64,000 nt of DNA from Longimicrobiales bacterium. Its GTDB lineage: Bacteria; Gemmatimonadota; Gemmatimonadetes; Longimicrobiales; Gaopeijiaceae. The notes beneath the pieces are model-generated. The model did not search any database. It was not told the DNA's origin and saw only the letters and a list, made by a program, of their open reading frames with translations. The stretch is taken from positions 640,001 through 704,000 of the forward strand of contig CBDBCF010000001.1 of assembly GCA_965202985.1 (NCBI GenBank), written 5' to 3'. This document shows, in pieces, positions 1 to 64,000 of the stretch (its first letter is position 1; each line of letters opens with the position of its first letter). Made by a program: the position numbers and the translations under genes.

Positions 1-1055
1 GAAACGCAGCGGTCCTCGTAGTACTCGGTCTCCCGACCGACGTAGGACGCCGCCTTGGCGAAGACGCCCCAGTACTGCCGCGCGTCGATCTTGGGCAGAA
101 CCGTGTCGCGCAGGAGCTGCACCATCGACCTAGGCGCCGCCCCGGCGGCAACCACGATCGGCTTCGGCTGCGCATGGCGCTCGGGGTCCCATATGTAGCC
201 GCCACCCATCCGCAAACGGGAACCCAGCGGCGTCTCCTGCAAGAAGTCCAACAGCGAATCGTACCCGAACCAAGAGTCCCGATCCCCGAACGCGACCTTC
301 AGTTCGGCGTCCAGCGCCGACAGGGGAACGGCGATTCGGCTCTGCGCCACGAAGCGGTCGGTGGCCTGCACGACCGGGGCGGGCTCCAGCGGTTGCGCAG
401 CCTCCGCCTCGTCCGCGGGGGCGGGCGCGACGAGTCCGCCGGAGGGTCGCAACAGGTACTTGAGGAAGTCGAAGCTGATGCTTGCCAGGTTGGTGTAGGC
501 GTGACTGGCGTTGCCGGCCGAGATGACCATCGTTCGCAGGTCGCGGGCCCGGAGGTGCTGCAGCAAGGGGGTGAAGTCCGCGTCGTCCGAGGCGATGATG
601 AACTCGTCGTACCGGTCCTGCGACTCCTCGGAGTACAGGCTGGCGAGCACGTCCACGACCATGCGGATGTCGGCGGCGTTCTTCATCCCGCTCGTCAGGG
701 CCGGACAGTCCACGACCTCGAAGCCGGAGAGAAGGAGCGCCTGTCGGAAGCGCGACAACGACAACCACTCGCCGTCGCCGCTGTCGTCCTTGACGCCTCC
801 CTTTGGATTGACATAGGCGCGCCAGAGGATGATCTCTCTCTCTTCGGCGCCCGGAGGCAGCTTCTCGTGGGTCAAGTCGGACAACCACTCGCAGAAGTTT
901 CGGGCCAGGGCGTCGGCCACTTCCGGTCTGCGAGTGTGCAATCCGTGGAACACGTTGTCGAAGTCGACGAACAGGGCCGACCGGATGCGAGTGCGCGGGG
1001 CCGGGGGGCGCTTTCGGAAGCGTTGCAGACGAAGTGCCGACAGCAGTTTCGGCAT
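1..1055 (-). CDS. NYN (LabA/DUF88, PIN-like) domain protein with probable OST-HTH/LOTUS-like region; 3' end runs off the window
   Basis: Not in the ORF track (no stop inside the window). Hand translation of the minus strand gives SALFVDFDNV...KNAADIRMVVD...YDEFIIASDDADFTPLLQHLR, then WFGYDSLLDFL. ATG at 1055; alternative in-frame ATG at 1142. Confidence 0.85.
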   Translation of the reverse strand, partial: MPKLLSALRLQRFRKRPPAPRTRIRSALFVDFDNVFHGLHTRRPEVADALARNFCEWLSDLTHEKLPPGAEEREIILWRAYVNPKGGVKDDSGDGEWLSLSRFRQALLLSGFEVVDCPALTSGMKNAADIRMVVDVLASLYSEESQDRYDEFIIASDDADFTPLLQHLRARDLRTMVISAGNASHAYTNLASISFDFLKYLLRPSGGLVAPAPADEAEAAQPLEPAPVVQATDRFVAQSRIAVPLSALDAELKVAFGDRDSWFGYDSLLDFLQETPLGSRLRMGGGYIWDPERHAQPKPIVVAAGAAPRSMVQLLRDTVLPKIDARQYWGVFAKAASYVGRETEYYEDRCV

Positions 1056-1197
1056 GAGCGGCTCCAGTAGGTCGTTCGGATGGGAAGCGCGACGGCAAGG
1101 CGGCTGGGGCGCGGGCGCGCCGAAGCATCGTGCCGGAAGCATGTAATAGTACGGCGCAAAGGGCGAATCGTCTTCCCCCCGAAGCCGCCCGAGTCCG

Positions 1198-2886
1198 TCA
1201 GCGACCGTCCCCTTCCAAGACGGGGGGCGTCCGCGCGTGGGCGGCCTGCTCTAAGTCGTAGGCGTACGCCAGCAGAGCGCCGTCGGTCCAGAGGTCACCG
1301 ACGAAGGCGACCGCGAACGGTGTGCCGTCGTCGTAGTAGGAGAACGGAACGGTCACCGTGGGGAACCCCAGGTCGTTCACGATGTTGCTCGGAAGCTCCG
1401 CGTGGTTGTTCGGCCGGTAGTCGGGGCTTTCCGGGTCTTCCACCAAGGGCCGAATCGGCTCTCCGGCTTGGGGAAAGAAAAGGCCGTCCAGCTCGTGCTC
1501 GCCCACCACCTCCCGAAAGAGCGCCCGCAGCTCGCGGCGCCACGCCTGATACGCGTCTCCCGCTTCGGTGGCCGTGGGCGCGGTCGGAGGTCGGCGCTCT
1601 TCCCGCCCCGCCCTGCCGCTTGGGAACGTCCGTCCCGCCAGGGCCTCCCATTCTTCCACGGTGCGAAAGGCGGCCCCTTCGCCCAGCCCCTGCAGGTAGA
1701 CGAGAAGGCCGTGGCTGGACACGGTGGGCACGGACGGGCGCTCGGCGTACAACTCCGTCCAGCCGCGCCCGGCGAACGGGTCTTCCACGACGACGGCGCC
1801 CCGGCCTCGCAAGACGCGGACGGCAGCCCGGTACCGCTCCTCGGTTTCGGGCGCCAGGGGCAGGAACGAGGTCCGCCAGCCGGGGCCGACCAGCCCGAAG
1901 CGCCGGCCCTGCAGAGCGCTCCTGCTCAACCCGGCTGCGTATCCGCCTTCGGGCGTTCGACCGGCGCCGGCGAAGGTGGCCGGGTCTTCCGTCGTGGGAC
2001 CGACGATGGCGTCCAGCACCCACGCGGCGTCCCGCACGGTGCGGGCCAGCGGTCCCACCACGTCGCGGTAGGTGGCGTCGATGGGAAGCACGCCCTCCAG
2101 CGGCGCCAAGCCAAACGACGGCTTTACCCCGACCAGGGCCTGCGCCGCTGCCGGGTTCTGGATGGAGCCGCCCGTCTCGGTCCCCAGCCCCAGCACGGCG
2201 AAGCTGGCGTTCACCGCCGTCGCCGTTCCACCGCTGGACCCGCCCGGCACGCGGTCCACGGCGTACGGGTTCAGCGTCTCGCCGGCCGCGGTGCTGCGGG
2301 TCCGGGTTCCGTGGCCAGCGAAGTCCGGCAGGTTGGTCTTGCCCAGGACGACCGCGCCGGCGTCCAGCAGGCGCTCGACCGCCGCCGCGTGGTCGCCCGG
2401 GATCATGTCCACCCCTCCCGCGGCGGCGCTGAAGCCCTCGAAACCGGCCGTGGTCACCAGCCCAGCGTAGTCCATGTTGTCCTTGATCACCACGGGTACG
2501 CCGTGGAGCGGTCCGCGGGGACCCCGCGCTCGATACTCGCGGTCCAGCGCCTCGGCCTGGGCCAGGGCCTCCGGGTTCATGGACACGAAGGCGTTGTATC
2601 GGTCCTCGTAGCGGGCGATTCGGTCCAGGAAGGCCTGCACGAGCTGGACGATCGTGTAGCGGGACGCGCGGAGGTCGCGCTGCACTTGGTCGGCGGTGAG
2701 TTCCACCACGTCGATCGCGGTGTCGGGAACCGGTTGCTGCACCGGCGCGCCGTTCGCCGGATCGCCGGGGGCCAGATGCAGCCCGACGATCGCCCCCAGC
2801 GACAAGAGGCGCGCGGCCGACGGACATCCCGCGAGCGTGGCGACGAACCGCTTGCCGCGGCTTTCGCGAAGCGCGTCGGCTGACAT
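1198..2886 (-). CDS. Amidase signature family protein, probably exported
   Basis: GPLHGVPVVIKDN, GKTNLPDF, PGGSSGG and GTETGGSIQNPA motifs; hydrophobic N-terminus. Start taken at MSADAL. Confidence 0.9.
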   Translation of the reverse strand: MSADALRESRGKRFVATLAGCPSAARLLSLGAIVGLHLAPGDPANGAPVQQPVPDTAIDVVELTADQVQRDLRASRYTIVQLVQAFLDRIARYEDRYNAFVSMNPEALAQAEALDREYRARGPRGPLHGVPVVIKDNMDYAGLVTTAGFEGFSAAAGGVDMIPGDHAAAVERLLDAGAVVLGKTNLPDFAGHGTRTRSTAAGETLNPYAVDRVPGGSSGGTATAVNASFAVLGLGTETGGSIQNPAAAQALVGVKPSFGLAPLEGVLPIDATYRDVVGPLARTVRDAAWVLDAIVGPTTEDPATFAGAGRTPEGGYAAGLSRSALQGRRFGLVGPGWRTSFLPLAPETEERYRAAVRVLRGRGAVVVEDPFAGRGWTELYAERPSVPTVSSHGLLVYLQGLGEGAAFRTVEEWEALAGRTFPSGRAGREERRPPTAPTATEAGDAYQAWRRELRALFREVVGEHELDGLFFPQAGEPIRPLVEDPESPDYRPNNHAELPSNIVNDLGFPTVTVPFSYYDDGTPFAVAFVGDLWTDGALLAYAYDLEQAAHARTPPVLEGDGR

Positions 2887-3014
2887 CTTCCGCCTTCCGT
2901 GACGATCGGTCCTTTGGGGGGTCCTGCGCCTGCTCGCCCGCAACTTGCCGTCGCGGGAACGCCGGCGCTACCCTGGAGTCCCCTTGTCGCCCCCGCCAGG
3001 AGCCGAATCCGCCC

Positions 3015-3596
3015 ATGCTCGACCGATTTCATGCCGCCGCGCCCTTTCGCGCGTACCTGGACTCCGTTCGCGAGAACCAGGACCTGTGGAGGGGCGTGTA
3101 CGACCGGGCGCGCCTCCCGGCCAAAGCCGGCGCCCAAGCCCGGGCCGTCCGAGGCGCGTGGCGGCTCTTGGCGTTGAGCGAAGACTGGTGCGGAGACGCC
3201 GCCAACATCCTGCCCGTCGCGGCCCGGCTGGCCGAATCGTCGCCCGACCTGGAACTGCGCGTCTTGTCGCGAGACGAGAACCTGGACCTCATGGACGCCC
3301 ACCTGACCAACGGGCGAAGCCGCTCGATCCCCGTGATCATGCTGCTGGACGTGGACGGCCGCGAGAGGGGCTGGTGGGGCCCCCGTCCGGCGTCTCTTCA
3401 GAAGTGGGTCATGGAAGAGGGCATGAAGATGGAGCCGGGTCCCCGCTACCGGGAGGTCCGGCGGTTCTACGCGCGCGACAAGGGCCAGTCGATCGTGGAG
3501 GAGCTGCTGGCGCTTCTTCGGAAGGCGGAGCAGGCCGACGTCGGCCCTCGGATGGCGGCCGAGCAACCAACGACCACAGCCGGAGTTGAAGCATGA
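3015..3596 (+). CDS. Thioredoxin family protein (Thioredoxin_9-like)
   Basis: LALSEDWCGDA, SRDENLDLMD, SIPV and WGPRP motifs. Confidence 0.85.
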   Translation: MLDRFHAAAPFRAYLDSVRENQDLWRGVYDRARLPAKAGAQARAVRGAWRLLALSEDWCGDAANILPVAARLAESSPDLELRVLSRDENLDLMDAHLTNGRSRSIPVIMLLDVDGRERGWWGPRPASLQKWVMEEGMKMEPGPRYREVRRFYARDKGQSIVEELLALLRKAEQADVGPRMAAEQPTTTAGVEA

Positions 3597-5029
3597 ACAG
3601 ACGGTGCGACCAAGTGGTCCCGGGATGTTTCGGCGTCCGGATTCGATGGGCGTTGCGGGTGCGCGTCGCGTTTCTCCTGGCCTGCTTGGCCGGGTTCGCG
3701 CAGGCGGACGCGGGGGCGGCCCTTGCCCAAACGCGCGACTACGACGCCGCCCGCCCGTTCGGCACGCTCCGGGAACAAGCCGCCGTACAGCAGGGCTGGC
3801 TGCGGGAGCGGCTCGAGAAGAACCTGCCCATGCTCATGCGCAAGCACGGCGTGGACATGTGGGTCGTGACCATGCGCGAGTACAACGAGGACCCCGTGTT
3901 TCGCGCGCTGGTGTCGCCCACCACGTTCGCCGCCCGTCGTCGCACGATCTACGTCTTCCACGATCGGGGACCGGAGGCGGGGGTGGAGCGGCTGGCCTTG
4001 GGCGGCACGTCGCAGGGGGGCGTTTACGAGGCGGTGCGCGCCACGACGGAGGCGCCCGACGGCAGGGCCGCCGAGCTGTGGGGCAGGGACCAGTGGGACC
4101 TGTTCGCAACGATGGTCCGCGAGCGGGATCCACGGCGGATCGCCGTCAACATCTCCCACGACCACAACTTCGCCGACGGACTTTCGGCGGGCGAATGGGA
4201 GCAGATGGAGGCGGCGATGGGGTCGGAGTTGGCCGAGCGCGTCGTGCGCGAGCCGTTGCTGGCGATCGAGTACCTGGCCAGGCGCGTGCCGGGCATGATC
4301 CCCGTGTACAGGCGAATGCAGGCGATCGTGCACGACATCATCGGGACGGCGTTCTCGGAGGTGGTGATCGTGCCCGGCCGGACGACCACCGAGGACGTCG
4401 TGTGGTGGATGCGCCAGCGGGTGCACGACTTGGGACTGGACTCGTGGTTCCAGCCGTCGGTTTCGGTGCAGAGGCGCGGCGTGGCAATGGCCGACTCGGT
4501 GGCGCCGGTGATCCTGCGCGGCGACGTCCTCCACTGCGACTTCGGACTGGTCGCCCTTGGAATGGCGACGGACACCCAGCATATGGCCTACGTCCTGCGG
4601 GCGGGAGAGACGGAGGCGCCCGAGGGGCTTCGGCGGGCGCTGGTCAACTCCAATCGCCTTCAGGACATCTTGTTCGAGGAGACGCGCGTGGGCCGCACGG
4701 GCAACGAGGTGCTGGCGTCGGTGCTGGACAAGATGCGCGCCAAAGGCTTGAACGGGACCATGTACACGCATCCGATCGGCGACCACGGTCACGGGGCCGG
4801 TCCGCTCATCGGCCTGTGGGACTACCAGACCGGCGTGCCCGGGCGGGGCGACCCGTTCGTGATCCCCGGCATGTGGTTCTCCACCGAGCTGCAGGTGACG
4901 ACGCCGGTTCCCGAGTGGGACGGACAGCCGGTGCGCATGGCCCAAGAGGAGGAAGCCGAAGTCACGCTGGACGGGGAGATCCGCTGGATGCTGCGACGCC
5001 AGACGGAGTTGCACCTGATCCGCCAGTGA
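3593..5029 (+). CDS. M24 family (Xaa-Pro) metallopeptidase with signal peptide
   Basis: GDVLHCDFG, TDTQH, HPIGDHGHGAGP, STE and QEE metal-site motifs; ATGA overlap with the upstream gene. Confidence 0.88.
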   Translation: MNRRCDQVVPGCFGVRIRWALRVRVAFLLACLAGFAQADAGAALAQTRDYDAARPFGTLREQAAVQQGWLRERLEKNLPMLMRKHGVDMWVVTMREYNEDPVFRALVSPTTFAARRRTIYVFHDRGPEAGVERLALGGTSQGGVYEAVRATTEAPDGRAAELWGRDQWDLFATMVRERDPRRIAVNISHDHNFADGLSAGEWEQMEAAMGSELAERVVREPLLAIEYLARRVPGMIPVYRRMQAIVHDIIGTAFSEVVIVPGRTTTEDVVWWMRQRVHDLGLDSWFQPSVSVQRRGVAMADSVAPVILRGDVLHCDFGLVALGMATDTQHMAYVLRAGETEAPEGLRRALVNSNRLQDILFEETRVGRTGNEVLASVLDKMRAKGLNGTMYTHPIGDHGHGAGPLIGLWDYQTGVPGRGDPFVIPGMWFSTELQVTTPVPEWDGQPVRMAQEEEAEVTLDGEIRWMLRRQTELHLIRQ

Positions 5030-6296
5030 TCCGGGCCCCGTCTGCGGCTCGCGCGGTGAACAGCTCGCTGCTGCGCGGCGGTCGGCCCAGCTGCGGGCCG
5101 TAGAATCGCTCCGACAGTGCATCCATGACCTTGGGCGCGGCGTTGGGACCGCACAGGGCTACGACGCAGCCGCCGAAGCCGGCGCCCGTCAGTCGCGCAC
5201 CGGCCGCGCCAGCGCCGACGGCCGTCGCCACGATCTGGTCCAGCTCCCGCGTGCTCGCCTCGTAGTCGTCCCGCAGGCTCTCGTGCGAGCGGACCATGAG
5301 GGCACCGAACTCCGTCATTCGCGAATCGGCCATGGCCGCTTGGGCCAACTCGACGCGCCGTGCCTCGGTCAGGACGTGACGGAAGCGGCGCAGCAGGACG
5401 GGCTCCAGGACGCGCCCGGCCCGCTCCAGCAGCTCGTCGATCTCGATCGGCGTCGCCGGGGCGGAGATCGCGGCGCCGGACGCGCTCGGGGCGTTGCCCG
5501 CGCGCGGAGACGCAACCGAACCGCAAGCAAGCGCGATCTCGGCGTAGGTCCGCGGCACGGGTGAAGGCGCTCCTGCACCGGCCGGCGGGGGCCATGCCGC
5601 CGTCATCCGCGCCAGCGCCGCCCGGCATTCGCGAGGCCGCGCGTTGTAGGCGTCCTGGGCGCCCCCGTCCCGAGCGGCCCGGGTCTTTTCGGCGTGCGCC
5701 AGCGAGAACGCAACCACCCATCGCCACCGGGCGGGGATCGCCACGGGCGTCACGCGCAGCGGCTCGAAGTTGATCCTAAGGGCGTGTCCACGCCGACCGC
5801 ACAGGCTGGCCGCCTGGTCCATGCCCCCGCCCTCCAACCCGGCGAAGCGCTCGGCCTTGGCCAGCAGGGCCGCCAGCTCCAGGCGCGGGACCTGCGCTCC
5901 GTTCGCGTCCAGCAGCCCCAGCGCCGACGCCACCACCAGCGCCGACGAAGACGAGAGCCCGGCCGCGACCGGCAAGCGGCCCCGGACGACGCCTTCGATT
6001 CCCCTTTCGAGGGCGACGCCATGGCCAGCCAAGCCACGAGCGGCGGCGCGGACGTAGTTCGACCAGTGCCCGTCTCGCGCGCGCTCGATCCGTCGGTCCA
6101 GCCGGAACGCGAAAGACAGAAATTGCCCGGCGGCTCCGGCCAGCCGCACCACGGGCTCGTCCAGCGGCCGAAACTCGATCTGCACGTCCCGGTCGATCGC
6201 CATCGGAAGGACGGGCAAGCCGTTGTAGTCGATGTGCTCGCCGATCAGGTTGACGCGCCCGGGAGCGGCCGCGCACCGGATCGAAGTTGCGTGCAC
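4962..6296 (-). CDS. galK: Galactokinase (GHMP kinase)
   Basis: APGRVNLIGEHIDYNG, PVAAGLSSSSA, GGMDQ, SHESLRDDYE and GARLTGAGFGGC motifs. Confidence 0.9.
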   Translation of the reverse strand: MHATSIRCAAAPGRVNLIGEHIDYNGLPVLPMAIDRDVQIEFRPLDEPVVRLAGAAGQFLSFAFRLDRRIERARDGHWSNYVRAAARGLAGHGVALERGIEGVVRGRLPVAAGLSSSSALVVASALGLLDANGAQVPRLELAALLAKAERFAGLEGGGMDQAASLCGRRGHALRINFEPLRVTPVAIPARWRWVVAFSLAHAEKTRAARDGGAQDAYNARPRECRAALARMTAAWPPPAGAGAPSPVPRTYAEIALACGSVASPRAGNAPSASGAAISAPATPIEIDELLERAGRVLEPVLLRRFRHVLTEARRVELAQAAMADSRMTEFGALMVRSHESLRDDYEASTRELDQIVATAVGAGAAGARLTGAGFGGCVVALCGPNAAPKVMDALSERFYGPQLGRPPRSSELFTARAADGARITGGSGATPSGVAASSGSPRPA

Positions 6297-8069
6297 CTAT
6301 GCGGTCGCCCGCGGCAGAACCCGAAACAGCCACGCGCCCGCCCCGATCGACACGCCCAAGGCCAGCGCGGCGGCCACCGGTCGGCCGTACAGCAGATAGC
6401 CCGTGCCGAAGAGCGCGCCGTAGACCAGGACGCAACCCAGGAACCACGCCAAGAACGCCGCAGTGACCGAAGAGCCGTCGTCTCCTTCCTCGGCGGCGCC
6501 TGCGTTCACGACCCGTCGCCACCCTTTGCCCAGGGGCCGGATCTTGTCGTAGAAGCGCTGCAGGGTCGCCTCGTCCTCGGGCGGCGTCGCAAAGGTTGCG
6601 GCGAGCCATCCGGCGGTCGTGACGGCAACGCCCACGACCAGCTGGACTTGCGTTGCGACGGGCTCGAAGCCCAGTGCGCCGTGGACCCACGCAAAGTAGA
6701 CGGCCACGAGAAAGGAAACGGTCATTCCGGTCAGCTCGCTCCAGACGTTGACCCGATACCAGAACCAGCGCAGCAAGAAGATCAGGCCCGTTCCCGCGCC
6801 GATCTGAAGCAGGATTTGGAACCCTTGTCCGGCCGTGTCCAGCTGCAACGCCACGGCCGCGCCGGCCACCATGAGCGCCACGGTGGACAGCCGCCCCGCC
6901 AGCACAAGTCGGCGTTCGTCGGCGTTCGGGTTCACGAAGCGCCGGTAGACGTCGTTGACCACGTACGACGCGCCCCAGTTGAGCTGCGTGCTGACGGTGG
7001 ACATGTAGGCGGCGGCCAACGACGCCACCACCAAGCCCAGCAGCCCCGCGGGCAGAAACACCAGCATGGCCGGATAGGCCAAGTCGTTGCCCACCAGGGA
7101 CGGGTCCAAGTTCGGAAAGCGCGCCCGAATGTCCGACAACTCCGGATACACGACCATGGAGCAGAGCGCCACGACGATCCACGGCCAGGGCCGGAGGCCG
7201 TAGTGCGCCACGTTGAACCACAGGGTCGCCTTCATGGACTCCCGCTCGTTCTTGGCGGCGAGCATCCGCTGGGCCACGTAGCCGCCGCCCCCCGGCTCGG
7301 CGCCGGGATACCACGCGCTCCACCACTGAACCGCAACGGGGATCACGAAGATCGCCGCCGCGGTGGACCAGTCGGAAAAGTCGGGCAGGAAGTTCATGGC
7401 GTCGCGCACGCCGGGGTTCGCGAGCAGGCCGCTCAGGCCGCCCACCTCGGGCTGCGCGAGCGAGAACCACGCCGCGGCCAAGGAGCCCGCCATGGCGACC
7501 ACGAAGAGGATCAAATCGGTGGCGACCACGCCCCAGAGACCGGAGGTGGCCGAATAGAGCATGGCTACGGACCCGGCGACCAGCACCGTCGCGAGAGGGT
7601 CCAGTCCCAGGAGCACGCCCCCGATCTTGGTCGCCGCCAGAGTGACCGTGGCGATGATCATCACGTTGTAGAAGACGCCCAGGTACAGGGCCCTGAACCC
7701 GCGCAAGAACGCCGCCGGGCGTCCCGAATAGCGCAACTCGTAGAACTCGATGTCGGTGAGCGCGCCCGACCGCCGCCACAGCTTGGCGTAGAAGAAGACC
7801 GTGCACATGCCCGTGATCAGGAACGCCCACCACGACCAGTTCTTGGCCACGCCGCCGTCCCGGACGAAGTCGGACACCAAGTTCGGCGTGTCGGTCGAAA
7901 ACGTGGTCGCCACCATCGAGGTGCCCAGCAGCCACCACGGAAGCTTGCGTCCCGACAGGAAGAATTCGCCGGCCCCCGCACCTGCGCGCCGCGCAAAACG
8001 CAGCCCGATGGCAAGGGCGCCGAGGCCGTACAGAGCAATGACGAACCAGTCGAGCGGTGCGAGTTGCAT
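6297..8069 (-). CDS. Sodium:solute symporter family protein
   Basis: EFFLSGRKLPWW, SMVATTFSTDTP, ELRY, QRMLAAK and AAYMST motifs, with many TM segments. Start at MQLAPLD. Confidence 0.92.
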   Translation of the reverse strand: MQLAPLDWFVIALYGLGALAIGLRFARRAGAGAGEFFLSGRKLPWWLLGTSMVATTFSTDTPNLVSDFVRDGGVAKNWSWWAFLITGMCTVFFYAKLWRRSGALTDIEFYELRYSGRPAAFLRGFRALYLGVFYNVMIIATVTLAATKIGGVLLGLDPLATVLVAGSVAMLYSATSGLWGVVATDLILFVVAMAGSLAAAWFSLAQPEVGGLSGLLANPGVRDAMNFLPDFSDWSTAAAIFVIPVAVQWWSAWYPGAEPGGGGYVAQRMLAAKNERESMKATLWFNVAHYGLRPWPWIVVALCSMVVYPELSDIRARFPNLDPSLVGNDLAYPAMLVFLPAGLLGLVVASLAAAYMSTVSTQLNWGASYVVNDVYRRFVNPNADERRLVLAGRLSTVALMVAGAAVALQLDTAGQGFQILLQIGAGTGLIFLLRWFWYRVNVWSELTGMTVSFLVAVYFAWVHGALGFEPVATQVQLVVGVAVTTAGWLAATFATPPEDEATLQRFYDKIRPLGKGWRRVVNAGAAEEGDDGSSVTAAFLAWFLGCVLVYGALFGTGYLLYGRPVAAALALGVSIGAGAWLFRVLPRATA

Positions 8070-8083
8070 GGGGCGTCCTTGGT

Positions 8084-9019
8084 CTATGCCGGGGCGCCGA
8101 GCGGCCGCCCCCACAAGCGACGAGGGTAGACTCCGGATTCTACCATGGCTTGCAGGGCCGCGGCTACGCGGTCGCGGTCGCGGGGAAAGGTGACGCCCAT
8201 CCAAGTTGCGCGCGTGGGCAGGACCGAAACACGAACCCGGCGGGCGGCGATCAAGTCGTTCACGGCTTCCGTGAGGTAGAACTCGGCGTCGGGGCCCGGG
8301 CCGGCCCGGAGGAAGGCGGCGAAGCGCTCGGCGAGCAGGGGAACGATCTCGGGCGCAAACCCCCACAGGTTGGTGCACACGAGCGCATCCAGGTCGGTCT
8401 CCACCGGGGCGCCCGTCGGGTCCCGGCCCACGACGCGGCTGCCGCGGCGATGCAGTTCCAGCCCTTCGACGAGCCCCTTCAGCGTCCCGTTCGGGCCAAC
8501 CCGGCAGAGACCTCTGGACACGCCTCCCGCCGCCGAGAGCGTGGCCCGCAACGGATAGGCGACCGTGCATGCGGGCACAGGCCGGGCGTCCGGCGCCTCC
8601 CACAGACCGCGCGCCACTGTCGCGTACGCCTCTCGTCCGTAGAAGTCGTCGGCGTTGCAGACCGCAAACGGGCCAACGATGCGATCCTTGGCCGACAGGA
8701 CCGCGAAGCCGGTGCCCCAAGGCTTCGCGCGACGTCGCGCTTCCTGGCAGCAAAACTCCACGCGCAGACCGGCCTGGCGAGCCGGCGCCACGTGAGCCTC
8801 GAATGCGTCGCGCATCGCCTCTTGGACGACGAGCACGAAGCCGCCGAACCCTGCCAGCGCTCCGTCGTAGAAGGCGTAGTCCAGCAGGGCTTCGCCGCCG
8901 GGACCCAGCGCCTCCAGCTGCTTCGGCCGGCCAAAGCGCGTGGACCGACCGGCTGCAAGAACGACCAGAATCGGTGCGGCGCCGGCCGGCCGCGCACCAT
9001 CACGACTGGCCGACGCCAC
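8084..9019 (-). CDS. Sugar-phosphate nucleotidyltransferase
   Basis: LVVLAAGRSTRFGRPKQL, KPWGTG, NADDFYG and WMGVT motifs; GTG start after AAGGA. Confidence 0.85.
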   Translation of the reverse strand: MASASRDGARPAGAAPILVVLAAGRSTRFGRPKQLEALGPGGEALLDYAFYDGALAGFGGFVLVVQEAMRDAFEAHVAPARQAGLRVEFCCQEARRRAKPWGTGFAVLSAKDRIVGPFAVCNADDFYGREAYATVARGLWEAPDARPVPACTVAYPLRATLSAAGGVSRGLCRVGPNGTLKGLVEGLELHRRGSRVVGRDPTGAPVETDLDALVCTNLWGFAPEIVPLLAERFAAFLRAGPGPDAEFYLTEAVNDLIAARRVRVSVLPTRATWMGVTFPRDRDRVAAALQAMVESGVYPRRLWGRPLGAPA

Positions 9020-9048
9020 AGTCCTTCGTTCCGGTCCCGACGCGCCCG

Positions 9049-9546
9049 CTACTTTCGAGCTTCCAAGACTTCCTTGATGTCCTGCATGCGCTCCGACGTG
9101 ACCGCGTGCAGATCCTGAACGCGACCAGACGTCACGTCTCGCAGATCTTGAATCCTGTCCGACATGACGTCCTTCAAGGTGTCGATGTGGGCGGCAACCC
9201 GGCCCTCGACCTTGTCGATATGAGCGGCGACCCGATCCTCGCTCTTCTCGACCTGCGCCATGATGCGATCTTCGGTTCTCTCGATGTTCTTGCCGATCGC
9301 TTCGTGAGCTCGCGCCCCCTCGGCACGCACTTGGGCAATCGATTCCTTCACTTCCTGGAACTGCCTGTCCACGGACTCGAACCGCTTGTCCACGGACTCG
9401 AACTGCTTGTCCACGGATTCGAACCGCTTGTCCACGGACTCGCGCAAGTCGTCGATCCGCGTTGCCAGCCAACGGGCAATGGCAATTTGACTGCCGATGA
9501 TCGCTGCGAATGCGCCCAATGCTCCGAGTGTCGCTGCAAAATCCAT
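9049..9546 (-). CDS. Membrane-anchored coiled-coil protein with heptad and 11-residue repeats
   Basis: ATG at 9546 after AAGGAG; N-terminal hydrophobic helix, (ESVDKRF)x4, then about six 11-aa repeats. Confidence 0.75.
   Translation of the reverse strand: MDFAATLGALGAFAAIIGSQIAIARWLATRIDDLRESVDKRFESVDKQFESVDKRFESVDRQFQEVKESIAQVRAEGARAHEAIGKNIERTEDRIMAQVEKSEDRVAAHIDKVEGRVAAHIDTLKDVMSDRIQDLRDVTSGRVQDLHAVTSERMQDIKEVLEARK
9358..9441. repeat. 4 x 21-bp intragenic tandem repeat
   Basis: Units of the type gaaccgcttgtccacggactc start at 9358, 9379, 9400 and 9421. Confidence 0.95.
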
Positions 9547-9605
9547 GTGCTTTTTCTCCTTTCGGACGGGTTGTCCCCGTCGCTTTGCGTGATGGCCGGT
9601 GCTCG

Positions 9606-10370
9606 TCACCGGCGCATTTTGCCCCCCAGTCCGACCACTTTGAGTACCTTCGCCAACGGGTCGTAGTACCGGTCCGCGACGCGCTCCTTGAGTGGAATAA
9701 TTGCGTTGTCGGTGATGGTGATGTGCTCCGGGCAGACGACCGTGCAGCACTTGGTGATGTTGCAGTAGCCCACGCCGTCGCGCTCCTTCAAGTCCGCCAA
9801 GCGGTCTTCGTCGTCGGCGGGATGCATGTCCAGATAGGCCGCGTGCACAAAGAACCGGGGGCCGATGAACTTGCCCTCCAGGTGGTAGTGATGGTCCCGA
9901 TCCACGTGGCACACGTCCTGGCACAGGAAACACTCGATGCACTTCCTGAACTCCTGGGAGCGCTCCACGTCGGGCTGATGCATCTTCCACGTTCCGTCTT
10001 CGTGGTCGGGCGGGCGCGGCTTGAAAGGCTTGATCCGCTTCTTGATCTCGTAGTTGACGCTCACGTCGGACACCAAGTCCTTCTGCACCGGAAACGCCTG
10101 CATCGGCTCCACGGTGACGGGCCGGTCCACGGGCAAGGTGTTCATGCGCGTCATGCACATGAGCTTGGGCTGTCCGTTGACTTCGGCCGAGCAGGAGCCG
10201 CACTTGCCGGCCTTGCAGTTCCACCGCACGGCCAAATCGTTGGCTTGCTCGGCCTGGATCTTGTGGACCACGTCCAGCACCACCATCCCCTCGGAGTAGC
10301 CGGTGCGGTAGGTCTCGAATTCGCCGCCCTCCGAGTCCCCCCGCCATATCCTGAACGTCGCTTCGTGCAT
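9606..10370 (-). CDS. sdhB: Succinate dehydrogenase/fumarate reductase iron-sulfur subunit
   Basis: WNCKAGKCGSCS..KLMCM, CIECFLCQDVC and CNITKCCTVVCP cysteine clusters. Confidence 0.93.
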   Translation of the reverse strand: MHEATFRIWRGDSEGGEFETYRTGYSEGMVVLDVVHKIQAEQANDLAVRWNCKAGKCGSCSAEVNGQPKLMCMTRMNTLPVDRPVTVEPMQAFPVQKDLVSDVSVNYEIKKRIKPFKPRPPDHEDGTWKMHQPDVERSQEFRKCIECFLCQDVCHVDRDHHYHLEGKFIGPRFFVHAAYLDMHPADDEDRLADLKERDGVGYCNITKCCTVVCPEHITITDNAIIPLKERVADRYYDPLAKVLKVVGLGGKMRR

Positions 10371-12172
10371 CAGCCTTGCTCCTCGATGATCCTTGCGAGT
10401 CTTTCGGGCAACGGCAGGACCGGCTCCTTGCGGACCTGCATGGAGCCGTCCTCGCCCTTTTCGACGATCAAGTTCGCCTTGCCCCACTCCGGGTCCTTGT
10501 TCCGGTAGTCGTTCCGGCTGTGGGCACCCCGGCTCTCCTTGCGTTCCTTGGCCGCCACGGCAACGGCTTCGGACACGGTAAGCAAGGGCTCCAAGTCCAG
10601 CGCCGCGTGCCACCCCGAGTTCCACTCCCGGTTTCCATGCACCTTGACCTTGGCCGCCCGCGCGCGCAGCTCCGCCAAGGCCTCGAGCGCGTGGTCCATC
10701 TCTCCCTCTGCGCGGATGATCCCCACGTTGTCCTGCATCATGTCCTGCAACGCCTGCTGGATCTGGTAGGGACCCTCGCCCGAGTCGTCGCGATCGAACG
10801 GCGTCAGCACCGCCCGCGCCGCGGCTTCCGCATCGCCCTCGCGCACCGACGCAGGCCCGGCGGACCTTGCGTGCTCGGCCGCGTGCTCGCCGGCCCGCTT
10901 GCCGAACACCACCAAATCCGACAGCGAGTTGCCGCCCAGGCGGTTGGCGCCGTGAAGCCCGGTGGCGCACTCGCCCGCCGCGAACAGACCCGGCACGGTT
11001 GTCATCTGGCTGACCGAATCCACGCGCACGCCCCCCATGGCGTAGTGCGTGGTCGGCCCGACTTCCATGGGCTCTTCGGTGATGTCCAGGTCGGCCAGCT
11101 GCCTGAACTGGTGGTACATCGACGGAAGCTTGCGCTTGATGTGCTCGGCGCCTCCGTCGACCCGGTCCTTGATCCACGCGATGTCCAGGAATGCGCCGCC
11201 GTGAGGACTCCCGCGTCCCGCCTTGACCTCGGCCAGGATCATGCGCGCCACGTGGTCCCGGGTCAGAAGCTCGGGAGGCCGGCGCGCGTCGCGATCTCCG
11301 GTCACGTAGCGCCAGCCCTCCTCCGCGTCGTCGGCCACCAAGTCCTCGTACAGCTCGGGGATGTTGTCGAACATGAAGCGCTTGCCTTCGCTGTTCGTAA
11401 GCACGCCCCCTTCGCCGCGCACGCCCTCGGTGACCAATATGCCGCGCACCGAAAGCGGCCACACCATGCCGGTCGGATGGAACTGGACGAATTCCATGTC
11501 CTTGAGCTGTGCGCCGGCGTGGTACGCGAGCGAGATTCCGTCGCCGGTGCACTCCCACGAGTTGGACGTAATCTTGTACGCCTTGCCCAGGCCGCCCGTG
11601 GCCAAGATCACGGCAGGCGCCTTGTACAGATGGAAGCGCCCGCGCTCCCTGTCGTAGCCGAAGGCACCGGCGACGCGCTCGCCGTCCTTGAACAGGGTGG
11701 TGATCGCGACCTCCATGTGCACGGCGATGCCCTGGTGGATTCCGTAGTCCTGCAGGGTGCGGATCATCTCCAGTCCTGTGCGGTCGCCCACGTGGGCCAG
11801 CCTGGGGTACGCGTGCCCGCCGAAGTTCCGCTGCAGTATGCGCCCTTCCGACGTGCGGTCGAACAGCGCCCCCCACGCCTCGAGCTCGTTGACGCGCGCC
11901 GGCGCTTCCTTGGCGTGAATCTCCGCCATCTCCCACTGGTTCAGGTACTGGCCGCCCCGCATGGTGTCGGCGAAGTGCACTTGCCAGCCGTCGCGCTCGT
12001 CCACGTTGGCCAGCGACGCCGCCATGCCGCCTTCGGCCATGACGGTGTGAGCCTTGCCCAAGAGCGACTTGCACACGAGTCCGACGCGCACGCCCTTGGC
12101 GGAGGCCTCGATGGCGGCCCGGAGCCCCGCCCCTCCGGCGCCGACGACGAGCACGTCGTATTCGTGCGTCAT
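10370..12172 (-). CDS. sdhA: Succinate dehydrogenase/fumarate reductase flavoprotein subunit
   Basis: GAGGAGLRAA, KAHTVMAEGG, QFHPTG, HYAMGG, HGANRLGGNSL and ESRGAH motifs. Confidence 0.95.
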   Translation of the reverse strand: MTHEYDVLVVGAGGAGLRAAIEASAKGVRVGLVCKSLLGKAHTVMAEGGMAASLANVDERDGWQVHFADTMRGGQYLNQWEMAEIHAKEAPARVNELEAWGALFDRTSEGRILQRNFGGHAYPRLAHVGDRTGLEMIRTLQDYGIHQGIAVHMEVAITTLFKDGERVAGAFGYDRERGRFHLYKAPAVILATGGLGKAYKITSNSWECTGDGISLAYHAGAQLKDMEFVQFHPTGMVWPLSVRGILVTEGVRGEGGVLTNSEGKRFMFDNIPELYEDLVADDAEEGWRYVTGDRDARRPPELLTRDHVARMILAEVKAGRGSPHGGAFLDIAWIKDRVDGGAEHIKRKLPSMYHQFRQLADLDITEEPMEVGPTTHYAMGGVRVDSVSQMTTVPGLFAAGECATGLHGANRLGGNSLSDLVVFGKRAGEHAAEHARSAGPASVREGDAEAAARAVLTPFDRDDSGEGPYQIQQALQDMMQDNVGIIRAEGEMDHALEALAELRARAAKVKVHGNREWNSGWHAALDLEPLLTVSEAVAVAAKERKESRGAHSRNDYRNKDPEWGKANLIVEKGEDGSMQVRKEPVLPLPERLARIIEEQG

Positions 12173-12966
12173 CACAGGATCCTCGGGTCGGTCCACACGC
12201 CCATGGCGCACATGCGGATGTAAAAGTCCGTGAAGCCGACCCAGAACAGGCTCAGCCACGCGAACAGCTGGTGACGCTCGTTGCACCACGTCGCCCCCTT
12301 CCATGCCTTGAGCCGCGTCGGCCGTCGGGCCAGCCGGTTGAGTCTGCCGCCCACCAAGTGCCGCAGCGAGTGGCATCCGAAGGTGTAGCCCGACAGCAGG
12401 ACCACGTTCGTCAGCAGCACCAGCGTGCCCAGGCCGATCCCGAACTCGTCGTGGTCGGGGCCGAACCACAGGCCGCGGTAGACGTCGATCGACAGGATGA
12501 TCAAGAACGCCAGGGCGAAGTACAGGAAGAAGCGGTGCAGGTTCTGGAAGATCAGGGGAAAGGAGTGCTCTCCCCGGTAGTTCTTCTGGGCCTTGCCGAC
12601 CCCGCAGCCGGGAGGCGACGCCCAGTGCGACTTGTAGTAGGCGCCTCGGTAGTAGTAGCAGGTGAAGCGAAAACCTCCCGGCGCCCAGAGAATCAGGAAC
12701 GCCGGGTAGAACGGAAGCCACGCCGGCCACCAGCCGGGCAGCGCGCCGAACACCGCATGGTGCGACTCGCCGAACAGGAGGGGCGAGTACATGGGGGAAA
12801 GGTATCCCTCGTGCTCGAAGTGACCGTTCTGGAGCGCCGCCCACGTGGAGTAGACGATGAACGCCGTCAGGCCCAAGAACACGGCCGCGGGCTTGGTCCA
12901 CCAACGGTCGGTTCGGGCCGTCTGCAGGAACGGACGCCGGGAAACGGTCGCCAGAGGCTGGGCCAT
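12172..12966 (-). CDS. Succinate dehydrogenase membrane anchor, mycobacterial Sdh1 (Rv0249c-like) type
   Basis: YLSPMYSP, FRFTCYYYRGAYY, QNLHR and GCHSLRH motifs with TM helices; first gene of the sdh operon. Confidence 0.85.
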   Translation of the reverse strand: MAQPLATVSRRPFLQTARTDRWWTKPAAVFLGLTAFIVYSTWAALQNGHFEHEGYLSPMYSPLLFGESHHAVFGALPGWWPAWLPFYPAFLILWAPGGFRFTCYYYRGAYYKSHWASPPGCGVGKAQKNYRGEHSFPLIFQNLHRFFLYFALAFLIILSIDVYRGLWFGPDHDEFGIGLGTLVLLTNVVLLSGYTFGCHSLRHLVGGRLNRLARRPTRLKAWKGATWCNERHQLFAWLSLFWVGFTDFYIRMCAMGVWTDPRIL

Positions 12967-13066
12967 GGGGTGGCGGACCTCCTCTTCGGGGACGGTGTGC
13001 GGGTGGGCGCTGAGCGAGACGGCCCTAGTAAACTACAATGGATCGACACGCTCCGCTTGGCTGCGC

Positions 13067-14974
13067 TCAGTCTCCCAAACCGGCAGCCTTCAGCAGCCGC
13101 AACGCGTTCGTGGACTTGGCGATGCCCGCGACCAAGCGGTAGTCGAAGTGCAGTCCCTCGTCGTCTTCGCCCACGAACTCGGTGCAGTGGACGGCGACGG
13201 AACGAGCAGCCAGGTCGTCGGCATCGGCCAGGGTCAGGTCGTGGGTGGTCGCGGCGCCGACGGCGCCCGACGCGAGCAATCGGCGAAGGACGGCACGGGC
13301 GGCGATTCGGCGTTCGGCGCTGTTGGTGCCCTGCAGGATCTCGTCCAGCAGGTAGAGCGTTCTGGAGGTGGCGCCGGCCTCGGCGGCGCTCACCACCTGC
13401 TTCAGCCGACGGAGTTCGGCCATGAAGAACGACTCGCCGCGCACCAGCGAATCCCGCACGCCCATGCACGTGACGACCCGCACCGGGGGCAAGCGGAACG
13501 ATTGCGCGCAGACCGGGGCCCCGGCGCGGGCCAGCACCGTGTTCAGTCCCACGGCCTTCAACAAGGTGGACTTGCCCGACATGTTGGAGCCGGTCACCAA
13601 CAGAAACGACCCCGGCGGCCCGATCTCGACATCGTTGCCCACGCAAACCGGCGGCGGCAGCAGCGGGTGGCCCAGTTCCCGCCCATGGAGAGCGTTCGCG
13701 TCCGGGGCCAAGTCGGGCGCCGCCCACTCTGGGTTGTCGGCGGCAAGGGCGCCCAGGGCCGCAAGCGCCTCGGCCTCTCCAACGGCAGTCAGCCAGCTTC
13801 GCACGCGGCGGCCCGCGCGACGCCTCCATCGTTCGAGGGCCGCCAACACGTGCACGTCCCAGAAGAAGATCGTGGCCAAGGGCAAGTGAAACAGAGGCGA
13901 TCCCCGCAGGTCCGCCATGTCCAGCAAGCGGCGCAGCGACTTGATCTCGGCGTGCGCGGGCCGCGCGTCGTCGCTGGCCGGCGCCTCGGGACCGGAGTTG
14001 CCGGGGCGGTCGGGGCGGCCTCCGCGAAGTGTGGCACGGATCGACGCGGCGTATTGCGATTCCAGGTTGGAGTCGGACACGTGGGCGAAGAGGCGCCCGT
14101 AATTTCGGATGCGCGACTCGCCGTCCTCGGCCTGGGCAAACGTTCGCCCGATCGTCTTCCAGCACGGGGCAAGGACGAGCGCCGATGCCGTCAGCGGCCA
14201 CGCAATCACGCTTGTCGACGCAAGGTCCAGCGCATAGAGGACGATCGACGCAACGTTGACCGGCGGCAGCACCCAGCCGGCCACGCGAAGCCAGCGAAGC
14301 GGACGGCGGCTCGACAGATCGTCGTCGCCCTCGGCCCAGCTCAGGAACCTGCCGGGAGCCGACTCGGATTCGGCGCTCGCGTCCTCAACCAGCCTGGCCT
14401 CCGCGGCCAATCGGTCTCGAAAGTCGATCGCCTCGGCAAGCTCGGCGACGGCCTCCTGCCGCAACGCGACGGTCCTTGCATCCGCGCCGCCGAGCAACCA
14501 AGCCCGCAACGTTCGGCGGCCGGCCGCGGTTCGACACGCGCCGCCGATCAGGTGCAGCAGCGACGCCTCGCCCCACAGGTCCAGGTCGTCGGCGTAGTCG
14601 TGATCGGGCGGAGAAACGGGCTCGGGGCCTGCTGCGACGGGCGGCAGCGGCAGCGCGGACCAGCATCGCTCGACCCGCGCGATCCCCTCCCGATTGAACT
14701 CCGCCATCAGCGTCGCCCGGCGCTGGCGAAGGCGCGCCCGGCGTTGCCAGGCAACTAGGCACCCGAACGCGACGGCTGCCAGCGTCAGCAGAAGGACGGC
14801 CTCCGAGCCTTGCCCGGACGCAAACAACAGCCACGCCGCCGCTGCGACGACGACGAACAAGGTCAGCCGGCCGCGCGCGTGCTTCCGAACTTGGCGTTCG
14901 TGCGCCGCGGCCCGCTCCTCGAACTGCTGCGCCCGCGCGGCGTAAACGGCGGCCGGGTCGGCGCGTCCGTTCAG
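13067..14974 (-). CDS. Membrane-anchored MutS domain V ATPase (MutS-like, no mismatch-recognition domain)
   Basis: TGSNMSGKST Walker A, GESFFMAEL, LLDEILQGTNS and TTHDL motifs; N-terminal TM helices. Start uncertain (CTG 14974 or TTG 14860). Confidence 0.85.
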   Translation of the reverse strand: MNGRADPAAVYAARAQQFEERAAAHERQVRKHARGRLTLFVVVAAAAWLLFASGQGSEAVLLLTLAAVAFGCLVAWQRRARLRQRRATLMAEFNREGIARVERCWSALPLPPVAAGPEPVSPPDHDYADDLDLWGEASLLHLIGGACRTAAGRRTLRAWLLGGADARTVALRQEAVAELAEAIDFRDRLAAEARLVEDASAESESAPGRFLSWAEGDDDLSSRRPLRWLRVAGWVLPPVNVASIVLYALDLASTSVIAWPLTASALVLAPCWKTIGRTFAQAEDGESRIRNYGRLFAHVSDSNLESQYAASIRATLRGGRPDRPGNSGPEAPASDDARPAHAEIKSLRRLLDMADLRGSPLFHLPLATIFFWDVHVLAALERWRRRAGRRVRSWLTAVGEAEALAALGALAADNPEWAAPDLAPDANALHGRELGHPLLPPPVCVGNDVEIGPPGSFLLVTGSNMSGKSTLLKAVGLNTVLARAGAPVCAQSFRLPPVRVVTCMGVRDSLVRGESFFMAELRRLKQVVSAAEAGATSRTLYLLDEILQGTNSAERRIAARAVLRRLLASGAVGAATTHDLTLADADDLAARSVAVHCTEFVGEDDEGLHFDYRLVAGIAKSTNALRLLKAAGLGD

Positions 14975-15023
14975 GAGCCCGGTCCCGGCAGGAGATCGCC
15001 GCTCTCGGCGCCCGAGTGCCCCA

Positions 15024-15815
15024 TCACGACTCCGCCGGTCCGGCCGGCTTCGACCCCGGCTCCACGTAGCCGCACAGGCCGCTTATGCGAGCCGCCGACA
15101 CCATCGCCTCCTTGCCCATCAGGCGAATCCGGTCGTTGGTGGCGCGGCTGCGCGGAGCGTCCACGGTCAGGGCGGCAACAACCTTGCCGGTGCGGTCGCG
15201 GACCGGCGCCCCGACGGAGCTGATCTCGGACAAGCCTTCGCCCACGTTCACGGAATAGCCCCGCTCGCGCGTCTTGCCCAGTTCGGACTCGAGGCCGGCG
15301 CGGGTGGTGATCGTCCGCAGGGTCCACGCCTTCAGGGCTTCGCTTCCCAGCAGGTCCATCCGCTCTTTCTGGGACCGCCACGCCAGCAGCACCTTGCCCC
15401 CGGCGGTCGCGTGCAGCGGAAGCTGATCGCCCACGATCTGGGACAGTCGCTCGAACTGGCTGATCTCTTCCGTCGCAACGATGACGGCCGCGTTGCCGGA
15501 CAACTTCATGAGCGCCGTCATTTCGCCCACGCGACGGGCCAGCGCGCGCAGCTCCGGATGGGCAACCCTTTGAAGCGACGTGGAGCGCTGGGCCAGTTCG
15601 CCAAGCACCGCAAACCGGATGCCCAGCCGAAAGAGGCCGGTGTGCGGGTCCTGATCGAGGAATCCGGATTCGGCGAACTGTTGCAGAAGCCGTTCCGCCG
15701 TGCTCGGGGAGTTCTCCGTCAGGGCGGCGACTTCCGCGGGGCTCAGCTCGGGCCTTTCCCGGGTGAACAGTCCCAGGACTTGGTTCAGGGAGTCGAGCAA
15801 AGGGGCTCTCGCCAA
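15024..15815 (-). CDS. IclR family transcriptional regulator
   Basis: N-terminal HTH, PLHATAGGKVLLA, RERGYS and SVGAPV motifs; divergent from the FAD oxidoreductase. Confidence 0.9.
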   Translation of the reverse strand: MARAPLLDSLNQVLGLFTRERPELSPAEVAALTENSPSTAERLLQQFAESGFLDQDPHTGLFRLGIRFAVLGELAQRSTSLQRVAHPELRALARRVGEMTALMKLSGNAAVIVATEEISQFERLSQIVGDQLPLHATAGGKVLLAWRSQKERMDLLGSEALKAWTLRTITTRAGLESELGKTRERGYSVNVGEGLSEISSVGAPVRDRTGKVVAALTVDAPRSRATNDRIRLMGKEAMVSAARISGLCGYVEPGSKPAGPAES

Positions 15816-15970
15816 AGGTGTCCTGCCTGCTTACGGGAGTCGCGGAACGCCCTTGCTTGCGACCGGCGTCTCGCTGGGCTAGCTTACCGCCCGTTCGATG
15901 CTTCATAGTGGCGCCGTCGCGCCCGACGGGCAACGGGAACGCCGAGCGGGAGAACGAGTCGCAGCCCGAA

Positions 15971-17278
15971 ATGGACCAGGAATACGACGCCATCGTCATC
16001 GGGGCCGGAATCATTGGCGCGTCGGTGGGCTTTCACTTGGCGAGAGGCGGCCGCCGCACGCTCAACGTGGACAAGCACCCCGCGGCCGGGTTCGGCTCCA
16101 CGAGCAGCAGCTGCGCCATCGTCCGCTTTCACTACTCCACGTTGCAGGGGTGCGCCATGGCGCGGGAAAGCTACTTTCATTGGCTGGACTGGGGGCGGTA
16201 CTTGGGCGTCGCCGACGAAAAAGGGCTGGCAAAGTACGTCAACACGGGCGGCTTGATCACTAAAACCGAGCGAAATGGTTGTCTTGTGCAGGTCATGCGA
16301 TGCCTGGACGAACTGAGCATTCCTTACGAAGAACTCGAAGCCGAGGAGGTCGCCCAGCGTTTTCCGTGGATCGACGCTCGCGCGTACGGCCCTCCGGTGC
16401 CCCTGAACGACGCGCGCTTCGGACAACCGTCGGGCGGGCAGATCGCGGGCGCCGTGTACGTGCCCGAGACCGGATACGTGGACGATCCCACGCTGGCGTG
16501 CCACAACCTGCAGCGCGCCTGCGAGCAACACGGCGGGCGGTTTCGCTTCGGCGCCGAGGTCGTGGAGGTCCGCCGGCGGGACGGGCGCGTCGCGGGCGTG
16601 ACGCTGGCAGAAGGCGAAGAGATCGAGGCGCCGGTCGTGGTCAACGTCGCCGGTCCGCATTCCGGGGCGGTCAACGCCATGGCCGGGGTGCTGGACGGCA
16701 TGAACGTGCAAACGCGCCCTTTGAAGGTGGAGGTGTGCTACGTCCCTGCGCCCAACGGCATGGATTACGAGCAGGTGGCGCCGCTGATCTCGGACGGCGA
16801 TATCGGATGCTATTCGCGGCCTGCGACCGGCAATCACATCGTGGTCGGCTCGGAGGACCCCGCGTGCGACGAGCGCGCGTGGGTGGACGACCCGGACGAC
16901 TACAACACCGGCTTCACGCATCAATGGGAAACGCAAGTCATGCGCGAGGCGCAACGGATCAAGGGACTGGGAGTCCCCGGACAAACTGGAGGCGTAGTGG
17001 ACTTGTACGACGTATCGGACGACTGGATCCCCATCTACGACAAATCGGACCTTCCGGGCTTCTACATGGCCGTGGGCACGTCCGGCAACCAGTTCAAGAA
17101 CGCGCCCGTGGCGGGCCGCGCCATGGCCGAACTGGTGGACAAGGTGGAGGCGGGACGCGACCACGACGCCGATCCCGTGTCGGTCCCCCTGCCCTGCACG
17201 CGACGCGAATGCGACCTGGGCTTCTTCAGCCGCAGGCGCCGCCCCAACCGTGCTTCCTCCATGTCGGTGATCGGCTGA
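15971..17278 (+). CDS. FAD-dependent oxidoreductase (DAO/sarcosine oxidase beta-like)
   Basis: IVIGAGIIG, GSTSSS, VVNVAGPHS, YDVSDDWIPI and SGNQFK motifs. Confidence 0.88.
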   Translation: MDQEYDAIVIGAGIIGASVGFHLARGGRRTLNVDKHPAAGFGSTSSSCAIVRFHYSTLQGCAMARESYFHWLDWGRYLGVADEKGLAKYVNTGGLITKTERNGCLVQVMRCLDELSIPYEELEAEEVAQRFPWIDARAYGPPVPLNDARFGQPSGGQIAGAVYVPETGYVDDPTLACHNLQRACEQHGGRFRFGAEVVEVRRRDGRVAGVTLAEGEEIEAPVVVNVAGPHSGAVNAMAGVLDGMNVQTRPLKVEVCYVPAPNGMDYEQVAPLISDGDIGCYSRPATGNHIVVGSEDPACDERAWVDDPDDYNTGFTHQWETQVMREAQRIKGLGVPGQTGGVVDLYDVSDDWIPIYDKSDLPGFYMAVGTSGNQFKNAPVAGRAMAELVDKVEAGRDHDADPVSVPLPCTRRECDLGFFSRRRRPNRASSMSVIG

Positions 17279-19773
17279 TGGGGGCCGCGAAGCGAAGCGC
17301 CCGTTCCGCTATTGCCGCCACCCGGCGCGCAGCAGCGCTCGGGGCGACGGTCCTGGGCGCGGCCACCGCTTCCGCTGCGGCTGGCGGAGCGGCAGCCCAT
17401 GCGGCGGCGGGCCAGCAGATGCTCACGGAACGAGAGTACGCCCGGGCGGAGCAGTTTCTGCCTTGGAACGCCGCCAAGCTGGTGTCGGGAGACCAGGTGG
17501 CGCCCGAGTTCTTCGACGGCGACCGCTTCTGGTTCCGCAGCCGGACGGGGACCGGCCACGAGTTCGTGGTGGTGGACCCGGCAGCCCGGACGCGCGCACC
17601 GGCGTTCGATCACGACCGCTTGGCCGCGGCGCTGTCGCTGGCCGCCGATACGGCCTACGAGGGCCACGCGCTGCCCTTCGACGAGTTCGAGTTCGTCGAG
17701 GAGGGCGTCGCCGTCCGCTTTCATGTGGCCGACTCCGTTCGCTGGACATGCCGCTTGGTGACGGCCGGCGGCACCGGCTACGCCTGCTCGGGGCCGGACG
17801 CCGTGCCCGCGCCCTCGGATGCAGAGCGAAGGTCGCCGGACGGGCGATGGGTCGCCTTCGCTCGGGACGAGAATCTGTGGATTCGCGAAGCGGCGACCGG
17901 CAACGAGGTCCAGCTGAGCCGCGACGGCGAGGTGGATTTCGGCTATGGCGCCGTCCCGGAGGGTTGCTGCCAGGAAATCACCAGCCGGCGCGACGGTCGG
18001 GAGCGGTCTCCCGTGCTTCAGTGGTCGCCCGACTCCCGGCGCATCGCCACGCACAGGTACGACGAGCGGGGCGTGGGCAAGTTCCACCTGCTTGAAGCCG
18101 CCGACGGACGTCCCGTGCTCCACTCATGGGCTTATGCATTGCCGGGCGATTCCGTGATTCCAACCGCGGAACTCTGGGTCTTCGACGTGGAGGCCGCCCA
18201 AGGCGTGCGCGCACAGGTCGAAGCACAGCCGGGGAACTTCACTCGTGGCGACACGACCTACGCGGACGTGCAGTGGACGCGCGACGGACGCCACGTGTTC
18301 TACACGCACCGGAGCCGCGACTTCAAGAGCTACGCCTTGTACAAGGTGGACGCATCCACGGGCGACGCGACGCGCCTGCTCGGAGAGACCGGGCCCACCT
18401 ACGTGGAGCTCAACCAGTTCACCTACTTGCCGCCGGCATGGCGAGTGCTGGGCGACGGCTCCGAGTTTCTTTGGTGGTCCGAGCGCGACGGTTTCGGTCA
18501 CCTGTACCTGTACGACGGCGACGGCAACTTGAAGAACCGCGTCACCGCGGGGCCGTGGCTGGTCACCGAGGTTGTGGCCGTGGACGAAGACGCGCGCATG
18601 GTCTACTTCGCCGCGGCCGGACGCGAAGAGGGCCGGCACCCGTACTTCGTCCACATCTACAGAGCAAGCTTGGACGGCGCGGATCGCCCATCAGCTGGCG
18701 AAGGCGCAGTCGGCGACGCGGCGCCCCCGCAGCTGCTGACGCCCGAAGATGCGGTCCATCAGGTTATTGCTTCGCCATCGGGACGCTATTTCCTGGACCG
18801 ATATTCGACGCCGGAGACGCCTCCGACCGCCGTGCTCCGGAACCGGGACGGATCGGTGCGCATGACGGTCGAAACGGCAGACGTTTCCAGGCTGGTCGAA
18901 GCGGGATGGGTTCCGCCGGTGCGCTTCCGGGCCCGGGGACGCGACGGCACGACGCCCGTGTACGGGCTCCTGTGGTTCCCGCCGGGCTTCAACGCGGAGA
19001 CGGACTCCGCACCACCCGGGACGCCCGCGAACCCTCCCGCCCGCTATCCCGTGGTGGACTACATCTACCCGGGACCGCAGATCGGCGCAGTCACGCGCTA
19101 TGACTTCTCGGCGTCAGGGCGGGGCAATGGCCGAGCGCTCGCGGAGCTCGGCTTCGTGGTCTTCGCCGTGGACGCCTTCGGGACGCCGTTGCGCTCGAAG
19201 GCGTTCCACGACGGCTACTACGGCAACATGGGAGACAACGGCTTGCCCGACCACATCTCCGCGCTCAAGGAACTGGCAAGCCGATACCCCCGGATCGACC
19301 TGGATCGGGTCGGCATCTTCGGCCATTCGGGCGGCGGCTTCTCGTCCACGGACGCGATTCTGCGCTACCCGGACTTCTACAAGGTGGCGGTGTCGGGCGC
19401 GGGCAACCACGACAACCGGGGCTACCACTTCCCATGGGGCGAAAAGTACCAGGGCCTGCTGGAAGCGAACGCCGCCGGAGGCGACAACTACGACAGCCAA
19501 GCCAACCAAGAACTGGCCGCCGACCTGCGCGGCAAGCTGCTGCTGCACTACGGCACGCTGGACGACAACGTGCATCCCAACATGACGATCCGTCTCGTGG
19601 AGGAGCTGATCCGCCACAACAAGGACTTCGACATGTTCGTGCTTCCCAACCGCAACCACGGATATGCAAACGAGCCCTACGTAGTGCGGCGTACCTGGGA
19701 CTACTTCGTGGAGCACCTGTTGGGCAAGAAGCCGCCCCACGAGTACGAAATCACGGGGCCGGGGTCGCTCTAG
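17278..19773 (+). CDS. S9B dipeptidyl-peptidase IV family protein, exported
   Basis: DPP IV propeller (SPDGRWVAF, WSPDS), YPGP, GHSGGG nucleophile, DDNVH and H triad; TGATG coupling to the upstream gene. Confidence 0.92.
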   Translation: MGAAKRSARSAIAATRRAAALGATVLGAATASAAAGGAAAHAAAGQQMLTEREYARAEQFLPWNAAKLVSGDQVAPEFFDGDRFWFRSRTGTGHEFVVVDPAARTRAPAFDHDRLAAALSLAADTAYEGHALPFDEFEFVEEGVAVRFHVADSVRWTCRLVTAGGTGYACSGPDAVPAPSDAERRSPDGRWVAFARDENLWIREAATGNEVQLSRDGEVDFGYGAVPEGCCQEITSRRDGRERSPVLQWSPDSRRIATHRYDERGVGKFHLLEAADGRPVLHSWAYALPGDSVIPTAELWVFDVEAAQGVRAQVEAQPGNFTRGDTTYADVQWTRDGRHVFYTHRSRDFKSYALYKVDASTGDATRLLGETGPTYVELNQFTYLPPAWRVLGDGSEFLWWSERDGFGHLYLYDGDGNLKNRVTAGPWLVTEVVAVDEDARMVYFAAAGREEGRHPYFVHIYRASLDGADRPSAGEGAVGDAAPPQLLTPEDAVHQVIASPSGRYFLDRYSTPETPPTAVLRNRDGSVRMTVETADVSRLVEAGWVPPVRFRARGRDGTTPVYGLLWFPPGFNAETDSAPPGTPANPPARYPVVDYIYPGPQIGAVTRYDFSASGRGNGRALAELGFVVFAVDAFGTPLRSKAFHDGYYGNMGDNGLPDHISALKELASRYPRIDLDRVGIFGHSGGGFSSTDAILRYPDFYKVAVSGAGNHDNRGYHFPWGEKYQGLLEANAAGGDNYDSQANQELAADLRGKLLLHYGTLDDNVHPNMTIRLVEELIRHNKDFDMFVLPNRNHGYANEPYVVRRTWDYFVEHLLGKKPPHEYEITGPGSL

Positions 19774-19776
19774 CGC

Positions 19777-21129
19777 ATGAGTTCGCCAGTTCGCGCCCGT
19801 CATGTCAACCGCTTGTCGCGACGGCGCTTTCTTGGGGGACTTGCAGCGGCGTGCGCAGCATCAACGGCGCAGCTTCGACACGTCCAGCCGGGGGCGCAGG
19901 GGCTTCGGGTCGACGGCGAGCGAGTCAATGGATTCTTGGCCGATCTTCGGCGGTTCGGCGGCACGCCCGACGGCGGAACTACGCGCTTGGCCTACAGCGA
20001 CGAGGACTTGGCCGCCCGAGACTACGCAACGGGCGTCATGGAACGGGCCGGGTTGCGTGTTTCCACCGACCTGGCCGGAAACTTGGTCGGCGAGCGGGTC
20101 GGAACCGATCCGCGACTCCGAACGCAACCGATCATTGCGGGGTCCCACATGGACACCGTTCCCGGGGGCGGCAGCTACGACGGCCACGTGGGCTCCGCCA
20201 GCGCGATCGAAGTCGCCTTGACGCTGAACGAGCACGGCGTCCGGACCCGCCATCCGCTCGAAGTCGTGATCTTCCAAAACGAAGAGGGCGGCAAGACGGG
20301 CAGTCGCGCACTGGTCGGGCGGGTCGAGCCCTTCGAGCTGGAGATCGAGACGGCGTCGGGGTTCACGATCCGTCATGGCATCGCCCGCTTGGGCGGCGAC
20401 CCGGATCGCCTGGACGAGGCCCGTCGCGCGCCGGGCGCCATGGCCGGGTTCTTCGAGCTTCACATCGAGCAGGGCGGCCTCCTCGAAGCCGCGAACGCGC
20501 AGATCGGGGTGGTGGAAGGGATCGTGGGCATCCGGCGGTGGAACGTGACGGTCCGCGGAATGGCCAACCATGCAGGCACAACCCCGATGGACCAGCGCCG
20601 AGACGCGCTCGTAGCCGCCGCCGACTTTGTTCGGGCCGTACACCTGGCGGCCATGGAGATGCCCGGCCGACAGGTCGCCACCGTCGGACGGATCGAGGCT
20701 CTCCCCGGAGCGCCCAACGTCGTGCCGGGTTCGGTTCGCGCCAGCCTGGAGATCCGCGACTTGTCCATGGCGAAGATCGACCGCGTGTTCGCCGAGATCA
20801 GGCGGCGGGCGGCGGTGGTCGCCCGAACCCGGGACGTGTCCATCGACTTCGACCGCTTCTACGAGAGCTTGGCCGCTCCCACGGACCCCCGCCTCCGCGA
20901 CATCGTGGAGGCGTCCGCCTCTGCGCTTGGCTGTTCGAGCATGCGGATGCCGTCCGGCGCAGGCCACGACGCCCAGAGCATGGCCGAGCTGGGACCCGTC
21001 GGCATGATCTTTGTCCCCAGCCGGAACGGCATCAGCCACTCGCCCTTGGAGCACACCCCCGCCGCCGACGTGATCCGCGGCGCCGACGTGTTGTTGCGCT
21101 CCGTGCTGGCGCTGGACGAGGCGGGCTGA
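19777..21129 (+). CDS. M20 Zn-dependent hydrolase (N-carbamoyl-amino-acid/allantoate amidohydrolase family) with Tat signal
   Basis: SRRRFL Tat motif; GSHMDTVP, NEEG, ELHIEQG, NHAGTTPM, GAGHDA and SHSP motifs. Confidence 0.9.
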   Translation: MSSPVRARHVNRLSRRRFLGGLAAACAASTAQLRHVQPGAQGLRVDGERVNGFLADLRRFGGTPDGGTTRLAYSDEDLAARDYATGVMERAGLRVSTDLAGNLVGERVGTDPRLRTQPIIAGSHMDTVPGGGSYDGHVGSASAIEVALTLNEHGVRTRHPLEVVIFQNEEGGKTGSRALVGRVEPFELEIETASGFTIRHGIARLGGDPDRLDEARRAPGAMAGFFELHIEQGGLLEAANAQIGVVEGIVGIRRWNVTVRGMANHAGTTPMDQRRDALVAAADFVRAVHLAAMEMPGRQVATVGRIEALPGAPNVVPGSVRASLEIRDLSMAKIDRVFAEIRRRAAVVARTRDVSIDFDRFYESLAAPTDPRLRDIVEASASALGCSSMRMPSGAGHDAQSMAELGPVGMIFVPSRNGISHSPLEHTPAADVIRGADVLLRSVLALDEAG

Positions 21130-21147
21130 CCGCCTCTCCCGTGGTCC

Positions 21148-22299
21148 CTACACCCAGCCCTTCCTTCTGAAGTCGCGCAGGGTGTCGCAGAAGCGGCCCA
21201 TGTCTTCGGGCAGGCCGAACGACAGGCGGTTCCAGTCGAGCATGGGCGGGAAGTCCCGGCCGACCAGGAACCCGACCTCCGCCATGCGGCCCCGGTAGGT
21301 GGCCAAGTCGCCCGCGATCCGGTGCATGATGAAGTTGGTCTGGGTGGGCATGTGCTCCAGGCCCAGCTCGTCCAGGGTGGTCTGCACCATCGCCTTGGCC
21401 TCCTGGTTGACCTTGCGGCTCTTGGTCATCAGGGCCTCGTCCCGGAACGACGCGCTCGCCGCCGCCAGCGCCAGCTGGTTCGCGTTGTTTCGCGAGGCGA
21501 AATCCGACAGGCGCGCCGCCGTGTCCGGGTGCGCGATGCCGTAGCCCAGTCGGAGTCCCGCCAAGCCGTAGATCTTCGAGAACGTCTTGACGACCAGGAC
21601 GTTCCGCTTCTCGGCGATCCACGGCAGCGAACTCCACATCCGCTCGTCTTCCACGTACTCGATGTACGCTTCGTCGGACAGGAAGAAGACGTGCTCCGGG
21701 GCGTCCGCGATCCAGGCGTCGATCTCCGCGCTGGGCGTGATCGTGGCCGTCGGGTTGTTGGGGTTGCAGAGGTAGACCAGCGCGGGCCGGCCCGTGCTCT
21801 CCGCGGCCTCGCGCATCCGGCCCAGGTCGTGTTCGCGCGCCGCGTTCAGCGGCACCTTGACCAGCTCGTAGGATTCGGTGCGCTGGTAGTCGGTCACCGC
21901 CTCGTAGGTGGGATCGGCCATGACCAGCCGAGCCCGGGGCGCCGCGAACGCCTGCACCGCCATCTGGAGAACCTCTGCCGAGCCGGTGCCGATCATGACC
22001 TGCTCGGTCCCGACGTCGTGGGCCTCGGCCAGCTTGGCCACCAGCGACGACTGCTGGTCCGACGGGTAGCGGTTGGCCAGCACGATCGCCTCCACCAAGG
22101 CGTCCTTGGCCGCCGGCGAGATCCCCAGCGGGTTCTCGTTCGAGTTCAGCCGGACGCCCCCGTTGCTGGTCCTGCGTCCCGGCCCGGCGGCCAGCGCCGA
22201 GAGCGGTCGAGCCGCGCCTGCGCCGAACGTGCCCGTCGCCAGTCCCGACACGGCGATCCCCGAGAGTGTTCCCTTCGTGATGAATGCCCGCCGCTTCAT
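21148..22299 (-). CDS. PLP-dependent class I/II aminotransferase (HisC-like) with Tat signal
   Basis: MKRRAFI Tat motif; LNSNENP, NRYP, CNPNNPT, DEAY and TFSKIYGLAGLRLGY motifs. Confidence 0.9.
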   Translation of the reverse strand: MKRRAFITKGTLSGIAVSGLATGTFGAGAARPLSALAAGPGRRTSNGGVRLNSNENPLGISPAAKDALVEAIVLANRYPSDQQSSLVAKLAEAHDVGTEQVMIGTGSAEVLQMAVQAFAAPRARLVMADPTYEAVTDYQRTESYELVKVPLNAAREHDLGRMREAAESTGRPALVYLCNPNNPTATITPSAEIDAWIADAPEHVFFLSDEAYIEYVEDERMWSSLPWIAEKRNVLVVKTFSKIYGLAGLRLGYGIAHPDTAARLSDFASRNNANQLALAAASASFRDEALMTKSRKVNQEAKAMVQTTLDELGLEHMPTQTNFIMHRIAGDLATYRGRMAEVGFLVGRDFPPMLDWNRLSFGLPEDMGRFCDTLRDFRRKGWV

Positions 22300-22417
22300 G
22301 ATCGTGCCTCCGTTGGTTTGCGTCTGGTCGTCCCCGGCCTCGCGCCTATAGTGGCAAGGTGCGGCGCGACGCGCCAGTGCGAGCGCCCAAAGCCGCCAGG
22401 TCGCCGCGACGCGCCGG

Positions 22418-24169
22418 TCATCCGCCGGCCGGCGTCTCGTCCAGGACGTCGTCGCGTGTGCCCGTCATCTCCCACCGCACCAGCGTCACCGGGATCACGC
22501 CCGCGGCGAAGAAGCGGTCGAAGAAGTCCTTGACCGTGAAGGCGTCGCCCTGCTGCAAAGCCCACTCGGCCATCAGTTCCTCGATCTGAACCTTCCCCGT
22601 CAGGTAGCTGGTGCCGTACCCGGGCTGCTGCAGGTACAGGTGCTGTTCGTTCCGCACCAAGTCGGCGTCGGGAAGCCATCCCCGGGGCGTCCACTCGGTG
22701 GCGTGCGCCACGGCCTGCTCCATGTCGAATACGTTGCCGTGCAGGTAGAGGCCGCTCAACGCCCGCGCCGCGCGCTGCGCCAGCATGATCCACACCAACT
22801 CGCGCGACCTGGGCTTCCCGGCCAGGATGCCGGCGTGCATCGCCATCTCCTCCATCCCCGTGGCCAGGCCCTCGGAGCGCGCGTCCCAGATGTTGTACAG
22901 GAGCGGCGTTCGTCGCACGACGCTGGCATGAGGCGTCTCGACCATGGCCGCCAGCTCGATCCAGTGGTGCAGGTGCGCCCGCATGACCACCGGGTCCCGG
23001 TAGTTCACCTCGCTGAAGAAGTTGCGGATCTCGCCCGGCGCGGCCGGCACGAAGGTCCCGTTCTTGGCGCGCAACGCCGGGTCCATCCACGGCTGCACGG
23101 TTTGGATCGCGTCCTCCTCCAGGAACCGCATGTAGTCGTCCACGGCCTCGTTCAGCCGCCGGTCGTACTCCTCCGCGCCGGCGATCCGCTCCAGCGACGG
23201 CAGGCTCCGGTTGCGGTGCTCCTCCAGCCGCAGCGAAGAGTGGGCGCGGGCCAGCTCCCGGCGCATGAGCGTCACCTGCTGTTCCCACGAATAGGGCACC
23301 AAGTGGACGTTCCGCATGTACCACGTGTACTGGTCCTTGCCCACGCCCGACGGGCCCGTCTTGGCCGCGGCCGTGCTCTCGATCCAGTCGTGGAACGCAA
23401 GCGTCGCAGCGCGGGCAGCGGCGACGGCGGCCTCGAGGTCCTCGCGCGTGTCGGCAACGCGCTGGGCGAACGACGCCAGCTCCGCCTCCTGCCGTCGGAA
23501 CGAGCGCAGCCCCGCCATCCACAGGTCGCCGGCGTCTCCGGTCAGGTTGACGCGGGCTTGGTCCAGCAGCTCGGGGATCGCGCCGATTCTGGACGCCAGC
23601 TCGTCGGCGTCGGCGTCGGACAAGGGGTAGTCGTAGGTCCACAGGTCGATCCAGCCGTGAACCACCGGTCCCTCGTGCGCGGGCACGTCGCTCTGGGCGT
23701 CGAACACGCTGGCGTAGAACGCCGGGTTGCGCGCCCACGGACGGCGCACGCGGTGGTCGAAGTCCAACCCGTTCATCTCCGCCCGCACCAAGTGCCAGTC
23801 GATCTGCTGCTCGACGGGCCAGTCCCGGCCCCGGGGGTCCAGCGCCTCCAGGCGGGCGCGCCACGCGGGCAGCGCGTCGTACTGCGCCGCCATGGCGTCT
23901 TCCGAGTAGTCGGGCACGCCGTTCGCGAACTCGGGCGACTCGAACTCGCGCCACTCGGCGAAGAGCGCCGTCAGCGCGTCGTAGCCGCCCGCGACGGCGG
24001 CCGCCGCCGCGGCGCTGGCCTGGGCTACGTCGCCGGACCCCGCGGCGTTCCGGCCGTCCTCGATCCCGCAGCCGGCCAGCGCCAACAACAAGCACGCCAG
24101 CGTCGACCACCTCCGCCGGCCCGACTTCGCTCCCGCCAACCGAACGCCCAGTCGCCCGCCGCCCTTCAC
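22418..24169 (-). CDS. DUF885-like lipoprotein
   Basis: LALAGC lipobox; SEGLATGMEE, QRAARA and QPGYGTSYLTGK..F.D.F motifs. GTGA overlap with the upstream gene. Confidence 0.75.
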   Translation of the reverse strand: MKGGGRLGVRLAGAKSGRRRWSTLACLLLALAGCGIEDGRNAAGSGDVAQASAAAAAAVAGGYDALTALFAEWREFESPEFANGVPDYSEDAMAAQYDALPAWRARLEALDPRGRDWPVEQQIDWHLVRAEMNGLDFDHRVRRPWARNPAFYASVFDAQSDVPAHEGPVVHGWIDLWTYDYPLSDADADELASRIGAIPELLDQARVNLTGDAGDLWMAGLRSFRRQEAELASFAQRVADTREDLEAAVAAARAATLAFHDWIESTAAAKTGPSGVGKDQYTWYMRNVHLVPYSWEQQVTLMRRELARAHSSLRLEEHRNRSLPSLERIAGAEEYDRRLNEAVDDYMRFLEEDAIQTVQPWMDPALRAKNGTFVPAAPGEIRNFFSEVNYRDPVVMRAHLHHWIELAAMVETPHASVVRRTPLLYNIWDARSEGLATGMEEMAMHAGILAGKPRSRELVWIMLAQRAARALSGLYLHGNVFDMEQAVAHATEWTPRGWLPDADLVRNEQHLYLQQPGYGTSYLTGKVQIEELMAEWALQQGDAFTVKDFFDRFFAAGVIPVTLVRWEMTGTRDDVLDETPAGG

Positions 24170-26301
24170 GAGTCCGACACCTTCTTCGCGTCGTCCGCCT
24201 CGTCGTCCCCCGGCGCCTTCTCCCACTCCCATGTCCGGTCCATCACCCACCGCTCGAACCAGTCCAGCTCCACGTTGGCCTTGTACAGCCGGTGCCGAAG
24301 CTCGCGCCATCCGTGGCCCTGGCGGGGCGCCACGTACAAGTGCGTGGGGACGCCGTTGTGGCGCAGCCCCCGATACATCTCGACCGACTGGGGCATCGGA
24401 ACGCGCGCGTCTTCCTCGCCCACCAGGAACAGCGTCGGCGTAACGACCTTCCACACCTCGCGCAACGGGGAATCCTGCCAGTACTGGTCGATCTTCGCCC
24501 CTTCCTCCCATGGCGTCGTCCCGAACCACGGCGTCCTGTAGATGCGCACGTCGCTCTGTCCGTACATCGACACCCAGTTGGCCGCGCCGGCCCCCGAAGA
24601 CGCGGCCCTGAAGCGGTCCGTGTAGGTGACGACCTTGTTGGTCATGTGGCCGCCGGCGCTCCAGCCCATCTTGGCCATCCGCGTCCCATCCACCATGCCG
24701 GCCTCGATCAAGTGGTCCACGCCGGCCATCACGTCCTTGTGCGCCTGGTCGAAGTAGTGGCCGACCATGTTGCGCAGGAACTCGTCCCCGTAGCCCGTGC
24801 TGCCCCTGTAGTTGGGCTTGAGCACGAAGTAGCCCAAGCGCGCAAGCACGGTCTCGTAGTTGTGGGACGAAGCGAACCGGAAGCGGTCCGAAGAGGCCGG
24901 CCCTCCGTGCGTCTGGACGACCAGCGGATGGCGTGCGCCATCCACGTAGTCCAGCGGGTAATAAAGCAGCCCTTCGACGGCCGCCCCGTCCTCGCCGCTC
25001 CACTGGATCGCCTCCACCTTCGGCAGCCGAAAGCGCGACGCCATGTCCGCGTTGACCGTGGTGACGCGCTCCATGTCGCCTCCGTCCGCGTTCAGCAACC
25101 AGGCATCGCCGGGCTCCACGGGACCGGCCACGGTCACGGCCAAGCGGTCCAGCGCGGGGTTGTAGTCGCCCAGCGAAACGCTGTGGTCGCCGCGGGTGAT
25201 TTGCGTCGCCGTTCCCGACGCCGCGTCCACAGCGAACAGCTCTTGGCGCACGCCGGTGTTGGCCTGCACGAGGATCGTGGATGCGTCCCGGCCCCAGATC
25301 GCCTGGCTGGCCTCGTGGGGGAAGTCGGGAACGACAGGTCGGTACCCGCCGCCCGCGCCCGAATCGCCGGCCGTGCCAGCGTCCGCACCTGAGCCCGAGC
25401 CGTCCGCCGCCGCCACGTACACCTTGTCGTTGTAGTAGAACTCGCCTTTGGTGTTGGAGTCTGCGCGGAAGAGGACCCACTGGTTGTCCGGCGACAGTTC
25501 GGCGCCGTACTCGGGAACGCCGTTGCGCGTGATCCGGCGCGCTTCCGTGCCGTCGGCGTTCATGACCCACACCTCGCCGTCGTCGTTGTCGTCGAAGAGA
25601 GGCGACGGCCCCCTGTCGTATGCGACCATGGCGCCGTCCCGGGACAACCGGTACTCGTTGACCGAGAACTCGCCCTCGGTTATGCGCCGGGTCTCGGCAG
25701 CGCCCTCGGCCGCAACGCCTTCGCCCATGTCCACCTGCCACAGATGGCGCTGCTGGTAGTTCTCGTCGAAGGCGTAAACGTCGTCGCCGGCCTTCTCGCG
25801 GGCCTTCTGTTCGTCCGGCTTGTCGTCGGACGCCAGGAAGTACAAGGCGTCGCCGGCGGGCGCCCACGAGACGGACGAGACCGCCGTGGGATGGTCCGTA
25901 AGCCGGCGCGCCTCGCCCCCGCGGGTGTCCAGCAGGTAGATCTGCATCGATTCGTCGGCGCCGCGGGCGGCGGTGAAGGCGATCATCGACCCGTTGGGAG
26001 ACCAGCGCGGGTTGGACTCGCCGTCCTCGCCGCCTGTCAGCCGCAGGTCCGGCCCTCCGCCGACCGTCGCCATCCAGATATGGGCGACCGCGCGGTTTCT
26101 CTCCCAGTCCGCGTCCGAGCGGACGTACAGCACGCGCGTTCCGTCGGGGCTCAGCCGGGGCGACGAAACCCCCGGCACGTTGACGAGATCGACGATGCCG
26201 GGCGCACGCTGGGCGGCGACAGCGGTCGGCGCCGCGAGAAAGCAGGCCAGCGCGACAGGAACTGGGCGGCAGCGGACGGGCGAACGGTGCGTGCGTGTCA
26301 T
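24166..26301 (-). CDS. S9 (acylaminoacyl/prolyl oligopeptidase) family peptidase, exported
   Basis: SPDG/WSP propeller repeats, HGGP, PNYRGSTGYG, GWSAGG, EDARVP and QGHG motifs. Confidence 0.92.
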   Translation of the reverse strand: MTRTHRSPVRCRPVPVALACFLAAPTAVAAQRAPGIVDLVNVPGVSSPRLSPDGTRVLYVRSDADWERNRAVAHIWMATVGGGPDLRLTGGEDGESNPRWSPNGSMIAFTAARGADESMQIYLLDTRGGEARRLTDHPTAVSSVSWAPAGDALYFLASDDKPDEQKAREKAGDDVYAFDENYQQRHLWQVDMGEGVAAEGAAETRRITEGEFSVNEYRLSRDGAMVAYDRGPSPLFDDNDDGEVWVMNADGTEARRITRNGVPEYGAELSPDNQWVLFRADSNTKGEFYYNDKVYVAAADGSGSGADAGTAGDSGAGGGYRPVVPDFPHEASQAIWGRDASTILVQANTGVRQELFAVDAASGTATQITRGDHSVSLGDYNPALDRLAVTVAGPVEPGDAWLLNADGGDMERVTTVNADMASRFRLPKVEAIQWSGEDGAAVEGLLYYPLDYVDGARHPLVVQTHGGPASSDRFRFASSHNYETVLARLGYFVLKPNYRGSTGYGDEFLRNMVGHYFDQAHKDVMAGVDHLIEAGMVDGTRMAKMGWSAGGHMTNKVVTYTDRFRAASSGAGAANWVSMYGQSDVRIYRTPWFGTTPWEEGAKIDQYWQDSPLREVWKVVTPTLFLVGEEDARVPMPQSVEMYRGLRHNGVPTHLYVAPRQGHGWRELRHRLYKANVELDWFERWVMDRTWEWEKAPGDDEADDAKKVSDS

Positions 26302-26437
26302 GAAGGGACCTCGGGGGTCGGTCGGTTCGTGCTCTCGGGCCAGTCTTCCGCGTGCATTCTGGTTCGCGCCCACGGGGCCGGCAAGCCGGCAAGCTCGCGC
26401 GGAGCCGGCCGTGTCGAAGCGTTCGCGCGCTCGGTCG

Positions 26438-27649
26438 CTAACGCGCTCGGCTCCACCACTCGGCCGGCGTCGCCCGGACGGCCCGTCGCGACATGCGGTC
26501 GAGCCAGAGCGCGACGCGGCGCAGCGGCGTCCCGGCCAGCCATTGCCAAGCCCGGTTCCACCACTGGGCGTAGTCGCGGTTGTAGGGACACACGCGCACG
26601 CAGATGGCGCAGTCGGTGTTCAGGTTCGACCAGAAGCGGAAGCACTTCTCCCCGTCGGTGGTCCACTTCTCGACGCCTCGGATGTTGGAGCGGTTGTGCA
26701 CGGCCGTGGACGGCGCGCCGTCGGCGATGGCCTTGGCCGGGCAGGCGCGGGTGCACGCCCGACAGACGCCGCACGTCTCTTCCACGCCGAAGCGTCGCGG
26801 CCGGTCGTGGGCCAGCGGCATGTCGGTGAACACCTTGCCCAGTCGCACTCTGGGACCGAACTCCCGCGTGATCAGCAGGCCGTGACGCCCGTACTCTCCC
26901 AGCCCCGCCTTGATCGCCAGCGGAATCGCCAACGCCGTGTCGTTCATGCTCGCCACGGCCCGGTAGCCCAAGTTCACGATGTACTGGGCGATGGCCAGCA
27001 GCACGATCGCGTCCAGCGAGTACCCGGCGCCCGTCGCGGCCCCGCTCAGCGCGGACGGCGCCGTGCGCAGCAGTCCCCGGTCCATCGACTGGGCCACGAT
27101 CACGACGTTCCCCAGGTCGCCGGACACCTCCTGCGGCTTCTCGGATTCGGTCTCGCGGCTGTAGTTGTGCGCGTAGACCCAGCGCTCGTCGTATCCGGTG
27201 ATCCCCACCAAGTCGGCCCCCACGGTCAAGGCGGCCCGCTTGACGTGCGCGGCCAGCGCTTCGGCCGACCCTGCGAACGGCTCGCCCCCCGGCCCCTCGC
27301 GCAGGACGGTGTACGGATCGAGAAAGCCCTCCCGCCGGTCGCTGTCCTGGCGAAGTTCGGCGAAGACGTCCGCAACGTGCCACGAGGCGTTCCGCAGGGC
27401 GTAGTCGAGGCGCGTGAAGCCGTCGGCGTCGCGCCACCGGATCTGCGGCGTGCGGTAGGTTTCGTAGAAGGTGTCCGAACGGTGGGTTCTGACCGCCGGG
27501 TCCCAAAACGAACGGCAGAATACGTCGTCCTTCTGCGAGAAGCGGCGAAACCCGGGGCCAACCCGAAAGCCGGCCCGGGCATCGTCCGCGCGTGGAGCAT
27601 GGCGCGCACCATCCATGCCGTTCGCGGGTCGCGTTTTGGATTGCCTCAC
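26438..27649 (-). CDS. Reductive dehalogenase (RdhA-like) cobalamin / 2x[4Fe-4S] protein
   Basis: GADLVGI, AGLGEYGRHG..FGPRVRL..TDMPL, CGVCRACTRACPAKAI and KCFRFW..DCAICVRVCPYN motifs. Confidence 0.8.
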   Translation of the reverse strand: MRQSKTRPANGMDGARHAPRADDARAGFRVGPGFRRFSQKDDVFCRSFWDPAVRTHRSDTFYETYRTPQIRWRDADGFTRLDYALRNASWHVADVFAELRQDSDRREGFLDPYTVLREGPGGEPFAGSAEALAAHVKRAALTVGADLVGITGYDERWVYAHNYSRETESEKPQEVSGDLGNVVIVAQSMDRGLLRTAPSALSGAATGAGYSLDAIVLLAIAQYIVNLGYRAVASMNDTALAIPLAIKAGLGEYGRHGLLITREFGPRVRLGKVFTDMPLAHDRPRRFGVEETCGVCRACTRACPAKAIADGAPSTAVHNRSNIRGVEKWTTDGEKCFRFWSNLNTDCAICVRVCPYNRDYAQWWNRAWQWLAGTPLRRVALWLDRMSRRAVRATPAEWWSRAR

Positions 27650-27844
27650 GCCGTCAGCTTATCTTCGCGGCACGGCCAGCGCCACTTGGCGACGGCGCGC
27701 CTGTGGACATCTTGCTCGGGCGGAGCCCCGACCAGCTGCCAAACCGATGGCACGCAATGACCCATCACAAGAAGAGGGAACCGGCGTTTCCCCCGTGTCG
27801 CATCCTTGCCGATCGGCCGACCCCTCCAAGGAGGAGCGTGCTCC

Positions 27845-28915
27845 ATGACCGCACGTCGTAGCGCCCTTGCCGCAAGTATCGCCGTCGGGGCTCTGGCGTT
27901 CCCAGCCGCGGCGATCGTCCGGCCACTCTCCGGCCAAGGCGCTACCGCCGTGGCGTCGCTCGATCTGATCGAGACATGGAGTTCGGACGAGGTGGCGGGC
28001 CTCGAGCTCGCCTGGGTCGACGGCGTCGTGGAGACTCCGGCGGGCACGATCTGGATATCCGACCCGTCGACTCCGGTCGTGATTTCGGTGGACCCCTCGG
28101 GAGGCCGTCCGACCGTGATCGCGAGAGGCGGCGACGGACCCGGCGAAGTCCAGTCTCCGGATCGAATCGCGCTGACCCCCGGAGGCAACGTGGCGGTGTT
28201 CGATCTGGAGCGCGGCGTGGAGATCTTCACGCCCGCAGGGGACCATCTGAGGCGGGTTCGGTTTCGCGTCCTCCTGTCGTGGCCCCGTGGCTTCGCGGCC
28301 CTGGACGGAGGTAGGTTCGTCGTCAGCGGCGGACTGCCGGGCGTCCCAGCCCCGCTGCACCTCTTTGACGACGACGGCAGCTTGCTGGCCAGTTGGGAAC
28401 AGCCGTCCGACGCGGAGAACTGGAGAACTCGAATCGTCGGCGGCGGCGGTCCAGTCCATGCGACGTCCGACAGCGGCCTTCTGTACTCGCAGGCTGCGCC
28501 GCATCGCATCGCGAAGTACTCGTTTTCGTCCAGACCGGCCGAGAGTCCCCGAGGAACACTGGTCGTGGAGATGCCACGCCTGCTTCGGCACCCGGGCGAC
28601 GGCGGCGTCGTGGAGACGGGAGAGGGAGTAAACTTGTCCCGCAGCTACCATCCGCACTTTCCGCAGTCGGTGGGCATCTTCCAGATGGACGACGGGGCGG
28701 TCGTCAACATGATCGCATACAAGGACGACGGCTACTCGGTGTGGCAGGTCTTCCGCCGGGACGAATCCGGCCGTGTCCGCCTGGCAGGCGAAGCGCGAGC
28801 CGAGACCGCCTACATGCCCTGGCACCTAAGCGCCGACGGCGACTTCCTCGCATCCAGGACCGACCCGGCCACCGACGTGCCCACGGTCGTCCGGCTGAAG
28901 CTGACGGGCGGATAG
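27845..28915 (+). CDS. Exported 6-bladed/NHL-like beta-propeller protein
   Basis: Signal-like N-terminus after AGGAGG; GDGPGEV, IWISD and FTPAGD repeats. Confidence 0.7.
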   Translation: MTARRSALAASIAVGALAFPAAAIVRPLSGQGATAVASLDLIETWSSDEVAGLELAWVDGVVETPAGTIWISDPSTPVVISVDPSGGRPTVIARGGDGPGEVQSPDRIALTPGGNVAVFDLERGVEIFTPAGDHLRRVRFRVLLSWPRGFAALDGGRFVVSGGLPGVPAPLHLFDDDGSLLASWEQPSDAENWRTRIVGGGGPVHATSDSGLLYSQAAPHRIAKYSFSSRPAESPRGTLVVEMPRLLRHPGDGGVVETGEGVNLSRSYHPHFPQSVGIFQMDDGAVVNMIAYKDDGYSVWQVFRRDESGRVRLAGEARAETAYMPWHLSADGDFLASRTDPATDVPTVVRLKLTGG

Positions 28916-28937
28916 ACGCCGGCGGCGCAGGCGGGCA

Positions 28938-29216
28938 CTAGAGCTGGCGGGAGGCGGAAGCGCCGTTGGCCGCCTCGGCCAGCAGGTCGTCCCCCGTCTC
29001 GCATTCCAGCACGGCGTGGCCCACCTCGAGCAGCTGCTCGGGACCCATCGCCCCCATCAGCGCCTCCAGACGCTTCGCCGTCTCCATCCCGAACTTCCGC
29101 GACGCCTGCCCAAGCACCATCTCTCGGCGACCCCGGGCCACGCCCTTCTTCACGCCCTTCGCCATGCCCCTGCGCTCGTGTCCCTCCACCCACTCCTCGT
29201 AGTACGTCTGGCCCAT
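28938..29216 (-). CDS. Putative in-frame, internally initiated small protein (RpnS-like, 92 aa)
   Basis: GAGGAGG lies 8 nt before the ATG of MGQTYYEEW inside the rpn gene. Confidence 0.55.
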   Translation of the reverse strand: MGQTYYEEWVEGHERRGMAKGVKKGVARGRREMVLGQASRKFGMETAKRLEALMGAMGPEQLLEVGHAVLECETGDDLLAEAANGASASRQL

Positions 29217-30086
29217 CTCCAGCGCCTCCTCGGGTTGAATGATCCCCTGCACGATAACCTCCGTCCGCTCCGCCGGCACGCCCGCCGCTCGCATCCGCTC
29301 GTCCGTCCACCTGGCGAACGACCGCCGGAACGAACGATGCCCCTCCCCGGCCCGATGCCTCGCCAACGAGGCGTGCACGCGCGGAAAGGCGTCCCCCAGC
29401 GGCGCCCGCTCCAACGCGCCCAGCCAGCCCAGCAACGAGTCCGCCGGCAACAAGCCCCGCGCCGACGCCGACTGCAAGTCAAGCACGACGCAGCGGTGCG
29501 CGGTGCCGAAGCCGGCTACGGCGCGCGCCACGGCCGGCGGCGGCTCCGGCGTGCGCGTCAAGGCCGCCAAGCTCGTCTCCGCCGGCCAGCGCTTCGGACC
29601 GGTGTGGAGGACGCAGGAAAGGAGCAGGGGCACGGCGTCCCCCGGGTCCAGCATCTTCGGGTTGGCCCGCAACGCCTCGACCATCCCGATCGCGTAGTCC
29701 AACGTGCGAAGCGCCATGTCGGAATCGTGGGACGCCTGGAACTCGACCAGGAAGACGACCGAGGCCTCGCCGCCCTTGAACCAGACGCGGAGCGCGAAGT
29801 CGGCCAGCCTGCGCTTGAGGCCCTCGGAGATCGTCTCGGTGGAGACGAGCGCGGCGGTGCCGAGGTCGAGGTGCTGGTGCCATTCGACGGCCAGGAAGTC
29901 GCGGATCAGCGATTCGATCGCCGCGCCGTGGGCGAAGAGGGCCTTGTAGGTCTGGTCGTGGCGACGGCGCTCGCGCTCTTGGGGCGCGTCGTCCTGGGAG
30001 TCCGGGGCATCGGCCACGCAGTCGGGCTGCTGCGACGAGTCGGGGTCGTGGTCGGGCAGTTGGTGTTCGTTGCGGTGTCGGTCCAT
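28938..30086 (-). CDS. Rpn family recombination-promoting nuclease / putative transposase (PD-(D/E)XK)
   Basis: HDQTYKALF, ADFAL..FLVEFQASHDSDMALRTLDY, VLHTG..W motifs; C-terminal G-x3 repeat helix followed by RKFG. Confidence 0.88.
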   Translation of the reverse strand: MDRHRNEHQLPDHDPDSSQQPDCVADAPDSQDDAPQERERRRHDQTYKALFAHGAAIESLIRDFLAVEWHQHLDLGTAALVSTETISEGLKRRLADFALRVWFKGGEASVVFLVEFQASHDSDMALRTLDYAIGMVEALRANPKMLDPGDAVPLLLSCVLHTGPKRWPAETSLAALTRTPEPPPAVARAVAGFGTAHRCVVLDLQSASARGLLPADSLLGWLGALERAPLGDAFPRVHASLARHRAGEGHRSFRRSFARWTDERMRAAGVPAERTEVIVQGIIQPEEALEMGQTYYEEWVEGHERRGMAKGVKKGVARGRREMVLGQASRKFGMETAKRLEALMGAMGPEQLLEVGHAVLECETGDDLLAEAANGASASRQL

Positions 30087-30330
30087 TGGGGGCGAGCGGC
30101 CTTTCTGGGCGCGGGGGCTCGTGCCGCCTCTCGGGGCGGACACCCAAACGATGGGGCCGAAAACGGGGCGTTTGGATAGCTGGTTGGGACCAACTTTTCG
30201 CCGGACTCCCGGGGACTACCTTTCTCGGCGGCGGGCCTTGACTCCGCGTACCCGGCAGCGTACACCCGCAATCTGCGCCAAGCCTTTGTCGCGCAGGGAA
30301 TCTCGCACGTTTCCGGGGTCGGGCTTCGGT
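30087..30330 (-). repeat. Rpn leader, copy 1 (homologous to 61331-61542)
   Basis: The proximal ~110 bp are near-identical to copy 2 and contain the hairpin CCAAACG..CCGTTTTCGG..CGTTTGG; the distal part is more diverged. Confidence 0.85.
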
Positions 30331-31368
30331 CTAGACGCCGTGGTAGCTCCTGTACCACTCCACGAAACGTCGCAGCCCTTCCCGCACCGGCGTGGAGGGC
30401 CGGTAGCCCACATCGGCGCGGAGCCGCTCCACGTCGGCCAGCGTTTCCCGAACGTCCACCGAGCGACGAGGCACGAGCTTCCGGACCGCTTTCGCGCCCA
30501 GGAGCTCCTCCAAGACGTCTACGAACTCCATGAGGTGGACCGACCGGCCCGCGCCGATGTTGTACAGCCGACAGGGCGCTCGGCTGCTTCCGGGGTCGGG
30601 GGCTCCGCCGTCCCACTCGGGGTTGCCCCGGGGAACGTTCATCAGCACTCGCACCACGCCCTCCGCAATGTCTTCCACATAGGTCCAATCGCGCCAGTGC
30701 TGGCCCCGGTTGTAGAGGGTCACGGGCTCGCCGGCCAGGATCTGTCGCGTGAACAGGTAGGCCGCCATGTCGGGGCGGCCCCACGGACCGTAGACGGTAA
30801 AGAACCGCAGGCCCGTGGTGGGCAGGTCGTACAGGTGCGAATAGGAGTGCGCCATGGCCTCGTTGGCCTTCTTGGTGGCCGCGTACAGCGAGAGCGGGTG
30901 GTCGGTCGAGTGGTCCACCGAGTACGGCAGTCGCTCGCTCGCCCCGTAGACCGAGCTGGTGGAAGCGTAGACCAAGTGCTCGGCGCGCGCGTGCCGGCAG
31001 CCCTCCAGAACGTGGGCGAACGCGACGACGTTGGCGCGCGTGTAGGCGAGCGGTTCCTTGAGCGAGTGGGCGACGCCCGCCTGCGCGGCCAAGTGCACGA
31101 CACGGTCGAAGCGCTGCTTCGCGAAGAGCTCCTCGACCGGCGCCGCTTCGGCCAAGTCCAGGCGAACGAACGAGAACCGGCCGCTCTTGCCGGCGCCCCG
31201 GGCGTTCCGGGCGGCTTCGGCGGCGCGGGCAAGGCGGTCGCGCTTCAGCTGCGGGTCGTAGTAGTCGTTGAGGTTGTCCACGCCCGTCACGTCGTGCCCG
31301 GCGTCCACGAGCCGCAGGGACACGAAGTGGCCGACGAAGCCGGCGGCGCCCGTCACGAGAACTCTCAT
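30331..31368 (-). CDS. NAD-dependent epimerase (UDP-glucuronate 4-epimerase-like)
   Basis: TGAAGFVG, DNLNDYYD, HLAAQAGV, YAATKKANE and RFFTVYGPWGRPDMA motifs. Confidence 0.92.
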   Translation of the reverse strand: MRVLVTGAAGFVGHFVSLRLVDAGHDVTGVDNLNDYYDPQLKRDRLARAAEAARNARGAGKSGRFSFVRLDLAEAAPVEELFAKQRFDRVVHLAAQAGVAHSLKEPLAYTRANVVAFAHVLEGCRHARAEHLVYASTSSVYGASERLPYSVDHSTDHPLSLYAATKKANEAMAHSYSHLYDLPTTGLRFFTVYGPWGRPDMAAYLFTRQILAGEPVTLYNRGQHWRDWTYVEDIAEGVVRVLMNVPRGNPEWDGGAPDPGSSRAPCRLYNIGAGRSVHLMEFVDVLEELLGAKAVRKLVPRRSVDVRETLADVERLRADVGYRPSTPVREGLRRFVEWYRSYHGV

Positions 31369-31454
31369 GGCCGTGTCCCTGCGCGACGGCAACGCCCTAT
31401 CTTGCGGAATCGATCCGGCGCCGCCGCCGACCCGCTCACCGTTCCGCCGCACTC

Positions 31455-32399
31455 ATGACGCCACCGCCCAACCCGCCCAGCCGACCACACCAAGTCGACC
31501 CGTCCCGCCGATCGCCCGCGCCGCTGCCCGGACCGTCTGTCTCCGTCGGCTGGCTGGCCGATCGCCTGGGGTCGCCCGGCCTCGTCGTGCTCGACGGCTC
31601 CTGGTACCTGCCCGGCGCCGGCCGCTCGCCGGCACGCGAATTCGAGGAGGTCCGCATCCCCGGCGCCTGCTTCTTCGACCTGGACGGCGCCAGCGACCCC
31701 GCCTCGCCGCTGCCGCACACGTTGCCGCCGCCCGAGCACTTCAAGGCGCGCGCGGAGGCAGCCGGCGTGTCGGACGGGTCGGTGGTCGTGGTGTACGACG
31801 CGTCGGGGGTGAACCTGAGCGCGCCGCGCACTTGGTGGACGTTCCGCTACTTCGGGTTCCACGCGGTCGCGGTGCTGGACGGCGGACTGGGCCGATGGAG
31901 GGCGCGCGGCTTCCCGACGGAGTCCGGACCGCCGACGCCCGTCGGCCGGGACGCGCCGGTCCGCTTCACGCCCGTCGCCAACCCCGGCATGGCCCGCACT
32001 GCCGCAGGCGTCCTGAAGTCGATCGGTTCGTCGGCCGTCCAGATCGTGGACATGCGTCCCGCCGGGCGCTTCGCAGGGGTCGAGCCCGAGCCCAGAGCCG
32101 GCCTGAGGGGCGGCCACGTGCCGGGTAGCCGCAACCTTCCCTACACCGAGTTGGTGGATCGAAGCACGGGATTGGCGATCGGCAAGGATGAACTGGGACG
32201 CGCACTCGCCGGCGCCGGCGTGGACCCAGGCAAGGAGCTGGTGGCCACGTGCGGCTCCGGCACCAGCGCCTGCGCCTTCGCGTGGTGCATGGCTCGGGCC
32301 GGCTACGGCGAGGTCGCGATCTATGACGGTTCGTGGTCGGAGTGGGGCGGCCGGAACGATCTGCCGATGGAGACGGGGCCGCCGGGCATCGCGGACTAA
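31455..32399 (+). CDS. sseA: 3-mercaptopyruvate sulfurtransferase (tandem rhodanese)
   Basis: IPGACFFD, VLDGG, GHVPGS, CGSGTSA active-site loop and YDGSWSEW motifs. Confidence 0.88.
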   Translation: MTPPPNPPSRPHQVDPSRRSPAPLPGPSVSVGWLADRLGSPGLVVLDGSWYLPGAGRSPAREFEEVRIPGACFFDLDGASDPASPLPHTLPPPEHFKARAEAAGVSDGSVVVVYDASGVNLSAPRTWWTFRYFGFHAVAVLDGGLGRWRARGFPTESGPPTPVGRDAPVRFTPVANPGMARTAAGVLKSIGSSAVQIVDMRPAGRFAGVEPEPRAGLRGGHVPGSRNLPYTELVDRSTGLAIGKDELGRALAGAGVDPGKELVATCGSGTSACAFAWCMARAGYGEVAIYDGSWSEWGGRNDLPMETGPPGIAD

Positions 32400-32761
32400 C
32401 GCCGCCTTCGTTCGGCCGTTACGGTGCCGCGACGCGGTCCCAGGACCCAGTTGCCCGACAGGAAGCCGTCGTCCACGGCCAAGCGCAGCACGAGCGTTCC
32501 TTGGCCCGTATCGGCATCCACCGTCATCTGGCCGGGACCGGTCTCCACGGCCACGATCTCCGCAGACAGCCCACCCGCTTCCAATCGGCCCCGATACGTC
32601 CCCGGTGCTCCGCGGATCTCCAGGACGCCCTCGGCCACCATCACCTCCGAAGCCAACGTCACGACGTAGGCGCCAGCAGGGTCGAGCGCCGCGACGGACG
32701 ACGGCGCCCCGGCCGGTCCGGGGCCTCCGGCGCAGGCGCAGGCCAGCGCCGCCGGGATCAG
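32396..32761 (-). CDS. Hypothetical small beta-rich (lipo)protein
   Basis: Coding-like frame DPAGAYVV..YRGRL..LSGNW; no ATG nearby, candidate CTG overlaps the upstream TGA. Confidence 0.5.
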   Translation of the reverse strand: MIPAALACACAGGPGPAGAPSSVAALDPAGAYVVTLASEVMVAEGVLEIRGAPGTYRGRLEAGGLSAEIVAVETGPGQMTVDADTGQGTLVLRLAVDDGFLSGNWVLGPRRGTVTAERRRR

Positions 32762-33036
32762 CCTGCCAGGGACGTGGCCGTCACCCAGTCGGCGACGGTG
32801 CCCGCGACGGCGCGTATTCCGGTCATGACCCCGTCGCCCACGGCGACCAGGATGTTCCCGACCGTCGTTTCGTCCAGCCACCCGAACCAGACCGCCACGG
32901 CCACGATCAACCCAGCCGGCAGCAGGAGCTTGACGACCACCCGCGCGACCTCGCGGAACACCGCCCAGACCACGCCGGCCACCAAGGCCAGAATGACGAC
33001 CTCGCCCACCAGAGCGGGCGTTGCCAGTTCGGTCAC
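32758..33036 (-). CDS. Small hypothetical membrane protein
   Basis: GGAGG RBS, GTG start and 2-3 hydrophobic segments. Confidence 0.7.
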   Translation of the reverse strand: MTELATPALVGEVVILALVAGVVWAVFREVARVVVKLLLPAGLIVAVAVWFGWLDETTVGNILVAVGDGVMTGIRAVAGTVADWVTATSLAG

Positions 33037-33223
33037 GGTGTTCCTCCCATTCCGAAGACATCCGCACCCATGCTCGTTGTCGCACCGCCCTACGAGATGG
33101 CACGGCGGAAGTCTTCACTTCCCTACCGCCGGGGCGCCGGCGCGTTCGCGGAGGCGCCGCACGGGCGGGAGGCGCTTGGGGAGAGGCGTCGGGGACTTCC
33201 CCGGCGTGGATGCCTCGCCTAGC

Positions 33224-33511
33224 CTAGCCGACTCGGTCCTTGAAGCCCTTCGCCGCCTTGAAGGCCGGGTAGTTGCGCGCCGGAACCTGGATCTGCTCCC
33301 CCGTGCGGGGGTTGCGGCCCGTGCGCGCCGCCCGCTGACGCACCTCGAAGGTTCCGAAGCCTCCGAGGTTGAGCTTGCCGCCGGCGTCCAGCTCGTCGGC
33401 GATGATCCCGGTGGCCGGGTTGAAGATGCTGTCCACCAGCTGGGCGGCCAGCGGCTGGGTCAGCCAGTCGTTCCTGCTCGCGAGTTCCCTGGCCATTTCG
33501 GTCTTGTTCAC
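33224..33511 (-). CDS. hup: HU family DNA-binding protein
   Basis: [23 protein letters not shown] and PAFKAAK motifs; AAGGAG RBS. Confidence 0.95.
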
Positions 33512-33656
33512 TCAACTGCTCCTTCGAGGGGTGGGTTGCTGGAATGCCCGGCTCCATCGGACCGGGGCTGTCGAATGCGAGGCGAGCACCGTCGCATCAA
33601 GGTACAATGAACGCGCGCTGAACGCAAAGGCAATCTCTTCGGAGGGGAAGACGGGC

Positions 33657-34703
33657 ATGACGGGAGCGATCTACAGGCAGTACCGGGGAGAGATCGTGCT
33701 GGAGTCGCTGCCGGACCCCGAGCCCCCGCCCGGCGGCGTGGTCCTTCGCGTGGAGGCCTGCGGCGTGTGCCGGAGCGATTGGCACGGATGGGTGGGGCAC
33801 GACCCCGACATCGTCCTTCCCCACGTGCCGGGACACGAGATCGCCGGGGTGGTCGAGGAGGTCGGCGCCGACGTGCGAAGGTGGCGGAGCAGCGACCGGG
33901 TGGTGGTGCCCTTCATTGCCGGATGCGGGCGCTGCCGCCCTTGCCGCGCCGGACAGCAGCAAGTGTGCGACCGCCAGTTCCAGCCCGGCTTTCACGGATG
34001 GGGCGGCTTCGCAGAACGGGTCGCGCTGCGCGAGGCCGACCTTACGCTGGCGGCGCTGCCCCCGGAGATGGAGTTCGCGACCGCGGCGGGACTGGGCTGC
34101 CGGTTCGCCACCGCATTCCGCGCCGTGGAGGCGCAGGGCCGCGTGCGTCCGGGGGACTGGGTCGCGGTGCACGGATGCGGGGGCGTGGGCCTGTCGGCGG
34201 TCATGATCGCCCGGGCCATCGGCGCCCGCGTGGTGGCGGTGGACATCCGCCCGGAGCCGCTGGAGCTGGCGCGACGGCTGGGCGCCGCGGCCACGGTGGA
34301 CGCCTCCGCCTCGGCGGACCCGGCTGAAGAGGTGCGCGTGCGGACCGAAGGCGGCGCCCACGTGTCCCTGGACGCCCTGGGCCACCCGGACACGTGCTTC
34401 AACTCGGTGGCCTGCCTTCGCAAGCGCGGACGCCACGTCCAGGTCGGCCTCGCGACCGGCGACGACCGCCACCCCCGCGTCCCCATGGACCGCGTGATCG
34501 CCTGGGAGCTGGAGATGCTGGGCAGCCACGGCCTTCAGGCCCACGAGTACGACCGGATGCTGCGGATGATCGCGGCGGGGTTTATCGACCCGGGCCGGCT
34601 GGTGACGCGCACCGTCTCGCTGGCGGAAGGCGCGGCGATCCTTGCGGGGATGGACGCCTACGATGTCGTGGGCGCAGTCGTGATCGTGCCCAGCACCTCC
34701 TGA
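33657..34703 (+). CDS. Zinc-dependent alcohol dehydrogenase
   Basis: CRSD, GHE, CGRCRPC..C and HGCGGVG motifs. Confidence 0.92.
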
Positions 34704-35845
34704 ACCGCCCGCCCCACCTGCTCCATCTCCGCGCGCGTGTTGTAGAGGTGGGGCGACAACCGCACGCCGCCTCGGCGAAGCGACGCGATCACTCCCCGGT
34801 CGGCCAGCCCTTCCAGCAACTGCTCGGGCTCGGCCCGTGGATGGCGGAACACCAGTATGTGGCGCCGGTGCTCGGGGGCCGGCTCCGTCGTGCAGCCCAG
34901 GGACTCCAGGCGCCGCGCCAAGTGGTCCACCAACTCCGTCGCGTGCGCCGCGACCGCTTCGATCCCCGCCTCCTCCAGCAGCGCCAGCGCCGCCGAGAAG
35001 CCCGCGATCAGCGGGTACGACAGGCTCCCTTCCTCGTAGCGGCCCGCCGTGTCCTGGAGCTCGAAGTGGATTCGGTCGAAGTCGAACGCCTCCGTGGTGC
35101 TCCGCCAGCCCAGAAGGGGCGGATGGACCTGCTCCACGAGCGAACGGTCCACGAAGACGGCGCCGATGCCCATCATGCCCAGCATCCACTTGTGGCTGTC
35201 GGCGGACAGGAAGTGGACGCCGGACTTCTTCACGTCGATCGGCAGCACCCCGACGGTCTGGATGCCGTCCACGCAAAGCAGGACGCCCCGCTCTCGGCAC
35301 AAGGCCCCCAGGCCGTCCAGGTCGGCGACCGCGCCGGTGGCGTACTGGGCCGAGCTCGTTGCAAGCACCCGCGTGGCCGGTCGCAGTGCGCGGGCTGCGG
35401 CCTCCACGGTCACGGCGCCCCGGTCCGCCTCCACCGCGTCCAAGGCGACGATCCCTCGTCGCGCCAGGTCCATCCACGGATAGACGTTGGACGGGTACTC
35501 CAGGGGAGCGGCCACGGCCACCCGGTCTCCGGGCCGCCAGTTCAGCCCGGACGCCAGCAGCGACAGCCCGTGAGAAGTGTTGCGGACGAAGGCGATCTCT
35601 TCGGGTTCGGCACCCACCAGCCGGGCGAACTGCTCGCGGCACTTGCGGGCCAAGTCTTCCCAGGCGTCGAAGCTGGGGCGCCCCAGGTGAGCCAGCGAGT
35701 CCATGAACTCGTGGACGGCCTCGACCACTCTGGTGGAGGTGGGCGCCACGCCGGCGTGGTTGAGAAACACGACGCGGTCCGCGACCGGGAACTCGTCTCG
35801 GAAGGACCGGAGGGCGCCGTTCCCGGCAAGCTTCGAGCAGGTCAT
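34658..35845 (-). CDS. Class V PLP aminotransferase / cysteine desulfurase-like protein
   Basis: FLNHAG, NTSHG, EYPSN, VDGIQ, SHKW and RLSPHLYN motifs. Confidence 0.88.
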
Positions 35846-36666
35846 CGCGGGGCTCGGCCTTGTTCGATTCCGAAGGGGGTGCGAACCGCTCCCCGGCGGC
35901 GGGTTCGGCGTCGGAGGTGGCGGTTGCGAGCCTCGGCGGCCGGGTCCGCGTAGCCTCGGGCGTGCTCCAAGTGAAGGCAGACGGCGCGGTAGCGAACGCA
36001 CTTCCCGCGGACGCCGGCGTTCTCCAGGCGTTCGCCGAACTCCCGGTCCTCGCCTCCGTAGCCCATGCGCTCGTCGAAGCCGTTGGCCGCGCGGGCGTCG
36101 GCGGCCCAACACGAGGCGTTGCCGCCGTTCCAGGTGGGCTTGGTGGTGGTAAGGAGATCGGCAGCGGTGCGGGTCCAGGCCGGCGTCGAGAGCTTGGCGA
36201 GGCCCCGCAGTCGGCAGCCGCCCGCGTCGCGCACCCACCGCCGGGTGAACGCTTCGCCGGTCTCGACGGCGGATCGGCTCACCGCCTTGCTGGCGGCGAT
36301 CGACAGCCGCGCGGCGCCGCCGGAGAGAAAGCGCCCCCTTCGCGCCAAGGCCGCGTGAACCGCCAGAAAGTCGGCTCGGGGCACGCAGTCTCCGTCGGTG
36401 AAGACCAGGTACGGGGCTCGGGCGCCGGCAACGGCCCTATTGAGAATGCGCGGCTTGCGAAAGCCCCTGTCCTCCTGCCAAACATGGCGTACGGCAACCC
36501 CGAGCCGCCGCCGACTTCGCTCGATCAGGCGAGTCGTCTCCGGACCCGACCCGTCGTCGGCCACGACGATCTCGAAGTCCCGATGGCTCTGGGCGCCGTA
36601 GCCCCACAGGACCTTCTCCAGCCATTCCGGCGACTGGTAGGTGCTGACGATCACGGAGAGGCGCAC
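35842..36666 (-). CDS. Glycosyltransferase family 2
   Basis: SVIVSTY, ADDGS, WQEDRGFRK, FTDGDC, NGFDE and GGED motifs. Confidence 0.9.
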   Translation of the reverse strand: MRLSVIVSTYQSPEWLEKVLWGYGAQSHRDFEIVVADDGSGPETTRLIERSRRRLGVAVRHVWQEDRGFRKPRILNRAVAGARAPYLVFTDGDCVPRADFLAVHAALARRGRFLSGGAARLSIAASKAVSRSAVETGEAFTRRWVRDAGGCRLRGLAKLSTPAWTRTAADLLTTTKPTWNGGNASCWAADARAANGFDERMGYGGEDREFGERLENAGVRGKCVRYRAVCLHLEHARGYADPAAEARNRHLRRRTRRRGAVRTPFGIEQGRAPR

Positions 36667-37742
36667 GACCGGCTCTCCGCCAGCGCCAGCGGCTGTTCCA
36701 TGGCCGCCAGCACTTGGTCGGCGGTCAGGTCGGCCATGCAGTCGATGCGGCCAGCGCAGACCAGCTTGCCCTTGCAGGGCGAACACGGACGCCCGGAATG
36801 AAGGATGGCGGCGTCGGGGCTGGGCGGGTCCAGGTACGGCGTGTTCGACCCGAAGAGTAGCACGGCCGGCGTGCCGTGGGCGTGCGCCATGTGCGACAAG
36901 CCAGTGTCCACGCCCACCAGCGCGCGCGCCAGCGAGACCAGCGCCGACGCTTCGCCCAGCGTGGTCCGCCCCACCAAGTCCGCGACCGGTGCGGTCCCAG
37001 GTTCGCCGTCGACGTCCGCCAGGATTCGATCGGCGGCCGCGCGGTCCGCGGGTCCCCCCAAGAGGGCCACGCCAAGGCCGGTCCGTCGGGGCAGCCGCCC
37101 CAGCACGTCCGACCAGCGGCCCTCGAACCAGTGCTTGAAGGACCGGGTCGTGAAGGGACACGCGGCGACGAACCCGCCTTCGAGTCCCGCTTCGCGGACG
37201 ATCCGCTTCGCCCCGGCCAGATCGTCGGCCCCGCAGGGGATCTCCATGGCGAACGAAGTCGTGTCGAGTCCCAGGACAGACGCCAGGTGCGCGTACTCCC
37301 ACGAGATCTTTCGCGGGTCGCCGCCGCGCTTCACCACCTTCGTCATCAGGAGACGCGACCCCTCGCGGCCACCGAGGCCGATCCGGACGGGGGCCCCCGA
37401 CAGGAAGGTCACCGCGCCGCTGCGCAGCAGGCCTTGAGCGTCCACCACAGCGTCAAAGCGGCGGGAGCGCAGCGCCTCGGCGAACGCCGTCGCGGCACGG
37501 GCCAGTTCGTTCCAGCGCCCGCGCCGCAGCAACTCCTTCCAGGCGGCGCGCTCCCAGACGATCACCTCATCCAGGTGCGGGTTGTGGCGGATCAGCTCCG
37601 CCGTCCGTTCTTCGGCCGCCCAGGCGATGTGGGCCCGGGGATGGCGGCGGCGCAACGCCCCGGCCAGCGGAGACGCCAACGCGACATCGCCTCGGGCCGA
37701 GAGCCGAACGATCAGGATCGCGCGGACGTGTCTGGGGATCAT
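36651..37742 (-). CDS. Glycosyltransferase family 9 (LPS heptosyltransferase)
   Basis: LIVRLSARGDV, DAQGLLRS, KHW and GVDTGLSHMA motifs. Confidence 0.88.
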   Translation of the reverse strand: MIPRHVRAILIVRLSARGDVALASPLAGALRRRHPRAHIAWAAEERTAELIRHNPHLDEVIVWERAAWKELLRRGRWNELARAATAFAEALRSRRFDAVVDAQGLLRSGAVTFLSGAPVRIGLGGREGSRLLMTKVVKRGGDPRKISWEYAHLASVLGLDTTSFAMEIPCGADDLAGAKRIVREAGLEGGFVAACPFTTRSFKHWFEGRWSDVLGRLPRRTGLGVALLGGPADRAAADRILADVDGEPGTAPVADLVGRTTLGEASALVSLARALVGVDTGLSHMAHAHGTPAVLLFGSNTPYLDPPSPDAAILHSGRPCSPCKGKLVCAGRIDCMADLTADQVLAAMEQPLALAESRSCASP

Positions 37743-37819
37743 TCATGGAAGGTTATGATTGGCCGCGGGCCGTACAACCCTTGCCGCCGCTGCCCTCCAA
37801 CAACGAGACGCCTTCTCCG

Positions 37820-39160
37820 ATGACCGGACTCTTGCGCGACGTGGCCGTGGGGCTGGGGCTGGCGGTCCACTGCTGCCGGAAGCGATCGACGACGGGGAGG
37901 TGGCCGACGGGGGTCGGCGCGCGCAACGGCAGGGTCGGCCCCGTGGAGCGGCGAACGCCGGGACCTCGGGTCCTGGTCCACGGGGTGAGCGTGGGCGAGA
38001 CGCATGCGCTCGAGCCGCTGACGGAGGCGCTGGCCGCGTCGCCGTTGGAGCCGGACTTGGTGGCGAGCGCCAGCACCGAGACGGGGTTCGCGCGGGCCGT
38101 GGAGGTTCACGGGGCTACCCGGGCCGTCGTGCGGTTTCCGCTGGACTTCACGTGGACAGTGCGACGGTTTCTGGACGCCGTGCGCCCCCGCGTGGTCGTC
38201 TTGGCCGAACTCGAGCTTTGGCCGTCGTTCTTGGGCGCGTGCGCACGACGGGGAATATCGGTGTGCGTGGTGAACGGCAGGCTCTCCGACCGAAGCCTGC
38301 GGGGCTACCGGGCAGGCCGCGCGGTTGCGGGACGGATGTTTCGCGGGCTGGCCCTGGTGGCAACGCAGACCGAGGCGGACCGGGACCGCTTCGTGTCGAT
38401 GGGGGTTCCGCCCGCTCGGTGCGTGACGACGGGCAACTTGAAGTGGGACGCGGCCCGCAGCCGCCCGAGCGTTCGGTCGGCGGAAGCGCTGGCCTCGGCG
38501 CTGGGCGTCGACCGGACTCGGCCCCTGGTGGTGGCGGGCTCCACGGGACCCGGAGAGGAGGCGCAGCTGCTCCGCGGCCTGCCGGCGGGGTGCCAGCTGC
38601 TCTTGGCGCCCCGGAACCCCGACCGTTGGGACGAGGTGGCGGCGCTGGTCCCGGGGATGCGGCGGCGGAGCCGCGTTTCGGGACAAGAGCGGGCAGATGG
38701 GGCCGACCGGCCGGCGCGAACGGGCCTTTCGGCGGCGGGAGCGCACCCCTCGGCGTCGGACATGTTCCTGCTGGACACGCTGGGCGAGCTGCCGGCCGCC
38801 TATTCTCTGGCCAGCGCCGTCTTCGTGGGCCGAAGCTTGGCGGCGCTGGGCGGCTCGAACCCGATCGAGCCCGTGGCGCTGGGCAAGCCGACGGTGACGG
38901 GTCCTCGTTGCGAGAACTTCCGGGGCGTGGTGGACGACCTCTTGGAGGAAGGAGGGATCGTCGTCAGCGAAGATCCCATGGCCCTGATCGAGCGATGGAC
39001 GGCGGATCCGAAGGCCGCCGAGGCCGTGGCCGCCGGGGGTCTGCGGGCGCTGGACCGGCATTCGGGCAGCGCTAGGCGGACGGCCGAGCTGGTGCTGCGG
39101 CTGGTCGAGCGGCAGTCGGGCGCGACTGGGTCTGGAAGAGGCGCCTCCGTCGCCCGCTAG
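37820..39160 (+). CDS. waaA: 3-deoxy-D-manno-octulosonic acid (Kdo) transferase
   Basis: HGVSVGE, FPLD, ELELWP, NGRLS, GNLKWD, GST..GEE, DTLGEL and GGSNPIEP motifs. Alternative ATG at 37745. Confidence 0.9.
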   Translation: MTGLLRDVAVGLGLAVHCCRKRSTTGRWPTGVGARNGRVGPVERRTPGPRVLVHGVSVGETHALEPLTEALAASPLEPDLVASASTETGFARAVEVHGATRAVVRFPLDFTWTVRRFLDAVRPRVVVLAELELWPSFLGACARRGISVCVVNGRLSDRSLRGYRAGRAVAGRMFRGLALVATQTEADRDRFVSMGVPPARCVTTGNLKWDAARSRPSVRSAEALASALGVDRTRPLVVAGSTGPGEEAQLLRGLPAGCQLLLAPRNPDRWDEVAALVPGMRRRSRVSGQERADGADRPARTGLSAAGAHPSASDMFLLDTLGELPAAYSLASAVFVGRSLAALGGSNPIEPVALGKPTVTGPRCENFRGVVDDLLEEGGIVVSEDPMALIERWTADPKAAEAVAAGGLRALDRHSGSARRTAELVLRLVERQSGATGSGRGASVAR

Positions 39161-39927
39161 GCTGGCCCGACCACCAGGCCCATGTACCAGCCTGCGATCC
39201 GGTCGCCCCAGACGTAGGCCGCGCCCGCTCCCACGGAGAGGAAGACGCCGAAGGGGACGAGCTTGCCCGAGCGGAGCGACACCGGGCCGAAGACGACGGT
39301 TCCCGCCAGGGCGCCGGCAAGGAGCGCGACCAGCACCCCGGCCGGCCCCAGGAACGCGCCGATCATGGCCATCGTCTTGATGTCGCCACCGCCCATCGCC
39401 GGCTTCTTGAAGACCAGCTTGCCGACGAACGCCGTGCCCCACAGGAGGCAGAACCCCAGGGCGGCCCCACCGATGCTGGCGGTCGCGTCCGGCCCGCCGG
39501 CAAGAGGCGCCGAGGCCAGGCCGAGGGCGGCGCCGCCCAGGGAGAACTGGTCCGGGATCAGGTAGGTGCGGGCGTCCGCAATGGCAATCCCCAGAAGGAT
39601 GGTGAGGAAGACGGCCCCCCGCAGCGCCTCGGGGTGCACGCCCCAGTGGTGCGCCGCGCCGGCCCAGATCATCCCGGTCGCGACTTCGGCCAGCGGATAC
39701 TGGGGACTTACGCGGGCGCCGCAGCTTCGGCAGCGGCCTCGGACCAACAGGTAGCCCACCACCGGCACGTTATCGCGCCAGCGAACGGGCTTGCCGCAGC
39801 TTCGGCAACGCGACCCGGGGCTCGTCACCGACTCGTCGGCGGTCCAACGGAAGACGCAGACGTTCAGGAAGGAGCCGAGGCAGAGCCCCAGCGCCCCGGC
39901 CACAGTTACGTAGGCGCCGTCGCTCAC
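39157..39927 (-). CDS. pilD: Prepilin peptidase (A24)
   Basis: GSFLNVC, two CxxC pairs, IPD, MGGGDIK and VPFG motifs. Confidence 0.9.
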   Translation of the reverse strand: MSDGAYVTVAGALGLCLGSFLNVCVFRWTADESVTSPGSRCRSCGKPVRWRDNVPVVGYLLVRGRCRSCGARVSPQYPLAEVATGMIWAGAAHHWGVHPEALRGAVFLTILLGIAIADARTYLIPDQFSLGGAALGLASAPLAGGPDATASIGGAALGFCLLWGTAFVGKLVFKKPAMGGGDIKTMAMIGAFLGPAGVLVALLAGALAGTVVFGPVSLRSGKLVPFGVFLSVGAGAAYVWGDRIAGWYMGLVVGPA

Positions 39928-40742
39928 CGCGGTCTCGACGACAGGACGTACATCAGGATCGACCCGGCCACAGCCACGTTGAGGGAGTCCACCCCGGGAG
40001 CAAGGGGCACGGCCACGGCGCGACCCAACCGCCGGTAGCGATCCGACACGCCCCGAACCTCGTTGCCCACCACCAGCACCCAGCTCGCGCCGGGGGTGTC
40101 CGCAACGTCCGGGAGCGCGTCCCGGGGCAGGGCCAAGGGGGCGCTCGCAGCGTCCGGGGGAACGCCCGCGGGGTCCGCGTAGAGCAGGCGCGGCGGGGAC
40201 GCCGAGGCCGACTCTTCCCCAGCCGGAAAACCCGGGGGCACGACCAGGAGAGGCACGCGGAAGACTCCGCCGGCCGACGCCCGGACCACCTTGGGGTTCC
40301 ACGGGTCCACCGTTCCCTGGCCGATCGCGACTCCGTCGAGGCCGAAGGCCCAGGCGCTCCGCACCAGCGTCCCCAAGTTGCCCGGCCCCTGGACGGCATC
40401 GGCAACCATGTATCGCCCCGGAAGGAGAGGTCGCGCCTCCAGTGGCGGCGTCTTGACGACGGCCAGCGCGGGGCGCGGCGACTCGGTAGCGCAGATGTCC
40501 ACAACTTCGTCGTCCGGTGCAAGCACTGTGGTCACCCCCCTCTCGCGACCCAGCGACGCGATCTCCCAGCCCTCCGGGGTCCCCGCGTACTCCTCCCCGA
40601 TCGCCGTCCACGCGACCTGGACCGGCGAGCGCAGCGCCTCCGCGATCACTTTCGGACCCTCCACCACCGTCATCCGCTTCCGCGCCCGGTGACGGCTTCG
40701 GGCCAACAGCTCGACCGTCCTCCGCTTAGCTTTGCTGATCAT
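39924..40742 (-). CDS. TrmH/SpoU family RNA methyltransferase
   Basis: VEG, PGNLGT, KVVRASAG, GNE..G and SLNVAVA motifs. Confidence 0.9.
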   Translation of the reverse strand: MISKAKRRTVELLARSRHRARKRMTVVEGPKVIAEALRSPVQVAWTAIGEEYAGTPEGWEIASLGRERGVTTVLAPDDEVVDICATESPRPALAVVKTPPLEARPLLPGRYMVADAVQGPGNLGTLVRSAWAFGLDGVAIGQGTVDPWNPKVVRASAGGVFRVPLLVVPPGFPAGEESASASPPRLLYADPAGVPPDAASAPLALPRDALPDVADTPGASWVLVVGNEVRGVSDRYRRLGRAVAVPLAPGVDSLNVAVAGSILMYVLSSRPR

Positions 40743-41580
40743 GCGCCGTTCGTCGCCTCCACCGGAGCCGCCGGTCGGGGACCGCCCGCCCGTCGTTCTC
40801 ACCGTGGCCGGGAGCGACAGCGGCGGCGGGGCCGGGATCCAGGCGGACCTCAAGACGTTCCATCAATGGGGCGTCTACGGCGTCTCCGCAGTCACGGCGG
40901 TGACGGCCCAGAACACCCGCGGGGTCCAGAAGGTACACGCGACGCCGCCCGCTGTGGTCGCGGCGCAGATCGGGAGCGTCGCCGACGACTTCGCCGTGCG
41001 GGCGGTCAAGACCGGGATGCTCGCCGGCGCCGACACGGTGCGGGCGGTGGTGGAGGCGCTCCGAGAGCACGACCTGGGCCGCTACGTGCTCGACCCGGTG
41101 ATGGTCGCGACCAGCGGGGACCGTCTGCTCGACCCCGATGCAGTGGACGCGGTTCGGGACGAGCTCCTTCCCTTGGCGGCGCTGATTGCCCCCAATTGGC
41201 CCGAGGCCGTGGTTCTGACCGGCGTCGAGGAGGACAGCGTCGAGGGCATGGAGCGGGCCGCACGGCTGCTAGTGGACGCCGGTGCCGGGGCAGCCCTCGT
41301 CAAGGGTGGGCATCTGGCCGGCGAGGAAGTGGTGGACGTGCTGTGGGACGGTCGGTCGATCCGCGTCCTGCGCGGGCGGCGGATCGCCACCCGCCACACT
41401 CACGGGACGGGGTGTTCGTTGAGCGCTGCGATTGCGGCCGGGCTGGCGTTGGGTCGCCCGGTGCCGAAGGCGGCGGAGGTCGCGGTCGCGTGGGTTCGCC
41501 GGGCAATTGCGGAAGCGCCGGGGCTGGGCCAGGGAAGCGGCCCAATCAACCACTTCGCGACGGCGCCCTCGTCCGTCTGA
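40741..41580 (+). CDS. thiD: Hydroxymethylpyrimidine/phosphomethylpyrimidine kinase
   Basis: AGSDSGGGAGIQADLK, TAQNT, KTGML, DPVM, KGGH and HGTGC motifs. Confidence 0.95.
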   Translation: MRRSSPPPEPPVGDRPPVVLTVAGSDSGGGAGIQADLKTFHQWGVYGVSAVTAVTAQNTRGVQKVHATPPAVVAAQIGSVADDFAVRAVKTGMLAGADTVRAVVEALREHDLGRYVLDPVMVATSGDRLLDPDAVDAVRDELLPLAALIAPNWPEAVVLTGVEEDSVEGMERAARLLVDAGAGAALVKGGHLAGEEVVDVLWDGRSIRVLRGRRIATRHTHGTGCSLSAAIAAGLALGRPVPKAAEVAVAWVRRAIAEAPGLGQGSGPINHFATAPSSV

Positions 41581-41588
41581 CCTGGCAC

Positions 41589-44500
41589 CTACTCGAAGAC
41601 GATCCTGCCCGAGAGGCCGATGCGGCGTTCCGGAGGCTGGACGCCGCTGGCGACGTGCTCGCCGAACAGGTCCATCATCAAGCGCAGGCCGGGCGACCGG
41701 CTCCCGGAGGACTCGGTAAGTTGCCCCGTGGTCTCGCCGCCCAGCAACGACCAGCGGGTCCCCACGTTCACCCGATGGCCCGTCGGTCCCTCGCGGCTCC
41801 ACCGGCCGAACGGCTTGACCTGGGCACCGCCGGACAGCAGCACGCCGTAGCCGACCTCCATCGCCACGCGGTCGGGCGCCCAGCCCGGCGCGCCCGTGGC
41901 CGCCAGCACGCCGGAGCCTGCCGGGAGGCCCGGGCCTGCCTGCGAGCCGGCGGTCGAGCCGCCGTCAGCGCCCGACGCTCCCTGCGCCGACGGGTCGCCC
42001 TGGTTGTGAGCGAGTCCCGCGCCTGCTGGGACGTTCACGCCGACTGGCCGCACGGCGCCGACCGGCGCGCTGAAGCCGGCCGCGCCCGCGGTCCGCCACA
42101 CGTCCGCGCCCCCTTGCCACAGCGTCCGCGCGCCACCCCCGGCGTCGCCCCACGTCGGCTCGACCGAGAACGACAGCCCGCCCTCGCTCTCGCCCCCGCC
42201 GCCCGGCTGCAACCTCAGCGAGAACCCCGCGCCCCAGTCCTTGAAGTCGCGCTCCTGGTGCACCAGCAGCGCACGACCCCGCGCCGTCATGCTGAACCCG
42301 CTGGCTTGGTGCGCCAACCCCACCTCGGCGCCCGCCTCCGCGCCCATCCCCGTCTCCGCGTCGCCACCGTCGAAGCGACCCCCCACCTCGAACCGCGTCC
42401 GCATCGCCAGCCCGCCGCCCAACGACCACTGGCCGCCGATCTCCGGCGCCAGTCGCACGCGCTGCGCGTCCGCCGTCACGCCCGCCAGCCCCGTCACTTC
42501 GTCCGACAAGATGCGCACCGCGAAAGCGTCCGCCTTCAGCGCCAACCCGCCGGTCAGCTCCTGACGCACGCCCAGCGCGCCCATGCGCATCTCCAAGTCC
42601 GTGTCGAAACGGCCGCCCGCCGACTCATCGAGCGTCGCGTCGCCCCGGCCCGCGCCCGCCAAGCCCCACACCCCGAACCCGCCGCCGGACGACCAGTGCA
42701 GGTAGGGGTACAGGCTGGTCAGGCGAGCGTCGACCGATCCCGCGCCGTTGACGTCGCTGTCGAAGCCGGCCTCCATGTCGCTGCGCGAGCCCGCAAGGCC
42801 CATGAGGAACCCGGAGCCGAACCGGTAGTCCAGCCCCAGGTAGGCGGAGCGCGTGCGGCCGTCCATGGCGAAGCCGTCTCGGGGACGGCCCTCGAACTCG
42901 CCCAGGTTCGCCTGGCCCCACACCGTCCAGCCCGACCGGACAGCTTCGCTGGCTGCCGAGCCGGCCGAGCCGCCGAACGACAGCTGGAACGAACTCTGCG
43001 AGCGCAGGCCGCGGGCGTCGACGGGGTTGAACGTCAGGCCGCCCCGGTCGGCGCGAGCGCCGCGCTCGGCATCGGCTTGCTGTTGGCCCTGGTAGGAGCC
43101 GCCCATGCCGCCTGCGCCGCCCGCTGTCGGTTGACCGAATGCACCGCCCCGGCCGTCGCCGAACAGCAGCGCGGCCAAGTCGACAGTCCCGCCGGCCGCG
43201 TCCGGCGAGCCGGGGTGCGCGATCTGCAGCCCCAGCAGGCCCGTCGCGCCCCGCACCAGCGACTCGAGGCCGCAATGGCCCGAGCCGCCTGCATCGCCGT
43301 TGCCGCCACCTGCGGCCTGGCCCGAGCCGCCCGCGGCGGCATTGCCCTGGCCGTCGTCGGCTTGACCGTGCACTGCGTTCGCAACGTCGGCGAAGCCGCC
43401 GGCGCCGAATGCATCCGAGCCGCCCGTGCCGCAGGCCAGCGAGCGCCCGCCGAGCTGCACGTGCGACCGGCCCAGCGCGCCCGACGACCCCAGCCCCAAC
43501 CGCCCGCCGATCGCCTCCACCGTCTCCGTGCCCAGCGACCTGCCGAACGCCGCCAGCGTCAGCTCCAACGCACGCGCACGCTCCGACCGCGACGCCTCCA
43601 CCGTCACACGCACCTGCTGCTGAGCCGACAACCCGCCCGGATCGCTCGCGCGTACCGTCACCACAGCCTCGCCGATCGCCCGCGGCGCGATCGACAACCG
43701 GCCCGCGCCCGTCACCGTCGCAGCCGCCACGGCCGGCGACGACGATTCGACCGCGTACGCCAGCGCGTCGCCGTCCGGGTCCCGGAAGTACTGCCCCAAC
43801 TCCTCTTCCACCGCGGCGCCGTACGCCTCGAGCGTCTTCGGCGACATCGCGCCCACCGCCTCCGGACCCTCGTTCACGTCCAGCAACGTCACCGTCACGC
43901 CCGCCTCGGCCGTCAGTCCGCCCGCGTCCGTCGCCCGCACCGTCAGCGCGAACGTCGGCGGACCCGCCTCGTAGTCCTCGCCGCTCCCCACGTACCGCAC
44001 CTCGCCCGTCCGAGCGTCCACCTCGAACCGCGCGGCATCGCCTTCGGCCAAGCTGTACGCCGGCGCGTCGCCGCGGTCCGGGTCCGTCGCTTCGACCACG
44101 CCCAGCGTCAGCGGTCCGGCAGCGTTCTCCGCCAGCTCGAAAGCGTATGCGGAGTCCGCGAACGCCGGCGCCTCGTTCACGTCCACCAGCGCGACCGTCG
44201 CGGCGACCCGCGCCGCCAGTCCCTCGCCGTCGGTCGCCACCACCTCGAACTCCCAGGACGCCGGGCCCGCCTCGTAGTCCTCGCCCTCGCCCGCGTACCG
44301 CACCTCGCCCGTAACAGCGTCCACCTCGAAGAGCGCCGCGCCTTCGCCCGACAGGCTGTACACGAGCGTGTCCGCTCGGTCCGGGTCCGCAGCCTCGACC
44401 ATCCCCAGCACCAACGGTCCGGCGACGTTCTCCTCGAACTCCCACTCGTAGACCTCCGCAGCGAACACGGGCGCCTCGTTACGGTCCAGCAGCGCCACCG

Positions 44501-47500
44501 TCACCCGCGCAGACGCCGCGACGCCGCCGCGGTCCGTCGCACGGACCTCGAGCGCCCAGCTCTCCGGGCCCGTCTCCGCGTCCTCGCCTTCGCCCACGTA
44601 CCGCAACTCGCCCGTAACAGCGTCCACCTCGAACTGCTCGGCGGCGCCTTCGGCCAAGCTGTACGTCGGCGGGTCGTCCCGGTCCGGGTCCGTCGCCCGC
44701 ACCGCGCCCAGCACCAACGGTCCCGCAGCGTTCTCCGCCAGCTCGAACGCATATGCGCTGTCGACGAACGACGGCGCCTCGTTCACGTCCGCAACCATCA
44801 CCGTCGCCGTCGTCCGCGCCGTACGGCCCAGCAAGTCCGTCGCCGTCGCCTCCAAACGCCACATGCCTATGCTCGTCTCGTAGTCCTCGCCTCCGCCAAC
44901 ATACCGCAACTCGCCCGTGCCAGCGTCCAGCTCGAACCGGTCGGCGTCGCCCGCCACCAGCGCGTAAGTCAGGGTGTCGCCCTCGTCCAAGTCCACAGCC
45001 TCCATCACCCCCAGAACCAGCGGACCCGCAGCGTCCTCCGCCAGCTCGAACCGCCAACCGTCCTCGACGAACGACGGCGCCTCGTCGTTCTCGTTCACGA
45101 CCTTCACCGTCACCTTCGCCACCGTCTCGAGCTGCTCGCCCTCGCCCACGCCGTCCGTCACCGCCACCACCAGCATCACGTACTCCGAACGCTGCTCCGC
45201 GTCCTCGCCACCGCCAACGTAAGTCACCACGCCGCTCGACACGTCCACCTCGAACAGCCCCTCGCCTCCGCTCTCCAACCCGTAGCGCATCTCGGCGCCC
45301 AACGGACTCGTCGCAACCACCTCGCCCAGCGGCAGCGGGCCCGCAACGTTCTCCGCCAACTCGAACTCGTACTCCAACCGACCGAACACCGGGTCCAGGC
45401 TGCCCGCGCCGTTCACCGCGTGGTCCGCCAAGTCCGTCACCGCGTGCGCGCCCAGGTCCAGCGCCGCGAGCGTCGTGCCGCCCGCGATCCGCAGCGCGCC
45501 CGCCGACTCCGCCAGCGCGTCCGCCGGGATGCTGATCCCGTCCGGGTCCCGGTCCGCAGGACGGACCACGTACTCGAACGCCAGCACCGCAGTGCCCGAA
45601 CCCGACACGTAGACCGCGTGCCGCGTCGTCCCGCCCACGTCGATCGCCAACCGCGCCGCAGCCGTGTTCGCAGCCGTCGCGGCCGTCATCGACGCCGCCA
45701 GCGCCGGCGACGACGACGCGCCCGCCACATCGACCGGCCGGCTGAACGTCACCTCGACACGGATCACGCCGCCAGCGCCGTACAGTCCCGTCGCCACAGG
45801 CTCGCTCGTCACCGCCAAGCCCACCACCACCGGCGCGACCTCGACCGTACCGTCCACCTTGTCGGCAGCAGCAGCCGCAATCGCTTGGCCGCCCAGCGCC
45901 AGCGTCGCCGGACGAACGCCGTCCGCCGTGTTCACGATCGCACCGCCGTTCAGCGTCAACGCAGCAGCTGCAACGCCGACGCCGTCCGCGTCCGCGTCCA
46001 CCCCGCCCGTACCGCTGCCGCCGCTGCCCGCGCCCTGCACACGGTACGCGAACGACAACGTCGCCGTGCCGCTGCCGCCCGCGTAGCTCGCCTGACGCGC
46101 AACCGTCCCCACCGTCAGCGCCAGCTGCGGCGCGCCCGTCACCGTCACCGCACGGTCGAACGTGACCTGAACCTCGATCCGCTCGCCCAGCCCGTAGGTG
46201 TCCCCGCTCTCCGGCGCGCTCGACACCGCAACGCCGCTCACCGTCGCGCCCGCCAGCGTACCGTCCACCTTGTGGCCCGATGCCGCGCTCAACGCATGGC
46301 TGCCCAGCCCCAACGCCGCCGCCGTCGATCCGTCGCGGGCGTCCGCGATCGCGCCGCTGTTCAGCGCCAGCGCGCTCGCGCCGACCTCGATCCCGTCCGC
46401 GTCCGCGTCCGCAGCCACCACCGTGTAGCGGAACGTCAGCGCCCGCGTGCCCGTCCCGCTCGCGTAGTCCGCCTGCCGCGTCTGCGCACCCACCGTCAGC
46501 GCCACCCGAGGCGTGCCCGTCACCGTCACCCGACGGTTGAACGTCACCTGCACCTCGATCGACTCGTCGCGGCCGTACGTCGTCGCCACCGCAGGCGAAC
46601 TCGTCAGCGACACGCCCGACACCGCCGCCGCCGTGAAAGTACCGCCCGCAACCTTGTGGCCCGCGCTGTTCGTTACCGTGTGCGTCCCCAGCCCCAGAAC
46701 CGCGTCCACCGTCCCGCCCGCCACGTCGATCGTCCCGCCGTTCAGCGCCAACGCGCTCGCCGCGATGCTGATGCCGTCCGCGTCCGCGTCCGCAGTCACC
46801 ACCACGTAACGGAACACCAGCGACGCCGTGCCGCTGCCCGAAGCGTAGCCCGCCTGCTTCGTCGTGCTGCCGATCCCCAACGCCAGCTGCGGCGTGCCCG
46901 TCACGTCCACCGCCTTGTTGAACACCACCGTCGCAACCACCGTGTCGCCGCGCTCGAACGTGTCGCCGATCGGCGGCGACGCGATCGACACCGCGCTCAC
47001 GCCCGGCGGGCCCTGAGTGCCGTCCACCCGATGGCTGCCGCTGTTCGATATCGCATGGCCGCCCAACCCCAGGCTCGCAGCCTCGTTCGCGTCGCGAGCG
47101 TCCGCGATCGCGCCCCCGTTCAGCGACAACGCGCTCGCGCCGATGCTCAACCCGTTCGCGTCCGCGTCCGCTGCAACCACCGTGTAGGCGAACGACAGCA
47201 CGCGGCCGTCCGTCGTCGTCACGTACGACGCCTGCCGCGTCTGCGTACCGATCGTCAGCGCCAGCTCGGGCGAGCCCGTCACCGCCACGTTGCGGTTGAA
47301 CGTCACCTCGACACCGATCTCCTCGCTCAACCCGTACGTGCCCCCGCCCGCCGGACTGCTCGTTATCGTCACGCCCGACACCGACGCCGCCGTGAACGTA
47401 CCGCCCGCTACGCGCAGTGCGCCGTCGTCGCCGATCGCATGATGCTCCAGGCTCAGCAAGGCGTCCGTCGTACCGCCCGCAACGTCGATCGTACCGCCGT

Positions 47501-50500
47501 TCAACGCCAACGCGCTCGCGCCGATGCTCAACCCGTCCGCGTCCGCGTCCGCCGTCGCCACCACGTACCGGAACACCAACGCCGCCGTGCCCGTCCCCGA
47601 CGCATACGCAGCCTGACGCGTCTGCGAACCAATCCCCAGCGCCAGCCGCGGCCCGCCCGTCACGTCCACCGCCTTGTTGAATACAACCATCGCAACCACC
47701 GTGTCGCCGCGCTCGAACGTGCCGCCCGGCGCCGCCGCCACCGTCAACCCCGCGACACCCGGCGGACCCAGCCCGCCGTTCACCTTGTGCGAAGCGTCGT
47801 TCGTCACCGCGCTCGAACCCAGCCCCAGCGACGCGGCCGCAGCGCCCGGACGCACGTCGGCGATCGTCCCGCCGTTCAGCGTCAGCGCGCCCGCCGCGAT
47901 GCTCAACCCGTCCGCGTCCACGTCCGATGGTCGAACCGCGTAGCCGAACACCAGCGTGTCCGCCTTGCTCGAAGCCGACTCCCAGCTCGCCTGCCTGGTC
48001 GTAGTCCCGATCGTCAGCGCCAAGCGCGGCGCGCCCGTCACCGCCACCGGTCGCCCGAACGCCACCTTCACCTCGATCGACTCGCCCAACTGGTACGTCT
48101 GACCGCTCGCCGGAGCGCTCGATATCGTCACCGCAGTCACTGCCGGCACCGTGAACGTACTGCCAGACACCTTGTGGCCGCCGCTGTTCGTCACCACCAC
48201 GCCCGCGCCCAGCCCCAACGTCGCGTCCAGCGTCCCGCCAGCCAGACGGATCGTCCCGCCGCTCAACGTCAGCGCGCTCGCTGCGATGCTCAATCCGTCC
48301 GCATCCGCGTCGCCCGACGCCACCACGTACCGGAACACCAGCGACGTCGTGCCCGAACCGCTCGCGTAGCTCGCCTGCCTGGTCGCGCTCCCGATCGTCA
48401 GTGCGAGCCGCGGCGTGCCCGTCACGTCCACCGCGCGGTTGAACTCCAGCTCGACCTCGATCGTCTCGCCACGCTCGAACACGTCGCCCACCACGGGAGA
48501 ATCGATCGTCAGCGACGTCACCCCCGGCGGTCCCTGGCTCCCGTCCACCTTGTGCGCAGCAGCGTTCGATATCGCGTTCGAACCCAGTCCCAACGTCGCA
48601 GCCGTCGTGCCGCCCACCAGCACGATCGTCCCGCCGTTCAGCGTCAGCGCGCTCGCTGCGACGCCGATCCCCGTCGAATCCGCGTCCGCAGCAACCACCA
48701 CGTAGCGGAACACCAGCGTCCGCGTACCGCTCCCGCTCGCGTAGCTCGCCTGACGCGTCAGCGTGTCGATCGACAACGCCAGCTGCGGCGCCCCCGTCAC
48801 CGCCACCAAACGCTCGAACTCGACCTCCACCTCGATCGCCTCCGTGCGTCCGTACGTGCTGTCGCTCGCCGGCGCGCTCAATATCGCCACGCCGCTCACC
48901 GCCGGCGCCACCTCCTTCGTCCCGTCGACCTGGTACGCCACCGCGTCCGCGAAGTTCCACGGAACCAGCGACAGCCGAGCGTCCGTCGCCGTCCCCGTCG
49001 CTCGAATCGTCGCGCCGCCCGGCAACGTCAGAGCGTTCGCTCCGATGCTGATCCCCGTCGAGTCCGCGTCCGCCGCAACCACCGTGTAGCAGAACACCAA
49101 GATGTTGCCGCTCGTTACCGCGTCGCACTGCGCAGCGCTCCGCGTCTGCGCACCGATCCCCAAAGCCAGTCGCGGCGTGCCCGCCACCGTCACGCCCGTG
49201 TTGAACCCCACGCCCACCCGTATCTCGTCCCCAAGTCCGAACACGCTGTCCGTGCTCGCGTAAGAAATCCCGCTGTTCGTCGCCGACATGAAGAACACGC
49301 TCGTCACGTACGGCACGGCGCCCGAAACCTTGTGCGCCAAAGCGTTCGAAAACACGTGCGACCCCAACGCCAGGTCCGCCGCGTCCGACCGTTGCCGACT
49401 GTCGCCGATCGTGTCCGACGCGCTCACCGCCAAAGCGCCCGCGCCCACGCTGATCCCGTCCGCGTCCGCGTCCGTCGCCTGTACCACGTACCGGAACGTC
49501 ACACGCGTGAACGTCGCGTCCCTGCGGTTGTACTCCGCCTGACGCGTCGAGTCGCCGACCTCCAACGCCAGACGCGGCGTCCCCCCCACGTACACGCCCC
49601 GCACGAACTCCACCTCCACCTCGATCGCCTCGCCCCCCAAGTACGTGTCCCCAACCGCCGGACTGCTCGTTATCCTCAACCCCTTCACCACCGGCGCCGT
49701 CGCCGTGTTGCCCGCAACCTTGTGCGCCGCGCTGTTCGTTATCGCATGCGCGCCCAGACCCAACACCGCGTCCGTCGTCGTCCCCATCCGCCGAATCGTG
49801 GACCCGGACGGAGTCTCCAATGCGCTCGCGCCGATGCTGATCCCGTCCGCGTCCACTTGCTGCTGCGACACCGTGTACTCGAACTCCAACGACGTCGTGC
49901 CCGAACCCCTCCGGTACCACGCGTTACGCAAGCTCGACCCGACCCCGACACGCACCCGCGGCGTGCCCGTCACCGTCACCGCAGCGTTGAACTCCACCGT
50001 CACGACCACCACGTCGCCCAACTCGAACGTGCTGTCCGCCGGAGCATCGCCAATCGACACCCCCGTCACCACCGGACGGTCGCCCGCAACCTTGTGCGCC
50101 CCAGCGTTCGCGATCGCATGAGTGCCCAGTCCCAGCTCCGCCGTCACCGTCCCGCCCGCCTTGTTGATCGTCCCGCTGTTCAGCCCCAACGCGCTCGCTG
50201 CGATGCTCAACCCGTCCGCGTCCGCGTCCGTCGCTTGAACCACGTACCGGAACGTCAGCGAATCCGTCCCCGTCCCGCCCACGTAGCCCGCCTGCCGCGT
50301 CGCCGCTCCGATCCCCAACGCCACCTGCGGCGTCCCCACAACGTCCACCGCCTCGCTGAACTTCACCCACACCTCGATCCGGTGGCCCACCCCGTACGTG
50401 CTGTCCGAACCCGTCACGCTCGCCAAACCCGCGCCCGCCACCACCGGCACGCCCTGCAAACCATTCACCTTGTGCGCAGCAGCGTTCGACACCGCGTGCG

Positions 50501-52076
50501 CGCCCAGCGACAAGTCCGCCCGCTCCGTGCCCCCGACGCGCGTGATCGGAGTCGCGTAGTTGCTGAATGCGTTCGCCGGGATGCTGATCCCGTCCGCGTC
50601 CATGTCCGCACGCGTCACCGTGTATCGGAAGAACACGTCGTCCGCGTCCTTCGAGTACCAGCCCGCCGCCCGAACGTTGTCCCCGATCTCCAGGTTCAGC
50701 GTCATGTTGCCCAGAAAGTTCGGCGTCACCACCGCACGGTCGAACTGAACCCGCACGTTGACGTTGTCCCCCGCAGCGTACGTCGAGTCCGTCCCCGCTC
50801 CGCTCAAGAACGTCACCGCCGATATCCTCGGCACGATCAGCCCGCCGTTCACCTTGTGCGCACCAGCGTTCGTGACCGCGTGACTGCCGAGCGACAGCGT
50901 CGCGTCCACCGTCGTGCCCGCGTTCCTGATCGTCGCGCCGGACGGGACCGCCAGAGCGCTCGCGCCGATGCTGATCCCGTCCGTGTCTTCGTCCGCCGCC
51001 ACCACAGCGTACTCGAACACCAGCGAGTCCGTGCCCGTCCCGCTCGCGTAGTTCGCCTGCCTGGTCTGCGTGCCGATCCCTAAAGCCAGCTGCGGCGTGC
51101 CCGTCACGTCCACGTTCCCGCTGAACACCACCGCCACACGAATCCGCTCCGCCCGACCGTAAGTGCTGTCCGCAGCTACCGGCGTGCTCGCCACCGCCAC
51201 ACCGGTCACGGTAGCCGGTGGAATACCCACCACCTTGTGCGCCGCGGCGTTCGTGATCGCATGGCTGCCCAGACCCAGGATCGCGTTCTTCGTGCCGAGC
51301 CGGATCGTCCCGCCGTTCAGGGCCAGCGCGCTCGCGCCGATGCTGATCCCGTCCGCGTCCGAGTCCGCCGCCACCACCACGTACCGGAACACCAGCGACG
51401 CCGAACCCGTCCCGCTCGCGTAGTTCGCCTGCCGCGTCGAGTCGCCCACCGTCAACGCCAGCTGCGGCGTGCCCGTCACCGCCACCGTCGAGTCGAACGC
51501 CACCGTCACCGCAATCGTATCCCCAGTATCGTACGTGTTGTCGGCGCCCGCACTGCTGCTGATCGTCACACCCGTCACCTTGGGCAACCCCAGGGCGCCG
51601 TCCACCTTGTGCGCCGCCGCGTTCGTGATCGTATTGCCGCTCAGGCTAGCGTTAATAGTCAATCCAGATTGGAAGTTGTCAAGATCATTAGCCAGCGCGT
51701 TCGCGCCGATGCTGATCCCGTTCGCGTCCGCGTCCGTCGCCACCACGTGGTACCAAAACTCCAACCAGGTGAGCGGGAAACCACTGCGAGGCGGGTTTCC
51801 CGATGCGCAAGAAGCCCCAGCACAGGCGCTTCTGGTCGTCGCCCCGATCGTCAGGCCCAACGACGCTGTATTGTGGTTATGGCTCCAGTCGGCGCCGACG
51901 TTCAACCATATCCTTACCTTGATGGTGTCGCCCGCCACGTACGTGTTGTCCGCACCCGCCGAGCTGACGATCTTCAAGCTGTCCACGTTGCTTTGGGCGC
52001 TCAGCGGCGCCGGTGCCGCGATTCCGAACGCCGCCAGCAGGCCGAGGGCCGCGAGCGCGGTTCTGGCTACCGGCAT
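41589..52076 (-). CDS. Giant (3495 aa) autotransporter-like adhesin: signal peptide, 17 Ig-like repeats, 5 cadherin + 1 cadherin-like domains, C-terminal beta-barrel
   Basis: Signal peptide ending in LSA-Q; ~125-aa repeats with DADADG; cadherin motifs (ELAEN, DPD, DYE, D.NEAP); helix then barrel ending in IVFE. The true start may lie upstream of the poly-C tract. Confidence 0.9.
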   Translation of the reverse strand: MPVARTALAALGLLAAFGIAAPAPLSAQSNVDSLKIVSSAGADNTYVAGDTIKVRIWLNVGADWSHNHNTASLGLTIGATTRSACAGASCASGNPPRSGFPLTWLEFWYHVVATDADANGISIGANALANDLDNFQSGLTINASLSGNTITNAAAHKVDGALGLPKVTGVTISSSAGADNTYDTGDTIAVTVAFDSTVAVTGTPQLALTVGDSTRQANYASGTGSASLVFRYVVVAADSDADGISIGASALALNGGTIRLGTKNAILGLGSHAITNAAAHKVVGIPPATVTGVAVASTPVAADSTYGRAERIRVAVVFSGNVDVTGTPQLALGIGTQTRQANYASGTGTDSLVFEYAVVAADEDTDGISIGASALAVPSGATIRNAGTTVDATLSLGSHAVTNAGAHKVNGGLIVPRISAVTFLSGAGTDSTYAAGDNVNVRVQFDRAVVTPNFLGNMTLNLEIGDNVRAAGWYSKDADDVFFRYTVTRADMDADGISIPANAFSNYATPITRVGGTERADLSLGAHAVSNAAAHKVNGLQGVPVVAGAGLASVTGSDSTYGVGHRIEVWVKFSEAVDVVGTPQVALGIGAATRQAGYVGGTGTDSLTFRYVVQATDADADGLSIAASALGLNSGTINKAGGTVTAELGLGTHAIANAGAHKVAGDRPVVTGVSIGDAPADSTFELGDVVVVTVEFNAAVTVTGTPRVRVGVGSSLRNAWYRRGSGTTSLEFEYTVSQQQVDADGISIGASALETPSGSTIRRMGTTTDAVLGLGAHAITNSAAHKVAGNTATAPVVKGLRITSSPAVGDTYLGGEAIEVEVEFVRGVYVGGTPRLALEVGDSTRQAEYNRRDATFTRVTFRYVVQATDADADGISVGAGALAVSASDTIGDSRQRSDAADLALGSHVFSNALAHKVSGAVPYVTSVFFMSATNSGISYASTDSVFGLGDEIRVGVGFNTGVTVAGTPRLALGIGAQTRSAAQCDAVTSGNILVFCYTVVAADADSTGISIGANALTLPGGATIRATGTATDARLSLVPWNFADAVAYQVDGTKEVAPAVSGVAILSAPASDSTYGRTEAIEVEVEFERLVAVTGAPQLALSIDTLTRQASYASGSGTRTLVFRYVVVAADADSTGIGVAASALTLNGGTIVLVGGTTAATLGLGSNAISNAAAHKVDGSQGPPGVTSLTIDSPVVGDVFERGETIEVELEFNRAVDVTGTPRLALTIGSATRQASYASGSGTTSLVFRYVVASGDADADGLSIAASALTLSGGTIRLAGGTLDATLGLGAGVVVTNSGGHKVSGSTFTVPAVTAVTISSAPASGQTYQLGESIEVKVAFGRPVAVTGAPRLALTIGTTTRQASWESASSKADTLVFGYAVRPSDVDADGLSIAAGALTLNGGTIADVRPGAAAASLGLGSSAVTNDASHKVNGGLGPPGVAGLTVAAAPGGTFERGDTVVAMVVFNKAVDVTGGPRLALGIGSQTRQAAYASGTGTAALVFRYVVATADADADGLSIGASALALNGGTIDVAGGTTDALLSLEHHAIGDDGALRVAGGTFTAASVSGVTITSSPAGGGTYGLSEEIGVEVTFNRNVAVTGSPELALTIGTQTRQASYVTTTDGRVLSFAYTVVAADADANGLSIGASALSLNGGAIADARDANEAASLGLGGHAISNSGSHRVDGTQGPPGVSAVSIASPPIGDTFERGDTVVATVVFNKAVDVTGTPQLALGIGSTTKQAGYASGSGTASLVFRYVVVTADADADGISIAASALALNGGTIDVAGGTVDAVLGLGTHTVTNSAGHKVAGGTFTAAAVSGVSLTSSPAVATTYGRDESIEVQVTFNRRVTVTGTPRVALTVGAQTRQADYASGTGTRALTFRYTVVAADADADGIEVGASALALNSGAIADARDGSTAAALGLGSHALSAASGHKVDGTLAGATVSGVAVSSAPESGDTYGLGERIEVQVTFDRAVTVTGAPQLALTVGTVARQASYAGGSGTATLSFAYRVQGAGSGGSGTGGVDADADGVGVAAAALTLNGGAIVNTADGVRPATLALGGQAIAAAAADKVDGTVEVAPVVVGLAVTSEPVATGLYGAGGVIRVEVTFSRPVDVAGASSSPALAASMTAATAANTAAARLAIDVGGTTRHAVYVSGSGTAVLAFEYVVRPADRDPDGISIPADALAESAGALRIAGGTTLAALDLGAHAVTDLADHAVNGAGSLDPVFGRLEYEFELAENVAGPLPLGEVVATSPLGAEMRYGLESGGEGLFEVDVSSGVVTYVGGGEDAEQRSEYVMLVVAVTDGVGEGEQLETVAKVTVKVVNENDEAPSFVEDGWRFELAEDAAGPLVLGVMEAVDLDEGDTLTYALVAGDADRFELDAGTGELRYVGGGEDYETSIGMWRLEATATDLLGRTARTTATVMVADVNEAPSFVDSAYAFELAENAAGPLVLGAVRATDPDRDDPPTYSLAEGAAEQFEVDAVTGELRYVGEGEDAETGPESWALEVRATDRGGVAASARVTVALLDRNEAPVFAAEVYEWEFEENVAGPLVLGMVEAADPDRADTLVYSLSGEGAALFEVDAVTGEVRYAGEGEDYEAGPASWEFEVVATDGEGLAARVAATVALVDVNEAPAFADSAYAFELAENAAGPLTLGVVEATDPDRGDAPAYSLAEGDAARFEVDARTGEVRYVGSGEDYEAGPPTFALTVRATDAGGLTAEAGVTVTLLDVNEGPEAVGAMSPKTLEAYGAAVEEELGQYFRDPDGDALAYAVESSSPAVAAATVTGAGRLSIAPRAIGEAVVTVRASDPGGLSAQQQVRVTVEASRSERARALELTLAAFGRSLGTETVEAIGGRLGLGSSGALGRSHVQLGGRSLACGTGGSDAFGAGGFADVANAVHGQADDGQGNAAAGGSGQAAGGGNGDAGGSGHCGLESLVRGATGLLGLQIAHPGSPDAAGGTVDLAALLFGDGRGGAFGQPTAGGAGGMGGSYQGQQQADAERGARADRGGLTFNPVDARGLRSQSSFQLSFGGSAGSAASEAVRSGWTVWGQANLGEFEGRPRDGFAMDGRTRSAYLGLDYRFGSGFLMGLAGSRSDMEAGFDSDVNGAGSVDARLTSLYPYLHWSSGGGFGVWGLAGAGRGDATLDESAGGRFDTDLEMRMGALGVRQELTGGLALKADAFAVRILSDEVTGLAGVTADAQRVRLAPEIGGQWSLGGGLAMRTRFEVGGRFDGGDAETGMGAEAGAEVGLAHQASGFSMTARGRALLVHQERDFKDWGAGFSLRLQPGGGGESEGGLSFSVEPTWGDAGGGARTLWQGGADVWRTAGAAGFSAPVGAVRPVGVNVPAGAGLAHNQGDPSAQGASGADGGSTAGSQAGPGLPAGSGVLAATGAPGWAPDRVAMEVGYGVLLSGGAQVKPFGRWSREGPTGHRVNVGTRWSLLGGETTGQLTESSGSRSPGLRLMMDLFGEHVASGVQPPERRIGLSGRIVFE
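43860..45400 (-). repeat. 5 tandem cadherin-domain repeats (~300 bp)
   Basis: F...Y.FELAEN.AGPL.LG...A.DPD...FEVDA.TGE.RY.G.GED.E...D.NEAP occurs 5 times. Confidence 0.9.
45409..51989 (-). repeat. 17 degenerate ~375-bp tandem repeats encoding Ig-like modules
   Basis: Consensus TY..G..I.V.V.F...V.VTG.P.LAL.IG..TRQA.YASGSGT..L.F.Y.V...DADADG.SI.ASAL.LNGG.I...HKV.G, counted by eye. Confidence 0.9.
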
Positions 52077-52116
52077 CGCGCGGACCCAGAACGCACGGGC
52101 CGGGCCGGTCGAAAAA

Positions 52117-52133
52117 GGGGGGGGGGGGGGGGG
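52117..52133 (-). promoter_or_regulatory. 17-nt homopolymer (poly-C on the coding strand); candidate phase-variation tract
   Basis: G17 on the + strand between the ATGs at 52138/52144/52162 and the ATG at 52076. Confidence 0.7.
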
Positions 52134-52240
52134 CTCATGTTCATCTGGGGTGTCCTCAGCATCTGGGTGTCCTCAGCGTCCAAAGCGGTATCTGTCCTAT
52201 GCCTAACCTAACGTAAACTGGGGAAGATTCGGCGTTCACT

Positions 52241-53023
52241 TCAACGGCGGCGGCGTACCGGCGGGAGATCGTCGCCCTGGTCCGCTCGGGACGGTCGCCG
52301 GAGGCCGTGGCCCGCGCCGGACGGCCCGGCCAGCACGCGCGCTCCGTCGGGCACCCGAAAGACGAACAGGTCGGGCTTGATCTGCGGCGCAAAGTCCAGG
52401 TCCGCCAGGTCCATGGTGCGGACGCTTCCGTTCTCCTGGTGCACTTCCAGCCGGCGGATCACGTGCTCCTCCCGGTCGAGCCAGACTCTGGCCCGGTGAA
52501 AGGCGGCCCGGCCTTGGGGCTCGAGCTCCACGATGCGGCAGTTCCGACCCGCCACGACCTCCGATCCTCCGTCCGAGGCACGGTACTTCGCGCCCGGGTC
52601 CTCCAGAAACGCCCGAAACACGTCGTAGCGCCCCGGGGCCGTCGCCGCCGGGTACCGCACCACTTGGTCCTCTTCCACGCTGGGGTAGTAGACCCAGACG
52701 TGTTCGCCGTCGGACACCACCATGTCGCCATCGGGATCGTCGAAGCGCATGGAGAACAGATTCGGGCGCCGTTGGCATACGCGGCCGGCGCTCTCGACCC
52801 GGCGCCCCAAAAGACGCACTTCGACGACTTGGCGGAACGTCGCGCACACGGCGTCGACGCCTCGGTAGCGCGCGGCGGCGTCTTCCATGGCCCGAACGGC
52901 GTCGTTCGCGCCGGATCCGGTGCCGCCGGGCGGCTGGGCGCGCGCAAGGCCGGGGAGCACGGTCGCCACGCAGAGCGCGACGCAACCGGTCGCCGCCCGG
53001 AGCGCACGTCTCAACTGGGGCAT
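52241..53023 (-). CDS. lolA: Outer-membrane lipoprotein carrier protein LolA
   Basis: Signal peptide; ATFRQ, RPNLFSM, VSDG..VWVY and FVFRVP motifs; directly downstream of ftsK. Confidence 0.85.
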   Translation of the reverse strand: MPQLRRALRAATGCVALCVATVLPGLARAQPPGGTGSGANDAVRAMEDAAARYRGVDAVCATFRQVVEVRLLGRRVESAGRVCQRRPNLFSMRFDDPDGDMVVSDGEHVWVYYPSVEEDQVVRYPAATAPGRYDVFRAFLEDPGAKYRASDGGSEVVAGRNCRIVELEPQGRAAFHRARVWLDREEHVIRRLEVHQENGSVRTMDLADLDFAPQIKPDLFVFRVPDGARVLAGPSGAGHGLRRPSRADQGDDLPPVRRRR

Positions 53024-55458
53024 ATCTCGTCCAGGCCGGCGGGACCGACCAGCACTTCCCGCGGCTTGGAACCGTCGGGGGGGCCCAGCACGCCGGCTTC
53101 GTGCAGCTGGTCCACGATCCGCGCGGCCCGCCCGTAGCCGATCCGTAGCCGGCGCTGGAGCAGAGACGTGGAGCCGGCGCCCTGCTGGATGCAGGCGTGG
53201 GCGGCCTCCCGGAAGAGGTCGTCCCAGTCTCCCTGGATCGTGCCCTCTTCGCCTTCTTCGTCGCCGCCCTCCGCCGCCCGCACGGCCTCCAGGATGTCGT
53301 CTTCGGCAAGGGCAACCCGGGCCTTGATCGCTTCCAGCGTGTCGGACTGCTCGCGATACCAGCCCATGAGGGCCTCGGTCTCCTCGGTGGAGATGAAGGC
53401 GCCCTGCATACGGACGGGTTCGCTATGGCCGGGCGGCAGAAAGAGCATGTCGCCGTGGCCCAGCAGCGAGTCGGCGCCGTTCTGGTCCAGGATCGTGCGC
53501 GAATCGGTCTTGGAGGCCACGCGAAAGGCGATCCGGCAGGGAAAGTTGGCCTTGATCAGGCCGGTGATGACGTTGACGCTGGGCCGTTGCGTGGCCACCA
53601 GCAAGTGGATGCCGATCGCGCGCGCCTTCTGGGCCAGCTGGGTCAGCGGCTTCTCGACTTCGGCCTGGACGGACATCATCAGGTCCGCCAGCTCGTCCAA
53701 GACGACGACCACATAGGGAAGCGGTCCTTCTTCGTACACCCAGCGCTCCGGGTCGCCCTCGGGTCCGGCCGGCTCGCTGCGTCGGAGCACGACGCCGTTC
53801 TCGACCCGCTGGTTGAACTCCTTCAGCGAGCGGACGCCGTTGGCGCTCAACAGGGCGTAGCGCCGCTCCATCTCCAGCACGGCCCACTTCAGCACGCCCG
53901 CGGCGTCCTTCGGGTCGGTCACGACGGGGTGGCGAAGGTGGGGAAGGTCGGCGTAGGCGGACAGCTCCACCATCTTGGGGTCGATCAGCAGCAGGCGCAG
54001 GCGGTCCGGGCCGTTCCGGTACACCAAGCTGGTGATGATCGTGTTGAGGCAGACGGACTTGCCCGAGCCGGTGGCGCCGGCGATCAGGCCGTGCGGCATC
54101 TTGCCCAGGTCGGTGACGAAGGGATGGCCGGTCAGGTCCTTGCCCAGCGCCAGCGGCAGCACGCCCCCGGCGCGGGCGAAGGCGGGCGCTTCCAGGATCT
54201 CCCGCAGCCGCACCATCTCCGGGCGCGGGTTGGGGATCTCGACGCCCACGGCCCCCTTGCCGGGGATCGGCGCCACGATGCGAACGCTCGTGGCCTTCAT
54301 GGCCAGGGCCAAGTCCGCGTCCAGGTTCGCGATCCGGCTGACCTTGACGCCGGCCGCGGGCACGACCTCGAACTGGGTCACCGCCGGCCCGGTCGTCCGA
54401 CCCCCGATCTCGGACTGGATGTTGAAGGTGCCCAGGGTCTCGACCAGGACCTCGCCAAGCCGGTCCAGCTCGGCCTCCATGTCCTGACGGTTCTTGGGTT
54501 CCGGCGGCGCCAGCAGATCGATGGCGGGCAAAGGATGGTCGCCGGGGGCCGGCTCGTCTTCCGGGAAGGAGTCCGGGTTCGAGACGGACTCCTCGGCCGG
54601 CGGCAGATACCCGCTGGCCGGGGGCTCGGCAGGCCCCGCTTCCGTCCAGGGCGCCGCGCTGGGCGACAGCGACTCCTGTCCCCCGGACTCCGAAGCGGCC
54701 GGCTCCGACGCCCAGGGCTCGGGTTCGCCGGCCAGCTCGTGTTCCGGGAGCGTCTTTCTTTCCTTTCGGCGCCCAGCGGCAGGCCTTCTTCGTTCTTTTA
54801 AGCTGGCGAACGCCGATCCCGCGGCAGAGCGTGCCGAGCGAGCGCCGCGGCTCAATCCGCGGGCGGACGCCGCGATGCCGGCAACGGCCAGCCCTGCCGG
54901 ATTGAAGCCGAAAGCGGCCACCGACAGGGCGACCCAGCCGGCGCCTGCCAGGAACATCACGCCAAACCATCCGACCACGCCGCACAGGGGCATCCCCAGG
55001 AGCCGGGCGCCAAGGTACCCGGTCGCCTCCACGCGCCGAGAGGCCGGCGCGCACGCCTCGACCGGCAACGGAGGGGCCAAGTAGGCCGTGAAGGGCAGCA
55101 GAAGCAGCAGCCCGCCCGTCAGGATCCAGGCCCGCTTCCGCAGTTCGGGCGATCCCCATCGGCCGAACGCCGCAGCAGCCGCCAGCAGACCGAGCGGGAC
55201 CGCCGCGGCCCCAAGTCCCAGCGCTCCCACGAGCGCGTCTCGAAGGGCTTGTCCGGCCCGCCCCAGCGGATTGCCCGGCGGCAGCAGACCCAGCGCGTCG
55301 AACGGGAACAGAGCCACGGCAACCAGAAACGCTGCAACCCCGGCTACGGCCGCGAACGCCCGGTCCGGCCCTCCTCCTCCGCGAGCCGCGGCGCCCTTTG
55401 CGTTCTTCCGTCGTCCGCCCGCGCGCGCGACGCCCTTGGTCGTCCGTCGCGACGCCAT
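53011..55458 (-). CDS. ftsK: DNA translocase FtsK
   Basis: N-terminal TMs; GATGSGKS, IDPK, DELADLM, ATQRPS and gamma-domain LQRRLRIGYGRAARI motifs. Confidence 0.96.
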   Translation of the reverse strand: MASRRTTKGVARAGGRRKNAKGAAARGGGGPDRAFAAVAGVAAFLVAVALFPFDALGLLPPGNPLGRAGQALRDALVGALGLGAAAVPLGLLAAAAAFGRWGSPELRKRAWILTGGLLLLLPFTAYLAPPLPVEACAPASRRVEATGYLGARLLGMPLCGVVGWFGVMFLAGAGWVALSVAAFGFNPAGLAVAGIAASARGLSRGARSARSAAGSAFASLKERRRPAAGRRKERKTLPEHELAGEPEPWASEPAASESGGQESLSPSAAPWTEAGPAEPPASGYLPPAEESVSNPDSFPEDEPAPGDHPLPAIDLLAPPEPKNRQDMEAELDRLGEVLVETLGTFNIQSEIGGRTTGPAVTQFEVVPAAGVKVSRIANLDADLALAMKATSVRIVAPIPGKGAVGVEIPNPRPEMVRLREILEAPAFARAGGVLPLALGKDLTGHPFVTDLGKMPHGLIAGATGSGKSVCLNTIITSLVYRNGPDRLRLLLIDPKMVELSAYADLPHLRHPVVTDPKDAAGVLKWAVLEMERRYALLSANGVRSLKEFNQRVENGVVLRRSEPAGPEGDPERWVYEEGPLPYVVVVLDELADLMMSVQAEVEKPLTQLAQKARAIGIHLLVATQRPSVNVITGLIKANFPCRIAFRVASKTDSRTILDQNGADSLLGHGDMLFLPPGHSEPVRMQGAFISTEETEALMGWYREQSDTLEAIKARVALAEDDILEAVRAAEGGDEEGEEGTIQGDWDDLFREAAHACIQQGAGSTSLLQRRLRIGYGRAARIVDQLHEAGVLGPPDGSKPREVLVGPAGLDEICPS

Positions 55459-56238
55459 CTAGTCGCGGCCGACGGTGATTGCGCGGTCGTGCAGCACGGG
55501 CACGATCGCGTGCCTGTCGACAGCGGCGCAAAGGGCCAAGTCCCCGCCCAGGCCGACCTCCACCAGGGCGCGTCCGGCGGCGGTGGCTCCGAAGGTCTCC
55601 TTGGACGGCTCAAAGTCGCTGGCCAGCTGCGCCGCCGCCAAGGCCGAATCGTCCAGCTCGGCTTCGTCGTCTCCGCCTTCGGCCAGCAGCCGCCGGACCA
55701 AGTGCCCGGCGCAGACCGCATCGTCCAACGAGAAGCGTCCCTCCTTGCCGGCGCACACCACGACGATCCTGCGATCCCCGGCCAGCGCGTCCACCACGGC
55801 CCCCAGGTTCAGGAACGACGCGGCCAGGATCCGGTCGGCCCCTCGGGTGGCCAGAAAGGCGCGGGTCCCGTTGGTGGTGGTCATGATCAGCTGCTTGTCC
55901 GCCACCACTTCCTTCGCGAACTCCGACGGCGAGTTACCCAAGTCGAAGCCGTCTATGGGCAAGCCCCTGCGCTCGCCGCACAGCAACGTCCCCTCTCGGT
56001 CCAGCGAGCCGTGCAGCTCCATGGCGTGCTCGATCGACTCGGTGGGAAAGACGGCTCGCGCCCCGTTGGCCAGCGCCTCCACCATCGACGACGTGGCCCG
56101 CAACACGTCGATCACGACCGCCGCGCGTCCCTCGACGCCGGAAGCGGAGAGGCGCGCCGGCGTGAAGAAGACGTTCACCTTCCTCCGAAGCGCGGGCGTC
56201 GGAGGCGCCGGCTCCCGGAGCGCGGCCGATTCAGCCAT
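55459..56238 (-). CDS. comB: 2-phosphosulfolactate phosphatase family protein
   Basis: [22 protein letters not shown] and DDAVCAG motifs. Confidence 0.9.
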
Positions 56239-57580
56239 CGCCGTTCGCGAAACGGTCCACGAAGCTGGTGTCCACGTCGCCCTCCTGGAACGCCGGGTCG
56301 CGGGTGATGCGGGAAAGGTAGCCGATGGTGGTGGGAATCCCCTCCACTACGAACGACTCCAACGCCTCGCGGCCTCGGGCCACCGCTTCCTGCCGCGAGT
56401 TGCCCCACACCACCAGCTTGGCCAGGAGCGAGTCGTAGTACGGCGGAACCCGATACCCGGAGTAGACGTGCGTGTCCACGCGAACGCCCGGGCCGCCGGG
56501 CTGGTGGAAGGTCGTGACTTCGCCCGGCGCCGGCGCGAACGCCCGGGACGGGTCCTCCGCGTTGACGCGGAACTCGATGGCGTGGCCCCGGTGAACCACG
56601 CCGTCCTCCGGAACCGAAAGCGCTTGGCCCGCCGCGACCCGGACCTGCTCCTTCACCAGATCGAAGCCCGTGACGGCCTCGGTCACCGGGTGCTCGACCT
56701 GGATGCGCGTGTTCATCTCGATGAAGAAGAACCGGCCGTCCCCGTCCAAGAGGAACTCGACCGTGCCCGCCCCCACGTAGCCGATGGCGCTCGCGGCCCG
56801 GACCGCCGCGTCGCCCATTTCGCTGCGCAGTTCCGGCGTCAGGGCGGGCGAAGGGGCCTCTTCCACGAGCTTCTGGTGGCGGCGCTGGATCGAGCAGTCC
56901 CGCTCGCCCAGGTGCACGACGCGGCCGGCTTGGTCGCCGAACACCTGGAACTCCACGTGGCGGGGCCGCGAGACGAAGCGCTCAAGGTAGACGCCTCCGT
57001 CCCCGAACGCGGCGGCCGCCTCGGACTGCGCCGCGCCGAAGCAGCGGGCGAAGGCGTGCTCGTCTTCGGCCAAGCGCATCCCCTTGCCGCCGCCGCCGGC
57101 CGCCGCCTTGATCATCACGGGGAACCCGATCTCCCGCGCCGTTGCACGCGCCTCTTCTTCGGTCTCCACGATGCCCTCGGAGCCCGGCACCACGGGCACG
57201 TCCGCACGCTGCATGGCCGCCCTGGCCGCCGCCTTGTCGCCCATCGTGCGGATCTGCTCCGGCGAAGGCCCGACGAACACCAGATCGGAGCGCTCGCAGA
57301 TCTCGGCGAACTCGGCGTTCTCGGCCAAGAAGCCGTAGCCGGGGTGGACGGCCTCGGCCCCGGTGATCTCCGCCGCGGCCACGATCTGCGGAATGTTCAG
57401 GTACGACCGCGACGCCTGGGGCGGGCCGATGCACACGGCTTCGTCGGCGAACCGCACATGCAGCGACTCCCGATCGGCCTCGGAATGAACCGCGACGGTC
57501 TTGACGCCCAGCTCCCGGCAGGCGCGCACCACACGGAGCGCGATCTCGCCCCGATTTGCGATCAGCACCTTCCTGAACAC
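56231..57580 (-). CDS. accC: Acetyl-CoA carboxylase, biotin carboxylase subunit
   Basis: [40 protein letters not shown] and [14 protein letters not shown] motifs. Confidence 0.96.
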
Positions 57581-57600
57581 GACTGGCAGGGCTCCCGGCG

Positions 57601-58104
57601 TCAGGCCGGTTCGACCCGGAAGAGAACCTGTCCGAAGTCCACGGGCTCGGCGTTGCCGACGCACACCTCCACGATCCGGCCCGGAGCCTCGCACTCCAGC
57701 TCGTTCATGAGCTTCATCGCCTCGATGACGCACAGCACGTCGCCGGCTTCCACGGAATCGCCCGTCCTGACGTAGGGGTCCGCCTCCGGCGACGGCGCGC
57801 GATAGAACGTGCCCACCATGGGCGACACGACCTCCAAGAGCCCGGTCGAGGGGGCGTCGTCGGGCGCAGCGTCGTCGGGCGGGGCGGCGCTCCCGGGCGC
57901 AGGGGCCGGCGACCCGGGCGCAACCGGCGCGGGAAGGGCCGGGGTCGTTGCTCCGTGCTGGGGCGCGGACGAAACCGTCGGCGGGTATCCGGAAGGGGAC
58001 TTGGACAGGCGGACGCGCGTGCCGCCGCGCTCGATCTCCAAGCTGTCCAACGAAGACTCGTCGAGGAGCCGAACCAGCGACTCCAGGTACTCTCGGTCGA
58101 TCAT
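57601..58104 (-). CDS. accB: Biotin carboxyl carrier protein
   Basis: SPMVGTFY and EAMKLMN motifs with a Pro/Ala linker. Confidence 0.95.
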
Positions 58105-58682
58105 CCGCCGACGCGGGACCCGCCGACCCGAGACAGATACTTGTCCTCGCGACGGTCGATCTTGAGCACGTCGCCCACGTCCACGAACAGGGGAACCTGG
58201 ACGACCGCGCCCGTCTCCAGCGACGCGGGCTTGGTGGCCCCTTGGGCGGTGTCGCCCTTGTAGCCCGGGTCGGTCTGGGCGACTTCGAGCTCGACGAACG
58301 CCGGCAGCTCCACGCTGATCACGTTGCCGTCGTGGACCAGCCCCTCGCACTCCATGTTCTCCTTCAAGTACTTCAACTGGCCCGCGCCCAGCATCTCGCG
58401 GCTGATGGGAATCATGTCCCACGTCTCCTGGTCCATGAAGTGGTACAGCTGGCCGTCGGTGTACGAATACGTGACCGGGCGGCGCTCCAGCCGGACGCTG
58501 GCAACCCGTTCGCCGGCCCGGAACGTGCGGTCCACGACCGCCCCGGAGAGCACGTTCTTGAGCTTGGTGCGCACGAAGGCGCCGCCCTTGCCGGGCTTGA
58601 CGTGCTGGAAGTAGGTGATCGTCCAGAGGTCGCCTTCGATCTCCAGCACCATGCCGTTGCGGAAGTCCGCGGTGGTCGCCAT
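58101..58682 (-). CDS. efp: Translation elongation factor P
   Basis: [16 protein letters not shown] and [14 protein letters not shown] motifs. Confidence 0.96.
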
Positions 58683-58717
58683 TCGCGGTCGTGGTTCGTT
58701 GCGCGTCGCGGAAGGAG

Positions 58718-59173
58718 TCAGGCCGGCGGGTTGCGCTGCGCGGCCAAGTGGTTGCAGAGACACCGCAAACCCGAAAGATAGCTGTCCAGGCCGAAGCCTG
58801 CGACCACGCCCAGCGCCGCCGGGGCGATCAGCGAGCGGCGCCGGAACGACTCTCGGGCGGCGGGGTTGCTCAGGTGAACCTCCACGAAGGGCTTGGACAC
58901 AGCAAGGAGTCCGTCCAAGAGGGCGACCGACGTGTGCCCCAGCCCGGCGGGGTTCACCACGAGGCCGTCCACGCGGTCCGCCGTCCGCGCCAGAAAGTCC
59001 AGGATCCGCCCTTCGGAGTTGGACTGGAAGACCTCCAGCTCCACGCCTAGGTGCTCGGCCAAGTCGGCCATCGCCCGGTTCACGTCGTCCAGGGTTCGAC
59101 GGCCGTAGATCTCGGGTTCGCGCGTGCCCAGAAGGTTGAGGTTCGGACCGTGCACGACCGCCACGCGGGTCAG
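58718..59173 (-). CDS. aroQ: Type II 3-dehydroquinate dehydratase
   Basis: HGPNLNLLGTREPEIYG, QSNSEG, NPAG and EVHLSN motifs; exact start uncertain. Confidence 0.93.
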   Translation of the reverse strand: MTRVAVVHGPNLNLLGTREPEIYGRRTLDDVNRAMADLAEHLGVELEVFQSNSEGRILDFLARTADRVDGLVVNPAGLGHTSVALLDGLLAVSKPFVEVHLSNPAARESFRRRSLIAPAALGVVAGFGLDSYLSGLRCLCNHLAAQRNPPA

Positions 59174-59491
59174 TCGGTCGCTGGGCCGTTGGCGCGGAGC
59201 GTCGGGCCGGCTGGGATCGTCGGGCAAGCGGAACCTTGGGTGCGGAAAGGATGGCCGGGCGCGCCCCTGGAGTCGGCGGGCGGCGTGCGGGACCTGCGGA
59301 CGCTTGCGGGGAGAGCAGGCGGCTTGCAGGTCGGGAGTCCGGCGGCTCGGCGACGCCAAGCCGGCGAAAGTTAGTGGCCGGCCGCGCCGAGGGGCAAACG
59401 CCCCGCTCGAACGCGCCGCTTTCTTGGACGCGGGCCGCGGATGCGGCTAGATTTGGCGTTCCATGGGTTCGAGACAGGAGGCGGCGTCGGC

Positions 59492-61330
59492 ATGATGCGG
59501 CAGATGCGGGACAACACGAAGTGGATCATGATGCTGGCGGCGCTCGCCTTCGGGGGACTCATGTTCTTCGAGTGGGGCATGGACATCACGGGCCAGACGT
59601 CCGGATCGTTCGGCGAGATCGGTCGGGTCAACGGCGAGTCCGTCGGCTACGACCGGTACATGGCCGAGTACCGAAACATCTACGACCGCGTGCAGGCGAC
59701 CCAGGAAGAGCCGATCACCAACGCCCGGAACGCCGAGCTGGAAGACCAAGCGTGGGACGCGGTGGTCAACTCGATCCTCGTCCAGCAGGAGTTGGAGCGC
59801 AGGCGGATCATCGTCTCGGACGAGGAGATCCTGAACGCGGCGCGGTTCAGCCCGCCGCAGGACTTCGCCGCGGACCCGGCCTTCCAAACCGACGGCCAGT
59901 TCGACCTGGCCAAGTACCAGCAGTTCGTGGCGGGCGCTCCGGCCGAGTTGCTGATGCAGCTGGAGGGGTACTACCGCGACGTGATCCCGCGCGGGAAGCT
60001 GCTTCGCCAAGTCGCTTTGGGCGTCCACGTGTCCGACGCCCAGCTCTGGCATGCCTTCCGGGACGACAACGAGAAGGCGAGCGTCCGCTACGCCGCCTTC
60101 GACCCGCTCGTTCGCATCAGCGACGACGAGATCGAGGTCACGCCCCAGGAGGTCTCGCGCCACTACCGCGACAACCGCGAGGACTACGCGGTGCCGGCCA
60201 CGGCGGCGGTGATCTCCGTGGCGCTGTCCAAGACGCCCACGGCGGCGGACACGGCCGCGGTGCTGGACCGGGCGGCGGAGATCCGGCAATCCGTCCTGGA
60301 CGGGGACGACTTCGCGGAGCTGGCTCGGCAGGAGTCCTCCGACGAAGGCACGGCGGCGGCGGGCGGGGACCTGGGCGTGTTTCCCAAGGGACGCATGGTT
60401 GCTGCGTTCGACTCGGTCGTGTTCTCGGCCCGTCCTGGGCAGATCGCCGAGCCGGTGCGGACCCAGTTCGGCGTGCACGTGATCGAGGTGCAGGAGCGGT
60501 GGGGTCAGGATTCGGCCCAGGCCCGCCACGTCCTGCTTCCGTTCGAACGGACCGACGAGTCCGATTTCGCCCTTCTCTCCATGGCCGATTCCTTGGAGGA
60601 GCTGGGCGAGTCCATGCCCCTCGCGGAGGCCGCGACGGTCCTGGGGTTGGAGACGGACACCTTGGAGATCACCGACAACTTTCCGCTGGTACCGGGAGCC
60701 GGACAGGTGGCCGAAGGCGGCGAGTGGGCCTTCGACCCCGAGACGCTGCCGGGCGACGTGAGTCCGGTGTTCGAGAACGGGGCGGCGTTCTACGCCCTGG
60801 AGCTGACCTCGGTCGATCCGGCCGGCTACCTGACCGAGGCCGAGGCGGAAACAGCGATCCGCCAGACGCTGTCGACCGAGAAGAAGCTGGCGGCGGCGAT
60901 GGAGGAGGCGCGGGCCGTGGCCGCCGACGTGCGGGGCGGCCGTTCGTTGGACGAGGTGGCTCGCGAGAACGGCTTGGAAGTGCGGGACGCGGGTCCCTTC
61001 AGCCGGGGCGAGTTCGTTCCCGGGCTGGGCTACCGCAACGCCGCCGTCGGGACCGCGTTCGGGTTGGAAGTTGGAGAGGTCTCGGACGCCGTGCAGGCCA
61101 ATCAGAACGCCTTCGTGATCGAGAAGACGGCGATGGAGGCCGCGGACAGCGCCGCCTGGGCCGCGCAGATCGACGTGCAGAGAAGCCAAGCCGCGGCCGC
61201 GGTCCGGGAACAGCGGTTCGTGCAGTGGATCGACGCCCTCAGGGAGACGGCCCGGATCGTGGACCGTCGCGAAGAAGTGTTGGCCCCCGCCGACGAGGAC
61301 GCGCCGCCGGGCCTTCCGCCGGTCTTCTAG
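59492..61330 (+). CDS. PpiD/SurA-like peptidyl-prolyl isomerase
   Basis: N-terminal TM, SurA-N region and parvulin motifs FAELARQESSD..GGDLG and TQFGVHVI. Confidence 0.88.
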   Translation: MMRQMRDNTKWIMMLAALAFGGLMFFEWGMDITGQTSGSFGEIGRVNGESVGYDRYMAEYRNIYDRVQATQEEPITNARNAELEDQAWDAVVNSILVQQELERRRIIVSDEEILNAARFSPPQDFAADPAFQTDGQFDLAKYQQFVAGAPAELLMQLEGYYRDVIPRGKLLRQVALGVHVSDAQLWHAFRDDNEKASVRYAAFDPLVRISDDEIEVTPQEVSRHYRDNREDYAVPATAAVISVALSKTPTAADTAAVLDRAAEIRQSVLDGDDFAELARQESSDEGTAAAGGDLGVFPKGRMVAAFDSVVFSARPGQIAEPVRTQFGVHVIEVQERWGQDSAQARHVLLPFERTDESDFALLSMADSLEELGESMPLAEAATVLGLETDTLEITDNFPLVPGAGQVAEGGEWAFDPETLPGDVSPVFENGAAFYALELTSVDPAGYLTEAEAETAIRQTLSTEKKLAAAMEEARAVAADVRGGRSLDEVARENGLEVRDAGPFSRGEFVPGLGYRNAAVGTAFGLEVGEVSDAVQANQNAFVIEKTAMEAADSAAWAAQIDVQRSQAAAAVREQRFVQWIDALRETARIVDRREEVLAPADEDAPPGLPPVF

Positions 61331-61542
61331 CGCTAGAACCAGCCCGAAGTTTTCGCCGTCCGGAACCTGCAGGATCCTTTGTGCGGTAAGGGCGTGGCGC
61401 GGGTTCGCGGGTGCATGCAAGACATCCGGCGAGAAGTTGGTCCCAAGCAGCTATCCAAACGCCCCGTTTTCGGCCCCATCGTTTGGGTATCCGCCCCGAG
61501 AGGCGGCGAGAGCCCCCGCGCCCGAAAGGCCCGCTCGCCCAA
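61331..61542 (+). repeat. Rpn leader, copy 2
   Basis: Homologous to the reverse complement of 30087-30330, with the same hairpin at 61455-61486. Confidence 0.85.
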
Positions 61543-62051
61543 ATGGACCGACACCGCAACGAAGCCCGACTGCCCGACCACGACCCCGTCGCCCTGGACT
61601 CCCAGGACAACGCGCCCCAAGAGCGCGATCGCCGGCCGGGGAGGAGCAGGCGTCGTTTCGGCGGTCGTTCGCCAAGTGGACGGACGACCGGATGTGGGCG
61701 GCGGGCGTGCCGGCGGAGCGGAGGGCAGTTATCGTGCAGGGGATCATTCAACCAGAGGAGGCGGTGGAGATGGGCCAGACGTACTACGAGGAGTGGGTGG
61801 AGGGACACGAGCGCAGGGGCATGGCGAAGGGCGTGAAGAAGGGCGTGGCCAGGGGTCGCCGGGAGCAGGGCAGGGAGATGGTGCTTCGGCAGGCGTCACG
61901 GAAGTTCGGCGCGGAGACGGCGAAGCGTCTGGAGGGGCTGGTGGCCGCGATGGCTCCCGAGCAGCTGGTGCAGGTGGGCGATGCCGTGGTGGATTGCGAG
62001 ACGGGGGACGACCTGCTGGTCGAGGCGGCCAACGGCGCCTCGGGCTCCTAA
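61543..62051 (+). pseudogene. Internally deleted, frameshifted Rpn copy lacking the nuclease domain
   Basis: MDRHRNE..DSQD.APQER is joined at ~61634 directly to the SFRRSFA.WTD region in another frame; about 610 bp are missing relative to copy 1. Confidence 0.88.
61770..62051 (+). CDS. Intact RpnS-like small protein (93 aa)
   Basis: GAGGAGG-8nt-ATG, MGQTYYEEWVEG...; open to TAA. Confidence 0.6.
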   Translation: MGQTYYEEWVEGHERRGMAKGVKKGVARGRREQGREMVLRQASRKFGAETAKRLEGLVAAMAPEQLVQVGDAVVDCETGDDLLVEAANGASGS

Positions 62052-62079
62052 CGCTCGTCCCGGCTTTGGCCCGTTCCTT

Positions 62080-62316
62080 CTACCCGTTCGTCAGCCGACG
62101 GGGGGGGGTGCCCTCGTCCGTTCTGTCCTTCGGGGCCGACGACTGCTCTTCCAGCGGCACCTTGAGTTCGCCTTCGATCTCGCGAACCGAGGACTTGAAC
62201 TCGCGGATGCCCTTGCCCAGAGAGGTTCCGATCTCGGGGAGCCGCTTCGCCCCGAACAGGAGAAGGACGACGACGAAGATCAGGATCATTTCCCACATGC
62301 CGAAATTGAACGGCAT
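62080..62316 (-). CDS. tatA: Twin-arginine translocase subunit TatA
   Basis: LLLFGAKRLPEIG.SLGKGIREFK motif; AGGAGGT RBS. Confidence 0.95.
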   Translation of the reverse strand: MPFNFGMWEMILIFVVVLLLFGAKRLPEIGTSLGKGIREFKSSVREIEGELKVPLEEQSSAPKDRTDEGTPPRRLTNG

Positions 62317-62457
62317 AACGGCTACCTCCTTTGGGGACAAACTTCTGGCGGGACGGCGGAAGCGCCCGCTGCCACGGCAAGCTAACCGCACGCGCGCCGC
62401 GGGGCAAGCCGAGCCGCCAGTCGGGAAAGACGGGACGGCCGCGCCTGGGGAGCGCGG

Positions 62458-62730
62458 CTACATCCAGGAGCGCACGATGAGCGCCACCGTGGCGATGCCC
62501 ACCAAGGTGAGGACGTTCACGGCGAACGACACCGGTCCCACGGTGAAGCCGATCGACACCAGGTCGGCCGAGAAGGGGCCGAAGGAAGCCTCCACCGACG
62601 TGGTCAGGAACGAACGGGCCGCGCTCGGTTCGAGCAACTCGGCCAGCTTGGTCAGCATGCCCCCCAAGACCAAGCCCAGGCCCAGCGTCCAGAAGCCGCG
62701 GACTACGCTGCGCTTTCGATTCGGCTCCAC
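62458..62730 (-). CDS. DUF4321-like small membrane protein
   Basis: Two TM segments flanking GPFSADL; upstream of tatA. Confidence 0.7.
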   Translation of the reverse strand: MEPNRKRSVVRGFWTLGLGLVLGGMLTKLAELLEPSAARSFLTTSVEASFGPFSADLVSIGFTVGPVSFAVNVLTLVGIATVALIVRSWM

Positions 62731-62775
62731 GGTTCCCTCCCGGCTGCTCCTTGGCTGGTGGCGAACGCCGCCCCC

Positions 62776-63780
62776 CTAACGGGAACGGCTCACGACATAC
62801 ACGACGGACTCTCTCAACGCGTCCAGCGCGGCGCCGGGGGCCAAGTCCCGGAGCGCTTCCGCGGCCGAATCCGCAAACTCCTGGGCCTTCCGCTCGGCGT
62901 ATTCCAGGCCGCCGTTTCGCCGCACCAGCTCCATCGCGTCCCGAACCTCCACGTCGCCGGGCTCCGCCAGCGTAAAGAAATGGCGCACCTGCTCCACCTC
63001 CGGCTGCGACATCTCTCGCAGCGCGCCGACCAGAGGCAGAGTCACCTTCCGGCCGCGCAGGTCCAGGCCCGCCGGCTTGCCAGTCACGTCCGCCGTGCCC
63101 GCGTAGTCGAGGATGTCGTCGGCGATCTGGAACGCCATCCCCAGGCACCGTCCGAAACGCCGCAGCGGCGCCCGGTAGGACGGATTGCCGGCCAAGGCGC
63201 CCATTTCGCAAGCCGCCGACATGAGAGAGGCCGTCTTGGCCGCGATCAGCCGAAAGTACTCTTCTTCCGAGAAGCCGATGTCGTCGTAGGACAGAAGCTG
63301 GCGCATCTCGCCGACGCTCATCTCGTTGGCGGCGGCCGCCAGGACGCGAACCGCCTCCAGATTGCCCAGGCGCGCCAGCTCGGTGACGGAGCGGCTGTAC
63401 AGGTAGTCGCCCATGATGATGGCGATCTGGTGAGTCCAGAGCGAGTTGACGGTTGGCATTCCGCGGCGCAGGACCGAATGGTCCACGGCGTCGTCGTGCA
63501 CCAGCGTCGCCATGTGCACGAGCTCCACGGCGGCGGCGAGCGTCACCGCGTCTTCGGGCGGATCGGAGCCGACCTGGCTCGACAGCAGAAGCAGAGCCGG
63601 CCTGAAGAGCTTGCCGGGAACACTCTGCACGTAGGCGTTCACCTCTTGGATCATGGAGAAGTCCGATACGGCGACGCGGCGCAACTCCGCGACCACCAAG
63701 TCCAAGCGGTCCACCACGGGAGCTTGGATGAGCGAGAGGTCGGCGGCGGGCCGGTCGAGCACCGAGGTCGGGTTCGTCAT
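62776..63780 (-). CDS. Polyprenyl diphosphate synthase
   Basis: GKLFRP, ELVHMATLVHDDAVD..RRG, KTASL and FQIADDILD motifs. Confidence 0.93.
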   Translation of the reverse strand: MTNPTSVLDRPAADLSLIQAPVVDRLDLVVAELRRVAVSDFSMIQEVNAYVQSVPGKLFRPALLLLSSQVGSDPPEDAVTLAAAVELVHMATLVHDDAVDHSVLRRGMPTVNSLWTHQIAIIMGDYLYSRSVTELARLGNLEAVRVLAAAANEMSVGEMRQLLSYDDIGFSEEEYFRLIAAKTASLMSAACEMGALAGNPSYRAPLRRFGRCLGMAFQIADDILDYAGTADVTGKPAGLDLRGRKVTLPLVGALREMSQPEVEQVRHFFTLAEPGDVEVRDAMELVRRNGGLEYAERKAQEFADSAAEALRDLAPGAALDALRESVVYVVSRSR

Positions 63781-63799
63781 GGCCACGAAAGGTAAGCAA

Positions 63800-64000
63800 T
63801 CAAGCGGGGCGCCGGGTTCGGGCCGCCAGGTGGTCGCGGACGCGCCGTTCCAGCAGGCGATCCTTGGACCAGCACCGAACGCCCAGGGCGCGCGCGATCG
63901 GGGGGCTGGCCAAGGCATCCGGGATCGCTCCCACGACCTCTGTGCCGGCGGTTCGCCCTCCGAGTTCCAGCACCTTGCGTTCGATGGCGCGGTAGACGGT
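63800..64000 (-). CDS. C-terminal fragment, probable glutamate formimidoyltransferase (5' end outside the window)
   Basis: Hand translation TVYRAIERKVLELGGRTAGTEVVGAIPDAL..LLERRV to TGA at 63800-63802. Confidence 0.6.
   Translation of the reverse strand, partial: TVYRAIERKVLELGGRTAGTEVVGAIPDALASPPIARALGVRCWSKDRLLERRVRDHLAARTRRPA

Follow-up and report, generated by a model that had tools for sequence, protein, structure and literature searches.

Introduction

Autotransporter genes with repeats near their 5' ends are known from Neisseria meningitidis, where, according to the consulted sections of PMC5472700, NalP and AusI carry poly-C in the coding region and AutA and AutB carry repeats directly after the start codon. 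The locus described here resembles them, as far as those sections go, in combining a predicted surface autotransporter, a putative slipped-strand repeat near the 5' end and a proposed frameshift ON/OFF logic, and the translocator of NalP is one of those matched by the barrel model of our protein. It differs in that the run precedes a complete signal peptide with its own Met, that ten paralogs bear such runs, and that the organism is a likely sponge-associated member of the Gemmatimonadota and not a pathogen. In Gardnerella, the consulted part of a preprint (bioRxiv 10.1101/2020.09.16.300947) demonstrates length variation of a poly-C tract (C8-C14) in nanH3. Both tracts lie near the 5' end of a gene for an exported protein, with an alternative upstream start missed by annotation. 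The nanH3 run follows the signal peptide, hence its out-of-frame lengths are beyond rescue, whereas here the run precedes the signal peptide, runs are longer (C13-C31) and length variation within a population is predicted.

Many G/C runs per genome on surface and methyltransferase genes, with combinatorial phasotypes that are here a prediction, are also found in Campylobacter jejuni, for which the consulted text of PMC8355987 reports a poly-G contingency repertoire that includes capA, mainly G9-G10 runs and no mismatch repair. Here, in contrast, median lengths are 18-21 nt, the mutS and mutL ORFs are intact and the genome has 68% GC. In Haemophilus influenzae, the CAAT repeat of lic2A and lic1A is preceded by multiple initiation codons, which occupy two frames (PMC3116884, in the portion consulted). 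There as here the arrangement of start codons around the repeat could yield more than two expression states; the alternative starts of lic2A and lic1A lie upstream of the repeat, whereas here the second start is downstream and coupling would be needed to reach it. Sponge symbionts are rich in adhesion proteins of the cadherin type, and sponge MAGs show an enrichment of cadherins (PMC8163846, consulted in part). The openly accessible main texts searched contained no account of phase variation driven by repeats in Gemmatimonadota of sponges.

Results

A giant autotransporter-like protein

The window, that is, the whole stretch of 64,000 nt that was analysed, encodes on its minus strand (41589-52076) a 3,495-aa surface protein with a signal peptide, Ig-like repeats, cadherin domains and a C-terminal autotransporter-like beta-barrel. 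There are about 17 Ig-like repeats of ~125 aa each, the Pfam Cadherin family matches with an E-value of 3e-35, and the signal peptide, read from the sequence by eye, has a hydrophobic core and an LSA-Q cleavage-like motif. The barrel was modelled as all-beta (pLDDT 75) with additional strands beyond a long loop; the top Foldseek matches of this model are the beta-domains of BrkA, EspP and NalP (E 3e-6 to 5e-4), and its ESM Atlas neighbours are PF03797, a Pfam family that itself gave no match on the protein. A PDB sequence search returned matches at E 0.2 only, NCBIfam one sub-threshold match, and a single-sequence fold of the C-terminus reached pLDDT 32. Judged on the predicted barrel fold, together with a signal peptide and a passenger domain, the protein has the sequence characters of a type Va autotransporter. 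We call it an adhesin because of its Ig-like and cadherin domain content, from which this role is predicted. We interpreted a plus-strand ORF of 3,464 aa (40689-51083) as the gene's antisense shadow.

The upstream neighbour is a lolA-like gene (52241-53023, minus strand), and in the three congeneric genomes (G001-G003; the genome of the window is G000) the adhesin is missing from the syntenic site behind it. At the 5' border of the insertion lies a repeat of 66-77 nt (52241-52316) that also adjoins three other G000 adhesin loci (C1:726061, C1:1459274 and C2:65399; 93-97% identity).

The C17 tract and its upstream ATGs

The proposed slippage switch lies at 52117-52133, reading C17 on the coding (minus) strand and G17 in the window, between AG and TTTTT. 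Upstream of it stand three mutually in-frame ATGs (52162, 52144 and 52138), with GAGGA at 52170-52174, 7 nt before ATG 52162, and at 52153-52157, 8 nt before ATG 52144. The first two ATGs belong to a tandemly duplicated SD+ATG unit (52143-52177; copies 52143-52160 and 52161-52177), a duplication that the first-pass annotation had not mentioned; the homologous upstream region of the paralog at C1:725948 has likewise kept an SD with an ATG close by. SD strength is -5.6 kcal/mol at the upstream ATGs versus -3.1 kcal/mol at ATG 52076, the latter no better than at a random internal ATG. Between tract and signal-peptide ATG lies a linker of 40 nt (52077-52116, minus strand) that is open in the adhesin frame (FSTGPARAFWVRA), and seven other G000 and G001 loci have linkers homologous to it.

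With 17 Cs, translation from 52144 yields an upstream ORF of 25 aa (52067-52144, minus strand). Its TAG lies at 52067-52069, which makes a 10-nt overlap with the adhesin start and places the end of the leader peptide 7 nt beyond the conserved ATG 52076. This TAG comes from the rare Val codon GTA, which makes up 2.6% of internal Val codons and 10/106 of those in codons 2-8. Computed tract lengths of 12, 15, 18 and 21 give a stop-free fusion to the 3,495-aa ORF, and lengths of 13, 16 and 19 give products of 87-89 aa. The upstream ATGs with their GAGGA motifs, the 25-aa stop, the fusions at C15 and C18 and the lack of an evident SD at 52076 had all been described in the first-pass annotation and were found again. 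Its statement that the switch reads OFF held in so far as C17 is out of frame; the OFF state itself is not established, because the length rests on the assembly and the leader ends so close to ATG 52076 that some expression could persist through coupled re-initiation. Among contigs assembled from six sequencing runs of five distinct samples none spans 52117-52133. Rfam gave no matches at 50000-54000. A promoter and terminator scan of 51900-52500 found neither, nor any sigma-70-like site around C17; hence the tract does not sit between -35 and -10 boxes, the arrangement of promoter-spacer repeats of the porA type.

Long G/C runs in the genome and its relatives

Counting this tract, the two-contig assembly has 26 G/C runs of 15-33 nt where ~0.00006 would be expected: run counts fall geometrically from 5 to 8 nt and are zero at 13-14 nt. 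The first-pass annotation had suggested a genome-wide scan at surface-gene starts. A 5' poly-C run (C16-C28) is present on 10 of the 15 G000 adhesin paralogs that have an intact 5' end. These ten encode 3,500-5,000 aa each, with C always on the coding strand (chance per locus 0.0005). The congeners add, by coordinates, 21 adhesin loci with a run (11 best barrel matches in G001, 9/17 in G003 and 1/7 in G002); median run length is 18-21 nt and the range C13-C31. DNA methyltransferase genes (Pfam N6_Mtase, Eco57I) of the same genomes also carry runs, either behind the start codon or internally, and further runs lie at small-peptide starts; across the four genomes the placement at these genes and at adhesins is anything but random. 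G-runs occur at the equivalent spot in paralog contigs from sequencing runs of two studies, and the sequencing runs containing window sequence are mostly labelled sponge metagenome. Given runs throughout family and genus and these labels, there is good support for the suggestion that a giant adhesin gene of a probable symbiont is a slippage-driven contingency locus.

Tract length varies between gene copies and relatives, a variation to which assembly error contributes some share. Between orthologs, a comparison also suggested earlier, it varies at a methyltransferase (C18/C13/C26/C13 in four genomes); the exact adhesin insertion at 52076 has no ortholog in G001-G003. The adhesin loci are statistically non-independent, because the paralogs share descent and one sequencing run (X2) contains sequence of both G000 and G001. 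The ATG+poly-C pattern is present in 45/201 family genomes, mostly in few copies; 20 such loci from eight genomes of other genera, inspected by eye, included none before this adhesin family, and a pattern scan of metagenome contigs gave six chance matches and no adhesins. Loss of mismatch repair was considered as a cause of the long runs and rejected, the mutS and mutL ORFs being intact in 5/5 genomes.

Is the run translated?

Of 30 loci (L016, with no ATG within 60 nt of its run, was excluded), 17 have an ATG at most 16 nt upstream of the run (chance 0.11) and 23 have one at most 30 nt upstream (chance 0.21); some of the other seven have GTG or TTG. Counted by upstream clusters, the enrichment was 12/25 (p 3e-6) with a first clustering at 40 nt that overcounted independence, and 12/22 (p 5e-7) with the 250 nt used instead. 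From the run to the first repeat the adhesin frame is open in 31/31 gene-proximal runs, which were chosen by an HMM with stops masked; linker stops number 0/444 codons in frame, 4/422 in +1 and 11/433 in +2. The enrichment of ATGs just upstream, together with an adhesin frame that stays open downstream of every run, makes translation of the run likely.

An SD of at most -5.5 kcal/mol accompanies the upstream ATG in 4/10 G000 loci, the remaining 6/10 having no good SD, and no downstream ATG (0/10) reaches -4 kcal/mol; across the genome SD use is weak, with 48% of the likely starts at or below -4 kcal/mol. In 16/23 loci the downstream start is predicted to be the less accessible of the two. The signal-peptide Met is retained in 30/30 loci, the linker lacks codon periodicity (GC by codon position 0.64/0.68/0.68 versus 0.81/0.63/0.81 in the signal peptide), and 1-nt indels alter the in-frame peptide of one linker lineage, all of which would be expected if 52076 were a real start. 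Linker substitutions by codon position are few and mixed. Synonymous variation in an A-R-A-F motif was seen, by eye only, in one linker lineage.

Discussion

Taken together, we lean, by a little better than even, towards the view that C17 in the likely translated leader of this giant autotransporter-like adhesin gene is a slipped-strand frameshift switch. Ribosomes would initiate at 52144 or 52162, and slippage during replication would add or remove one C. At lengths of 15, 18 and 21 the full protein would then be made, its signal peptide extended by a Pro-rich stretch (ON). At 16 and 19 ribosomes would read 200 nt of the gene in a wrong frame (OFF), and Rho polarity would probably follow, with the C-rich run as a possible loading site. 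At 17 the leader would stop 7 nt beyond the native ATG, leaving the gene off or low, with a possible leak by re-initiation at 52076 or by tRNA-Pro slippage on CCC-C. It is likely that the runs of the ten sister genes would let cells display differing adhesin sets. Only tentatively do we propose a three-state switch on ten or more adhesin genes, with a fused ON state, a coupled ON state in which the leader stops on the native ATG, and an OFF state; this would amount to a translational-coupling rheostat under repeat control, through which a sponge symbiont could present its surface in thousands of combinations.

A coupled leader as the working explanation, which we regard as unlikely, would have the stop of the small upstream ORF, in one of three length classes (C17 here), fall on the native ATG and promote re-initiation there, so that C17 is ON with the normal signal peptide, fused lengths are a second ON form and the third class is OFF. 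Typical coupling overlaps are ATGA and TGATG (PMC10666635, in the sections consulted; PMC12548453), and 15/30 family loci have such an overlap of +1 leader and adhesin start (-1, -4 or -8). The described cases are fixed gene pairs. At C17 the overlap is -10, a spacing that shows no enrichment. In E. coli coupling declines as the overlap grows, although one chloroplast pair functions at -10 (PMC12548453, section 6, for the former). In 24/30 loci the first +1-frame stop is positioned between -2 and +7 relative to the native ATG (TGATG, ATGA or a 10-nt overlap), as against 0.37-0.50 at real starts of the genome, where -2 (0.04-0.05) and +7 (0-0.03) are rare. By linker clusters this is 11/14 (p 0.002-0.03), but four G003 clusters share a signal peptide, and merging them leaves 8/11 (by hand, p ~0.02 against 0.37 and 0.11 against 0.50); moreover, ATGA arises whenever the second codon begins with A, as in 40-52% of ordinary starts. 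Four loci lacking the +7 stop have TGATG, and L030 has TGA for TAG at +7, which resembles compensation, but in 4/30 loci the +1 stop comes 26-110 nt too early. Twelve of 23 loci are in the stop-at-ATG state and seven in frame, an excess that is not significant (chi-square p 0.12), and it is the adhesin-frame linker that has the fewest stops of the three frames. If the coupled state is real, the repeat would set an expression level; the openly accessible main texts searched described neither this nor a coupling switch controlled by a repeat.

The conserved downstream Met, the non-coding-like linker and its indels would also suit a second alternative, in which 52076 is an independent start, frame is irrelevant and the variable C-rich leader tunes promoter spacing, folding, mRNA stability or Rho loading. 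Some runs are plainly of promoter type (G14 in a TTGACT-18-TATAAT spacer at G003 L081; runs immediately before TTGACA at G000 C2:788096 and G001 L023), C is always on the mRNA, rho genes are present, and rut sites are richer in C than G (PMC12360218, in the part consulted). This reading nevertheless leaves the ATGs enriched before the runs and the stop-free in-frame linker unexplained, 51900-52500 has no sigma-70-like site, and the downstream start has no SD and is predicted to be less accessible than its upstream counterpart in 16/23 loci. We hold this reading to be improbable. Long homopolymers are difficult to call. The same difficulty is raised in the consulted part of the nanH3 preprint (bioRxiv 10.1101/2020.09.16.300947). 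It might be that the run is real and 17 an assembly error for a fixed in-frame length, or that the runs are unselected microsatellites. The assembly consists of two contigs, the 3/2/5 split of the ten G000 loci over three frames matches noise, and the paralog at C1:7023 is frameshifted further downstream. A length error would leave the switch in place, however; the runs are placed far from randomly at adhesin, methyltransferase and small-peptide starts, and a fixed gene would be expected to interrupt its run with synonymous CCG, CCA or CCT codons. We consider this explanation very improbable.

The frameshift switch that we prefer is a mechanism already known; what is likely new is its family-wide variant in a mismatch-repair-proficient sponge associate of the Gemmatimonadota. 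If true, bet-hedging of the pathogen type would extend to an uncultured marine symbiont with a whole adhesin family switched independently, by runs twice as long as those of Campylobacter despite intact mismatch-repair genes. Short-read assemblies break at these runs, and gene callers choose the upstream or the downstream start depending on tract length.

Frames and starts at the window locus

On the minus strand of the window, three in-frame ATGs (52162, 52144 and 52138) precede a run of 17 C (52117-52133), as the first-pass annotation had described, and translation from 52144 does stop after 25 aa at TAG 52067-52069. The GAGGA noted ahead of the first two ATGs is likewise present, at spacings of 7 nt (52162) and 8 nt (52144); these GAGGA-ATG units are a tandem duplication. 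By frame translation, run lengths of 12, 15, 18 and 21 fuse this leader to the 3,495-aa ORF (41589..52076, minus strand), and lengths of 13, 16 and 19 give a product of 87-89 aa. Two TTAGG units lie upstream of the SD (52202-52211); one assembled contig of sequencing run X4 has two extra units and a 21-nt duplication there, hence the upstream region varies by repeats too.

We lean towards slipped-strand frameshift phase variation at this run. In-frame lengths would be ON, with the signal peptide extended by a Pro-rich stretch (EF-P is present), C16-type lengths would be OFF, and C17-type lengths off or low. We infer length switching, start usage and adhesion.

The giant gene and its family

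The 3,495-aa ORF has a signal-peptide-like N-terminus, 17 profile matches of a ~125-aa repeat, whose Atlas neighbours carry Big_5/Big_12 at a low share, and cadherin domains. Its C-terminal domain is predicted all-beta (pLDDT 75), and structure prediction places autotransporter barrels as its top matches, in agreement with the Atlas. From these repeats, cadherin domains and autotransporter-type barrel, the product is presumably an adhesin. The gene sits behind lolA and is missing from the syntenic site in all three congeners (G001-G003). A 66-77-nt repeat borders its 5' side and recurs close to three other family loci. The barrel (41592-42989) is 95-97% identical across ten paralogs of this genome versus 71-74% to G001 barrels, suggesting, from sequence identity, that barrels are homogenised within the genome. 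Family members here reach 13,057 codons (contig C1:1804336-1843506; 88 repeats, in-frame G12 near its start) and 11,123 codons (C1:2579885-2613253; 76 repeats).

Is the run translated, and is C17 an OFF state?

We analysed 30 adhesin loci; L016 was excluded by a hydrophobicity filter, and the 60 nt upstream of its run contain no ATG. In 17/30 loci an ATG is found at most 16 nt 5' of the run (chance 0.11) and at most 30 nt in 23/30 (chance 0.21); counted per upstream cluster, the figure is 12/25 or 12/22 (p <1e-5). The adhesin frame is stop-free from run to first repeat at 31/31 gene-proximal runs, in a search that masked stops; the 32nd run is located upstream of a second run. Linkers between run and native ATG hold no in-frame stop codon (0/444), against 4/422 and 11/433 in the other frames. 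An SD of -5.5 or better is found at the upstream ATG in 4 of 10 loci of this genome, and one of -4 at the downstream ATG in none. However, the downstream Met is retained in 30/30 loci, codon periodicity is absent from the linker, and one lineage has 1-nt indels there. We read the leader as recruited ahead of an older start, translated, and under loose constraint. That the run acts at the RNA level, with 52076 an independent start, would fit the retained Met; given the upstream ATGs and stop-free frames, we hold it to be rather improbable.

The first-pass annotation had called C17 OFF. The leader is out of frame and 25 aa long, but OFF is doubtful, as its stop falls just past the native start, 7 nt beyond the A of ATG 52076, and the assembled length of 17 is provisional. 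Across the family, the first leader-frame stop lies at -2 to +7 of the native ATG in 24/30 loci (TGATG 7, ATGA 8, 10-nt overlap 9). Ordinary starts, taken as null, give 0.37-0.50, nearly all ATGA, with -2 and +7 rare. By linker cluster the count is 11/14, or 8/11 once G003 kin are merged, significant only against the lower null. Loci assembled in the stop-at-ATG state number 12/23 (p 0.12). Typical coupled overlaps are -4 and -1, with efficiency dropping as the overlap grows (PMC10666635; PMC12548453), so that partial coupling may occur at the window's -10 overlap. A working ON state made by coupling this stop to the native start is unlikely in our view. Another leak in the C17 state might be tRNA-Pro slippage, since +1 (about 1%) and +2 slips are described on CCC-C beside a start codon (PMC4519876). 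The third frame, neither fused nor stopping at the ATG, stays open through the first 200 nt of the gene; if any length class is truly OFF, it is most probably this one.

It might also be that an in-frame length is fixed and misassembled, or that the repeats are neutral. We consider this very doubtful. G/C run counts in this genome drop geometrically up to 8 nt and are zero at 13-14 nt; runs of 15-33 nt number 26, versus 0.00006 expected. Paralogs in contigs from two studies bear G-runs there too, so that a single assembly does not account for them, although sequence of this genome and of G001 co-occurs in one sequencing run.

Comparison with known systems

NalP, AusI and AutA/AutB (PMC5472700), NanH3 (bioRxiv 10.1101/2020.09.16.300947) and the Campylobacter repertoire (PMC8355987) share the working principle, and N-terminal repeat enrichment is a recognised signature (PMC3315296). 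What sets the adhesin runs apart is their place ahead of a complete native signal peptide, their spread over a family of 3,500-13,000-aa genes, their length in genomes whose repair genes are intact, and the host. Haemophilus lic2A reaches multi-level output through a different layout (PMC3116884). The main texts of the openly accessible literature searched held nothing on such phase variation in this Gemmatimonadota lineage or on repeat-controlled coupling.

Runs across the genus and at other genes

The window's genome (3.86 Mb, two contigs, 68% GC) has 16 family loci, 15 with an intact 5' end: C16-C28 in 10, the in-frame G12 in 1 and no repeat in 4. Two C20 runs 324 nt apart (C1:2783197 and 2783521), each behind an ATG, precede a single adhesin gene. 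Runs of at least 13 nt number 26 in G001, 6 in G002 and 45 in G003; comparing coordinates by hand, we found barrel matches starting at a C run for the 11 best in G001, 1/7 in G002 and 9/17 in G003. mutS, mutL, efp and rho were found in 5/5 genomes examined; efp lies at 58317-58481 of the window, 6 kb from the tract. FtsK from the window has its closest relatives mostly in Gemmatimonadota MAGs, and 5 of the 12 sequencing runs containing part of the window are labelled sponge metagenome (shares 0.29-0.51).

Further runs lie within methyltransferase genes or behind their start codons; others occur at genes for small cysteine-rich peptides, and others again in promoters. An N6-methyltransferase gene starts with poly-C in 4/4 genomes (C18/13/26/13; C1:2443104, L038, L045, L068) and Eco57I-type genes contain runs (L034, L060, L075), making these candidate phase-variable methylomes. 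At least 13 small G003 genes have a strong SD, ATG and C14-C22, followed by a leader whose last residues are RRPWAAPRL and then by a Cys-rich core (L049, L050, L065, L070-L074, L076, L077, L086; second type in L078); some lack a downstream Met, and we take them to resemble ribosomal peptide precursors under poly-C switches. A ~440-aa ORF with a KFSGGRSS motif and zero Pfam matches (C1:1756566, L041, L076; C17/C20/C19, ATG 13-14 nt before) is out of frame in each of the three genomes, every time in the same phase. Three paralogs, presumably GDS-motif hydrolase-like, have C21-C24 at an identical internal position (C1:236913, 844542, 945326).

In G003, a G14 lies within a TTGACT-18 nt-TATAAT promoter ~140 nt ahead of another family member (L081, C1:3025508); 17-nt spacing would need G13. 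Runs immediately 5' of TTGACA (C19 at C2:788096, C33 at L023 in G001, C26 at L048 in G003) precede 3,385-4,734-aa genes with a distant barrel form. The window also has a G9 run (62100-62108) without clear gene context.
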